In this document: positions 1 through 64,000 of the stretch, piece after piece
How the letters are laid out: each line of letters starts with the position of its first letter
How positions within the stretch are numbered: the first letter of the stretch is position 1
DNA from: Macrostomum hystrix
Taxonomy: Eukaryota > Animalia > Platyhelminthes
Direction: 5' to 3'
Length of the DNA stretch: 64,000 nt
Assembly (NCBI GenBank): GCA_950097015.1
Contig: CATNEN010000007.1
Coordinates: 7,254,001 to 7,318,000 of the forward strand
Program-made: the position numbers and the translations under genes
Notes under the pieces: model-generated
The model's database searches: none
Told to the model about the DNA's origin: nothing
What the model saw: the letters and a program-made list of their open reading frames with translations, nothing else

Positions 1-2154
1 CAAAAAGTTGTGTGAGAAAGAGAGAGATATAAAAAGAGAGAGACGTAGGTAGATATTTTAGAGATACGACTGTGGAGAAGTGCAGAATTTCAGCGCATTT
101 ACATGTCATGTCATGTCATGAGTTGCCCTAAGCTTTGAAGCAGATTGTAGTCTGCTCATGATCTGCTCAAAAATATTCCCCGGCTTGTCCTGGCGGCTCA
201 ATTATCAATTCTTAGCCGAAAATCGTTAATCACGAGGGCTCGTGTAGGGCTTGGGCTGGCTGTGAGTGGAATCGAAGCTTTTAACGCGGCGGCCTTTGCT
301 TTTGGGCTACATTTTCTGCAGCATCAAAGGCATTGTTGGCAAATCGGCGCCGAGCCACTTAATTTCCGAATCCGCATTCTCCTGCCCGCAGCCAGCGCCT
401 GTCGCCAAATCTCATCTGCTCTTAGGAGCTTGGGGAGGCGCTGGGCGCGGGTTGAAAGTTGCGTGTCGACTCTCGCGTTTCCCCCGCCCCCTATCTATTC
501 CGTTGATCGGGGCGTTGCTTCATCAAAGATTCTGCGCCCGGCTGGCTCTCCTCCCTCCTCTTCGCACCAGTGACACTCTCGCTTCATCAAAATTCTTTCC
601 GCCGGAGGACTCTGTGTAGCGAAACTTTGGTCGACTCTCCGGCAAAGAGACGCACAGAGGGCGCTCTGCTCGGAGCTTCGCTACACAAGCGAACCGACCT
701 CCACGCCACCTTCGCTGCTGCCGCTGATGCTGTTGTTAGCATCCTGTGAACTTCTTCCGCTTACCGCGGCGCTCAATGAGCGGCTGGCGCGAATTGCGGG
801 CCCAGATTGCCGGGAGCAGGGCCTGGGGACAAGCGCTGTGGAGGATCGATGCCGAGCTGGCTTGCACCAATCTCATCAGCCTTGGAAGTTGGCTGGCCTG
901 CGTGACTGCAAATGTTATTTTTCTGTGTGAGCCGATACCTCTGGAGTCGGTCTGCCGGGGATTGTCTCGGTCCAAGCAATGGCCTAGCACCAGCCTCCTT
1001 CAATCCTTCATCGTGAAACTCCATCCCAGGCTCTCAGCTGAGCTGGATGGGGCGGCGGTGCTACGGCGATGGCTGGAGGTGGAGAAGATTGAAGAATAGA
1101 AGGACAGGCTTTGAGGCGCTGCCAGAAGAATAGGAAAGGGCAGAAAAAAGTCTATTGAGGCGGCATCAGGGGCTGAGGGAAGGACTGCAGGCGGGGCCGA
1201 AGATGAGGGCACGAGTGGAGGGGAAAAGTTTCCCAGCTTCTATCATCTTTTTCTCTATTGCTCCGCGCTGCTTCTCCCATCTCCCTCTCTTTCTCATCAG
1301 GTTTTTTCCAGGAACTACAACAGACCGATCTAGACAGTGAGCGAGCCTCCTTGCAATTGGCCTTCCCAATGCTCTCACTGTCTCAGCGAGCGCATCTTGC
1401 TTAGCCTCCAATTGGCCCGACGGTTTGTAGGGCCTCGGATGGGGAGGACAGTGACGGCTGGCGTGTATTGAGGGATTGGGAAAGGAGGGCTGGAGATGGG
1501 ACGATGTGAGCATGAGCAGGCAGCGGCAGCAGCAGCAGCAGCGGATGCGAGGGAATGATGGAGAGAAGACCGTGGCAGGCGATGGGGGAGGAGACGCAGA
1601 GTTGGAGAAGGATCCCATCTATTCTAGCCGCCCCTTTCTCTCCACTCGCCCTCCCCTCTCCCCTTATAGATAGATCTGACCCGCTGAGAGGGAAAACTGC
1701 GCGAGAGGTTTAGTAGGCAGCGATCGAGCGATATCATAGTGCCCGCCTGTGGCTGCCGCCCCACCAGCTCTCCCCAGAGGCGAGTCTGCCAGTTATCCCT
1801 ACTTCTCCTCCTCATCCGCTTCTGTCCTCACTTCCCACTTTTATTCCCCCCTCTTTCCGGCGTAATCCCTCCCTCTTCGCGTTATCCTCAAAAGCGTCGT
1901 TCTCTGTTCCGTGACCGACCGTGTATATAAAAGATTTTCTGTCTGTGTTTGGCTGCTCAGATTTGAAGGCTTTGGTCGAGTTCCGCTTGGCCGCTGTGTT
2001 ACAGTCAAAGGTGAGCTTGGATTCACTTTTTTTCAGCTGAATCAAACGAACCGGGACTCAACCAGGGTCATCGAAACTATATTTTTTATAAAGGCGTGAT
2101 CGAAATTGAGCACGCTGCCCACTTGCCATTTGATGACCATCCAATATCAATATC

Positions 2155-2368
2155 ACTGACCAATCTACACTGACCAATCTACACGCACTGACCAATCTAC
2201 ACACACTGACCCATCTACACTGACCCATCTACACTGACCCATCTACACTGACCCATCTACACTGACCCATCTACACTGACCCATCTACACTGACCCATCT
2301 ACACTGACCCATCTACACTGACCCATCTACACTGACCCATCTACACTGACCCATCTACACTGACCCAT
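2155..2368. repeat. Minisatellite, 14-nt unit TGACCCATCTACAC
   Basis: About 15 tandem copies read directly. Confidence 0.95.
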
Positions 2369-5126
2369 CCCCGAGACTCATCTATTGGCAGCAAGAATAG
2401 TGATGGTCGAAGTGATGGTTACAGCCGTGAGTCATTCTTCCCAACTCATGTGAAGGGAAGAAGCAATCGCATACTATTATAAGACATGGCTTCAAGCTTG
2501 TAAGTGCCAGTCAGCCCGCCCGGAAAAGGGGTGAACGCGAGGAAATGCGACCCCGCTCAGATATCTGACGCCCGGGCAGGATGGTGCGATTCGATTCGAT
2601 TTCGATCCATTTCTGTCTTTTTGAATGGGGCCTAAATGCCTTGCACCTGTGCTCTGCTATTCTGCATCTGAGATGGGCCAGTTCTCAAATGCCATTGCTT
2701 GCTCGATTGCCGAATCCGAATGGGTGTGTTGGGATTCCAGACTAGGGCAGACAGGGTAACGAGCGAGGTGTATGGTTTCCGAAATCTCCCACTTTTTCTA
2801 CCCCCACCCGGCCAAGAATTTCCCTTTGAAAACGAAACGGCCGTTGGAGTCCCTGCTGCCCGAGCGGCTCTCAGGTTGCCCATCTCTCTCTGTCTCCCAG
2901 CCTCTGCACCACATTCAATTCCATTTTCACTGGGAAATTATTGAATGAATGAATGAGCGGGTGAATGACGCGAATGGCTCGCTTGGCCTATTTTTAGTGG
3001 GCTTGACGATGAATTCGGGGCCTTGGCTGGCGGTACTTGCTCGCTTGAGCATGTGTGTGAGCAGGGGGATCTCATGAAATATACATCTCAGTCTGTGGCG
3101 CTCCAATCCCTTCCCCGGTCCAAACCGCCCGGCGGCGCTGCTGGATATCGCGGCATGCGCTGGGAGACGCCTGAGCACACTGCTCAAGCCAGACTGACTC
3201 TCCGCAGCCCAGCCTCCTTCTGGAGGTATTTAATTACAGAATTAAGTCTGGCGGGCCGGGCTCTGCCTGCAGGGAAGCGGTGACCCTCTCTAGCCCGGGG
3301 TTAAACATGTCTCTAAAGCTGCTCTCAAATTTCTCTCTAGTCAGCCATTTTTACACCAAGCTCAGGCTAGCCGAAAAGTGCCACCCAGCCGTGAAGAACC
3401 CGAAGGGACGGGGGATTTGAGCTGCTCCAGTTTCAGCCTAATTTTTATTGGCCGCAAAGGAAGGAAGGTCGAAGGCGGAGAAAGCGTGTTTACAATTCCT
3501 GCAGTTGCTAAAGGAACTAATTACTGTTCGGACTATTTCAATTTGTTGGCGCGCCAGCGATGAACGTCTCGTTAGCCTCTCCCGCCTCCTACCAACCGCT
3601 GTCCGCTGTCTGTTACCATTCAAGGCCATTGAGAAATCAAGAGGGGATATTTCGAGATCCTTTAGTCGCTATCCCCACTCTCTTAACTCTCCCAATCTTC
3701 TCCGAGTCGGACTCTGAAGTGACTGCCAGTTACCTCCACAGATATATTAATGGTAGTAGTAATAAGTAATAATAATCATAATAAACGAATCTGGAAATCA
3801 ATGCGGCCATGGCGGGGCCGACTCACAGAGAGAGAGAGGGGAGAAGGGAAAAAGTGAAAAACGTTTTTTTACCGCGGTAGTTGGGGATTGTGTCTGGAAG
3901 GGACAGGGCTATTGGGGCGTCTCACCCACCCAGTGTTTATCTGTGGAGTGTCGCTAAGGTTTATGCCTGACGTATTTTTTATGAGGCTCAGCTTAGTCAC
4001 GGCTACGGCCCATGCAGTGTCGGCATGCAGTATTGGCCGCGAGTCCTTCCTCGTCGACTCCGAGACCAGCCTACTTCATTTTCAGTGCCACAGTTAATCG
4101 ACCTTAATTAAGTGAAGTGACTGCTAAAGTGCAAATTATGACATTGGCTAATAAGTTGACAAGGACAAGGCGCTAGAAAGTGAAAATGATTCTAGTTCCA
4201 AATTCTAAATTCCACAGGCTTTTTTTCTTTCCGCCTTTGCTGTACTTTTTTTAGATTAAAAAAAGTCATTTGATTTCGGCATCCTAAATCACTAATCAAT
4301 GGGGTCTGAGCGGTGAATTCCCACGGGGGGACCTACAAGTCGGCCTTCCTAACCTGCAGCTTCTGGCTATGCAAATGCGGCTGGCCACCCACCCTCCTCT
4401 GTTTGTGCGGTTCTTAGACAGAAAAAATTCAGTTGAGCCAGATTGGCATAATGAGGGCAAGGAGGGACAGCTCGCTTTCCATCTGAGAACCCCGCCGCCC
4501 ACTGGCTTAAAGAGGGGATATGGGATATTTTTTCTGAAATTCCGTTTATATTTGCATTTCCGATGGGCCAGAGCCAGGGAGGCGGAGTTGGTCGTGTTTT
4601 TTGCAAGTTCGCTGTTCAAACATCCCGCGTCTCAGGCACTGCAGTAGACTAATAAAACCCCCTCTCTCTCCGAAGAGTTCAGTTTGGTGTTGGCAGCTTT
4701 TTTAGCCATATTTGGCTGCTCCACTCACAGTCCGAATTGATGCGGATTTGAAGGACAGACAGCTGAACAATTTGCCATATCCTTTCGCAATGAGTCGCTG
4801 CCTGCATTGTCTTGAAGCTGCTCAACCGCCGCAGCCGTCAACCTGATCCCCCCAACCGAGCCCTACTAGCCACAGGCAGTAGTTGCCAGTCCAATGGTAA
4901 TAGTTTGCTTAGACAATTGTTAATTATTCAGCAGTGTATCGCCGCTGCCGCCTGCCACCACAGCTGGAGTCCACCCACCCGCGTGTCATTCCCGCCCCCT
5001 GCGAAATGCATTATGCTCCATTCTAGGGGTCATTAGCGGCCGTGTTTTGGACTGCGTCTCCTCCATCCGCCTCCCTTCCCGACCCCAGATTAGACAAGTC
5101 CACTGTGAACTCTGGGCTGTGTCTGC

Positions 5127-5475
5127 CTGTCTGTCCCGAGTGACTGTCTGTCCCGAGTGACTGTCTGTCCCGAGTGACTGTCTGTCCCGAGTGACTGTCT
5201 GTCCCGAGTGACTGTCTGTCCCCAGTGACTCTCTGTCCCGAGTGACTGTCTGTCCCGAGTGACTCTCTGTCCCGAGTAACTGTTTGTCCCGAGTGACTCT
5301 CTGTCCCGAGTGACTGTCTGTCCCGAGTGACTGTCCGTCCCGAGTGACTGTCTGTCCCGAGTGACTGTCTGTCTCGAGTGGCTGTCTGTCCCGAGTGACT
5401 GTCTGTCCCGAGTGACTGTCCGTCCCGAGTGACTGTCTGTCCCGAGTGACTGTCTGTCTCGAGTGGCTGTCTGTC
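5127..5475. repeat. Minisatellite, 17-nt unit TGTCTGTCCCGAGTGAC
   Basis: About 20 copies; source of the spurious ORFs 4986-5516 and 5090-5506. Confidence 0.95.
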
Positions 5476-8056
5476 TGCCTGTCCGTCTGTGTCCGTCCGT
5501 CGCCATGGCCAGTCATTGGTGAATTAAGCGGCTCAGTTCGATTTGCTTCCCGTCTTCCGCGCCCTCCCGCCCGTCCCTTGGAGCCGATTTCTCAGAATTT
5601 CTCTTTAGAACGGAATGCGCAAACGGCCACAGGGCGTGGGGGGACGCTGCCAAGGCCCTCTGCCGACTGCCTCCAGAATTGGAGCGGAAAATTGAATTTG
5701 CAATTTCAGTTGAAGTCTTCCCCCGGCTGGCTAACAGAAAGAAATATGACAAAAGCGGCGCTGATGAGTTTCGCGCCGAAATCTTTTCTCCTTTTGCTCC
5801 TCCCAGCCTTGCTCAGTTCTGCATTTTCTATCGGCCTCTCTTAGTCCAGTTGTGAGTGGGGATTTTTTGACACATTGCCTCCCTCCTCCTTGCTCATTAA
5901 TCTTGGCGCAGTCCCGCCTTGTGAAGCAGGTCTCAGATGGTCATTGCTTCATTGCAGTAAGTGTTTGGCTTCAAACTAGTCGACCAAGAAGCTATGAAAT
6001 CCCTCAGCCAGAACTATTGAAGTTCCAGGCCCTTGGAGGCACGGCTGTCCCCCGTGTTCAAGTTCGTGTTCTTGTTGCATTTCTCCTCCTTGCCCCCTCC
6101 GCTGCTGGTTGCTCGCACGCATGGCCTTGCTTTGTTGCTGCCTTCTTTTTGTTTTCCCTGCCTTCACTTCCCCCGTAGCCTGCCGGGAAAAGTTCAGCCA
6201 GGCGCCCCTGAGTGGGAAAGTAAAAATGAAAGGGTTGCGAGAAAGCCGCGAGTCGATTGCGCCTGTGCTCAGCTGTGGTACATCTTGGGATCGGGGAGGG
6301 CCTTATTTTCCTCTTGTTTTATCCTAACTATCTAAATAAAAGGTGAGTCTGGCCAGGTGTGAATTCCCAAAGCCTGCAGTACTGTTCTGGGCACAGGACC
6401 CATGCTTTTCAATGTATCTAGACTACTTGCTAATCAAGAAATTCGTTACAATAAAATAGCTTCACAAATAATTTCCATCACTTCGTCTATGCGGATTACA
6501 TAAATTGGTACATAATCTGACGTATGGAAGATTTTCTGTTAATTTTGAGGCTGCAAATGCTGGAGTGCTACTTTGATATCATGCCTATGTTTGGCAGCTC
6601 GCTGCATTCTTGTAGCGATTCATTTGCTGCATTGAGGAAGGCATGGAATGCATTAATTAAGCGCACCGTGGCATTTAATGGCAATTGAAGGTGGAATTTG
6701 TAAGCGGCTGGTACTGGCGCTAGCTAACGTCCCGCTTTACTTACAATTATTTCACAACATATCTTCTAAGGCGATGCAGACACCATTGCACTCTTGGAGC
6801 TAATAAATTATAGCTAAGAAATGCTCGGACAGTTTACCTCTGCCACACTCTAAGGCCCTCCTGCTTAAAGTGCTGGCTGGCTGATGCCTGAGCAAGGAAA
6901 GGGCATGGGACCAGCAAAATCACCCCCAACAAGCACGGCTTCAAGCAGCTCAGCCAGATTTTCCTGCAGAAATCTCTTTTGCTTTCTCTCTCCTTTCCCT
7001 CTCTCTCACTCTGGTCTTGAAGCAGCCGGCCACAGCCAGCCTGACAATATGCTCCACCTTTCTCTATGGCTCTCCGTGTAAGTGGCGGGTAGAGGGTGTG
7101 GGGCTAGAGTGAGGAAGCACACCCGGCTGGTAGCGCATTCAGTACTGCGCGCATTATATTCCAGAGTTAATAATGCTTGGCCGGGGGGGGCGAGCACTGT
7201 AGGTGTTTTGGGGTTGCTGTGCAGGGATCAGCACTCCAGCCAACCTCCGCCTGCCACTGCGCCCCTCCCCCCCCACACCGCACCCCAGACCCCTAAATGC
7301 GTTTTTAGCAAGTCGCGCCTCGCCCGGACCTGAATTGAATTCTCGGCGTGTTTTTTAGAAAAAGAATACACTTTATCCTTTAACTGTAGACTTGACGTGC
7401 GCCAAGCCCCGCCATCCACCGTCTTCAGTTGAGCCTGTCAGTCTGTCCACAAGGTATTTCTTGCTCATCCGGCCACTTTTTTTCTTGCTCCCGGGTCTCT
7501 GTCCCTGTATCTCCTGACTGAGCATTGCTCAGCGTATGGATTTTCATAATGCCTAATAATTGCCGGCTGAGAAATCCCATGCTGCTGCAGCTGGAGGGAT
7601 TTAAAGCGAATCAGGGAATGCTGGGCAGGATCGAGTGAGCAGAGATCGAACAGCGCAGCGATGGCACGCTTGGGATTTTCGGCTTGGTTTTGGGGGAGCG
7701 AAGCGGGATCTGGGCTAGATTAGCTTCTACTATTGCCGAGGGGAGTTAGCGGAGCGGGGATATTTGGGCTGATGCAGAAACGGAATTGTTGAGAGCAAGA
7801 AGGAGACTCAGAGTGCAGCTGCGCAGGGGACGCAAAGTAATCGACATTGGATCCCCGGCGGCTGGCCGGTTGCCTTTTTGCGCACTTTGACTACTAAAAC
7901 TTTCCCAGCCAGCATTTCCTCAGGTCCTCCAATTCGCTCATTTCCCGCATTGCAGCTTCAGCCCTCGGAGGCTGTCGAGTCATGTGAGAAGCGGCGACAG
8001 CCTCTTCAACCCTGTCCGACTCGCAAACAAATCTTTCTAGCACAACCAGCCAGATC

Positions 8057-11000
8057 ATGAGCAAGCGCGGCTCAACCAAGCTGCCCCCAGCAACCGTTGC
8101 CAAGGGTGGCAACAACAACTCCGGGGCGGTTGCTACTTCGTCATCTTCTTCGTCAGCGGCGGCTAACTGCAGCAGAAGCCAGTCAGCCAGCAGAAATCGG
8201 GTAAGGACATTTTTTCAATATTTTTTGGGTTTTCTTCCGTCCCTTTCTCGGCCTCCTTCACCTCCGCCTCTTGTGGTATAAAGTTCATAATTTAAGGTCC
8301 GCTTTCGACTAATAGGGCATGGCACAAAAACTCTGCTCATAATTTATGTGTATCAAAGATTGGCTGCCAGTGGCTGCATAGGGTAAAAAATGTACAATTT
8401 ATTAAGTCAAGTGCCATGGACTCATATATGTAGCATCTGCGAAGGTAGGTATAGACTAGTAGGGAGAGATGTAGGGAAAGTGTCAGGGAGAGATGTAGGG
8501 AAAGTGTCAGGGAGAGATTTAGGGAAAGTGTCAGGGAGAGATTTAGGGAAAGTGTCAGGGAGAGATGTAGGGAAAGTGTCAGGGAGAGATGTAGGGAAAG
8601 TTTCAGGGAGAGATGTAGGGAAAGTGTCAGGGAGAGATGTAGGGAAGTGTCAGGGAGAGATGTAGGGAAAGTGTCAGGGAGAGATGTAGGGAAAGTGTCA
8701 GGGAGAGATGTAGGGAAAGTGTCAGGGAGAGATGTAGGGAAGTGTCAGGGAGAGATGTAGGGAAAGTTTCAGGTAGAGATGTATTCAATAGGTATTCAAT
8801 AGGTATAGACTAGCGATTTTAGCTCCCCTTCGGGAGCACAGGCAGAAATTAGGGATCTAACTATTCTCCATACTCACTTCAGGAACCAAGGGCTCATCAT
8901 GGAAATATGGGTAAATTTCTGGTTCAGTTTTTAGTTGTACAGTTTCTTCGACTTTTATAGTCAAGCTTCTTTTTTCAGCCGGTTCTGTCCGGCTTCTGTT
9001 CAGTTCGGACCTTTGTTCCTATTTTAGCTTCTCTCCTTTGATTCCGCTGCCCTGCAGCTGCACCAAAAGGCAAAAGAGCCTCCCGACTTTCTCTTTGCTG
9101 GAAACCAAATGCATTTCTGGCGGGACTAAATATAGAACACAAGCAGAAGACTGCCTTGCTGCTTCTGTTGCTGCTGGTGCAACAGGCTGGCGTGACGGGT
9201 TTGTGGAGGCTCATTGTTGCCATGCAATGTTAGCCTATAATATTTTTCAATTAATCTGAGGCAGCGATCGGGTGAGAAGTAGGGAAGGGAGGTAGGGTGG
9301 GGGAGCCGGTTGCAGTGGGTGGGGCGCTATGCAAGGTGACTGTTAAGTGTATATTTTCGCTGTGCGAATCGATACAATATTTTGAGCAGCCGTTAAGCCG
9401 CTGGGGGATTTTTGGTTGCTTCGTTTCGGCTTCTATTTTTATCACCAGGCCGCTAAAATGAGGCGAAATGTGTTGTTTAGCAGCTGCAGCTGGCGTCATT
9501 GCCAACAGTCGGGACCGTGCCGGCTGCGGATCTAGGCACCGCTGCCGCATTCCTGTGAATATAATACACAGGAAATAATACATATATTCTCTTATTGATT
9601 CTTTATTGACTGAGCTATTTTTAGTAAAAATACTCAGCCAGTGCGCCCTTAAGTGTTCATTTACTGGATCTTGACTGCTTGAATGAGAATTTTTTAACGA
9701 AATAGGAAATCGATTGAAAAATTGTTCTTTCTAGAGTCAGCTGAGTACTTTCGCGTATTTGGAAAGCACATGTAATGTACAGTTTATGAATACTTCCATG
9801 TACTCCAATTACTTTTTGAACACCAATAGTTTGACAGATAGGGACTGCAGTTTGACAGATAAGGACTGCAGTTTGACAGATAAGGACTGCAGTGTGGCAG
9901 ATAAGGACTGCAGTGTGACAGATAAGGACTGCAGTGTGATAGATAAGGACTGCAGTGTGGCAGATAAGGACTGCAGTGTGGCAGATAAGGACTGCAGTGT
10001 GGCAGATAAGGACTGCAGTGTGGCAGATAAGGACTGCAGTGTGGCAGATAAGGACTGCAGTGTGGCAGATAAGGACTGCAGTGTGGCAGATAAGGACTGC
10101 AGTTTGACAGATAAGGACTGCAGTTTGACAGATAAGGACTGCAGTGTGGCAGATAAGGACTGCAGTGTGATAGATAAGGACTGCAGTGTGGCAGATAAGG
10201 ACTGCAGTGTGGCAGATAAGGACTGCAGTGTGATAGATAAGGACTGCAGTGTGGCAGATAAGGACTGCAGTGTGGCAGATAAGGACTGCAGTGTGACAGA
10301 TAAGGACTGCAGTGTGACAGGCTTATGGAGCATCAGGTAGGCAGTGTGACAGGCTTATGGAGCATCAGTTAGGCAGTGTGACAGGCTTATGGAGCATCAG
10401 GTAGGCAGTGTGACAGGCTTATGGAGCATCAGGTAGGCAGTGTGACAGGCTTATGGAGCATCAGGTAGGCAGTGTGACAGGCTTATGGAGCATCAGGTAG
10501 GCAGTGTGACAGGCTTATGGAGCATCAGGTAGGCAGTGTGATAGGCTTATGGAGCATCAGGTAGGCAGTGTGACAGGCTTATGGAGCATCAGGTAGGCAG
10601 TTAGGCACTCAAGTTAGTCATTTTTTTAGACTCCGGTTCAGGTGAATATCGGGCCGACTGGCAATGCTGCTGCAAGAATAGCATAGGTTCGGGGCATCAA
10701 AGAGCCAGTTTCTGGGTCTGCTTCTATTAGAAAAATCCCTTGGCCCAATTAGCGCGGCTCTCATTTCTGGCATTCGGTTCGCTAATGAGGTGCGCCTTTT
10801 GCTCCTTGCCGCCAGTCGCTGCTCCGCCTGCCCTAATGACTCCGCGGGCACTCTGGAAAGTGCGGCATGTGCTCAGCATGTGCTCAGACAGCTGGCGATA
10901 ATTCTGTGATGCCGTTGGACGCCGCTGCTGCTGCTGCTGTTGTTGCATTCATTTTATGCATGTCTGGCGCTTTCCCATTTCGACTTTTCCCATTCGGCCG

Positions 11001-14000
11001 TTCCCAAAGTGGTTTTTTTTCTTATGCCGCGCCGAAAAAATTGGACTTTAGTGCGCGAGTTTCCGAGTGTCGGAGAACACGAGCTGTGCGCTGTGGACTA
11101 TGGGAGAGCTGCTGGTATGCGGTTTGGATGCTGCTACTTGCCTAGCTGTCCTACTTAGCATGCCGAGCATTGCTAAATGCCTCCTGCAGCCACCGCCGCC
11201 CACTCGCTCCTTTTATGGCTGTCGCAGCCTCCCCGCCATGCTCTGCGTGTCTGCGGGAAAAGCTAGCTTTTTAATTAAAAAACTGTGATCAACTTTCGGG
11301 TTTGGGATGAAATTTTGGGTTTGTGATGAGCTTTCGGGTTTGTGATCAACATTCGGGTTTGTGATGATATTTCGGGTTTGTGATGATATTTCGGGTTTGT
11401 GATGAACTTTCGGGTTTGTGATGAACTTTCGGGTTTGTGATGAACTTTCGGGTTTGTGATGAACTTTCGGGTTTGTGATGAACTTTCGGGTTTGTGATCA
11501 ACTTTTGGGTTTGTGATGAACTTTCGGATTTGTGATCAACTTTCGGGTTTGGGATCAACATTCGGGTTTGTGATCAACATTCGGGTTTGTGATGATCTTT
11601 CGGGTTTGTGATGAACTTTTGGATTTGTGATCAACATTCGGGTTTGTGATGAGCTTTCGGATTTGTGATAAACTTTCGGTTTGTGATGATCTTTCGGGTT
11701 TGTGATGAACTTTCGGGTTTGTGATGAACTTTCGGGTTTGTGATGATCTTTCGGTTTGTGATGATCTTTCGGGTTTGTGATCAACATTCGGGTTTGTGAT
11801 CAACATTCGGGTTTTTGATGCGTTTTCGGATTCTTTGGTAGCAACTGTCGCTATTGGAATTTAGGGCTGCAGCCCTAATCCTCATTTTCAGTTTTCCCAT
11901 GGGCCATTGTTTCTGATGCAAAGTTGATCTATACACGCGAATCAGATAGTAAAATTCAACTTGACCGTAAACTTTGTACTGACATTGTTCCAAGTGAGCA
12001 AACTCAGCATGCCCACACCTACACAGCCACAGCAGCTCATACTGGTTCTATTGTCAGCCATTGGTCTTTTGACTCTTGTGTGAGCACAGTAGTCTCAACA
12101 ATTTGATCAAGGGAGAACTTGCTCTGATCCTCAGCGTGATCCATCATCAGCCTTGTATAGTCCTGTGTTTGTGTGCCCTGCGCGCCGTGTTAGTTTTTTT
12201 CCAGACAACGGAAGCTGGCTTAGCCTTGGTGGGTAGAGGGACTCAAGGGACTCTGTGGCCATGTTTGACATGCAATATTAATCTGGGACCCATTGCTATC
12301 AGTGGCTTTCACCGCGCACCGCCTCTGCCTGTGTTTTTTGTTCAGTCTCCGAGCTCAGCTGCGTCAGCGAATGGCGGAGCCGGGACCTCCGAGCAGCAGC
12401 TGCCGAGGCAGCAGCAGCCGCGATCCGAAATGGCGGTGAGTACATGAACTTAACATGGCATGCTTGCATTAGACAGCTTATTAAATAGAATTTTCACTGG
12501 TATTTACATTATTAGTATGTCTTTGGGAGAAGCATGACGTTGGCATGAGGAGTGTAATAACATTGCTATGAGGAACTGTATGTAACAAAGGATACATGAA
12601 GTGACAAATGTGTTCGTAAGGCATGGAAATTCTCAACTATTTGCAGAACGGAGACTGTTACTTCTCGCCGCATCAGATGAAAGGTGAGAGAATGTGCGCT
12701 TTGTTTTAACCCTTGCACTTAGCAATTTGTTTGGTTCTTTTCTGTAGTTTTTTTTGCCTAGTCTACTCAGTATTATACGCACTGCTCTGCCTAGTCTACT
12801 CAGTATTATACGCACTTCTCTGCCTAGTCTACTCAGTATTATACGCACTGCTCTGCCTAGTCTACTCAGTATTCTACGCACTGCTCTGCCTAGTCTACTC
12901 AGTATTCTACGCACTGCTCTGCCTAGTCTACTCAGTATTATACGCACTGCTCTGCCTAGTCTACTCAATATTCTACGCACTTCTCTGCCTAGTCTACTCA
13001 ATATTCTACGCACTGCTCTGCCTAGTCTACTCAATATTCTACGCACTACTCTGCCTAATCTACTCGATATTCTACGCACTATTCTTCCTTATCTACTCGA
13101 TATTTTGCACATTATTCTGCCGTCTATTTCGCCACTGCGTTCTCCCTGCCATGCGTGAATAAATGTTCATGCACGCATGTTACTACTGATTTGCCAAGTT
13201 TAGCAGCCGCAGTAGTGCAGTCCGCGCATACTATCACTCGGCCTCGAAGGGCTTCGCTGTGCAATCTAATCTCGCATTGCGGCTCCCCAGAGCCCGTGTT
13301 CCTAGAAAATTGAAATCTCCCCCCACCGAAGATTAAACTTATTTCCATCCCTTAGCTGTCCGGCGCAGATTGTCATAAATCTTTTCTCCTCACTGAGCTC
13401 CTCATTTATCCCATTGGCCCCGTGTTTCTTGTCCCTCCGTCCAGCTCTCATCGCTGATATTGGCTTCATCACCGGCAGGTCCTCCGCTCGCCCCATTTTT
13501 AATCAATGCCGTCTCAGCCAGCTGGCGGGTGGGCGGTCAGGTAATGAACATGACGGCCGTGTCAAGTGCAATGCAAGGTGCTCCAATTGCTCTTTGTCGG
13601 GCCCTGTCAGGAATGGCTGTGGATTTTCCTCCCGATTCGTGCTGTCATTATCGGACTGAAAAATGTCCTCGATTTCGCAGTGTCCGATTGAGTTCAGATT
13701 GAATCCTAAAAAATTATCAGTGCATCGTCTATCTGTGAATAACGAACTTGATAAAGAGAAATTATTCTAGATTTGCCTAAAAGTCGATTCGATTCGATTC
13801 TCCATATCGCCCTTCGCACTTCGCACCGTCTGTTCTGAATCTGATTGCAAAAAATCTGTTTACATGGCCTCACCCTCCTAGGGCCATCGATGCCTTGAGC
13901 TGGGCACATTTAGTCTCAGGCCAGGCGAGATGGAAAGGCCCATTTCGCCCCCCATCTCGCTTCCCTCCTCGCCTCACACCGGCGCTGCGCCTTTGAAATT

Positions 14001-15921
14001 TTGACGGCCCCGAACAGCAATAGAAGCTGAATGATCCCGGCAATGCGCGCATCGATTGGCCGATCGATCCGCCAGCCCCAGCGCCTCCCTCGACGCTCTC
14101 TCCGCCCCTCCTGTTTGTTAATCAAGATCTTCCCGCTATCGACTGGCTCTCGTTCTTATTTCGCGCCCCCCTCAGCTCTTCTTGTGTATTCTTCTCTTCT
14201 TGTTTCTTTTCCTCTTCGGCCGGCACTTCTCCAAGTTTGCTTTGGTCGAAGTTCTCGACCGCTGGCTGACTGGCAGGCATGAAACCTTGGTATCCAGGGG
14301 GGGTGGCTGCGCTGTTGTTGAGAGATCGACCGGAAAAAAATTCCCCAGCTCCAGCTGAGAGAATCGATAAGAGAGAGAGAGGGCCTACTACTGCGAGTAG
14401 CAACTGCGGGCCGCGCTAAATCGGTGCCCTTGCCAGTGAAAGCTCTGCCTGGCTCAACTTGGCTGCTGCAAATTTCTTCCCGAGATCTGCGGGATTGGCG
14501 GAGTGGGCTGGGCGGCCCGGCTGGCAAAACTGGGCGGGGGGCATTGGCCAGAAGGAGGCTGGCGTGGACGAGAATCGCTTTGGCCACCCTGGCCTAACTG
14601 CTAGGCAACTGACAAAGCCAGGCGGGATATCCCGGTCCAGCGTCCGCCCCGCCCTCCGCGCCCTCCGCTGACCGATAAAGCCGCGAACAGCTTCGGAGGC
14701 AGCTCGGCCCGCCCACCCTGCTTGAGCACCCCTGGCCGGTCCATCCAGAAGTCAATGCCGACAGACTTGGCGGCTTAATTAGCTGACTGGAAGTTGAAAA
14801 GGCCGCCTTATACTTGGCTATTGCCACCAGAGGGAGCGGCCTGCTCAGAATCAGTGATTGGCAAGTCCAGATACGGAGCAAGGCTTAGTTGCAGCGGCAG
14901 CAGCAGCAACATGGCAGAGGCGGCAGATACCAATGGGAACTCGCGAGAGCCCAGCGACCGTGGTAATGCATTCCAATGTCTAGAGCAATGTCTATTAGCT
15001 CTTATTACTTCTTCTTATTTAGAGCTTGTTTGCCTACCATTGATAAAAAATTTAATTCCCGTTGGTTTCCCACAATTTCCGGAAATTCCGTGACTGCCAG
15101 TCAGTCAGTCAGTCAGTCAGTCAGTCAGTCAGTCAGTCAGTCAGTCAGTCAGTCAGTCAGTCAGTCAGTCAGTCAGTCAGTCAGTCAGTCAGTCAGTCAG
15201 TCAGTCAGTCAGTCAGTCAGTCAGTCAGTCAGTCAGTCAGTCAGTCAGTCAGTCAGTCAGTCAGTCAGTCAGTCAGTCAGTCAGTCAGTCAGTCAGTCAG
15301 TCAGTCAGTCAGTCAGTCAGTCAGTCAGTCAGTCAGTCAGTCAGTCAGTCAGTGTGGCAGAGTTTGATCCCTATTTTTCCAACTCCCGGTCGAGGAGTTT
15401 GAATTGAAAAAAGAAAAAATTTCCTGCGAAAGAAAACTTTCGTTTCGACCGGGCCCAGAAAAGCTGAAGCATCTAAACGACTCTTTCCTTATTTAGTGCT
15501 CGCTTCCCTCCTCTCTCAGTCCCGTTTGGCCTCAACTCTCCCAAGTGGTTTGAGAACTTTTTAGAGAATAGAGAGTGGCCTGAAAATGAGGCAACTGGGC
15601 TGGACAGTGGAGAAATATGCAAGGAGAGTAGAGTGTGGGATTAGAGGCACAGACAGCTGCTCAAGGGATTAGAGTTCAGTGGCAGTTCTACAGAGGCCAC
15701 TATACAGATGTGTGTGTGAGCGGGATGTGAGCCAGTGAGTTTGAGCATTGCTATTCTTAATGCAGCAATGGAGGCACTCAGCCCAGCTCCCAACCCATTC
15801 TCTTTCCCCTTCCCCACTCTCCTCCGCCCCCCGAACCTGCTGGCAGTTTTTTCGCGGCGGCCCCCTTTTTAGTTGGCTGCTTTTTTTCTGACGCTGACGG
15901 AACCTTCGAGGCAGCAGCAGA

Positions 15922-15954
<33 letters not shown>

Positions 15955-16254
15955 GGCTAAATGCTAAAGCAAAGACAGGCGAACAACGGCCTCAACCAGA
16001 GCCAGAGAGCAACCAGAGAGCAACACAGGCCCTGCCTGAGCACAGCTCACCCATCCTGCCGGGTTCTGATGCACCCCACCGGTGCCTTCTCTACTCACTG
16101 CCGAACTCAATCCCCATCGATTCACTCCGCCGCTTCCTCCCCTGCCTCCCGCCATCCCCTCCTCCCCTTTCTCCGTCGTCTCTCCTTTCCCCTGTCCTAA
16201 AAAATATTCTACTTGCTCCTAAGCCCCGTATACAGCGGGAAGGAATGGCGCTTT

Positions 16255-16295
<41 letters not shown>

Positions 16296-19200
16296 TGTAC
16301 TTTTGCTTCGCTTTCCCTCGCCTTCTGCTTGCTGGCCATCATTTTGTTGGTTGTGTGTGCTCCAGTCTAGCCGCGGCTGTGTTGTCCGTGTTTTTTTAGG
16401 CGCAGCAACAACTATCACAAAAACTGCGATTTCTCTGGTTCCACCTTGTGAACTTTTAACCAACGCTGCTCAAAGTAAGCCCGCCTGCTTCTAGCAGATA
16501 AGTCGGCGGCGCTACTGACTTTCTGTGGATTAGGAAGATTCCCATATCGCTAAACAGAACAACTCACTTTAGCAAGGCCGCCTAGATTTGGAATAGATGG
16601 CTAAGCTTGTCTGTCCGCAAAGAGAGACATTTTTGGATCTGACTGTTCTTCGATCATATTGCTAAGATTTGATTTCATCTCTTAACCACCTCTCTAAATC
16701 TTTAGATCTTTGTCTTTAGAACCACATCTCTAGATCTCTAAATCTCTAGATCTTTGTCTTTAGAACCACATCTCTAGATCTCTAAATCTCTAGATCTTTG
16801 TCTTTAGAACCACATCTCTAGATCTCTAAATCTCTAGATCTTTGTCTTTAGAACCACATCTCTAGATCTTGACATTTAGAACCGTATCTCTAGATATTTA
16901 TGTCTAGAACCACATCTCTAGATTCTAGAACGACATCTCTAGATTCTAGAACCACATCTCTCGATTCTTAGATTCTAGAACCACATTTCTAGATTCTTAG
17001 ATTCTAGAACCACATCTCTTCATTCTTAGATTCTAGAACCACATCTCTTCATTCTTAGATTCTAGAACCACATCTCTTCATTCTTAGATTCTAGAACCAC
17101 ATTTCTAGATTCTAGAACCACATCTCTCGATTCTTAGATTCTAGAACCACATTTCTAGATTCTTAGATTCTAGAACCACATCTCTTCATTCTTAGATTCT
17201 AGAACCACATTTCTAGATTCTAGAACCACATCTCTCGATTCTTAGATTCTAGAACCACATTTCTAGATTCTTAGATTCTAGAACCACGTCTCTTCATTCT
17301 TAGATTCTAGAACCACGTCTCTTCATTCTTAGATTCTAGAACCACGTCTCTAGATTCTTAGATTCTATTTATAGAACCACATCTCTAGATACTTAGATTC
17401 TAGAACCACATCTCTAGATTCTTAGATTCTATTTATAGAACCACATCTCTAGATATCTAAATCTCTAGATCTTTGTCTTTAGAAGATCTAGATTCTAGAT
17501 TCTTAGATTTTATTTATAGAACCACATCTCTAGATTCTTAGATTCTAGAACCACATCTCTAGATTCTTAGATTCTAGAACCACATCTCTAGATTCTTAGA
17601 TTTTATTTATAGAATCACATCTCTAGATTCTTAGATTCTATTTATAGAACCACATCTCTCGATTCTTAGATTCTAGAACCTCGTTTCTAGATTCTTAGAT
17701 TCTATTTTTAGAACCACATCTCTAGATCTCTAAATCTCTAGATCTTTGTCTTTAGAACCACATCTCCAGATCTTGACATTTAGAACCGTATCTCTAGATA
17801 TTTATGTCTAGAACCACATCTCTAGATTCTAGAACGACATCTCTAGATTCTAGAACCACATCTCTAGATTCTAGAACCACATCTCTAGATTCTTAGATTC
17901 TAGAACCACGTCTCTTCATTCTTAGATTCTATTTATAGAACCACATCTCTAGATTCTTAGATTCTAGAACCACGACTCTTCATTCTTAGATTCTAGAACC
18001 ACGTCTCTTCATTCTTAGATTCTAGAACCACATCTCTAGATTCTTAGATTCTAGAACCACATCTCTAGATTCTAGAACCACATCTCTAGATTCTAGAACC
18101 ACGTCTCTTGATTCTTAGATTCTAGAACCACGTCTCTTCATTCTTAGATTCTATTTATAGAACCACATCTCTAGATTCTTAGATTCTAGAACCACGACTC
18201 TTCATTCTTAGATTCTAGAACCACGTCTCTTCATTCTTAGATTCTAGAACCACGACTCTTCATTCTTAGATTCTAGAACCACGACTCTTCATTCTTAGAT
18301 TCTAGAACCACGTCTCTTCATTCTTAGATTCTAGAACCACGACTCTTCATTCTTAGATTCTAGAACCACGTCTCTTCATTCTTAGATTCTATTTATAGAA
18401 CCACATCTCTAGATTCTTAGATTCTAGAACCACGTCTCTTCATTCTTAGATTCTATTTATAGAACCACATCTCTAGATTCTTAGATTCTAGAACCACGAC
18501 TCTTCATTCTTAGATTCTAGAACCACGTCTCTTCATTCTTAGATTCTAGAACCACATCTCTAGATTCTTAGATTCTAGAACCACGTCTCTTCATTCTTAG
18601 ATTCTATTTATAGAACCACATCTCTAGATTCTTAGATTCTAGAACCACGTCTCTTCATTCTTAGATTCTATTTATAGAACCACATCTCTAGATTCTTAGA
18701 TTCTAGAACCACGACTCTTCATTCTTAGATTCTAGAACCACGTCTCTTCATTCTTAGATTCTAGAACCACGTCTCTTCATTCTTAGATTCTATTTATAGA
18801 ACCACATCTCTAGATTCTTAGATTCTAGAACCACGTCTCTTCATTCTTAGATTCTATTTATAGAACCACATCTCTAGATTCTTAGATTCTAGAACCACGA
18901 CTCTTCATTCTTAGATTCTAGAACCACGTCTCTTCATTCTTAGATTCTAGAACCACGTCTCTTCATTCTTAGATTCTATTTATAGAACCACATCTCTAGA
19001 TTCTTAGATTCTAGAACCACGACTCTTCATTCTTAGATTCTAGAACCACGTCTCTTCATTCTTAGATTCTAGAACCACATCTCTAGATTCTTAGATTCTA
19101 GAACCACGACTCTTCATTCTTAGATTCTAGAACCACATGTCTAGATTCTTAGATTCTAGAACCACATCTCTAGATTCTTAGATTTTATTTATAGAACCAC

Positions 19201-22200
19201 ATCTCTAGATTCTTAGATTTTATTTATAGAACCACATCTCTAGATTCTTAGATTCTATTTATAGAACCACATCTCTCGATTCTTAGATTCTTGAACCTCG
19301 TTTCTAGATTCTTAGATTCTATTTTTAGAACCACATCTCTAGATCTCTAAATCTCTAGATCTTTGTCTTTAGAACCACATCTCTAGATCTTGACATTTAG
19401 AACCGTATCTCTAGATATTTATGTCTAGAACCACATCTCTAGATTCTAGAACGACATCTCTAGATTCTAGAACCACATCTCTAGATTCTAGAACCACGTC
19501 TCTTGATTCTTAGATTCTAGAACCACGTCTCTTCATTCTTAGATTCTAGAAACACGTCTCTTCATTCTTAGATTCTATTTATAGAACCACATCTCTAGAT
19601 TCTTAGATTCTAGAACCACGACTCTTCATTGTTAGATTCTATTTATAGAACCACATCTCTAGATTCTTAGATTCTAGAACCACGACTCTTCATTCTTAGA
19701 TTCTAGAACCACGTCTCTTCATTCTTAGATTCTAGAACCACATCTCTAGATTCTTAGATTCTAGAACTACATCTCTAGATCTTCATCTCTAGAACCACAT
19801 CTCTAGATCTTCATCTTTAGAACCACATCTCTAGATCTTCATCTTTAGAACTACATCTCTGGATCTTCATCTCTAGAACCGTGGCATTAGTTCTCGTCCA
19901 CTAAACCAAGAGTTCGAAGCGGGCAGCCGCGGTGCTTTCCTGAGCTCTCTCGTTGCTCAAAGCTGGCTTCTAGGCAAGGAACAAGAGGGAGATGAAGAAG
20001 GCGCCGCTCGGAGGCGAGGAAGAGAGAAGGAAAAGAATGCCGGGTTTTGGGGTGGTGGCGGCTCTCGGTTGCCCTTGGATCCGCAGCCGTTCAGGCGTGG
20101 CAAATTTGATGACAAAATCAATTTCCCCAGAAATGTCCCAGAGAGCACTTGAGTCCGTCCCCTCCGGGCCAGTAGACAGAGCAGACAGTTGGCAACGGTA
20201 AAGGAGACCATTGCTGGGGCTCTGTTAAAAGGCTCGCTGGGATTTCCAATTCCCAGCGGCGGCTGCTCGAGTGGGCATCGCAGTGTGAGGGTAGCGGAGT
20301 TATTTTGTGTAAGATTTCGTGGCGAGCGTCTCCGCTTCTGTCTGTCTGTCTGTTTCTGTCTCTCATCTCCCACCAGCCCTTGGCTCGGGGCAGGGATGGT
20401 GCTAGCTGGCATGATTTTTCACGGGCACTTCACCCCTTCCCCCCCCTACCCCATCTTAATGATCGGGTTTGGTCCGCGCCTTGTCTGCAGATTATCATAT
20501 TCGATTTTTCCTTCCGCTGCCAGACAGCTTCGCGAATTTCTCCTATCGCCTCCGTCCTCCAGCTTCCCACGAGTCGCTCATCCCAGTCTCGGGGGGGGGC
20601 AGAAGCAGCCCCCCAACTCTAATCAGTCGGACTTTATTGGCTAACTTATCGAATGTAACTCACTAGTCGAATTCTCGACAACAGTTTCTGTATCTGAGAT
20701 TGGCTCTAGATTTGCCAATGGAAGCTAGAATAATGAATGATTTGGGCAACTGTAGGCGTAGCGGAGGACCATTTTAGGACCGAGAAGATCGGGGTTGTGG
20801 AGGACCATTTTAGGACCGAGAATATCCGGGTTGTGGAGGACCATTTTAGGACCGAGAATATCCGGGTTGTGGAGGACCATTTTAGGACCGAGAAGATCGG
20901 GGCTGTGGAGGACCATTTTAGGACCGAGAAGATCGGGTTGTGGAGGACCATTTTAGGACCGAGAAGATCGGGGCTGTGGAGGACCATTTTAGGACCGAGA
21001 AGATCGGGGTTGTGGAGGACCATTTTAGGACCGAAAAGATACGGGTTGTGGAGGACCATTTTAGGACCGAGAATATCCGGGTTGTGGAGGACCATTTTAG
21101 GACCGAGAAGATCGGGGCTGTGGAGGACCATTTTAGGACCGAGAAGATCGGGGTTGTGGAGGACCATTTTAGGACCGAGAATATCCGGGTTGTGGAGGAC
21201 CATTTTAGGACCGAGAAGATCGGGGCTGTGGAGGACCATTTTAGGACCGAGAAGATCGGGGCTGTGGAGGACCATTTTAGGACCGAGAAGATCGGGGCTG
21301 TGGAGGACCATTTTAGGACCGAGAAGATCGGGGTTGTGGAGGACCATTTTAGGACCGAAAAGATACGGGTTGTGGAGGACCATTTTAGGACCGAGAATAT
21401 CCGGGTTGTGGAGGACCATTTTAGGACCGAGAAGATCGGGGCTGTGGAGGACCATTTTAGGACCGAGAAGATCGGGGTTGTGGAGGACCATTTTAGGACC
21501 GAGAAGATCGGGGGTTGTGGAGGACCATTTTAGGACCGAGAAGATCGGGGTTGTGGAGGACCATTTTAGGACCGAGAAGATCCGGGCTGTGGAGGACCAT
21601 TTTGGCGCCAATCCAACGGGCCATAGAAATTGCCAAAAGGACACCCTGTTAAACCCCTTCAATTTTCCCATTCGCAGCCCTTAAGGAGGCCTTTAACTTT
21701 TTCGACATCGACCACGACGGTCGCATCACAGCCGGCGAGCTGCACAAGGTGCTGAAGTTTCTCGGCACCAAAGTCACGGAGAATGAAGTGAAGATGATGA
21801 TTGCCGATGTTGACAGCGACGGTAAGGAACCCTGTCTCTCTGATCTGCTAATCTCGTCCCCCTGACACTACTCACCTGTCAATCTCCCCCGTTGTCTCTC
21901 ACCTACAGGCAATGGCACGGTGGAGTTCAACGAGTTCCTCAAAATGATGAAGAAATACTACAGGAAGAACGCGCACTCCCACACAGAAGACGCCGATATG
22001 TGGGAGGCATTCAAGGTTTGTGTCCTTGCTTAAATGCTGACCTGCAACTTGGGCTGAGGGTCTGAGTGGACAGCGGCAATTTAACAGTGACCCTCCCTGA
22101 ACTACCTGAGGATTTAGACAGTAACCCTCCCTGAACTACCTGAGGATTTAGACAGTGACCCTCCCTGAACTACCTGAGAATTTATACAGTGATCCTCCCT

Positions 22201-23734
22201 GAACTACCTGAGAATTTATACAGTGACCCTCCCTGAACTACCTGAGGATTTAGACAGTGACCCTCCCTGAACTACCTGAGGATTTCGACAGTGACCCTCC
22301 CTGAACTACCTTGAGGATTTAGACAGTGACCCTCCCTGAACTACCTGAGGATTTAGACAGTGACCCTCCCTGAACTACCTGAGAATTTATACAGTGACCC
22401 TCCCTGAACTACCTGAGGATTTAGACAGTGACCCTCCCTGAACTACCTGAGGATTTAGACAGTGACCCTCCCTGAACTACCTGAGGATTTAGACAGTGAC
22501 CCTCCCTGAACTACCTGAGGATTTAGACAGTGACCCTCCCTGAACTACCTGAGGATTTAGACAGTGACCCTCCCTGAACTACCTGAGAATTTAGACAGTG
22601 ACCCTCCCTGAACTACCTGAGGATTTAGACAGTGACCCTCCCTGAACTACCTGAGGATTTAGACAGTGACCATCCCTGAACTACCTGAGGATTTAGACAG
22701 TGACCATCCCTGAACTACCTGAGGATTTAGACAGTGACCCTCCCTGAATTTACGGATGATTAGGTAGCTATCCACCCTGAATTACCGGATGATTAGGTAG
22801 CTATCCACCCTGAATTACCGGATGATTAGGTAGCTATCCACCCTGAATTACCGGATGATTAGGTAGCTATCCACCCTGAATTTCCGGATGATTAGGTAGC
22901 GATCCACCCTGAATTTCCGGATGATTAGGTAGCTATCCATCCTGAATTACCGGATTCGGTCCCTGAAGGTTCTGAACTCAAAGGTCGTTAGTCATTTTCA
23001 ACCTGAAAACATCACCCAACAGGCATTCGATCACAATGGCGATAACTACATTGACTTCGCCGAAATTAAGAAGACCATGCACTTCCTTGGCGAGGAGGTC
23101 TCAGACGAGGACGTCCAGTCAATGATCAACGAGGCGGACGCTGATAATGACGGCCGAATCAACTTTGAGGGTGAGAACATTTTCGCAGACTAAGAAACAC
23201 CTGTCAGAGGCAGTGTGGAAAGTGTGGAAAGTGTGGAATGAATTGAATGTGGATAGGAATGAAGGCAAAGTAAACACAGGGCGGGGCGTGACTATGGCGC
23301 CGGTTAAAAATCGATTTTGCTAAGGTGAGAAATTGAATGACAGAGTGGCAGCGCCTTTTGGTTCGCTAGTTGCACTTTAAAGACCATTATTCAAAACAGG
23401 TTTTTTCTCTAGTATCGCATCAAGAAATAAATGTGACCTTGAGAACCGTGCTCAAAGTTTTGCAGTGTGCTTGAGATTAAGGATTGACGTCTGCTGGATG
23501 TGGGCGATCTTGGCGCCTCCGCCCCGCCCGGCTGCCCTAATTAGTAGGGCTCCCTCCGCCCCCTGCCAAGTCTTCTGCTTCCTGTGCTCCCGTGGCAGAA
23601 TGGAAAAAGTTGAAGAAGTTTTCTAGGAAAGTCATTAGCGAGAGTTGCTCAAGATGGCCGCCTCCCTCCCACCTCTTGCAGAGTTCAAGAAGATGATGCT
23701 GGTCATGCAGCAGAGAAGCGAGAACCACTGCTGA
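8057..23734 (+). CDS. Calmodulin-like EF-hand protein (4 EF hands, low-complexity N-terminal extension), ~240 aa, 7 coding exons
   Basis: Exons 8057-8200, 12346-12435, 12647-12683, 21678-21821, 21909-22015, 23023-23170 and 23682-23734 join in frame with GT-AG introns. The core reads YFSPHQMKALKEAFNFF-DIDHDGRITAGE...DSDGNGTVEFNE...EAFKAF-DHNGDNYIDFAE...DADNDGRINFEE-FKKMM. The phase-1 introns before LKEAF, inside DG/NG and inside FE/E match intron positions typical of animal calmodulin genes. The EF-hand exons are solid; the two most 5' exons are less certain. Confidence 0.88.
8461..8782. repeat. Intronic minisatellite, 24-nt unit AGGGAGAGATGTAGGGAAAGTGTC
   Basis: About 13 copies, purine-rich. 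Confidence 0.95.
9826..10600. repeat. Compound intronic minisatellite: 21-nt GACTGCAGTGTGGCAGATAAG (9826-10320), then 32-nt GCAGTGTGACAGGCTTATGGAGCATCAGGTAG
   Basis: Two adjacent arrays sharing the GCAGTGTG(A/G)CAG core. Confidence 0.95.
11285..11825. repeat. Intronic minisatellite, 19-nt unit TTTGTGATGAACTTTCGGG
   Basis: About 28 copies. Confidence 0.95.
12756..13120. repeat. Intronic minisatellite, 33-nt unit CTGCCTAGTCTACTCAGTATT(A/C)TACGCACTGCT
   Basis: About 11 copies, degenerating towards the 3' end. Confidence 0.95.
14911..14962 (+). CDS. Candidate alternative first coding exon of the calmodulin-like gene (MAEAADTNGNSREPSDR)
   Basis: ATG in a good context (agcaacATGG), 17 codons plus G, then GTAATG. 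The phase-1 end joins exon 21678 in frame (..SDR-A-LKEAF). Confidence 0.5.
15098..15353. repeat. (CAGT)n microsatellite
   Basis: Perfect tetranucleotide run of about 64 units. Confidence 0.98.
16257..16293. repeat. (TG)n microsatellite
   Basis: Perfect dinucleotide run. Confidence 0.95.
16690..19880. repeat. 3.2-kb complex intronic satellite built from TAGATTCTAGAACCAC(A/G)TCTC(TAG/TTC)ATTCT modules
   Basis: Variable units of ~20-35 nt, dense in TCTAGA/AGATCT. No ORF of 60 aa or more in any frame. Confidence 0.95.
20762..21603. repeat. Intronic minisatellite, 36-nt unit GTGGAGGACCATTTTAGGACCGAGAAGATCGGGG(T/C)T
   Basis: About 23 copies ending ~75 nt before the acceptor at 21677. Source of the 315- and 321-aa pseudo-ORFs. 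Confidence 0.95.
22084..22955. repeat. Compound intronic minisatellite: 34-nt ACAGTGACCCTCCCTGAACTACCTGAGGATTTAG, then 33-nt CCACCCTGAATTACCGGATGATTAGGTAGCTAT
   Basis: The switch between the two related units is at ~22745. Confidence 0.95.
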
Positions 23735-24344
23735 GCCAACTGTCTCTCACGCGCCCGACTCCCCACCCCCCTAGTCTCTACCTTTGTTCCCAATCTACCT
23801 GCTACGTTTTCTAATCCCTTCATATTACCTACTTCCTACTCCACAATCTGAACTTGTAAATTTGATGTTTTTTATTCCTGGCATTCCGATGTAGGTGCAA
23901 ATTAAAGTGATCGTACTGGCGAGACCCTTCTGCGCTACTCGCCACTGTCTGATCCCGAAACCCAGCGGAATCTCGTGTTGACCGCCCCCGCCCGTCACCG
24001 CCTGCTCGATGTTAATTTCCTCTTGTGCACTTATAAAGCTGGATCGCATTGCATATTCCTTTATTTGTTTATCTCTCTTTACTCTCTGTTTTATCTACTG
24101 TTAGTAGACATTGACGCTAATCCCCATGTTTCCTAATGCTTCATTCATCATTCTGTTCTCATTAGCCATGGCTGCGCATTGTTGCATTCGGAATCTCGGC
24201 AGGCAAAGCGCTTTGCGTTTCGTCGATGATTTTTAGACATCGCGAGCGATTGGATTGCAGTTAAAGCATAAGTTACACCTGGATTGGCCTACCTTTCTCT
24301 TACTAAAAGTATATATAGCACCTGAACCTTCTAATACCCCGCCC

Positions 24345-24640
24345 ATGGCACCTGACTCCCTGCCCAGCTGACACCCACCTCATTTCCTGCCCTGCTGGCA
24401 CCCACCTCATTTCCTGCCCTGCTGGCACCCACCTCATTCCCTGCCTTGCTGTCATCCACCTTATTTCTTGCCCTGCTGACACCAACCTCATTCCCTGCCC
24501 TGCTGACACCAACCTCATTCCCTGCCCTGCTGACACCAACCTCATTCCCTGCCCTGCTGGCACCAACCTCGTTCCCTGCCCTGCTGGCACCCACCTCATT
24601 CCCTGCCCTGCTGGCACCAACCTCATTCCCTGTCCTGCAC
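24345..24640. repeat. Minisatellite, 27-nt unit CCCTGCCCTGCTGGCACCAACCTCATT
   Basis: About 11 copies, downstream of the calmodulin-like stop codon. Confidence 0.93.
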
Positions 24641-26024
24641 GTACTCCCCCCACTCCCAAGGTGCCTCACCTCTTTGATTTGTTCAAAGCACCGGTCCCAC
24701 CTCGCGCCATCCGGGGACACTAATGCTTACAAATACGAGTGCCTAAAATAGTTGAAGCCATTAATTAGCATCTTCTATTTATCCATGATCCAGATATGGC
24801 TAATTTACGAGCGTAGTTACCGAATTCATGTTTTTGTAATCTCGAGCAGTCCTTATTTTTGCATAGAATCTCCTATTTTCGCTTGATGGCTGAGTTGTAT
24901 TCTCAGACGAGCTGGCCTGTATTTTGTCATAATAAATCATATTTTATCGCTTGCTATCATAGCAATGAATCCAAACTGTCATACTGCAGTCTGAGTTCCA
25001 TTTTTCACACCATAGAATCATATTCTGGTCTATTCTCAAAGCAATCTGTTCTAACTAGCTCTGTTTGCCTGTTCGCGCAGCCACCTTTTTTCTATCCTTA
25101 TGACTTATTATTTCTATTTCTTTGTTAAAAACTGTGCAACTAATTAATTACTAAATGTGCACCTTTTTAGTGCCCAACTGTCGGACACTAACCTGTCACT
25201 CGCGCCATTATTGTTGTAAGTCAATTAACTGTAAATAAATATTCAAACTGCCATCCCCACGCCATCTAATAAATTTACAGATTCCAGCTGTTTTAGAATA
25301 ATGCCCTGAAGCGACTAAATATAAGCGACAATTAACTTCTTTTCCGGATGTATTCCAGTATAGATTTTCTAAATACCCTAAATTCCCTGCACAATTTCTA
25401 TCATAACATTTCTATCTAGTGCTTTTTTATTTATTCTGTCAATTTCCATTATCAAATTGTATTGGTTTCCATGGTAATTTTATTGATGAAAGCAGCTTCA
25501 TCATTTCGCTCCTGTCTTCTTCAGTGGGGCATTGTTTGTTCGGTCTCCAATGTTGTTTAGAGTTTTCCTGGCACTGTTTTTGGATATTTAAACGCGCCCA
25601 GGAGATGAAGATATTTTTTTCGATTGGCGACTATTTTTCTCTCATTTTTCTGCCGCGATGATTTTGTCAAGAAATGAGCATCATTCCCTCTCCAATGACT
25701 GCTTTGGTAGCAAAGTCATGAAATAATGCAATGAGTGTAATTCGAAAACGGAGGTCTGCCCAATGTGAGTGTTGAACAGCCAGTCAGACTAGACTAATCA
25801 GTAAAATGGGTACTTAACGCTGTCAATCTTAAAATTCAATCTAGAAAGAAACGACACACAAAAATACACAGAGAGACTGGCGCTGCGATAGCGCGCGTTC
25901 TTATTAGTGAAGTATTTTTTACTCCTTCACCACTGAACAAGCTGGGTTTTTGTTGATTGCTTTTTAATTCTATTTGCTAATCTGCTTTTCAAGTCTGAGA
26001 TCTGTGCACATTCTGCACTGTCCA

Positions 26025-26735
26025 TCAGTGCGTTGGTAGGTTACCTTCAGGACTTCAGTACACTCATTCAGTGCTTTGGTAGGTTTCCTTCAGGACTTCA
26101 GTACACTACTTCAGTGCGTTGGTAGGTTTCCTTCAGGGCTCCAATACACTTCTTCAGTGCGTTGGTAGATTCCATTCAGGGCTCCAATACACTTCTTCAC
26201 TGCGTTGGTAGGTTCCCTTCAGGGCTCCAATACCCTCATTCAGTGCTTTGGTAGGTTCCATTCAGGGCTCCAATACACTCATTCAGTGCATTGGTAGGTT
26301 CCCTTCGGGGCTCCAATACACCCCTTCAATGGGTTGGTAGGTTCCCTTCAGGGCTCCAATACACTCCTTCAATGGGTTGGTAGGTTCCCTTCAGGGCTCC
26401 AATACACTCCTTCAATGGGTTGGTAGGTTCCCTTCAGGGCTCCAATACACTCCTTCAATGGGTTGGTAGGTTCCCTTCAGGGCTCCAATACACTCCTTTA
26501 GTGCGTTGGTAGGTTCCCTTCAGGGCTCCAATACACTCCTTCAATGGGTTGGTAGGTTCCCTTCAGGGCTCCAATACACTCCTTCAATGGGTTGGTAGGT
26601 TCCCTTCAGGGCTCCAATACACTCCTTTAGTGCGTTGGTAGGTTCCCTTCAGGGCTCCAATACACTCCTTCAGTGCGTTGGTAGGTTCCCTTCAGGGCTC
26701 CAATACACTCCTTCAGTGCGTTGGTAGGTTCCCCA
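26025..26735. repeat. Minisatellite, 43-nt unit TTGGTAGGTTCCCTTCAGGGCTCCAATACACTCCTTCA(GTGCG/ATGGG)
   Basis: About 16 copies between the convergent calmodulin-like and VMAT genes. Confidence 0.95.
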
Positions 26736-27019
26736 GAGGCCCTCAGTTTTTAATTGCGTCACTAGTGCGAAGGCCTCAACCAATCAATCAATACCTGGCA
26801 GCTTCTCTCAGAGCCTCCTCATTCAGCGGAAGTTCCGCCTTTCTGCACCTTGAGTGTCCGACCCCAACAAAAATGAAGCCAAGAGCCAAAGTCCACAGGA
26901 CTGCTTTGAATGCCACAAACGAAGGGAGGAAAATAAATATGAGTCACTGTTGCCACAGAGATCTACGTTTAATTATCTGATTTAGTTTGATTTGTTTGGG
27001 TGATTAAATATCGACTAAT

Positions 27020-27025
27020 TTTATT
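27020..27025 (-). terminator. Candidate polyadenylation signal of VMAT
   Basis: AATAAA on the minus strand ~280 nt after the stop codon. Confidence 0.4.
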
Positions 27026-27304
27026 AATAAGCATTCGACCACGCACTCACTAAGCAAAGTTCTAACGCGGAATGAGTAACATTGTGAGCCGTAGCTCATC
27101 TATTGCTAGATCTCACTAAGATAGTAGTGAGTGGCGCTCAAGCCTACTCAATTGAGTAGTGTCAGTTGTGCGTACTCTGGGCTAGGAATAGCGGATAATT
27201 TAGTTGTCAGTTTGGTTAAATATTTGCCTCGCCAGTCAGTTGCGATGAGTCTCCATCGAGTGAGACCCGTGAGACTCTCGGCTGAGTTTGAGTAGACTCA
27301 AAGG

Positions 27305-30300
27305 TCACCTGTACTGCGGAAACTGCGCGCCGCCGCTGGCTGGCACCGGCCCCGGCTCGCATTTCTCCCACTCCACGGGAAACTGGGCGGCTGCGACGGC
27401 GGCTGCGGCGGCGGCGTCCGCGTCGTTGCGCGGCAGAATCGGCGGCGGCGGCACCGGCGGCGGCACCTTGTCGATGCTGTGCGACTGGTACTGGGCGGGC
27501 CTCTGGCCGCCCATCACGAGGCCCTGCGTGTTGCATTGGGGGAGATTGGGTTGTTGAGCTCATTTAATTTGTACTCATTGCTAAAGTGCACACGAGCGCC
27601 CGTGTCATTACTCGATCCTCAAAGCGGGCTGGCGGGTCCTTCAGAAAATAGTGCAGCGGAGCGTAGCAGAATGCTATGATGGCGATGGACCACATCATCC
27701 AGCGAAATCCCATCATCCTCACGATGCTGCCGCTCAGCGCTGGGCCTGGTGGATGGTTGAAGATTCGCTTCTAGTTGGACTAAAGATATTTTTGACGCCT
27801 TGACTACTAAGTAGTCCACCAGGATTATCACTCTTGTATAAGTCCCACAACCGCCTCACCCCTACAAACAGCTCGCTACTACAATTATCTCACACCAGCA
27901 CCCACCTCACCCTATACATCCACCTCACTCCCGCAACCACCTCACTCCCGCAACCACCTCACTCTAACACCCATCTCACTCCCACACCCACCTCACTCCC
28001 ACAACCACCCCACTGCAACAACCACCTCACTCACCCACTCCACTCCCTCAACCAGCCTCAATCCAACACCTAACGCTACAATCCCCTCCGCCCCAATACC
28101 CACTTCCCGAAACCCTGCTATCTAATATGCCATCTTTCTGCTAGGCTTATAGTTTCATAGTCTCGCACCGATAGCGAAGCCGAGGCAGAAGGCGATGTCA
28201 GCGATAGCATAGACACTGCCGTAGACAGAGACGTGGCGCAGGTCGACCAGGTAGCCCATGAGCGGCATCATTGAAGAATCCACCATGCCAATCGCGAAGC
28301 CGAGACCGAAGTTCGGCACCACCAGATGGCCCAGCGAGTTCGCGAACGGGATCTGGGGTAGGTAAGGTAAGTAAGTAGTAAGTAAGTAGGTAAGGTCAAA
28401 AAGTTGGTTTGTGCGAAAACAAAACGGATGCTGAATTGCTCGAGTCAAAGGTTTTCAACTCACAATAATTAGACAGAGGCCCATTAAGACCATGCCGAGA
28501 CCGGCACTCAGCCATCTGGAATTTAAGACATCTGGAGTTTTCTCTTGCCTCTTAAAAGAGCTACGTGTTTGTACTCGTACGGAATGAGGTGGCTGTATGG
28601 AGTAAGGTAGTTGCATGGAGTGAGGTGGTTGCATGGAGTGAGGTGGTTGCATGGAGTGGGGTGGTTGCATGGAGTGAGGTGGTTGCATGGAGTGAGGTGG
28701 TTGCATGGAGTGAGGTGGTTGCATGGAGTGGGGTGGTTGCATGGAGTGAGGTGGTTGCATGGAGTGGGGTGGTTGCATGGAGTGAGGTTGTTGCATCGAT
28801 TGCGGTGGTTTTAGTTCGTGTTAAAAGAGGCTGTTTGAACTTGCCTGCCAATCCGGAAGGCCAGTGCACCAAACAGATTGGTGCCAATCAGATAAGAGAT
28901 TGAGCAGGGCAAAAAAGCGACTCCCTGCTCCCAGCGCTGGGCATGCATCGTGTCTTTCATCCAGATGGGCAGTGAGGGCTCCAGCATGGCGATGCCCATG
29001 TTGCCGAAGGTGATGCTGCCGGCGGCAAGCAGAATGTAGGGATCACGCAGAAGATTTTTCAACGGGGCCCCCTCTTGCGCTTCAGGTCGCACACCAGGCT
29101 TTAGCACAAGCAGCTGCAGGACTAAGTGAATTTTTAGAATAGAAAGATTATTTAAATGATAAATTTCTGGTTAACTCAAGCCAGCAATTAGGGTGGAGTA
29201 AAGTTGGTGAGCGGAGTGGGATTGCCGTGTAGTGTGAGGTTGTCGAGCGGAGTGGGGTTGTCGAGCGGAGTGGGGTTGTCGAGCGGAGTGAGGTTGTCGA
29301 GCGGAGTGAGTTTGGTCAGCGAAGTGGCGTTGGCTAGGAAGAGTGAGGTGGACGGAGTGAGATTAGTGTGTTCCAATCATAATACTGCATGTAGGCTCAT
29401 TAGCATAATCAGGGATGACTCACCGCCGTCCAGCAGGGCCAAACCGGCCAGCAGCATAAAGGCGGCCTCCTTGCTCACGAACTGGTACATGACACCGCCG
29501 AATGGAGGGCCGACTGACGGGAGGTGTTTTGGAGAGGCATTCCGGATGTTAGAGACAGTTTGAATTCGTAGTGATGCGCACATTCCCACTTTAAACATTT
29601 AATTGTTAATAGGTTGCAATAGTACAGGTTAGCTTTTTCATGATGCTCGCGCCATCACTAAATACTTAGTCTAATGGCGGAAATTTGACGGCCCGAATAA
29701 TTCTAGGAGTAGATCTAACCAATTTAAATATTTCTAATTTGTTAATTATAACACTAAGAGGTTAGCAAAGCTTGCGTTAGCTTTAAAATATTTTAACAAC
29801 AAGTATAACAAAAATTTGTAACTATTTAGTAGAACAAATAATTGTCAATTATCACTCAGTCGGCCTTCTTGTCTGTCTGTCCTGAGTGTCTGTTCTGAGT
29901 GATTGTCTGTCCTGAGTGTCTGTTCTGAGTGTTTGTCTGTCCTGAGTGTCTGTCTGTCCCGAGTGTCTGTCCTGAGTGTGTCTGTCCTGAGTGTCTGTCT
30001 GTCCTGAGTGTCTGTCTGTCCCGAGTGTCTGTCCTGAGTGTGCCTGTCCTGAGTGTCTGTCTGTCCTAAGTGTCTTTCTGTCCTGAGTATCTGTCTGCCA
30101 TGAGTGTCTGTCCTGAGTGTCTGTCCTGTGTGTCTGTCCTAAGTGTCTGTCCTGAGTGTCTGTCCTGAGTGTCTGTCTGTCCTGAGTGTCTTTCTGTCCT
30201 GAGTATCTGTCTGCCATGAGTGTCTGTCCTGAGTGTCTGTCCTGTGTGTCTGTCCTAAGTGTCTGTCCTGAGTGTCTGTCCTGAGTGTCTGTCTGTCCTG

Positions 30301-33300
30301 AGTGTCTTTCTGTCCTGAGTGTCTGTCTGTCCTGAGTGTCTGTCTGTCCTGAGTGTCTGTCTGTCATGAGTCTCTGTCTGTCCTGAGTGTCTGTCTGTCA
30401 TGAGTGTCTGTCTGTCATGAGTGTCTGTCTGTCATGAGTGTCTGTCTGTCATGAGTCTCTGTCTGTCATGAGTGTCTGTCTGTCATGAGTGTCTGTCTGT
30501 CATGAGTATCTGTCCTGAGTGTCTGTCATGAGTGTCTGTCTGTCCTGAGTGTCTGTCCTGAGTGTCTGTCATGAGTGTCTGTATGTCCTGAGTGTCTGTC
30601 ATGAGTGTCTGTATGTCCTGAGTGTCTGTCCCGTGTGTCTGTCCTGAAGCGCCTGTCTGTCTGTCTGTCTCACCAAGCACTCCCATTGCCAGTCCGCCCA
30701 AAGCCAGGCTCATAGCCTGGCCTCTCTCCTTGTCGTCCGGATATTGTGTGGCCAGCATGCCAAGGCCTGAATTGAAAAATGTGGCAGAGAGACTGACTCA
30801 GGCAGCTGAACAGATCAGAAAGCTTGCATTCTGAAATCAAACAGGCTTCTGACAACGGCAAAAAATTAATTTAAAGACAAAAATGGCAAGGAAACCAAAT
30901 TAAACAGGAAAGTAAACTAAATTGTTTAAACTTAAACTTATGTCCTATTAGGCAAGATGCTGAAAGTGGTTGCCAAACGTTTGCGTAAAATCAGCGTTCC
31001 TCACTTAAAATCAGTTGGCTACTAGTCCACTCTCTCGTGTTAATTTTTCTTCTCTGTTATTCAGACTCAACAGAAGTAGATCTGTCATTTTAGATTCTCG
31101 TAGTTACACCGAACGCTCATAAGTCTAATATAATCCAATTAGGGTCAAAGTAAAGGCGTACTCAAGGTGAAATAATGCATGCCAATAAAATTCCTACGAA
31201 CGGAACTTAAACAGTGCAACAAAAGACCAACGTAAGATAAGGAACAGTGAAAGACACTGGAAAAGTGACCAAAGAAACAATATTGCCGTCTGATCAGTCA
31301 GCACCCATGACTCCGAAGGCCAGACCGCTGAGTGCAATGCCTAGAGCGCGGCCGCGTTCCACGTCATCTGTGTAGATTGCCGCCACCATGCCCATGCCTT
31401 CGGTTTGGCGAGCGGAGTGGAGTGAGGTGAGGTTGGTGAGCGGAGTGAGGTTGGCGAGCGGAGTGAGGTTGGCGAGGGGAGTGAAGTTGGTGTGTAGAGT
31501 GAGGTTGGCGAGCGGAGTGAGGTTGGTGTGTAGAGTGAGGTTAGTGAATAAAGTAGAGTTGGGAAGAAATAGTTTTTGCTTGAGTAAGGTTAGATGGAGT
31601 TCTTATGTTTGTAGATATAATGGTGCCGCATAGTGTTGCGATACGCAGCACCTTGACGTACCATTTCTCGGTCGACGATTCCTAGACTAAGCTGCTAAAC
31701 GATATTGTTTCATTAAAAAAATGCTTTGAAGTGTCATCTTTGATGAAAAAAAACAAACTCAGAAAATTTTAATTACAATACGACATTCGCAAAAAAGAAG
31801 CGTCTTGCACTGCAGAGATTCTCAATTCGAGCTAATTTACCAAAAATTGCTCACCCGACACACTGGAGCAGGCAGACCCGATGCCCTGGATGGCCCGGGC
31901 AACAAACAGGACGCCGTAGGATTCGCCGAACGCAAAAACTGGAACAAGCGGATTGGAGATTATTGAATCTGAACCCCTTACACACTCAATAAACACAAGT
32001 CAATTTATCACCTCGACTCGACGACTTCTCTTGACTAAAAATATCCCATTGACTTAAAAAATCTCATTCTCTTGAAAATATCGTATTGACTTAAAAAGAT
32101 CGCATTGACTTGAAAATATCCCATTGACTTGGCATGGCTACTCACTGATGGTTGAGACGAACATGATGACGAAGCCGGAGAACATGGGAATCGAGTAGCC
32201 AATCCTGTTCGTCAGCGGCCCCACAAAGGGATTTACGATCAATTGCATCACCGACTTGGCAGCGAACATCACGCCGACGTGGATGTTCATCTCCACCAGC
32301 TGCTCGTGGCGCCAGCTGTCGGCCTTGGCGAAGCAGTCGCGAATCTCCGACTTGTTCAGCCTGATCTCGTCGACGTGTTCGACAAAGAAACGATCGGCGT
32401 GCAGACTGGGCAGGCGGCCGTAGAACCGCCCATCCCTGCCGCCGCCCTCGCCGCCGCCTCTGCCGAAGTCCTCAGCGTGAGCCTTCTGCCCCAGACGGGC
32501 CGCCTCGGCCACCCAGCGGGCGAACTGCTCCGTCGAGTTGTCGAACAGGTGCGAGTGCCGCGCCGCGATCGTCTCATTCTTGGCCAGCTGAATACAATCG
32601 GCCGTGTAGTTGTAGTCCCGGTGGCGGATGTACCAAAGAAAGTCCGGGATGATGGGCACTGTGGGATCAGAGTGTTTGGGATGGTTAGCACTGTGGGATC
32701 AGAGAGTGTGGGATGGCTAGCACTGTGGGATCAGAGAGTGTTTGGGATGGCTATCACTGTGGGATCAGAGTGTTTGGGATGGCTATCATTGTGGGATCAG
32801 AGAGTGTGGGATGGCTAGCACTGTGGGATCAGAGAGTGTTTGGGATGGTTAGCACTGTGGGATCAGAGAGTGTTTGGGATGGTTAGCACTGTGGGATCAG
32901 AGAGTGTTTGGGATGATTAGCACTGTGGGATCAGAGAGTGTTTGGGATGGTTAGCATTGTGAGATCAGAGAGTGTGGGATGGTTATCACTGTGGGATCAG
33001 AGAGTGTTTGGGATGGCTAGCACTGTGGGATCAGAGAGTGTTTGGGATGGCTAGCACTGTGGGATCAGAGAGTGTTTGGGATGGTTAGCACTGTGGGATC
33101 AGAGAGTGTTTGGGATGGCTATCACTGTGGAATCAGAGAGTGTGGGATGGCTATCACTGTGGGATCAGAGAGTGTTTGGGATGGCTATCACTGTGGAATC
33201 AGAGAGTGTTTGGGATGATTAGCACTGTGGGATCAGAGAGTGTTTGGGATGGCTATCATTGTGGAATCAGAGAGTGTGGGATGGCTAGCACTGTGGGATC

Positions 33301-36300
33301 AGAGAGTGTTTGGGATGGCTAGCACTGTGGGATCAGAGAGTGTTTGGGATGGTTAGCACTGTGGGATCAGAGAGTGTTTGGGATGGCTAGCACTGTGGGA
33401 TCAGAGAGTGTGGGATGGTTAGCACTGTGGGATCAGAGAGTGTGGGATGATTAGCACTGTGGGATCAGAGAGTGTGGGATGATTAGCACTGTGGGATCAG
33501 AGAGTGTGGGATGGCTAGCACTGTGGGATCAGAGAGTGTTTGGGATGGCTAGCACTGTGGGATCAGAGAGTGTGGGATGATTAGCACTGTGGGATCAGAG
33601 AGTGTGGGATGATTAGCACTGTGGGATCAGAGAGTGTGGGATGATTAGCACTGTGGGATCAGAGAGTGTGGGATGATTAGCACTGTGGGATCAGAGAGTG
33701 TTTGGGATGGTTAGCATTGTGGGATCAGAGAGTGTTTGGGATGATTAGCACTGTGGGGTCAGAGAGTGTTTGGGATGATTAGCACTGTGGGGTCAGAGAG
33801 TGTGGGATGGTTAGCACTGTGGGGTCAGAGAGTGTTTGGGATGGTTAGCACTGTGGGGTCAGAGAGTGTTTGGGATGGTTAGCACTGTGGGATCAGAGAG
33901 TGTGGGATGGTTAGCATTGTGGGGTCAGAGAGTGTGGGATGGTTAGCATTGTGGGATCAGAGAGTGTTTGGGATGATTAGCACTGTGGGGTCAGAGAGTG
34001 TTTGGGATGATTAGCACTGTGGGGTCAGAGAGTGTGGGATGGTTAGCACTGTGGGGTCAGAGAGTGTTTGGGATGATTAGCACTGTGGGGTCAGAGAGTG
34101 TGGGATGATTAGCACTTTGGGGTCAGAGAGTGTTTGGGATGATTAGCACTGTGGGATCAGAGAGTTTGGGATGATTAGCACTGTGGGGTCAGAGAGTGTT
34201 TGGGATGGTTAGCATTGTGGGATCAGAGAGTGTTTGGGATGATTAGCACTGTGGGATCAGAGAGTGTTTGGGATGATTAGCACTGTGGGATCAGAGAGTT
34301 TGGGATGGTTAGCACTGTGGGATCAGAGATTGTTTGGGATGGTTAGCATTGTGGGATCAGAGAGTGTTTGGGATGGCTATCACTGTGGGATCAGAGAGTG
34401 TTTGGGATGGCTATCACTGTGGGATCAGAGAGTGTTTGGGATGGTTAGCACTGTGGGATCAGAGAGTGTTTGGGATGGTTAGCACTGTGGGATCAGAGAG
34501 TGTTTGGGATGGCTATCACTGTGGGATCAGAGAGTGTTTGGGATGGTTAGCATTGTGGGATCAGAGAGTGTTTGGGATGATTAGCACTGTGGGATCAGAG
34601 AGTGTTTGGGATGGCTATCACTGTGGGATCAGAGAGTGTTTGGGATGGCTAGCACTGTGGGATCAGAGAGTGTTTGGGATGGCTATCACTGTGGGATCAG
34701 AGAGTGTTTGGGATGGCTATCACTGTGGGATCAGAGAGTGTTTGGGATGGTTAGCACTGTGGGATCAGAGAGTGTTTGGGATGGCTATCACTGTGGGATC
34801 AGAGAGTGTTTGGGATGGCTATCACTGTGGGATCAGAGAGTGTTTGGGATGGCTATCACTGTGGGATCAGAGAGTGTTTGGGATGGCTATCACTGTGGGA
34901 TCAGAGAGTGTTTGGGATGGCTATCACTGTGGGATCAGAGAGTGTTTGGGATGGCTAGCACTGTGGGATCAGAGAGTGTTTGGGATGGCTATCACTGTGG
35001 GATCAGAGAGTGTTTGGGATGGTTAGCACTGTGGGGTCAGAGAGTGTTTGGGATGATTAGCACTGTGGGGTCAGAGAGTGTTTGGGATGGCTATCACTGT
35101 GGGGTCAGAGAGTGTTTGGGATGGTTAGCACTGTGGGGTCAGAGAGTGTTTGGGATGGTTAGCACTGTGGGGTCAGAGAGTGTTTGGGATGGTTAGCACT
35201 GTGGGGTCAGAGAGTGTTTGGGATGATTAGCACTGTGGGATCAGAGAGTTTGGGATGGTTAGCATTGTGGGATCAGAGAGTGTTTGGGATGATTAGCACT
35301 GTGGGGTCAGAGAGTGTTTGGGATGGTTAGCATTGTGGGGTCAGAGAGTGTGGGATGGCTATCACTGTGGGATCAGAGAGTGTTTGGGATGGTTAGCATT
35401 GTGGGATCAGAGAGTGTTTGGGATGGTTAGCACTGTGGGGTCAGAGAGTGTTTGGGATGGTTAGCACTGTGGGGTCAGAGAGTGTTTGGGATGGTTAGCA
35501 TTGTGGGATCAGAGAGTGTGGGATGGTTAGCATTGTGGGATCAGAGAGTGTTTGGGATGATTAGCACTGTGGGGTCAGAGAGTGTTTGGGATGATTAGCA
35601 CTGTGGGGTCAGAGAGTTTGGGATGGTTAGCACTGTGGGATCAGAGAGTGTTTGGGATGGTTAGCATTGTGGGATCAGAGAGTGTTTGGGATGGTTAGCA
35701 TTGTGGGGTCAGAGAGTGTTTGGGATGGTTAGCACTGTGGGATCAGAGAGTGTGGGATGGTTAGCATTGTGGGATCAGAGAGTGTTTGGGATGATTAGCA
35801 CTGTGGGGTCAGAGAGTGTTTGGGATGATTAGCACTGTGGGGTCAGAGAGAGTTTGGGATGGTTAGCACTGTGGGATCAGAGAGAGTTTGGGATGGTTAG
35901 CACTGTGGGGTCAGAGAGTGTTTGGGATGGTTAGCATTGTGGGATCAGAGAGTGTTTGGGATGGTTAGCATTGTGGGGTCAGAGAGTGTTTGGGATGGTT
36001 AGCACTGTGGGATCAGAGAGTGTGGGATGGTTAGCATTGTGGGATCAGAGAGTGTTTGGGATGATTAGCACTGTGGGGTCAGAGAGTGTTTGGGATGGTT
36101 AGCACTGTGGGGTCAGAGAGTGTTTGGGATGATTAGCACTGTGGAATCAGAGAGTGTTTGGGATGGTTAGCACTGTGGGATCAGAGAGTGTTTGGGATGG
36201 TTAGCACTGTGGGGTCAGAGAGTGTGGGATGGTTAGCACTGTGGGGTCAGAGAGTGTTTGGGATGATTAGCACTGTGGGGTCAGAGAGTGTGGGATGATT

Positions 36301-39300
36301 AGCACTTTGGGGTCAGAGAGTGTTTGGGATGATTAGCACTGTGGGATCAGAGAGTTTGGGATGATTAGCACTGTGGGGTCAGAGAGTGTTTGGGATGGTT
36401 AGCATTGTGGGATCAGAGAGTGTTTGGGATGATTAGCACTGTGGGATCAGAGAGTGTTTGGGATGATTAGCACTGTGGGATCAGAGAGTTTGGGATGGTT
36501 AGCACTGTGGGATCAGAGATTGTTTGGGATGGTTAGCATTGTGGGATCAGAGAGTGTTTGGGATGGCTATCACTGTGGGATCAGAGAGTGTTTGGGATGG
36601 CTATCACTGTGGGATCAGAGAGTGTTTGGGATGGTTAGCACTGTGGGATCAGAGAGTGTTTGGGATGGTTAGCACTGTGGGATCAGAGAGTGTTTGGGAT
36701 GGCTATCACTGTGGGATCAGAGAGTGTTTGGGATGGTTAGCATTGTGGGATCAGAGAGTGTTTGGGATGATTAGCACTGTGGGATCAGAGAGTGTTTGGG
36801 ATGGCTATCACTGTGGGATCAGAGAGTGTTTGGGATGGCTAGCACTGTGGGATCAGAGAGTGTTTGGGATGGCTATCACTGTGGGATCAGAGAGTGTTTG
36901 GGATGGCTATCACTGTGGGATCAGAGAGTGTTTGGGATGGTTAGCACTGTGGGATCAGAGAGTGTTTGGGATGGCTATCACTGTGGGATCAGAGAGTGTT
37001 TGGGATGGCTATCACTGTGGGATCAGAGAGTGTTTGGGATGGCTATCACTGTGGGATCAGAGAGTGTTTGGGATGGCTATCACTGTGGGATCAGAGAGTG
37101 TTTGGGATGGCTATCACTGTGGGATCAGAGAGTGTTTGGGATGGCTAGCACTGTGGGATCAGAGAGTGTTTGGGATGGCTATCACTGTGGGATCAGAGAG
37201 TGTTTGGGATGGTTAGCACTGTGGGGTCAGAGAGTGTTTGGGATGATTAGCACTGTGGGGTCAGAGAGTGTTTGGGATGGCTATCACTGTGGGGTCAGAG
37301 AGTGTTTGGGATGGTTAGCACTGTGGGGTCAGAGAGTGTTTGGGATGGTTAGCACTGTGGGGTCAGAGAGTGTTTGGGATGGTTAGCACTGTGGGGTCAG
37401 AGAGTGTTTGGGATGATTAGCACTGTGGGATCAGAGAGTTTAGGATGGTTAGCATTGTGGGATCAGAGAGTGTTTGGGATGATTAGCACTGTGGGGTCAG
37501 AGAGTGTTTGGGATGGTTAGCATTGTGGGGTCAGAGAGTGTGGGATGGCTATCACTGTGGGATCAGAGAGTGTTTGGGATGGTTAGCATTGTGGGATCAG
37601 AGAGTGTTTGGGATGGTTAGCACTGTGGGGTCAGAGAGTGTTTGGGATGGTTAGCACTGTGGGGTCAGAGAGTGTTTGGGATGGTTAGCATTGTGGGATC
37701 AGAGAGTGTGGGATGGTTAGCATTGTGGGATCAGAGAGTGTTTGGGATGATTAGCACTGTGGGGTCAGAGAGTGTTTGGGATGATTAGCACTGTGGGGTC
37801 AGAGAGTTTGGGATGGTTAGCACTGTGGGATCAGAGAGTGTTTGGGATGGTTAGCATTGTGGGATCAGAGAGTGTTTGGGATGGTTAGCATTGTGGGGTC
37901 AGAGAGTGTTTGGGATGGTTAGCACTGTGGGATCAGAGAGTGTGGGATGGTTAGCATTGTGGGATCAGAGAGTGTTTGGGATGATTAGCACTGTGGGGTC
38001 AGAGAGTGTTTGGGATGATTAGCACTGTGGGGTCAGAGAGAGTTTGGGATGGTTAGCACTGTGGGATCAGAGAGAGTTTGGGATGGTTAGCACTGTGGGG
38101 TCAGAGAGTGTTTGGGATGGTTAGCATTGTGGGATCAGAGAGTGTTTGGGATGGTTAGCATTGTGGGGTCAGAGAGTGTTTGGGATGGTTAGCACTGTGG
38201 GATCAGAGAGTGTGGGATGGTTAGCATTGTGGGATCAGAGAGTGTTTGGGATGATTAGCACTGTGGGGTCAGAGAGTGTTTGGGATGGTTAGCACTGTGG
38301 GGTCAGAGAGTGTTTGGGATGATTAGCACTGTGGAATCAGAGAGTGTTTGGGATGGTTAGCACTGTGGGATCAGAGAGTGTTTGGGATGGTTAGCACTGT
38401 GGGGTCAGAGAGTGTTTGGGATGGTTAGCACTGTGGGGTCAGAGAGTGTTTGGGATGGTTAGCACTGTGGGGTCAGAGAGTGTTTGGGATGATTAGCACT
38501 GTGGGGTCAGAGAGTTTGGGATGGTTAGCACTGTGGGATCAGAGAGTGTTTGGGATGGTTAGCATTGTGGGATCAGAGAGTGTTTGGGATGGTTAGCACT
38601 GTGGGGTCAGAGAGTGTTTGGGATGATTAGCACTGTGGGGTCAGAGAGAGTTTGGGATGGTTAGCACTGTGGGATCAGAGAGAGTTTGGGATGGTTAGCA
38701 CTGTGGGGTCAGAGAGTGTTTGGGATGGTTAGCACTGTGGGGTCAGAGAGTGTTTGGGATGGTTAGCACTGTGGGGTCAGAGAGTGTTTGGGATGATTAG
38801 CACTGTGGGGTCAGAGAGTTTGGGATGGTTAGCACTGTGGGATCAGAGAGTGTTTGGGATGGTTAGCATTGTGGGATCAGAGAGTGTTTGGGATGGTTAG
38901 CATTGTGGGGTCAGAGAGTGTTTGGGATGGTTAGCACTGTGGGGTCAGAGAGTGTTTGGGATGGTTAGCACTGTGGGGTCAGAGAGTGTTTGGGATGGTT
39001 AGCACTGTGGGGTCAGAGAGTGTTTGGGATGGTTAGCACTGTGGGATCAGAGAGTGTTTGGGATGGTTAGCACTGTGGGATCAGAGAGTGTGGGATGGTT
39101 AGCATTGTGGGATCAGAGAGTGTTTGGGATGATTAGCACTGTGGGGTCAGAGAGTGTTTGGGATGATTAGCACTGTGGGGTCAGAGAGTGTTTGGGATGA
39201 TTAGCACTGTGGGGTCAGAGAGTGTGGGATGATTAGCACTGTGGGGTCAGAGAGTGTGGGATGGTTAGCACTGTGGGGTCAGAGAGTGTTTGGGATGATT

Positions 39301-42300
39301 AGCACTGTGGGGTCAGAGAGTGTGGGATGATTAGCACTGTGGGTTCAGAGAGTGTTTGGGATGGTTAGCACTGTGGGGTCAGAGAGTGTGGGATGGTTAG
39401 CACTGTGGGGTCAGAGAGTGTTTGGGATGGTTAGCACTGTGGGATCAGAGAGTGTTTGGGATGATTAGCACTGTGGGATCAGAGAGTTTGGGATGATTAG
39501 CACTGTGGGGTCAGAGAGTGTTTGGGATGATTAGCACTGTGGGGTCAGAGAGTGTTTGGGATGGCTATCACTGTGGGGTCAGAGAGTGTTTGGGATGGTT
39601 AGCACTGTGGGGTCAGAGAGTGTTTGGGATGGTTAGCACTGTGGGGTCAGAGAGTATTTGGGATGGTTAGCATTGTCGGATAAGAGAGTGTTTGGGATGG
39701 CTATCACTGTGGGGTCAGAGAGTGTTTGGGATGATTAGCACTGTGGGATCAGAGAGTTTGGGATGGTTAGCATTGTGGGATCAGAGAGTGTTTGGGATGA
39801 TTAGCACTGTGGGATCAGAGAGTGTTTGGGATGGCTATCACTGTGGGATCAGAGAGTGTTTGGGATGGTTAGCACTGTGGGGTCAGAGAGTGTGGGATGG
39901 TTAGCACTGTGGGGTCAGAGAGTGTTTGGGATGATTAGCACTGTGGGGTCAGAGAGTGTGGGATGATTAGCACTGTGGGTTCAGAGAGTGTTTGGGATGG
40001 TTAGCACTGTGGGGTCAGAGAGTGTGGGATGGTTAGCACTGTGGGGTCAGAGAGTGTTTGGGATGGTTAGCACTGTGGGATCAGAGAGTGTTTGGGATGA
40101 TTAGCACTGTGGGATCAGAGAGTTTGGGATGATTAGCACTGTGGGGTCAGAGAGTGTTTGGGATGATTAGCACTGTGGGGTCAGAGAGTGTTTGGGATGG
40201 CTATCACTGTGGGGTCAGAGAGTGTTTGGGATGGTTAGCATTGTGGGGTCAGAGAGTGTTTGGGATGGTTAGCACTGTGGGGTCAGAGAGTGTTTGGGAT
40301 GGTTAGCACTGTGGGGTCAGAGAGTATTTGGGATGGTTAGCATTGTCGGATAAGAGAGTGTTTGGGATGGCTATCACTGTGGGGTCAGAGAGTGTTTGGG
40401 ATGATTAGCACTGTGGGATCAGAGAGTTTGGGATGGTTAGCATTGTGGGATCAGAGAGTGTTTGGGATGATTAGCACTGTGGGATCAGAGAGTGTTTGGG
40501 ATGGCTATCACTGTGGGATCAGAGAGTGTTTGGGATGGTTAGCACTGTGGGGTCAGAGAGTGTTTGGGATGATTAGCACTGTGGGGTCAGAGAGTGTTTG
40601 GGATGGCTATCACTGTGGGGTCAGAGAGTGTTTGGGATGGTTAGCACTGTGGGGTCAGAGAGTGTTTGGGATGGTTAGCACTGTGGGGTCAGAGAGTGTT
40701 TGGGATGGTTAGCACTGTGGGGTCAGAGAGTGTTTGGGATGATTAGCACTGTGGGATCAGAGAGTTTGGGATGGTTAGCATTGTGGGATCAGAGAGTGTT
40801 TGGGATGATTAGCACTGTGGGGTCAGAGAGTGTTTGGGATGGTTAGCATTGTGGGGTCAGAGAGTGTGGGATGGCTATCACTGTGGGATCAGAGAGTGTT
40901 TGGGATGGTTAGCATTGTGGGATCAGAGAGTGTTTGGGATGGTTAGCACTGTGGGGTCAGAGAGTGTTTGGGATGGTTAGCACTGTGGGGTCAGAGAGTG
41001 TTTGGGATGGTTAGCATTGTGGGATCAGAGAGTGTGGGATGGTTAGCATTGTGGGATCAGAGAGTGTTTGGGATGATTAGCACTGTGGGGTCAGAGAGTG
41101 TTTGGGATGATTAGCACTGTGGGATCAGAGAGTGTTTGGGATGGTTAGCATTGTGGGATCAGAGAGTGTTTGGGATGGTTAGCATTGTGGGGTCAGAGAG
41201 TGTTTGGGATGGTTAGCACTGTGGGATCAGAGAGTGTGGGATGGTTAGCATTGTGGGATCAGAGAGTGTTTGGGATGATTAGCACTGTGGGGTCAGAGAG
41301 TGTTTGGGATGATTAGCACTGTGGGGTCAGAGAGAGTTTGGGATGGTTAGCACTGTGGGATCAGAGAGTGTTTGGGATGGTTAGCATTGTGGGGTCAGAG
41401 AGTGTTTGGGATGGTTAGCATTGTGGGATCAGAGAGTGTTTGCGATGGTTAGCACTGTGGGGTCAGAGAGTGTTTGGGATGGTTAGCACTGTGGGGTCAG
41501 AGAGTGTTTGGGATGATTAGCACTGTGGGGTCAGAGAGTGTTTGGGATGGCTATCACTGTGGGGTCAGAGAGTGTTTGGGATGGTTAGCACTGTGGGGTC
41601 AGAGAGTGTTTGGGATGGTTAGCACTGTGGGGTCAGAGAGTGTTTGGGATGGTTAGCACTGTGGGGTCAGAGAGTGTTTGGGATGATTAGCACTGTGGGA
41701 TCAGAGAGAGTTTGGGATGGTTATCACTGTGGGGTCAGAGAGTGTTTGGGATGGTTAGCATTGTGGGGTCAGAGAGTGTTTGGGATGATTAGCACTGTGG
41801 GATCAGAGAGTTTGGGATGATTAGCACTGTGGGGTCAGAGAGTGTTTGGGATGGTTAGCATTGTGGGATCAGAGAGTGTTTGGGATGGTTAGCACTGTGG
41901 GATCAGAGAGTGTTTGGGATGATTAGCACTGTGGGATCAGAGAGTTTGGGATGGTTAGCACTGTTGGATCAGAGAGTGTTTGGGATGGTTAGCATTGTGG
42001 GATCAGAGAGTGTTTGGGATGGCTATCACTGTGGGATCAGAGAGTGTTTGGGATGGCTATCACTGTGGGATCAGAGAGTGTTTGGGATGGTTAGCACTGT
42101 GGGATCAGAGAGTGTTTGGGATGGTTAGCACTGTGGGATCAGAGAGTGTTTGGGATGGCTATCACTGTGGGATCAGAGAGTGTTTGGGATGGTTAGCATT
42201 GTGGGATCAGAGAGTGTTTGGGATGATTAGCACTGTGGGATCAGAGAGTGTTTGGGATGGCTATCACTGTGGGGTCAGAGAGTGTGGGATGGTTAGCACT

Positions 42301-45300
42301 GTGGGGTCAGAGAGTGTTTGGGATGATTAGCTCTGTGGGATCAGAGAGTGTTTGGGATGGTTAGCACTGTGGGATCAGAGAGTGTTTGGGATGGTTAGCA
42401 TTGTGGGATCAGAGAGTGTTTGGGATGATTAGCACTGTGGGATCAGAGAGTGTGGGATGGCTAGCACTGTGGGGTCAGAGAGTGTGGGATGGTTAGCACT
42501 GTGGGATCAGAGAGTGTTTGGGATGGTTAGCACTGTGGGATCAGAGAGTGTTTGGGATGGTTAGCATTGTGGGATCAGAGAGTGTTTGGGATGGTTAGCA
42601 CTGTGGGGTCAGAGAGTGTTTGGGATGGTTAGCACTGTGGGGTCAGAGAGTGTTTGGGATGGTTAGCACTGTGGGGTCAGAGAGTGTGGGATGGTTAGCA
42701 CTGTGGGGTCAGAGAGTGTTTGGGATGGTTAGCACTGTGGGATCAGAGAGTGTTTGGGATGGTTAGCATTGTGGGATCAGAGAGTGTTTGGGATGATTAG
42801 CACTGTGGGATCAGAGAGTGTGGGATGGCTAGCACTGTGGGGTCAGAGAGTGTGGGATGGTTAGCACTGTGGGATCAGAGAGTGTTTGGGATGGTTAGCA
42901 CTGTGGGATCAGAGAGTGTTTGGGATGGTTAGCATTGTGGGATCAGAGAGTGTTTGGGATGGTTAGCACTGTGTGGTCAGAGAGTGTTTGGGATGGTTAG
43001 CACTGTGGGGTCGGAGAGTGTTTGGGATGGTTAGCACTGTGGGGTCAGAGAGTGTGGGATGGTTAGCACTGTGGGGTCAGAGAGTGTTTGGGATGGTTAG
43101 CACTGTGGGATCAGAGAGTGTTTGGGATGATTAGCACTGTGGGGTGAGAGAGTGTTTGGGATGGTTAGCACTGTGGGATCAGAGAGTGTTTGGGATGGTT
43201 AGCATTGTGGGATCAGAGAGTGATTGGGATGGTTAGCACTGTGGGATCAGAGAGTGTTTGGGATGGTTAGCACTGTGGGATCAGAGAGTGTTTGGGATGG
43301 TTAGCACTGTGGGATCAGAGAGTGTTTGGGATGGTTAGCATTGTGGGATCAGAGAGTGATTGGGATGGTTAGCACTGTGGGATCAGAGAGTGTTTGGGAT
43401 GGTTAGCATTGTGGGATCAGAGAGTGATTGGGATGGTTAGCACTGTGGGATCAGAGAGTTTGGGATGATGGGGACTGTGGGATCAGAGAGTGATTGGGAT
43501 GGTTAGCACTGTGGGATCAGAGAGTGTGTGGGATGTAAAATGATTTTAATTCCTACGCAAATATATTAAGCTTCTGTTCTGTATTGAGTTCTGAGCCTCT
43601 TTATCCTGCTCAGTATTTTTTGCTGTCATACGCCTGATATGAAGCCACCGGCCTCCCAGTACCAGCTCCCTCCTTTGTTAGGAAGCTTGCCACTGCTCAG
43701 TCTACTATTTTGAGCAATCACTGCTCAAAAGGAAATGATGCAGGAAGTTGTCCATAGGCTCAGAGCACAGGCTGAGAGCAAGCTGAGCTGGCAGAGCTCC
43801 TTGGGGCTGCCATCTCCAGCAATGTCCGCGACTTTACCATCTACTCGTGAAATTCCCTTATGGCTGCTCTGCCTGGTAGTGATGACTGCGCTGCAGTTAC
43901 TTTTGTGATTTCTAAAGCAATGCCCGCTTGCCACTGAATGTGGAGTGCAGCTCAGGGCCTGAGACAGGGACTGGGATTTGAGGCTTAGACATGAAACTGG
44001 GATATGAGACTCGGATATGAGACTCGGATATGAGTCTGGGATAGGAGTCTGGGATAGGAGTCTGGGTGGGATATGAGACTGGGTGGGATATGAGACTGGG
44101 TGGGATATGAGACTGGGGTATGAGACTCGGATATGAGTCTGGGATATGAGTCTGGGTGGGATATGAGTCTGGGTGGGATATGAGACTGGGGTATGAGACT
44201 CGGATATGAGTCTGGGATATGAGTCTGGGTGGGATATGAGACTGGGTGGGATATGAGTCTGGGTGGGATATGAGTCTGGGTGGGATATGAGACTGGGTGG
44301 GATATGAGACTGGGTGGGATATGAGTCTGGGTGGGATATGAGTCTGGGTGGGATATGAGACTGGGTGGGATATGAGACTGGGTGGGATATGAGTCTGGGT
44401 GGGATATGAGACTGGGTGGGATATGAGTCTGGGTGGGATATGAGTCTGGGTGGGATATGAGACTGGGTGGGATATGAGTCTGGGTGGGATATGAGTCTGG
44501 GTGGGATATGAGACTGGGTGGGATATGAGTCTGGGTGGGATATGAGACTGGGTGGGATATGAGTCTGGGTGGGATATGAGACTCGGATATGAGTCTGGGA
44601 TATGAGTCTGGGTGGGATATGAGACTGGGGTATGAGACTCGGATATGAGTCTGGGATATGAGTCTGGGTGGGATATGAGACTGGGTGGGATATGAGTCTG
44701 GGTGGGATATGAGTCTGGGTGGGATATGAGACTGGGTGGGATATGAGTCTGGGTGGGATATGAGACTCGGATATGAGTCTGGGATATGAGTCTGGGTGGG
44801 ATATGAGACTGGGAGATGAGACTGGGATATGAGACTGGGATATGAGTCTGGGTGGGATATGAGACTGGGATATGAGACTGGGTGGGATATGAGTCTGGGT
44901 GGGATATGAGACTGGGTGGGATATGAGACTGGTTGGGATATGAGTCTGGGTGGGATATGAGACTCGGATATGAGTCTGGGATATGAGTCTGGGTGGGATA
45001 TGAGACTCGGATATGAGACTCGGATATGAGTCTGGGATAGGAGTCTGGGTGGGATATGAGACTGGGATATGAGACTCGGATATGAGTCTGGGATAGGAGT
45101 CTGGGATATGAGACTGGGATATGAGACTGGGATATGAGTCTGGGTGGGATATGAGACTGGGATATGAGACTCGGATATGAGTCTGGGATATGAGTCTGGG
45201 TGGGATATGAGACTGGGTGGGATATGAGTCTGGGTGGGATATGAGACTCGGATATGAGTCTGGGATATGAGTCTGGGTGGGATATGAGACTGGGATATGA

Positions 45301-46662
45301 GACTGGGATATGAGACTGGGATATGAGTCTGGGTGGGATATGAGACTGGGATATGAGACTGGGTGGGATATGAGACTCGGATATGAGTCTGGGATATGAG
45401 TCTGGGTGGGATATGAGACTGGGATGTGAGACTGGGATATGAGACTGGGATATGAGTCTGGGTGGGATATGAGACTGGGATATGAGACTGGGTGGGATAT
45501 GAGACTGGGTGGGATATGAGACTGGGTGGGATATGAGACTGGGTGGGATATGAGTCTGGGTGGGATATGAGACTCGGATATGAGTCTGGGATAGGAGTCT
45601 GGGATATGAGACTGGGATATGAGACTGGGATATGAGTCTGGGTGGGATATGAGACTGGGATATGAGACTCGGATATGAATCTGGGATATGAGTCTGGGTG
45701 GGATATGAGACTGGGTGGGATATGAGTCTGGGTGGGATATGAGACTCGGATATGAGTCTGGGATATGAGTCTGGGTGGGATATGAGACTGGGATATGAGA
45801 CTCGGATATGAGACTGGGATATGAGACTGGGATATGAGACTGGGATATGAGACTGGGATATGAGACTGGGATATGAGACTGAGATATGAGACTGGGATAT
45901 GAGACTGAGACTGGAACTGGGATATGAGACTGAGATATGAGACTGGGATATGAGACTGGGATATGAGACTGAGACTGGAACTGGGATATGAGACTGAGAT
46001 ATGAGACTGGGATTTGAGACTGGGATATGAGACTGGGATATGAGACTGAGATATGAGACTGGGATATGAGACTGGGATATGAGACTGGGATATGAGACTG
46101 GGATATGAGACTGGGATATGAGACTGGGATATGAGACTGGGATATGAGACTGAGATATGAGACTGGGATATGAGACTGAGACTGGAACTGGGATATGAGA
46201 CTGAGATATGAGACTGGGATATGAGACTGGGATATGAGACTGAGACTGGAACTGGGATATGAGACTGAGATATGAGACTGGGATTTGAGACTGGGATATG
46301 AGACTGGGATATGAGACTGAGATATGAGACTGGGATATGAGACTGGGATATGAGACTGGGATATGAGACTGGGATATGAGACTGGGATATGAGACTGGGA
46401 TATGAGACTGGGATTATGAGACTGGGATATGAGACTGGGATATGAGACTGGGATATGAGACCGGTGGTACCGGTGTGAGCAGGCACACTGGCTCACCAAC
46501 AGTGGTGAGCAGCATGTTGTCCAGGAACAGCGCAATGAACACGATGAGCAGGATGAGTTTCCTGGAGTTGCGCATGCCGGTCATGTTGTCGAATGCATTC
46601 TGGGCCCGCTCCAGGCAGCCCAGCTTTGTCTCCTTGCCGTCCTGGAAATCGCTGTAGCCCAT
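27305..46662 (-). CDS. VMAT: Vesicular monoamine transporter (SLC18A1/2-type MFS transporter), ~603 aa with one of the two alternative TM5 exons
   Basis: Exons 5'->3': 46662-46497, 32658-32146, 31938-31855, [31397-31305 or 30766-30674], 29513-29424, 29121-28845, 28515-28464, 28352-28169, 27745-27612, 27523-27305. All are phase-compatible. Motifs: [114 protein letters not shown]. These are VMAT rather than VAChT signatures. Confidence 0.95.
27895..28050. repeat. Degenerate 18-nt repeat CGCAACCACCTCACTCCC (inverted member of the GGAGTGAGGT family)
   Basis: Lies in VMAT intron 27746-28168. Confidence 0.85.
28585..28795. repeat. 18-nt repeat GGAGTGAGGTGGTTGCAT
   Basis: About 11 copies in VMAT intron 28516-28844. 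Confidence 0.95.
29203..29365. repeat. 18-nt repeat GAGCGGAGTG(A/G)GGTTGTC
   Basis: Lies in VMAT intron 29122-29423. Confidence 0.9.
29870..30670. repeat. TGTC-based minisatellite (TGTCTGTC(C/A)TGAGTGTC, 13-17-nt units)
   Basis: Begins immediately at the donor of VMAT exon A; similar to the array at 5127-5475. Confidence 0.95.
30674..30766 (-). CDS. VMAT: VMAT alternative exon A ([31 protein letters not shown])
   Basis: 93 nt, phase 1-1, acceptor ttttcaattcAG|GC and donor G|GTGAGA. Confidence 0.9.
31305..31397 (-). CDS. VMAT: VMAT alternative exon B ([31 protein letters not shown])
   Basis: 93 nt, phase 1-1, acceptor ccgAAG|GC and donor G|GTGCTG. Paralogous to exon 30674-30766. Absent from the ORF track. 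Confidence 0.8.
31404..31545. repeat. 18-nt repeat GAGCGGAGTGAGGTTGGC
   Basis: Abuts the acceptor of VMAT exon B. Confidence 0.9.
32646..43535. repeat. ~10.9-kb satellite, 32/34-nt unit GGGATGGTTAGCACTGTGGGATCAGAGAGTGTTT (about 320-330 copies), overlapping the acceptor of VMAT coding exon 2
   Basis: Read directly. It contains 2190-nt and ~670-nt higher-order duplications. Confidence 0.98.
43990..46460. repeat. ~2.5-kb satellite of 13/17-nt units GGGATATGAG(A/T)CT(GGGT)
   Basis: Lies in the first coding-region intron of VMAT. Source of the 936- and 833-aa pseudo-ORFs. Confidence 0.97.
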
Positions 46663-47904
46663 GCTCTCTGCGCGGGGCGGCACTGGCGAGCGGAGGTGGG
46701 GTGGCTGCAGCCTTTGTTTCTAAGAAAAGTGTTCACTTTTTGAGTCCTAACTTATTTTTTCTATAAGCTTTTTATGAGAAGACACAAAGAGTTTTGAAGA
46801 CTCTACGAGAACTAACATGGTGGTCTTTCGTCTTGGCGATGCATTTTTCACAGCATTTTCACTGAAAATAAAAGTTCATCTATTTCATTATTTCGATACA
46901 TATCGGCTATTTGCTCGACCGGCAGCCATATGTTAAGAATGGGCTTTGGAATCCTCTCGAGATTCCATATTACTTGCAGCCATTGATTAACAATGGGTCC
47001 TATTCTCTCCATCTCATTCTCTCTATATGTTGATATGAATCTCTATCTCCCTATTTTCAAAACTCTTTGGTCCAAGCCTCTCCATCTCTCCCTACCTATT
47101 GTAGTGTCTGAGTCACGGACCCAGCAGCGGTGCCCGACATCCGCTGTACAAGACCAGCTCGGCTTTCGTTAAATACACACACACACACTCACACACACAC
47201 ACACACACTTCTCACGCAACATTCTCAGCGACCGGTGCCGCATCCGGCCCGGCCGGAGGACCAAATCCGGCATCCGTCATTGCCAAGTCATGCGACGCCG
47301 CACTGTGGCGCTGGGCCAAGAAGAAAACATTATTTTTTTTTAAATCGCGTCTCACAAAGGCGGGGGGAGAGGCCGATGTCTTCAAATTTCAAAGCAGAAT
47401 GAAAGAAACACTCGCAGTCTCCAGGCGGACAGTCATGCGCGGCTTCCTGAGGTCTCGGCCGAGTTTGCCCGGAAGCCACAGAGCCCCGTTCGATATTTTT
47501 GCTTGCCCCTGGATTTTTCAACGCTTCAGAAATCAGAAAATAAAATCGAGTCAAATCAGCTTCTCAGGGGGTGGGGGGTTGTTAGCCAACTTTGGCCCGC
47601 GGCGCCAGTCTGCTGAAATCTAGCTGGGATCAGGGACTCGAGTCTTGGGAGAATGAAGCTGAAGTGGTTCAGCAATAACCCGCCATCAGATGTCAGGGCC
47701 ACGCTGGGCTGTCTGCAGTTCTGTCAGTTCCAGGCTTTTCCTCCTTCACTTCCCTATTTGGAATAGGGGAATTTCAGACGCGGACCGGACCCGACGCCGT
47801 CGATGCATCGCAGCAATGCCTATGCACAGCCAAGTTTCGGGTTGTCAAATTTGGCACCGAGTGTAATTGCCAGCGTCAACTGTGAAGTCAAAGTCAAGGG
47901 AGAG

Positions 47905-47980
47905 TTAAGCGGCAGAGCGGTCTAACGCGTTTGCCTCTCGCACCGAGGTCCCTGAGTTCGATTCCGCGGCGAGGCCACAT
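47905..47980 (+). mobile_element. tRNA-derived SINE head or tRNA pseudogene fragment
   Basis: A-box-like CGGCAGAGCGG(TCTAACGCG) at 47910-47920 and B-box GAGTTCGATTCC at 47954-47965, with tRNA-like spacing. The acceptor stem does not pair. Confidence 0.5.
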
Positions 47981-48299
47981 TCATTTGGGGCGCAGCCGCG
48001 AGTCAGAGCAGAAATTCAGGGCAGATGTACACACCTGTGTGAGCGTGTGCCTGTGTACAGTATCTGTGTGCGTGTGTGCTCAGGAGTCAGCGAATGGCCA
48101 GAATTGCCTCCTCGCAGGCCAAATATAACAGATATTATTATTATCAATCTAGTGTCAAGTGTAATCCAAAGAAGGTTGCCAAACAGTTGTACGCAAACTT
48201 TGGAAGCGGCTCTGCCACTGGCTGTTCACCATCTGGCCCAGCTGTACTGGGTGTCATTGCTATACATCTTTTATCTGTCAAGACTGTGATGAAGCGGGA

Positions 48300-48510
48300 C
48301 CGGAGGGAAATTTAGTAAAAATAGCTAGTACCTAGCCCTGTTGTACAGCAGTTCAGTCCATGGACTGGGCCGCCACAGCCACTAAAATACCTTCCCCCAA
48401 CTAATGCTAGAACGAACTTTTCAGCTGGGTATCCTGAAGCATTAGAGAATTAATTGTATCTTGTAGATCTTGAGATTCGAACCCACGTCCCTTTGTAGAC
48501 AAGGTAGTGA
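48300..48510 (-). mobile_element. Degenerate SINE remnant
   Basis: The minus strand has a B-box-like GTGGGTTCGAATC (~48475-48487) followed by a CCCAGCTG-containing segment reminiscent of conserved invertebrate SINE central domains. Confidence 0.3.
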
Positions 48511-49744
48511 TTTTAAGTTAAAATGTTTCCCCCATTTTTGTGATCCTAACAAAGCACAGAACCAATTACAAACCAACACTCAGGTGAGCACAAACCAGTG
48601 AACAGGGCAGAAGAAGTTTACCTTATGATTGCCTGAACTGCCTTTTGTTCAAAGAAAATGTCCGGAATGTTTTTGCAATGCAGTTAACAGATTCGTCCTC
48701 GGTATTAAAGACCAAAAATATTCAGCAGCAGCAGCAGCAGCTGAAGCGCTTATCTTCTCGTTAATAGCTGGCTGAAGAAACTGTGGGAGTGGGGGCTGTG
48801 GTGAGGCCGGACCAATCCGCGGACACTTAATCCCAGCGGCGGCGCGGGAATGAAGGGATTAGGGAAGCAATTTTCTTGGAAGCGACAGCAGAAGCAGCAG
48901 CAGCTCCATGGGCGTTGAGCTTCTTCTCTGTGGAGACGTTGAGAAATCAACGGAGCCGCTAGCCGAGACAAAGAGAGTGATAATTGGCGCCCAAGAAATT
49001 GAAGGCTCAGGGCGGCTTTGAGTTTGGTTCTATTTTTACAGCATCGGGTCCTGCATGGCTGGCAGGCTGCCGACAGTTGCATATAGATTGGCTCAAAGTA
49101 GTTTAGCTTGTTGCGGTTCGGCTGAATCGAATTCAGCTTGGCCGGATAATTGAAAGGTGACAAAGTTGTTGACCCGAATAATGGAAATAATGCTAGTCCT
49201 CATGGATGAGTGGAAATATTGTTACAATGCCATGCAACATCTGCAATGTCGCGCCTGCATTTTATCCATGCGACACCGGTTGTAGCCAAGCAACAGAATC
49301 TTCATTGAAGCAATTTATATGATCGAAACAGCCCGCAAGGCTCAGTCAATCTATATTTCTGTCGTATCGAACGCAACTTCAAGGACAATAAGCTAGGCGG
49401 TCCATTGGGGGAACTCAGTACAGGTGTGGAACTACAGCCGGGCCCAGGAAAAAAACTTAATAAAAGCGGCGGCTTGAACTGCATGTGCTTGTTAAATATA
49501 TGCTTTATTACAATATCACTTATAAATTCTACTTGTCATCTGCGGGGCGGCCGGTTGCTGAGGGAGTCTGGCTGCCTGTCAAAAGCCTTCGTAACTGAAT
49601 GGCATTTTACTGAGTGTACATCAACTATTCGTTATTATTTGAGAGAAAACCACAGCACTCCACAGACAATGCAGGTTAAGGACTAAATGAAAAGTACAGC
49701 TTTACAGGCAATTGTGAATTGGGATTTCAAAGCTTCTCGACGGC

Positions 49745-50566
49745 CTAATTCTCATACAGCAGCTTCTTCTCCCAGTCGGAGCGCCGCTGGTCAGTGCCGG
49801 CCGCGAGCCGCTTCTGCCGACTGCCGGCAATCAGCTGGCGCAACGCCTGCCGGTAGCGGTCCGGGATGTGCGCTTGGTTGCACTGTACAAGCAGCAGAGA
49901 ATCCGGCGACTCCGTCGCCGCGATGGTAGCGGCGGTCGCGATGCCATCGTCCATAGCCGCTTGGAGATCGTCGCCCGCTGACGGATGCAACGTCCGCAGC
50001 ATGTCGCTTAGGCGTTGCATCATTTGCTCCACCACGGCCTTGCTGTTTGCGGAGTCAGCCGGGGTTCCTTGTTGGCTGAGTAGGACCTTCTGTTTCACCG
50101 CCTGCCGGCGGCACTGCTTCACGCCATTCGTCTTCTTTGACGCCGCCGCTGCTGTCGCTCCCGCAACGGCGACCGATGGAATCGCCAGCAGGGTGTGCGC
50201 TGTTTTCGATGTCGCCGTGTCGCCGACATCCACGACTGAAGCGGGCATCGCCTCCTGCTGAATCCGCTGCCAGTTCGGATTACTTTTCGCTGACTGTGTC
50301 GACGATGGCACCGCTGGAGGCTTGGATTGTTCGAATTTTCTGCGCCGAACATTGCTCTGCGACGCCAGCTCGACTGTCGACGTCTCGTAGGTGCTCAAAT
50401 CTTCGCTCGGCTGGTCGGCCGACGATGACGCCGATGAGATGGCGATGGCCACTTCCAGAACGGCATCGAATTCCTCCGGCGGGCAGCTGGAGTGGCGCAG
50501 CAGCTGCCTGCGCTTCACGAACAGCCCCTTCCTTCGTAGCAGGCCCGACTGCTTGCGGTTCCGCAT
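49745..50566 (-). CDS. Intronless hypothetical protein, 273 aa, Ala/Ser/Gln-rich, no recognisable domain
   Basis: Non-repetitive 822-nt ATG-to-TAG ORF in a GC-rich island within AT-rich flanks. An acceptor-like ctcgtAG lies at ~50610 just upstream and AATAAA at 49504-49509 downstream. Confidence 0.6.
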   Translation of the reverse strand: MRNRKQSGLLRRKGLFVKRRQLLRHSSCPPEEFDAVLEVAIAISSASSSADQPSEDLSTYETSTVELASQSNVRRRKFEQSKPPAVPSSTQSAKSNPNWQRIQQEAMPASVVDVGDTATSKTAHTLLAIPSVAVAGATAAAASKKTNGVKQCRRQAVKQKVLLSQQGTPADSANSKAVVEQMMQRLSDMLRTLHPSAGDDLQAAMDDGIATAATIAATESPDSLLLVQCNQAHIPDRYRQALRQLIAGSRQKRLAAGTDQRRSDWEKKLLYEN

Positions 50567-51061
50567 GGCGTAGTATAACGCTGTTTGGCCAGCTGGGCTG
50601 CTTGCACATCTACGAGCTAATTATAATTTAAGAAACCCAGCAGTCTTGTTTGTCACTTCTCTGTAGCGGTTTTGTCTATGGTTGAAGTTCTGCGATGCCG
50701 GCGAACGCTTGCTGTGATGAAAATTCTACTTATCATTCGATTAAAATGCAGCATTTCAAATTCAATATGTGAATTTCTGTCTTTGAATATAGGATTCAAT
50801 ACTTGGTTTAACCCTACTTGGTTTTAGAAATAAAAACCAAGTTATTGAGTAGTATTGTAAAACGATTTTCAATTCATACAGTAATTAATAAACGCTGTTT
50901 AATTCACATTCTGTGTAATTCACATTGTACCATGACTACGTGGCTATCGGGCGGGCTGATATTCGATTATTGCCATAGACGATGTCATTTTGGCCCGAAA
51001 AGTTGGGCCGATAATGGATTATTTTTGTGTATTTTAACGTATAGCCACATACTATAAGCCA

Positions 51062-51251
51062 CATAGTCTATGGTACAATCACAGTATTACCCAGGCTTTG
51101 CGGGCGATAATGAGAAATCCCTCGGGCGCCTTCGGCGCCCTCTGGCTTTCCCATTATCGCCCTGAAAGCCTGGGTAATAATATACTATTTCTCGCTACGC
51201 TCGCCTCGATGCCATTAATCGCAGCCTCGGACATTCTAACCATAGACTATG
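51062..51251. mobile_element. Foldback/MITE-like element with 13-bp inverted ends and a 95-nt internal hairpin
   Basis: CATAGTCTATGGT (51062-51074) and ACCATAGACTATG (51239-51251); the hairpin spans 51085-51179. Confidence 0.55.
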
Positions 51252-51766
51252 ATGAATTAAACAGCCTTTATCATATATGAAATTCGATTGCTTATTTTCG
51301 GGGGGCATCCCATCTGTCATGATTGATAGACATATAGGTTTAGACCATTTGATTCCGACCATACAGTCACGAAGCAGCCAGTCGGTCAGTGGTTGCAAAA
51401 CGTAAAAGCCGAATTCAAAGTTCACTTAAATGTTCCATATAATGCTCCTTATTCCGAGGAGATTATAGATATAATATCCTAGTTTTTGTGAAATAATCAC
51501 ACCAAAAATTGCCATAGACAACACATTCCCGGCTCAGAATATTACAATTTTTAACGATTAAATAAGCAATCGTATTTTATATTCAAATAAAATCCGATTG
51601 CTTATTTTAGAGACGTTTAATGGGCGCCTTCAGAGCGAGGAATTGGCAGTGTGTGGTACAGACTACTTTAATTCCGAGACCTTTACATCATATAATGGGC
51701 CTCAATATAAAATCCGGCTGCTTATTTTATTGACAGCTATTGGGCTCATTCTTTGCCAGGAACGCC

Positions 51767-51885
51767 TAGTCTATGGTTTAAAGTGCTATAATTCCAGGAC
51801 CATCAAATCATTTGATGGGCTCCAAAATGAAGACCATCAAATGATTTGATGGTCCTGAAATAAAAGCAGTTTGAACCATAGACTA
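51767..51885. mobile_element. 119-nt palindromic MITE-like element
   Basis: TAGTCTATGGTT...AACCATAGACTA ends, plus a perfect 24-bp internal inverted repeat CAGGACCATCAAATCATTTGATGG. Confidence 0.6.
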
Positions 51886-54317
51886 AACAGAACTAAACTG
51901 TGTATTTAAATGCATAAAAAATAACTGGAATTATATACTGTATAACAAAGATTATAAATACTATTTATAATCTTTGCTGTATAACGAAGCAACAAAAAGA
52001 CAATTTTCAAGCAAAACTATTGAAATTTGAAACATATTTCGTTTCTTTCAACAATAGGCAGTGCATTAAACGTTTCACAAACTCACTTTTAAACTGAATT
52101 TCGATTTTAGCTCGATCAATGATGATAGACTTGACACCGTGGTTAGTAATAGACCGTATTATTGTCGCTATCTAATTATTCTTCCATCGCGGTGTGGTTT
52201 AAGAGAAAGCTACAAAAGAAAGCAATTCGGATTTCGTCTAGCTAATACTGTCTTAAATTCATGGAAAATTTGTCTATGGTTCCAATGGGGCTTTGCCCCC
52301 ACGCCCCCAATCGGGGCTTTGCCCCGACACTCCCGATGGCTGCACCGCATTCGGCGCGGCTCATTTATTCTTGCATAGAATGCGCATTAAACAATATACA
52401 TGATCTAATATACTTCTCGGCTTCGCCTCGGCCAGGGAAACGCATCCTCGGACTTTCTTTTCCATAGAACAATGTGATAGAAGCACGCGGCTTTCTCATG
52501 CAGCAATCGTTTGTTAATTGCTGCACTCAAAAGCCGTGCGCGCTATCTCTCTCCATTATAGTTAAGAAAATTTTCGAAGCACTTTTTATTTTGCAACGCC
52601 GGAATTTATCTTCAAGCAAAGCGATCTTCTTTTGCTTTTTTTGCAAAACCTTACGTAATAAATCAATTAAATTCAGCTTAAAAAGAACTATGAAACAGTT
52701 TTAAGTACTGTTTAGTAATACTTAGTAGTTTACTAGTTTAGTAGTAAGTTTAGTAAACTACTCTAGTTTAGTAGTTTAGTAGTTTAGTAGTTTAGTAATA
52801 GAGTATAGAGTTAAGAGACAAGAATATATACTACGCGGGAGACTTCTAGTAGCCCTGTTAGTTTCAGAGACAACCTGTCGTTTGTTGGGTAGATTTATTG
52901 CGATCGAATGAACAGTTTGCAGTAGACTTGAATTTCCACGTATATCATTTGTGCACCTGTGAGATATTTAAGCAGAACTCGTTTATTTGAATTTGAAACC
53001 GATATATTTTTAAGCAATATTTTTGCTGTCTGAAGGAAATATTTCTATATGTTCCAGTAAATCTTTTCATCCCTCATTTACGACACACTGAAGCCAGTTC
53101 TTGATGAATTTGCTATGACCAAAAAATTTTATAATTAAAAAAATTTCACTGAGGTTAGAATTAATTTCGAAAAAAATTGACAGAGAAAAAAATAAGAAAA
53201 ATATATTTGTTACTTTGCATGCAAATTGAGTTCACGCTAATTTCAACAGAGATTTTTTAATTTATATTAATTTTGCGTCTAGTTTCCACAGCTACTTGCT
53301 TCAAACTTTTTCGGGCTAGTCTTGACTTAATTTATTAAAAAAACAGCTTAATATAGTGCATATTTAGTATAGTTATGTTGCTGTGAAATGTAGCAGCTTT
53401 TGCACGATTACACCGTCTAAAAGGTATTTTCATGTTCTGAATAAAACTAGTACATATGTTCTAGTATCTTCAAATATACTAAAACTACAAGTCCATGTAA
53501 AAATTATATATATATATAACTTTCTTTAAATATGGAATCCTTATATTATAGCGTCATATCATATATAAAGTCTTAAACTGCCAAATTATTTTTTTATTTT
53601 GTATTTAATTTGTATTTGTATTAAATAGAATACTATATTGGATCATTTTGGCAACTTTCATAAATATAAACAATTTTTACAAATAATATGAATACTTCTC
53701 TTCAAAACCAAAATTTTCTATAAATCTACATTTTTTAACACAAAATGAAAATTATAACCCACACCAAAGAAGAATTGTAAATTAAAGAACCCATCGGCAT
53801 TGTAAAGTTTAAGAATATTTTGCTGAAGCAGTATTTTGTAAATGAACTAATGCATTTTTTGTTGCTTTTGACCATAGCACACTGTAGAATTATTTTTTAA
53901 ATTATTTTTTAAAAAGTAGTTTATTTGCCCAAATTAGACAATCAATATTTTGTGTTTGCTAGCTAAATGTCATATATGTGATACTATTCTAATCTTCAGG
54001 TGTAACACTTGAAGGTAGGATTATCTACCAATAAATAAATAAATTATGCAGTTATATTTTAAAAAGACTTCAGTTATGCAAAAATATTTCTTTGAAAAGA
54101 ATTGTTAATGTATAATTGTGCGTTTTTTTATATTTCTGTATTAGAGAGCGAAATAAAGTTGCTAATTGGAATCTGTTATAAGAGCAAGAGTAACATTGAA
54201 TTATGCTTAACCTTGAAATATAACGCTCGTAGGGTGATGTTATCCCTTCAGCGAACCCCAACCTTATAGCCAGTTTTTTACCCCAGTCAGAAGGTGACCC
54301 GCCGCATGCTTGGCTAG

Positions 54318-57300
54318 ACAGTGGCGGGGCTGCAGCAGCCGGCGGCAGAGGTCGCCCATCCACCCAGACGCCGTCAGCAGTCAGTGGAGGACAGAGAAAA
54401 CGCAAGAGCAAGCAACGATGAGAGAACTGTTGAAGAGGCCGAGGAATCCGGACTCATCACCATCAGCTTCTTGTCTGACCGAAACCACACAGAGTCCGTG
54501 CTGCTGGTTCACCAGCACGGCTGCTCAAGAACGAGACCGCCTCCGGACTCGAGCCCCGCACGCTACCGACAAAAGTAAGTCAGATTGAGATTTCATGACT
54601 GTCAACCCTGATACCAATGAACCCTGATCTATTAGGACAGTGAACCCTGATTTATTGGGACTGTGAACACTGATCTATTAGGACAGTGAACCCTGATCTA
54701 TTGGTACACTGAACCCTGATTTATTGAGACAGTGAACCCTGATTTATTGGGACTGTGAACACTGATCTATTAGGACAGTGAACCCTGATCTATTGGTACA
54801 CTGAACCCTGATTTATTGAGACAGTGAACCCTGATTTATTGGGACAGCCAACCCTGCAGCGACAGTGAACCCTGATCTATTGGGACTGTGAACACTGATC
54901 TATCGGAACAGTGAACCCTGATCTATTGGGACAGTGAACCCTGATCTATTGGGACTGTGAACACTGATCTATCGGAACAATGAACCCTGATCTATTGGGA
55001 CTGTGAACCCTGATCTATCGGAACAGTGAACCCTGATCTATTGGGACTGTGAACACTGATCTATCGGAACAGTCAACCCTGATCTATTAAGACTGTGAAC
55101 ACTGATCTATCGGAACAGTGAACCCTGATCTATTGCGACAGCCAACCCTAATCTATCGGAACAGTGAACCCGGATCTATTGGGACTGTGAACCCTGATCT
55201 ATTGGTACAGTGAACCCTGATCTATTGGGACAGTGAACCCTGATCTATTGGGACAGTGAACCCTTGTCTGTTGGTACAGTGAACCCTTATCTATTGGGAC
55301 AGTGAACCCTGATCTATTGGTACAGTGAACCCTGATCTATCGGAACAGTGAACCCTGATCTATTGGGACTGTGAACCCTGATCTATTGGGACAGTGAACC
55401 CTGATCTATTGGTACAGTGAACCCTGATCTATTGGGACTGTGAACCCTTGACTACTGAACTGTCATTTTTCATGAACCAGAACTAAAATGAAAGAACTTT
55501 CGGAGAAAATTCAAAATCTGAATGTGCTCAGGGACGGAATAGCAGAAACTGATACCAGAATCGCAGTAATGGTTAGTCGGAATCGCAGGAACTGATGCTA
55601 GAAACGCAGGAACTGACGCTGGAATCGCAGGAACAGTAGCCGAAATCGTAGAAATGTTTAGTTGGAATCGCCTGAACTGACGCTGGAATCGCAGGAACTG
55701 TAGTCATAATGCCAGGAATGGTTAGTGGGAGTGGTCGCTGGAACTGAAACCAGAATCGAGTTGTTTTTGACCCGAGAAACTGTTTCTGGAGCAGCTAGTC
55801 AGTGTGATTGAAGAATGCACAGAATTTTAGGAAAAAAGTGGATTCTAAGGAAGTCAGTCTTCCAATTGTGGACTTCCCGCCCTCCCCCCCAGGTGCATCG
55901 CAGCTGTCTGGCCCGCGGCGATGCGGTCGAGAAATCCCCAGATGCCATTTCAGAGAGACAGGCGGACTCGAACAGCTCCTTGTCACTGAGACAGAGATTA
56001 ACCCCCGGGTTCAATCCAGAGGCTCCCTTGCAGCCCAGCCAGGGCTGGAAATTAGCCCAGGCAATTGAAGAGGCCGGCCGGATGAGCCTCGCTGCAGAAT
56101 CCCTATCCAATTTCTGATCCCCGATGGTTGCCCATGCGCTGCTGCAGCTTCTTCCCCACCCCAACTCGGTGCGCCCTCTTCCCCTACAACCTGTTGCCCT
56201 TCTCAAAATATTCTCCGCTTGTGTCTCATTCACTCGATCCTCAAGTGGGCCTGTCTGTATCCCAAAATTTCTTTCCCCTCTGTCTGTATGCCTCTCGCCC
56301 TGAGCTTCTGTCTCTATCTACACGGGGTGTGTATAATCTGCCCAACACCCGGGCCTAAGCCCCCACTCGTTCCTCCCCCCTGTTCGCCTCCGACTAGCAA
56401 AAAATATCTCGTGTGTCTGGATGGTCGTTCAATTCTAATTAATAATTCACGGAGAAGGCTGGGGGATTGGCGGGCAAGACGTCTGCAATTTTTTTGCTTT
56501 TTGTAGCTTTTCTAGAGTTTAGTTTGAGCGATCAACTACGTTGATCAAAAATTTAAAGTGCAATGCAGCTGCATTCCTCATGCGATGATGGGAATGTGTT
56601 TTAGCAGATCCCACTCATTGCAAAGACCGAGAATAATTACCATTGCCAGAGCCTCCACCCAAGCCCAGCTGCTCAAAGCAATCTATTGTTTATGTACAGT
56701 TTATATTAGACGGAATCAATTGCCAATGCCTAATTTATAAAACACACTATTTATATCTATACTTGCATTTCTCATTCAATAGAGATTGCAGTTTTGTTTA
56801 ACTGCGCCGGCATTATGATGTATTGATAGGCATTGTGAGACAATATACAATCTGCTTGAGTACTCCGATAGCGCCGTATAACCATTCTGTGTTCTGTGTG
56901 TTGCACTATTATTAGTTTGCCCCAAACATGCACTTTTTGCAGGCTGTGTGACGAAGCCTCCAAGAGATGGCTCAGCCTGAGGCGCCTTCATCAGCAGAAG
57001 AGCAACGACAGCGCAGAGCAGCAGCAGCAGCCACAGCAGCAGCAGCAGCAGCAGCAGAATCGTGACTTTCTTAGCTCTCTGTTTAATAAACTGTCAGGTA
57101 CGTCAAGCTGTCAAGCTGTCAAACTGGCTCATTCAAGCACTGAGATCGCCCTCTAAACAGTTTCCTTTAAAGTTTCTAAAGTTTCTCGGTTTCCATTTAG
57201 AAATCTATAGAAGCTCAATGGGCTTTCTACACCCACCGCAGCATCTGTGCTACTGTTTTGAGCGCGTTTCCAATATATTTTTCTATACATATCGGCTCCA

Positions 57301-60300
57301 TGAGAAATTCACCCATGCGACAAGTTTTTATGGGGATGATAAATTCCGCATTCATTATTGCCTAGTCTGAATTGATCAGTTATGATGTGAGGAAACCTTT
57401 GCAATTATCTCGCTAAAACATGCTTTTCCGCCGACTAAAAAATATTTTTTTTCAACAAAATGACCTCATGAAGCCAGGCTTATCGCTGGCGTTCCATGCC
57501 CCTTCAGCATTTATAAATAGTAAGGCCTTATCAACCGCGACGGCTAACCTCAGAAAATTCGAAACCATTTAAGGAAGCTTGTCAGTCGTGACCGCCGAGT
57601 CCTCTGACTCGCCTCCGACGCCGCGTCGTGAAGCCGTCGTCGATTTGAGGCAGCAGGCCTCCTTGGACAGCGAGCCAACGCCGCAGTCGCCACAGACGTT
57701 GACTTATCGACTATTTAATAAGACGCGGCCGCGAAGATTCAAGGAGAGCCCACCGGCCGCCGCCGCCGCCGCCAACGATACTGTGGACAGTGCCGACGCT
57801 GTGGTAGTCGACGACGGTGGCGACGTCGGAGATCGGATGCAGCTAGGCGAGGAACCAGGTGAGCGACGATTGGAGTGCTCACGGGAGTAAAAATTTTAAA
57901 ACTATAAAAGTGGCAATATGAGTGACTTTTTAAGTGACTACAGGAGTGACTACAGGAGTGACTTTAGGAGTGAATACAGGAGTGACTTTAGGAGTGACTA
58001 CAGGAGTGACTTTAGGAGTGAATACAGGAGTGACTTTAGGAATGAATACAGGAGTGACTTTAGGAGTGACTACAGGAGTGACTTTAGGATTGACTACAGG
58101 AGTTACTACAGAGTGACTATAGGAGTGACTACAGGAGTGACTATAGGAGTGAATTTAGGAGTGACTACAGGAGTGAATGCAGAATTGACTTTAGGAGTGA
58201 CTATAGGAGTGACTTTAGGAGTGACTACAGGAGTGACTTTAGGAGTGAATACAGGAGTGACTTTAGGAGTGAATACAGGAGTGACTACAGGAGTGACTTT
58301 AGGATTGACCACAGGAGTGACTACAGGAGTGACTTTAGGATTGACTACAGGAGTGACTTTAGGATTGACTACAGGAGTGACTTAAGGAGTTACTACAGGA
58401 GTGAATTTATGAGTGACTACAGGAGTGACTTTAGGGTTGACTACAGGAGTTACTACAGAGTGACTATAGGAGTGACTACAGAGTGACTATAGGAGTGAAT
58501 TTAGGAGTGACTACAGGAGTGAATGCAGAATTGACTTTAGGAGTGAATAAATAAGTGACTTTAGGAGTGACTACAGGAGTGACTACAGGAGTGACTTTAG
58601 GATTGACCACAGGAGTGACTACAGGAGTGACTTTAGGATTGACTACAGGAGTGACTTTAGGATTGACTACAGGAGTGACTTTAGGATTGACTACAGGAGT
58701 GACTTTAGGATTGACTACAGGAGTGACTTTAGGATTGACTACAGGAGTGACTTTAGGAGTGAATACAGGAGTGACTTTAGGAGTGACTACAGGAGTGACT
58801 TTAGGGTTGACTACAGGAGTTACTACAGAGTGACTATAGGAGTGACTACAGGAGTGACTATAGGAGTGAATTTAGGAGTGACTACAGGAGTGAATGCAGG
58901 AGTGACTTTAGGAGTGACTATAGGAGTGAATTTAGGAGTGACTACAGGAGTGAATGCAGGAGTGACTTTAGGAGTGAATACAGGAGTGATTTTAAGGTGA
59001 CAATAGCAGTTACAACAGGGCTCACAAACTGTATCAGTGAATATCAGTACAGTTCACAAGAGACATGGGAATGACAGGAGTCGCAGAGCACCCTGAGCAT
59101 AGTCTCGGATCAGGTACTGTCTGCGATTTCTCTCCGCCAAGGATTCGACGCCAGAGGAGAGGAAAGCGAAAGATCGATAGGCGAACAATATTGATGCGCA
59201 TGATGGGTTTCGCTATGAGCGGGGGAGAGGAGGATGATAGATGGTGTTGCTGGGCGCTGCTGATAAGATTGTTGCTGCAGCGACTGTGTTTGGCATGCAA
59301 TCAATTCTCTAAGAATAGCCCCACTGCCGGTGAGGGGAGAAGAATGCCTGGCTGTTGTCTGTTGCCGCACTCGCACAAACAGCCACTCCCCCGCTGCAGA
59401 CATTGTGAGATTCCTTCTGGAGCAGCAGGCCAAGTGCTGGCCCGGCCCCCTTAGCAACGGATCCGCAACGCAATTTGGTGAGAGTCCAGGATTCGAACTT
59501 TGGGATCCCAAAATACTCCAAGCCAAGCTAACAGTGCTGATGTGTACAAAAAATGCTCCTCAGGCCATCCGATATTTGAGCAGTCTCCGTCCTCTGCGGC
59601 GGATGCCGACACCTGTCTAGCAGTATCCAACTTCCCAGCTTCATCAACAGTCGCTGGAGCTGCGGCCGACGCCAAGTCAGCAGCAAGCGCGACTTCTCCA
59701 GCTGCAACGAGGTGCCCGGATGCGCCTCTGCTGTTGCCAGCTCAGAGTCTAGACAGCGCCGGTGGCCTCGCCGCGTCGCCACGCGCTGCATCGCCCTGCC
59801 TGTCCGCCTCCGTCCCGGCAGCATCGCCGGCAGCCAGCGACGTAGGCCGCCAGTCTAAAACCAACAACGCCGCCAATGATGGCTGCGGCTCGGTGAAGTT
59901 GGCGCTGGATTTTAACTTCAAGACGTCGGCCTTTGTTGTGCACATCATCGAGTGCCGAGACCTACCAGCTGGCGACGAGCGGAGAGTGCGCACTGATTGG
60001 TGAGTGCGTGGGCGGGCTATGACTGCACTGATTTGTGAATGCGTGGGCGGGCTGTAGTAGTCCAGAAGTGGTGAATGCGTGGGCGGGCTGTAGTAGTCCA
60101 GATTGGAAAATGCGTGGGCGGGCTGGAGTAGTTCAGATTGGTGAATGCGTGGGCGGGCTGGAGTAGTCCAGATTGGAAAATGCGTGGGCGGGCTGTAGTA
60201 GTCCAGAGTGGTGAATGCGTGGGCGGGCTGTAGTAGTCCAGATTGGTGAATGCGTGGGCGGGCTGTAGTAGTCCAGATTGGAAAATGCGTGGGCGGCATC

Positions 60301-62225
60301 TAAGTGAGTTTCATTCCCGCAGCTATGTAAAGACTTGTCTTCTTCCGGATCAAACTCGCAACGCAAAGAGACGAACAAAGGTGAAGAAAAACTCCACGTG
60401 CCCTATCTTCGACGAGAAGCTAAAGGTAGGAATTAATTGTTTTATTTGCAGCAAATGCAGCTTCGTCAGGAGAGCAGAATCGGAGTGCTATCTTAGCCTT
60501 ACTCGGGAGTTTTCCAGAATTTACAGTTACTAATTAGCGTAATAGCATTGCCAGTGCCTCGCTAATCACTATAGACAAGGATACAAATACCCTGTCCATT
60601 GACCCATTGGTTAGTATCGAATCAGCGCGCCGGACTTGGAGACACGCAAGTTGCGAGTCTCGGCCTGGCACAGCTCGGCCCTGCTGCACCCGGACCGGCC
60701 GCTCGGCGAGCTGGAAATGGGGCTCAGCTCGGCGCTGCTGGAATGCCGCGAGGCGCGCTGGTTCCGATTCAGTGCGCCGGCCCAGCCTGCGGCAGCCTCC
60801 GAGCTCCAACTGGCGCACCGAAAGTACATCGGTGAGGTTACGCTGTCGTTGAAGTATGTCACCCCGGCCAGTGTCAGCATCACCGACATCCGGCAAGTGA
60901 CCAGCCGGGGCGAGCTGCGAGTCTGGATCAAGGAGGCGCGCAACCTCGGTTCCGGTCGCTTCGGCACCGGCGCCGCCGACCCCTACATCAAACTGTGAGT
61001 CCGCGGAATAGGGCAACTGACTGAGTGATTAATAGTGAGCGAAGTGAATAGTGTGGAGTGAGCGAAGTGAATAGTGTGGATTGTGAGCTGTGTGCTCAGT
61101 GAGTAGTGAACAGTGCCCTCAGTGGCACTGTGGAGTGAGCAGTGTGCTCAGTGGCACTGTGGAGTGAGAATAGTGGTCAGTGGGAAGTGAGCAGTGTGCT
61201 CAGTGGCACTCTGGAGTGAGCAGAGTGGTCAGTGGGGAGTGAGAAGTGTGCTCACTGGGGAGTGAGCAGAGTGGTCAGTGGGGAGTAAGCAGAGTGGTCA
61301 GTGGGGAGTAAGCAGAGTGGTCAGTGGGGAGTGAGCAGAGTGGTCAGTGGGGAGTGAGCAGTGTGCTCACTGGGGAGTGAGCAGAGTGGTCAGTGGGGAG
61401 TGAGCAGTGTGCTCAGTGGCACTGTGGAGTGAGCAGAGTGGTCAGTGGGGAGTGAGCAGTGTGCTCAGTGGGGAATGAGCAGCCGGCTCTACCTGAACCC
61501 TGGCACCCGCAGGTGCCTGGCGCCCGGACTGCAACCAGACGGCAGCGTCAGCAAGCTCCGCACACCGCCAGTGCGCCGCTCCTGCAGTCCAGTGTGGAAT
61601 CTGGTCCTGAAGTTCGAGAATGTCTCTGCCGCGGAGCTGCACTCGCGCCGCCTGGAGCTGACAGTGTGGGACAAGTACAGGCTGATGCCCGGCAGCAAGA
61701 CCTGCCTGGGCTGCGTACTACTTCAATGCGAGCATGAAGGTTAGTCGCTTATTGACGCCTCAGAAGAGCCAAGCCTTCTTTACATTAACAGAAGATAAGA
61801 CTACTTGTGCAGATGAAATACACGTCCTTTTAATAAGGGCCAGTGAGTTGTGTGACAGTGGAGCTCAGGGGGCAGCGGAACGAGCAGAACCGTCTCATTA
61901 GCTGCTAGCGAATCGATTTAGCTTGATCGTGTGCTGCGATTGACAACAAAACGGAGTCACAGAATGGGCGGATCGAGTGACAGGATATGGGTGACAGAGA
62001 AGGGGTGACTGAGGAGACGGAGTGACAGGAAATAGTGTACATCACTGCTTCATTACTTCAGACCACAAAGTGTCTCACACGGCCTCGTCGTCTCTGAGTC
62101 AGTCGCCGGCGCGCCAGTCGGCAGAGTCGCGCATGTGGCGTACGGTGCTGCAGCGGCACAACGTCTGGGTGGACGGCAACTTTCAGCTGCGCGAGTCGCT
62201 GCTGCCCTGTTCGGACTGCTCATGA
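54318..62225 (+). CDS. Synaptotagmin-like protein (tandem C2A-C2B; SYTL4/5- or bitesize-like); N-terminus unresolved
   Basis: Phase-compatible exons ~54318-54574, 56943-57097, 57574-57858, 59400-59477, 59564-59999, 60323-60425, 60615-60994, 61513-61739 and 62062-62225. C2A: FVVHIIECRDL..TDCYVKTCLLPD..KRRTKVKK..PIFDEKLKY..LRVSAWH. Linker: GEVTLSLKY..GELRVWIKEARNL. C2B: DPYIKL..PVWN..LELTVWD. Slp-type tail: MWRTVLQRHNVWVDGNFQLR. The C2 exons (59564-62225) are solid; the upstream exons are tentative. Confidence 0.85.
54600..55450. repeat. Intronic minisatellite, 23-nt unit GAACCCTGATCTATTGGGACAGT
   Basis: About 36 copies. Confidence 0.95.
55535..55760. repeat. Degenerate 21-nt repeat GGAATCGCAGGAACTGACGCT
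   Basis: About 10 diverged copies. Confidence 0.75.
57920..59000. repeat. Intronic minisatellite, 12-nt unit AGGAGTGACT(AC/TT)
   Basis: About 90 copies. Confidence 0.95.
59990..60297. repeat. 35-nt minisatellite GATTGGTGAATGCGTGGGCGGGCTGTAGTAGTCCA, starting inside a C2A exon and spanning its donor
   Basis: Nine units including the real exon/intron junction at 59999/60000. Confidence 0.93.
61030..61480. repeat. Intronic minisatellite, ~23-nt unit GTGGTCAGTGGGGAGTGAGCAGA
   Basis: Fills intron 60995-61512. Confidence 0.92.
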
Positions 62226-63448
62226 GAGTCGCCTTGTGCTTTATCTTCTGGCCCAGCATTGAATCCAAGCATTTTCTTAGTTTTTTGCCCTGATGCTTAA
62301 TAACTGCCATAAACAGCTGTGAGATGAGATGTGAGATGAGATGAGATGAAATGAAAACATGCATTGTGTTTTCAGCGCAAACACCTGTATATTTACATAT
62401 ATACCCAACTCAGTTGAGCTTAGTAATTCCCACAGCGTTCATTGATATTATTAGTCTAATTTCACGCGGCATCAATTGGATTGTAGGTTGAATATTCAAC
62501 TTGTAGCGCTTCATTAATAGCTGTGCCCATAGCAGCTTTTGTTAACGTGCTTTGTATAGGCGAAAATATTCTTAATGCACTACTTAAACATACACTAACA
62601 GTAGCGAAATGCGCATGTTAATTAAACTGATCATTAAGATTTGTCTCGCCCACTCACTTATCTAAAGTATGGAATTATACGAGTAAAATGCGCAAAAATG
62701 AAAGCGCAATCACTTTTGACGTATGCTAGGCCCGCTTATTGTCTAGTCTGTTTTCTGCTTATCGATACAAACCAATTGCAATACAATTCTACTGAGTCAT
62801 TTTAAACTGTAAATGCGCGCAATGCAAAAAATACAATACAGAGAAACGTTTCAAGTCTGTTTTCTTCCAGACGGCCAACAAATAATAGCAGAGACAGGAC
62901 AGTAAGCCAGCCTCGCAAATATTAGATGTCATAATTGATTCATTATATTCAGCTCATTAAACTGCAAATAGGCTAGACAAAACGTTGATCTGATGATATA
63001 TAATAGATCTAAGGACAATAATGAATGGCATGGGACTTTTGCGAGTCAATGAATTGAAATGTCAATTCAATTAGTGTTTTGATAAACTTAGTGCTTAAAG
63101 TTACACGCAAAACTGTTAATGATTCTGAATTTTGAATAAACCAAAAACGGTGGAGGCACTCAGCAGTGCAGATTTCCAATCAGGCTCATAATAAGAATTT
63201 GCGAAACAGAAGGCTTTGAAAGTAGACAAATAAGGGCCCGAAACCGTACCAATAAAGTGTGAACTCAGAAACGACATATATTAAATTTCGAGACAAAAGT
63301 CATACAACAACAGTGACGGCAGAATTAAAGACTACTAAAAGTTTAGAATTAGAAGTAAAGACTCAACAATAATAATAATTACGCGCCCTGAAGGTTCAGG
63401 CATTCAATTGTTTTTCCATCGCGCCGCAGAAATTGCCATCAAGTGAAT

Positions 63449-63879
63449 TTAACGCTTGCCAGCGCCGGAGCCGGTGCTGAGAAGAGCTACAAAGCCAGAC
63501 GAGAGCAGCATGGACAGCAAGTAGTTCACCAGATTGGAGCTGGAGCGCAGCAGGAAGAAGGACAGGAACACAACCAGCAGCAGGAAGATGACGTTGTTAA
63601 AGAAGATGGAGAAGGTCGTGGCCTCGTAGTCGGCGACTTCGTTTTTGCGCCACAGTAGCATGTCGTCGCGCTCCTTCTTGCTGACCTTCTTACCCTTGGG
63701 CGCCTCCTGGTTCAACTCCTGGTTGATAGCGTCCTCGCGCACCTGGCTGATGCGGTGCTTGACCACGAATTTAACATTCTTGTAGGCAAAGGCGATCAAG
63801 TAGGAGCAGCCTAGGACCACAGCGATGAATAGTGGTGCATTCTGGTAGGGATCCATCATGTGGATGCGCCAGAACAGCA
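63449..63879 (-). CDS. SSR3: Translocon-associated protein subunit gamma (TRAP-gamma), last coding exon; the 5' part lies beyond the window
   Basis: LFWRIH..AFAYKNVKFVVKHRI..REDA..KKERDDMLLWRKNEVADYEATTFSIFFNN..VNYLLS..SSGFVALLSTGS matches SSR3. Acceptor ccacacAG at 63881-63880. Confidence 0.95.
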
Positions 63880-64000
63880 CTGTGTGGATTGGCAAGTGTG
63901 GCTCATTTATAATTATCTCATGGTACACAGCTCTGCTTAGTAAGTGCACTAAATAGGGCAACTTATCCACAATACTAAAAATGATGTGTCTAACAAGCTA

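What the first reader, a model, noticed from the sequence alone, without database searches (positions are those of the whole stretch)
30674..31397. VMAT carries a tandemly duplicated, probably mutually exclusive exon pair for the TM4-TM5 loop and TM5
Seen: two 93-nt, phase 1-1 exons separated by a 538-nt intron. B (31397-31305) encodes [31 protein letters not shown] and A (30766-30674) encodes [31 protein letters not shown]. Each fits between ..SSVS and VGPPFGG. They share 18/31 residues, and 10 of those 18 codons differ synonymously with no stop or indel, which points to an old duplication with both copies under purifying selection. Known: TM5 lines the SLC18 substrate cavity, and including both exons would add an extra helix and break the 12-TM MFS topology. 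The VMAT splicing I know of (e.g. Drosophila DVMAT-A/B) is C-terminal, not in the transport core. Inference: one gene makes two transporters that may differ in amine preference or drug sensitivity. From memory, the RALG..FG pattern of exon B resembles VAChT, while exon A keeps the VMAT-type GGLAMGVL. Exon B has weaker sites (AAG acceptor, GTGCTG donor), so it may be the regulated, cell-type-specific form.
Basis: partly seen in the sequence, partly recalled or inferred. Interest (0 to 1): 0.88.

Follow-up and report, generated by a model that had tools for sequence, protein, structure and literature searches.

The report
Flatworm VMAT gene: two alternative TM5 exons
A Macrostomum flatworm's only vesicular monoamine transporter gene has two old, well-preserved copies of the 93-base exon for its fifth membrane helix, and RNA shows each copy joined to the exon before it, so the gene probably makes two versions of the transporter core, though a complete second version has not been seen.

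Summary
On the minus strand, exon B (31397-31305) and exon A (30766-30674) are both 93 nt and phase 1-1, and lie 538 nt apart. Each aligns to human VMAT2 residues 204-233 (E about 1e-7). They share 62% of bases and 18/31 residues, with dS about 1.3 and dN/dS about 0.3.

The genome's size and contig count match the Macrostomum hystrix assembly. The M. lignano orthologue carries exon A.

Exon B has been kept by selection. It retains every near-invariant VMAT residue, and none of 5000 simulated neutral-drift copies came near its score on a VMAT profile.

RNA contigs show exon 3 joined to A with B skipped, and, in another run, exon 3 joined to B at its AAG acceptor. Both contigs then run on into the next intron. 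So use of B's weak GTGCTG donor, and true mutual exclusivity, are not shown.

No B-type protein turned up in the databases. No docking or selector pairing was found.

The isoforms would differ at cytosolic-gate positions 204 and 221 and at TM5 positions 226, 230 and 233.

Verdict: a probable two-exon alternative cassette in a transporter core, a new variant of a known kind, and only partly proven. The scan holds many mutually-exclusive-exon notes for this genome; the only one on VMAT is this same finding.

The parts
27305..46662 (-). Coding part of the VMAT (SLC18A1/2-type) gene: ten exon positions, 603 aa when one of A or B is used. E1 46662-46497, E2 32658-32146, E3 31938-31855, B or A, E5 29513-29424, E6 29121-28845, E7 28515-28464, E8 28352-28169, E9 27745-27612, E10 27523-27305.
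   Evidence: tblastn of the M. lignano, Haliotis and Lamellibrachia VMATs on the window. Exon-by-exon frames and splice sites. PDB matches to VMAT2.
31855..31938 (-). Constitutive exon 3 (..[27 protein letters not shown]+G), donor GTGAGC. It is the shared upstream partner of both alternative exons.
   Evidence: RNA contigs join 31855 to 30766 (X3) and 31855 to 31397 (X1). X3 also joins it to the end of exon 2.
31305..31397 (-). Exon B: 93 nt, phase 1-1, acceptor AAG, donor GTGCTG. Encodes the VMAT2 203-233 equivalent with M204, L221, S226, F230 and M233.
   Evidence: Acceptor use shown by the X1 contig. Donor use not shown.
30767..31304 (-). 538-nt intron between B and A. It has an in-frame TGA 9 nt after B's donor (read-through gives ..GVMGAD*) and no similarity to the other introns.
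   Evidence: (the X1 contig covers 31304-31220).
30674..30766 (-). Exon A: 93 nt, phase 1-1, acceptor TTCAG, donor GTGAGA. This is the default form, identical in all 31 residues to the M. lignano VMAT protein.
   Evidence: The X3 contig joins exon 3 to A and skips B.
29424..29513 (-). Constitutive exon 5 (V)[29 protein letters not shown]: the second half of TM5 (the GP..GG part of the antiporter motif), the turn and TM6. It is the expected downstream partner of A or B.
   Evidence: The junction to A is inferred from the M. lignano protein; no RNA junction was seen here, because this exon lay outside the stretch laid.
31427..31562 (-). 18-nt-period C-rich minisatellite (..CCTCACTCCGCTCGCCAA.. 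on the RNA strand) ending about 30 nt upstream of exon B's acceptor. It supplies B's only pyrimidine-rich tract.
   Evidence: A role in regulation is only conjecture.
29870..30647 (-). About 780 nt of 13/17-nt tandem repeat (GACAGACAGACACTCAG-like on the RNA strand) starting 26 nt after exon A's donor.
   Evidence: The X3 contig runs from exon A into it.

Best explanation
The single VMAT gene of this Macrostomum genome (its size and contig count match the M. hystrix assembly) underwent an ancient tandem duplication of the 93-nt exon that encodes the end of TM4, the cytoplasmic loop and the first two thirds of TM5. Both copies have stayed under purifying selection as VMAT coding sequence. Exon A, with strong splice sites, is the default. 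Exon B, with an AAG acceptor and a GTGCTG donor, is a minor, probably regulated alternative that replaces A. The result would be a second full-length 12-TM transporter differing at 13 of 31 residues.

The differences include a swap at two cytosolic-gate methionine positions (204: L in A, M in B; 221: M in A, L in B) and TM5 changes at 226 (G/S), 230 (M/F) and 233 (L/M). The pocket residue V232 and gate residue R217 are unchanged.

Shown: the duplication, its age, selection on B, exon 3 joined to B and exon 3 joined to A (skipping B) in RNA. Inferred: B joined to exon 5, mutual exclusivity, and any functional difference. A change in gating kinetics or drug sensitivity looks more likely than a change of substrate class.
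For: Anatomy: same length, same phase, and homology that ends exactly at the splice sites.

Both exons align to VMAT2 204-233 at E about 1e-7.

Selection on B: dN/dS 0.30 with dS 1.33. B scores 62.5 bits on a profile of 92 distinct VMAT segments, against 67.2 for A. Of 5000 copies of A drifted neutrally to the same divergence, none exceeded 34.4 bits, 0.08% kept 17/30 or more residues, and 58% acquired a stop. B keeps all 18 near-invariant family positions, and keeps ancestral M204, T212, G222 and I223 where A has changed.

RNA: a 260-nt contig in run X1 joins 31855 to 31397 across a GT..AG intron. A 1045-nt contig in X3 joins exon 2, exon 3 and exon A, skipping B.

Read-through past the donor also occurs at the undoubtedly functional exon A in X3, so the same read-through at B is not evidence against use of B's donor.

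Gate and pocket roles of M204, R217, M221 and V232 come from PMC10959523. Their partners Y418 and Y422 sit in constitutive exon 8.

Other notes from this scan report several exon cassettes of this kind in the same genome (unchecked).
Against: No read or contig shows B's donor in use. The only B contig continues 85 nt into the intron, where a stop follows after three codons.

B's donor GTGCTG is the weakest in the gene and B has its only AAG acceptor.

No B-type protein was found. A search with the B reading frame was blank, though it sees only proteins of 56-178 aa. A search with the M. lignano protein region found only A-type Macrostomum models.

93 nt is a multiple of 3, so neither co-inclusion nor double skipping would be removed by frameshift and NMD, and no RNA pairing that could enforce exclusivity was found above shuffled controls.

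Confidence: 0.6

Rival explanations
1. Exon B is used as an unproductive or terminal exon. Its acceptor is used, but the weak donor is mostly not spliced, so the mRNA reads ..GVMGAD-stop. That yields a 5-TM fragment or an NMD target, which would lower VMAT output rather than make a second transporter.
For: The X1 contig runs from B straight through the donor for 85 nt. There is a TGA 9 nt after the donor. The donor is the weakest in the gene. No B-containing full-length protein was found in the databases.
Against: A stop-delivering exon needs no conserved coding sequence. Yet B keeps every near-invariant VMAT residue along its whole length, including the 3' TM5 half, and keeps the exact length, phase and a GT at the homologous position. 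The control exon A shows the same read-through in X3, so such contigs reflect unspliced RNA in these libraries.
Confidence: 0.17
2. Exon B was a working alternative exon for most of its history but is now a relic in this lineage. The observed exon 3-to-B junction would then be splicing noise at a decaying site.
For: Weak acceptor and donor. A single low-depth contig (depth 6) in one run. M. lignano gene models use only A. The comparison between the two copies cannot date when constraint ended.
Against: The frame is intact and there are no radical changes at invariant positions. A noise acceptor would be an odd coincidence at exactly the homologous boundary. The B contig reached assembly depth in a whole-animal library although VMAT is a gene of few neurons.
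Confidence: 0.17
3. A and B are included together, giving a protein with a tandemly repeated loop and TM5 (31 extra residues, 13 helices).
For: Co-inclusion stays in frame (93 nt). The 538-nt intron between them is long enough to be spliced. No exclusivity mechanism was found.
Against: The X3 transcript with A skips B. An odd extra helix would invert the C-terminal half of an MFS transporter. No such protein was found among 560 hits. The one model with an internal repeat, from Popillia, is an exact-copy artefact.
Confidence: 0.04

Closest known systems
Mutually exclusive exon pairs made by tandem exon duplication in membrane transport proteins (for example the alternative segment exons of voltage-gated Na+/Ca2+ channels; general knowledge)
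   Same: Two adjacent homologous exons of equal length and phase that encode one transmembrane segment. One has strong sites and the other weak sites. The duplication is old and both copies are preserved.
   Different: Here the onward junction of the second exon and the exclusivity are unproven. The pair preserves the reading frame whether both are included or both skipped. No enforcing mechanism (short intron, U12/U2 incompatibility, RNA pairing) was found.
Drosophila DVMAT-A / DVMAT-B (PMC2570955, listed)
   Same: One invertebrate VMAT gene gives two proteins by alternative splicing, used in different cell types.
   Different: The Drosophila isoforms differ in the cytoplasmic C-terminal trafficking domain and leave the transport core unchanged. 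Here the alternative part is TM4-end/loop/TM5, which carries cytosolic-gate and pocket residues.
Vertebrate VMAT1 / VMAT2 paralogues (structures 8tgg, 8ucj and others; PMC10959523)
   Same: Two VMAT cores whose pharmacology differs partly through TM5; V232L contributes to tetrabenazine selectivity.
   Different: The vertebrate pair are separate genes that differ throughout. Here only 13 residues differ within one gene, and position 232 is Val in both forms.
Dscam1-type docking-site/selector exon clusters, reported by other agents of this scan for other genes of this genome (unchecked)
   Same: Tandem homologous alternative exons in the same Macrostomum genome.
   Different: No intron-intron complementarity above dinucleotide-shuffled controls was found around the VMAT pair.

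Membership tests
SLC18 vesicular monoamine transporter (VMAT1/2 type) | Sequence orthology to VMATs along the whole protein, closer than to VAChT | tested here: met
Every exon hits VMAT proteins. The M. lignano orthologue P0284 totals 1157 bits, against 732 bits or less for all others. Exon 8 scores 98-100 bits against VMAT2 and 53-54 against VAChT.
SLC18 vesicular monoamine transporter (VMAT1/2 type) | Charged and polar residues of the substrate/proton site (D33, N34, D399, D426) and cytosolic gate residues (R217, Y418, Y422) | tested here: met
   Alignments to human VMAT2 numbering (D33, N34; D399, Y418, Y422, D426; R217 in both A and B). E312 and K138 were not checked individually.
SLC18 vesicular monoamine transporter (VMAT1/2 type) | Monoamine/H+ antiport activity, reserpine sensitivity | not testable with these tools
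   Needs an uptake assay.
Mutually exclusive exon (MXE) pair | Adjacent homologous exons of the same length and reading phase that encode the same protein segment | tested here: met
Mutually exclusive exon (MXE) pair | Each exon is spliced to the common upstream exon | tested here: met
   31855 to 30766 (X3) and 31855 to 31397 (X1), both across GT..AG introns.
Mutually exclusive exon (MXE) pair | Each exon is spliced to the common downstream exon | tested here: inconclusive
   Both contigs run into the following intron, and exon 5 lay outside the stretch laid. A-to-exon 5 is supported only by the M. lignano protein. B-to-exon 5 has no support.
Mutually exclusive exon (MXE) pair | Transcripts carry one and only one of the pair | tested here: inconclusive
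   A-containing RNA skips B. Whether B-containing RNA skips A is unknown. One M. lignano model (P0297) lacks the exon altogether, probably a prediction quirk.
Mutually exclusive exon (MXE) pair | Both copies conserved in related species | not testable with these tools
Only a within-genome test of selection was possible.
Docking-site/selector (competing RNA pairing) MXE control | An intronic element complementary to a sequence next to each alternative exon | tested here: not met
   The best ungapped pairings between the three introns score at or below dinucleotide shuffles. Only 12-14-nt chance-level inverted repeats were found.

The most novel reading that the evidence does not exclude
One flatworm VMAT gene makes two full-length transporters that differ only in the TM4-end/loop/TM5 cassette. 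The cassette swaps the cytosolic-gate methionines (204, 221) and gives B two VAChT-like TM5 residues (L221, F230). The pair would be conserved across Macrostomum and used in different aminergic cell classes, with different loading kinetics, amine preference or drug sensitivity. That would be a case of core-swapping alternative splicing in the SLC18 family, for which the papers searched held no precedent.
Probability: 0.35. Interest if true: 0.65.

Novelty: new variant of a known kind. Interest (0 to 1): 0.5.

Why it matters
VMAT sets how much serotonin, dopamine, octopamine or histamine goes into each vesicle, and it is a major drug target. Known VMAT diversity comes from gene duplication (VMAT1/2) or from C-terminal trafficking variants (Drosophila). 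A natural cassette that changes only 13 residues around the cytosolic gate and TM5 would be a ready-made structure-function experiment on gating and on the TM5 antiporter motif. It would also show that an animal with a single VMAT gene can still tune vesicle loading by cell type. Finally, it adds a neuronal transporter to the exon cassettes this scan keeps noting in Macrostomum.

Tried and rejected
(1) The look-up of encoding contigs for the M. lignano gene locus was closed, so B's presence in a second species is untested.

(2) The search for homologous proteins with the 102-aa open frame around B (region 60-102) returned no candidate. That search sees only proteins of 56-178 aa, so it is weak evidence.

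(3) The same tool with M. lignano P0295, region 83-188, found only the A-type M. lignano cluster among flatworms of that genus. Its four members carry A or lack the exon.

(4) The search of protein representatives with exon 2 found no close relative; the best hits covered only TM2-TM3.

(5) Popillia japonica P0178 scored high because of exact internal repeats. It is a model or assembly artefact, not an exon pair.

(6) Isoforms of Lineus, Macrobrachium and others do not differ in TM5.

(7) Docking/selector search: the repeat finder (one search was a strand slip), an RNAduplex scan that timed out, and an ungapped pairing scan against shuffles. Nothing rose above chance.

(8) Run X2 laid nothing on the stretch.

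(9) The idea that B is VAChT-derived is rejected. B is 66% identical to many VMATs and 50% identical to the genome's VAChT-like genes.

All searches were exon by exon.

(12) The long tandem repeat after exon A was deliberately left out of the read laying stretch, so exon 5 junctions could not be seen.

Full report
**What is there.**

On the minus strand the window carries a complete SLC18 VMAT gene. I defined it exon by exon from tblastn of invertebrate VMATs and from the splice-site context.
- E1 46662-46497
- E2 32658-32146
- E3 31938-31855
- exon B 31397-31305
- exon A 30766-30674
- E5 29513-29424
- E6 29121-28845 (GC-AG intron)
- E7 28515-28464
- E8 28352-28169
- E9 27745-27612
- E10 27523-27305

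With one of A or B the coding length is 1812 nt, or 603 aa.

Single exons align to human VMAT2 with D33/N34 and with D399, Y418, Y422 and D426 in place. They score far better against VMAT2 than against VAChT.

Every search was made exon by exon, by reference.

**Whose genome.**

G000 has 220,453,370 bases in 42 contigs. The published Macrostomum hystrix assembly is described as about 220 Mb in 42 contigs (PMC10468722).

The best protein match by a wide margin is M. lignano PAA57588 (P0284). It scores 1157 summed bits, against 732 or less for all others. Its conserved exons are about 90-97% identical to the window's. Other notes from this scan also call this genome Macrostomum.

**The observation.**

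- There are two 93-nt exons, both phase 1-1, separated by 538 nt.
- The peptides read as given.
- 58/93 bases are identical, as are 17/30 full codons (18/31 counting the split Gly).
- Ten identical residues are encoded by different codons.
- There is no stop and no indel. dN is 0.40, dS is 1.33 and dN/dS is 0.30.

Similarity stops exactly at the AG and GT; the flanking introns are unrelated. Both exons align end to end with human VMAT2 residues 204-233 at E about 1e-7. There is no third copy in the window. Elsewhere in the genome only two intronless VAChT-like genes give weak hits.

**Is exon B under selection?**

I built a profile from 92 distinct 30-residue segments of non-Macrostomum VMATs. 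On it, A scores 67.2 bits and B scores 62.5.

I then drifted copies of A neutrally until they reached the observed 35/90 differences, 5000 times.
- Mean score was 2.8 bits and the maximum was 34.4.
- 58% picked up a stop codon.
- Only 0.08% kept 17 or more identical residues.

So B has been kept as VMAT coding sequence for at least most of its history.

Column by column, B has the family residue at all 18 near-invariant positions: G203, G205, M206, A208, Y211, D213, D214, E216, R217, G218, A220, A224, L225, G227, L228, A229, G231 and V232. B also keeps ancestral M204, G222 and I223 where A has L, S and L. B therefore does not descend from the present form of A.

B is unusual at 207 (V), 215 (V), 221 (L; Met in 93% of the family), 230 (F) and 233 (M). 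Trematode VMATs mix A-like (MLAT.YPDDKER) and B-like (R.A[FL]..ALSGLA) features. That fits a duplication within flatworms, but it does not date the event.

**RNA.**

Only three runs held words of the stretch. I had one read-laying run and used it on 30660-31960, leaving out the 780-nt tandem repeat after exon A.
- Run X3 (0-1 mismatches) has a 1045-nt contig that joins the end of exon 2 to exon 3, then joins 31855 to 30766. Exon A is used and B is skipped. The contig then runs past A's donor into the intron.
- Run X1 (about 98% identical) has a 260-nt contig, depth 6. It joins 31855 to 31397 across a GT..AG intron, so B's AAG acceptor is really used. It then runs past B's donor for 85 nt, to 31220.

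Reading through B's donor gives ..GVMGAD and then a TGA.

The same read-through occurs at exon A, which is certainly spliced onward: the M. lignano protein joins A to VGPPFGG. Such contigs therefore reflect unspliced RNA in these libraries and do not count against B's donor. Equally, nothing shows that B's donor is used.

**Databases.**

A search with the open frame around B was blank, but it can only see proteins of 56-178 aa. A search with the M. lignano protein restricted to E3-A-E5 found only one Macrostomum cluster. Its four members carry A or lack the exon.

The key comparative test, whether B is present and constrained in M. lignano or M. cliftonense, therefore remains open.

**Mechanism of choice.**

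B has the only AAG acceptor among ten acceptors, and the weakest donor (GTGCTG) in the gene. That fits A as the default and B as a minor form needing activation.

Including both exons or skipping both keeps the frame, so NMD cannot enforce exclusivity. The 538-nt intron rules out steric exclusion. I found no intron-intron complementarity above shuffled controls, unlike the docking-selector arrangements that other agents reported for other genes of this genome (unchecked).

An 18-nt C-rich minisatellite ends about 30 nt before B's acceptor. Whether it matters is conjecture.

**What the two forms would change.**

In human VMAT2, R217 with Y418 and M221 with Y422 form the cytosolic gate, M204 probably contributes, and V232 lines the tetrabenazine pocket (PMC10959523).

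| Position (human VMAT2 numbering) | A | B |
|---|---|---|
| 204 | L | M |
| 217 | R | R |
| 219 | Q | R |
| 221 | M | L |
| 222 | S | G |
| 226 | G | S |
| 230 | M | F |
| 232 | V | V |
| 233 | L | M |

L221 and F230 are the residues found at those positions in this genome's two VAChT-like genes. Overall B is a VMAT-type segment.

I infer that any functional difference lies in gate stability or kinetics, or in drug sensitivity, rather than in substrate class. This is untested.

**Known or new.**

Full-text searches gave nothing relevant for VMAT with mutually exclusive exons, tandem exon duplication, or splice variants in flatworms. The known Drosophila DVMAT-A/B isoforms differ at the C-terminus (PMC2570955).

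Among 224 VMAT proteins collected here, isoforms of the same species did not differ in TM5. That is not an exhaustive test.

Tandem-duplicated alternative exons for transmembrane segments are a well-known device. This is therefore a new variant of a known kind, not a new kind.

**Verdict.**

| Reading | Probability |
|---|---|
| B is a working alternative to A that yields a second full-length VMAT | about 0.6 |
| B is an unproductive exon | about 0.17 |
| B is a recently retired relic | about 0.17 |
| A and B are co-included | about 0.04 |

Noticed in passing
window 32656-43535 and 43969-46461 (intron 1 of the VMAT gene): Intron 1 is almost entirely tandem repeat: about 324 copies of a 34-nt unit (93% matches), followed by about 2.5 kb of a 13/17-nt repeat. 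The 34-nt unit ends in the same ..CCCACAG|TGC as the real exon 2 acceptor at 32659/32658, as the other first-reader note (s1-840148) says.
   Followed up: partly
window 27843-28070, 28581-28810, 29195-29349, 31427-31562: One 18-nt-period C-rich minisatellite family (core CCTCACTCC on the RNA strand) sits in four different introns of the same gene. One copy lies directly upstream of exon B.
   Followed up: partly
window 28843-28844: The intron after exon 6 has a GC donor (AG|GCAAGT), a GC-AG intron. The M. lignano protein supports this junction.
   Followed up: partly
G000:C1:16783615-16783698 (L003) and G000:C25:9230473-9230556 (L004): Two intronless SLC18 genes with open frames of 563 and 588 aa and VAChT-type TM5 (LAMIADR[YF]T.E.ERT..LGIALAFISFG). 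The genome seems to have two VAChT-like genes and one VMAT.
   Followed up: partly
window 30601-30673 (via the X3 contig): The RNA contig with exon A continues into the repeat-filled intron instead of joining exon 5. This suggests slow or inefficient removal of that 1160-nt intron in the sampled library.
   Followed up: no
proteins P0296, P0297 (M. lignano, UniRef models): Two M. lignano VMAT models retain 27 residues between exons 2 and 3, and one of them lacks the TM5 exon altogether. These are probably prediction quirks, but a double-skip transcript is not excluded.
   Followed up: no
protein P0178 (Popillia japonica): This beetle VMAT model has exact internal repeats of the TM4-TM5 region. 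It looks like an assembly or annotation artefact, not an alternative-exon pair.
   Followed up: yes
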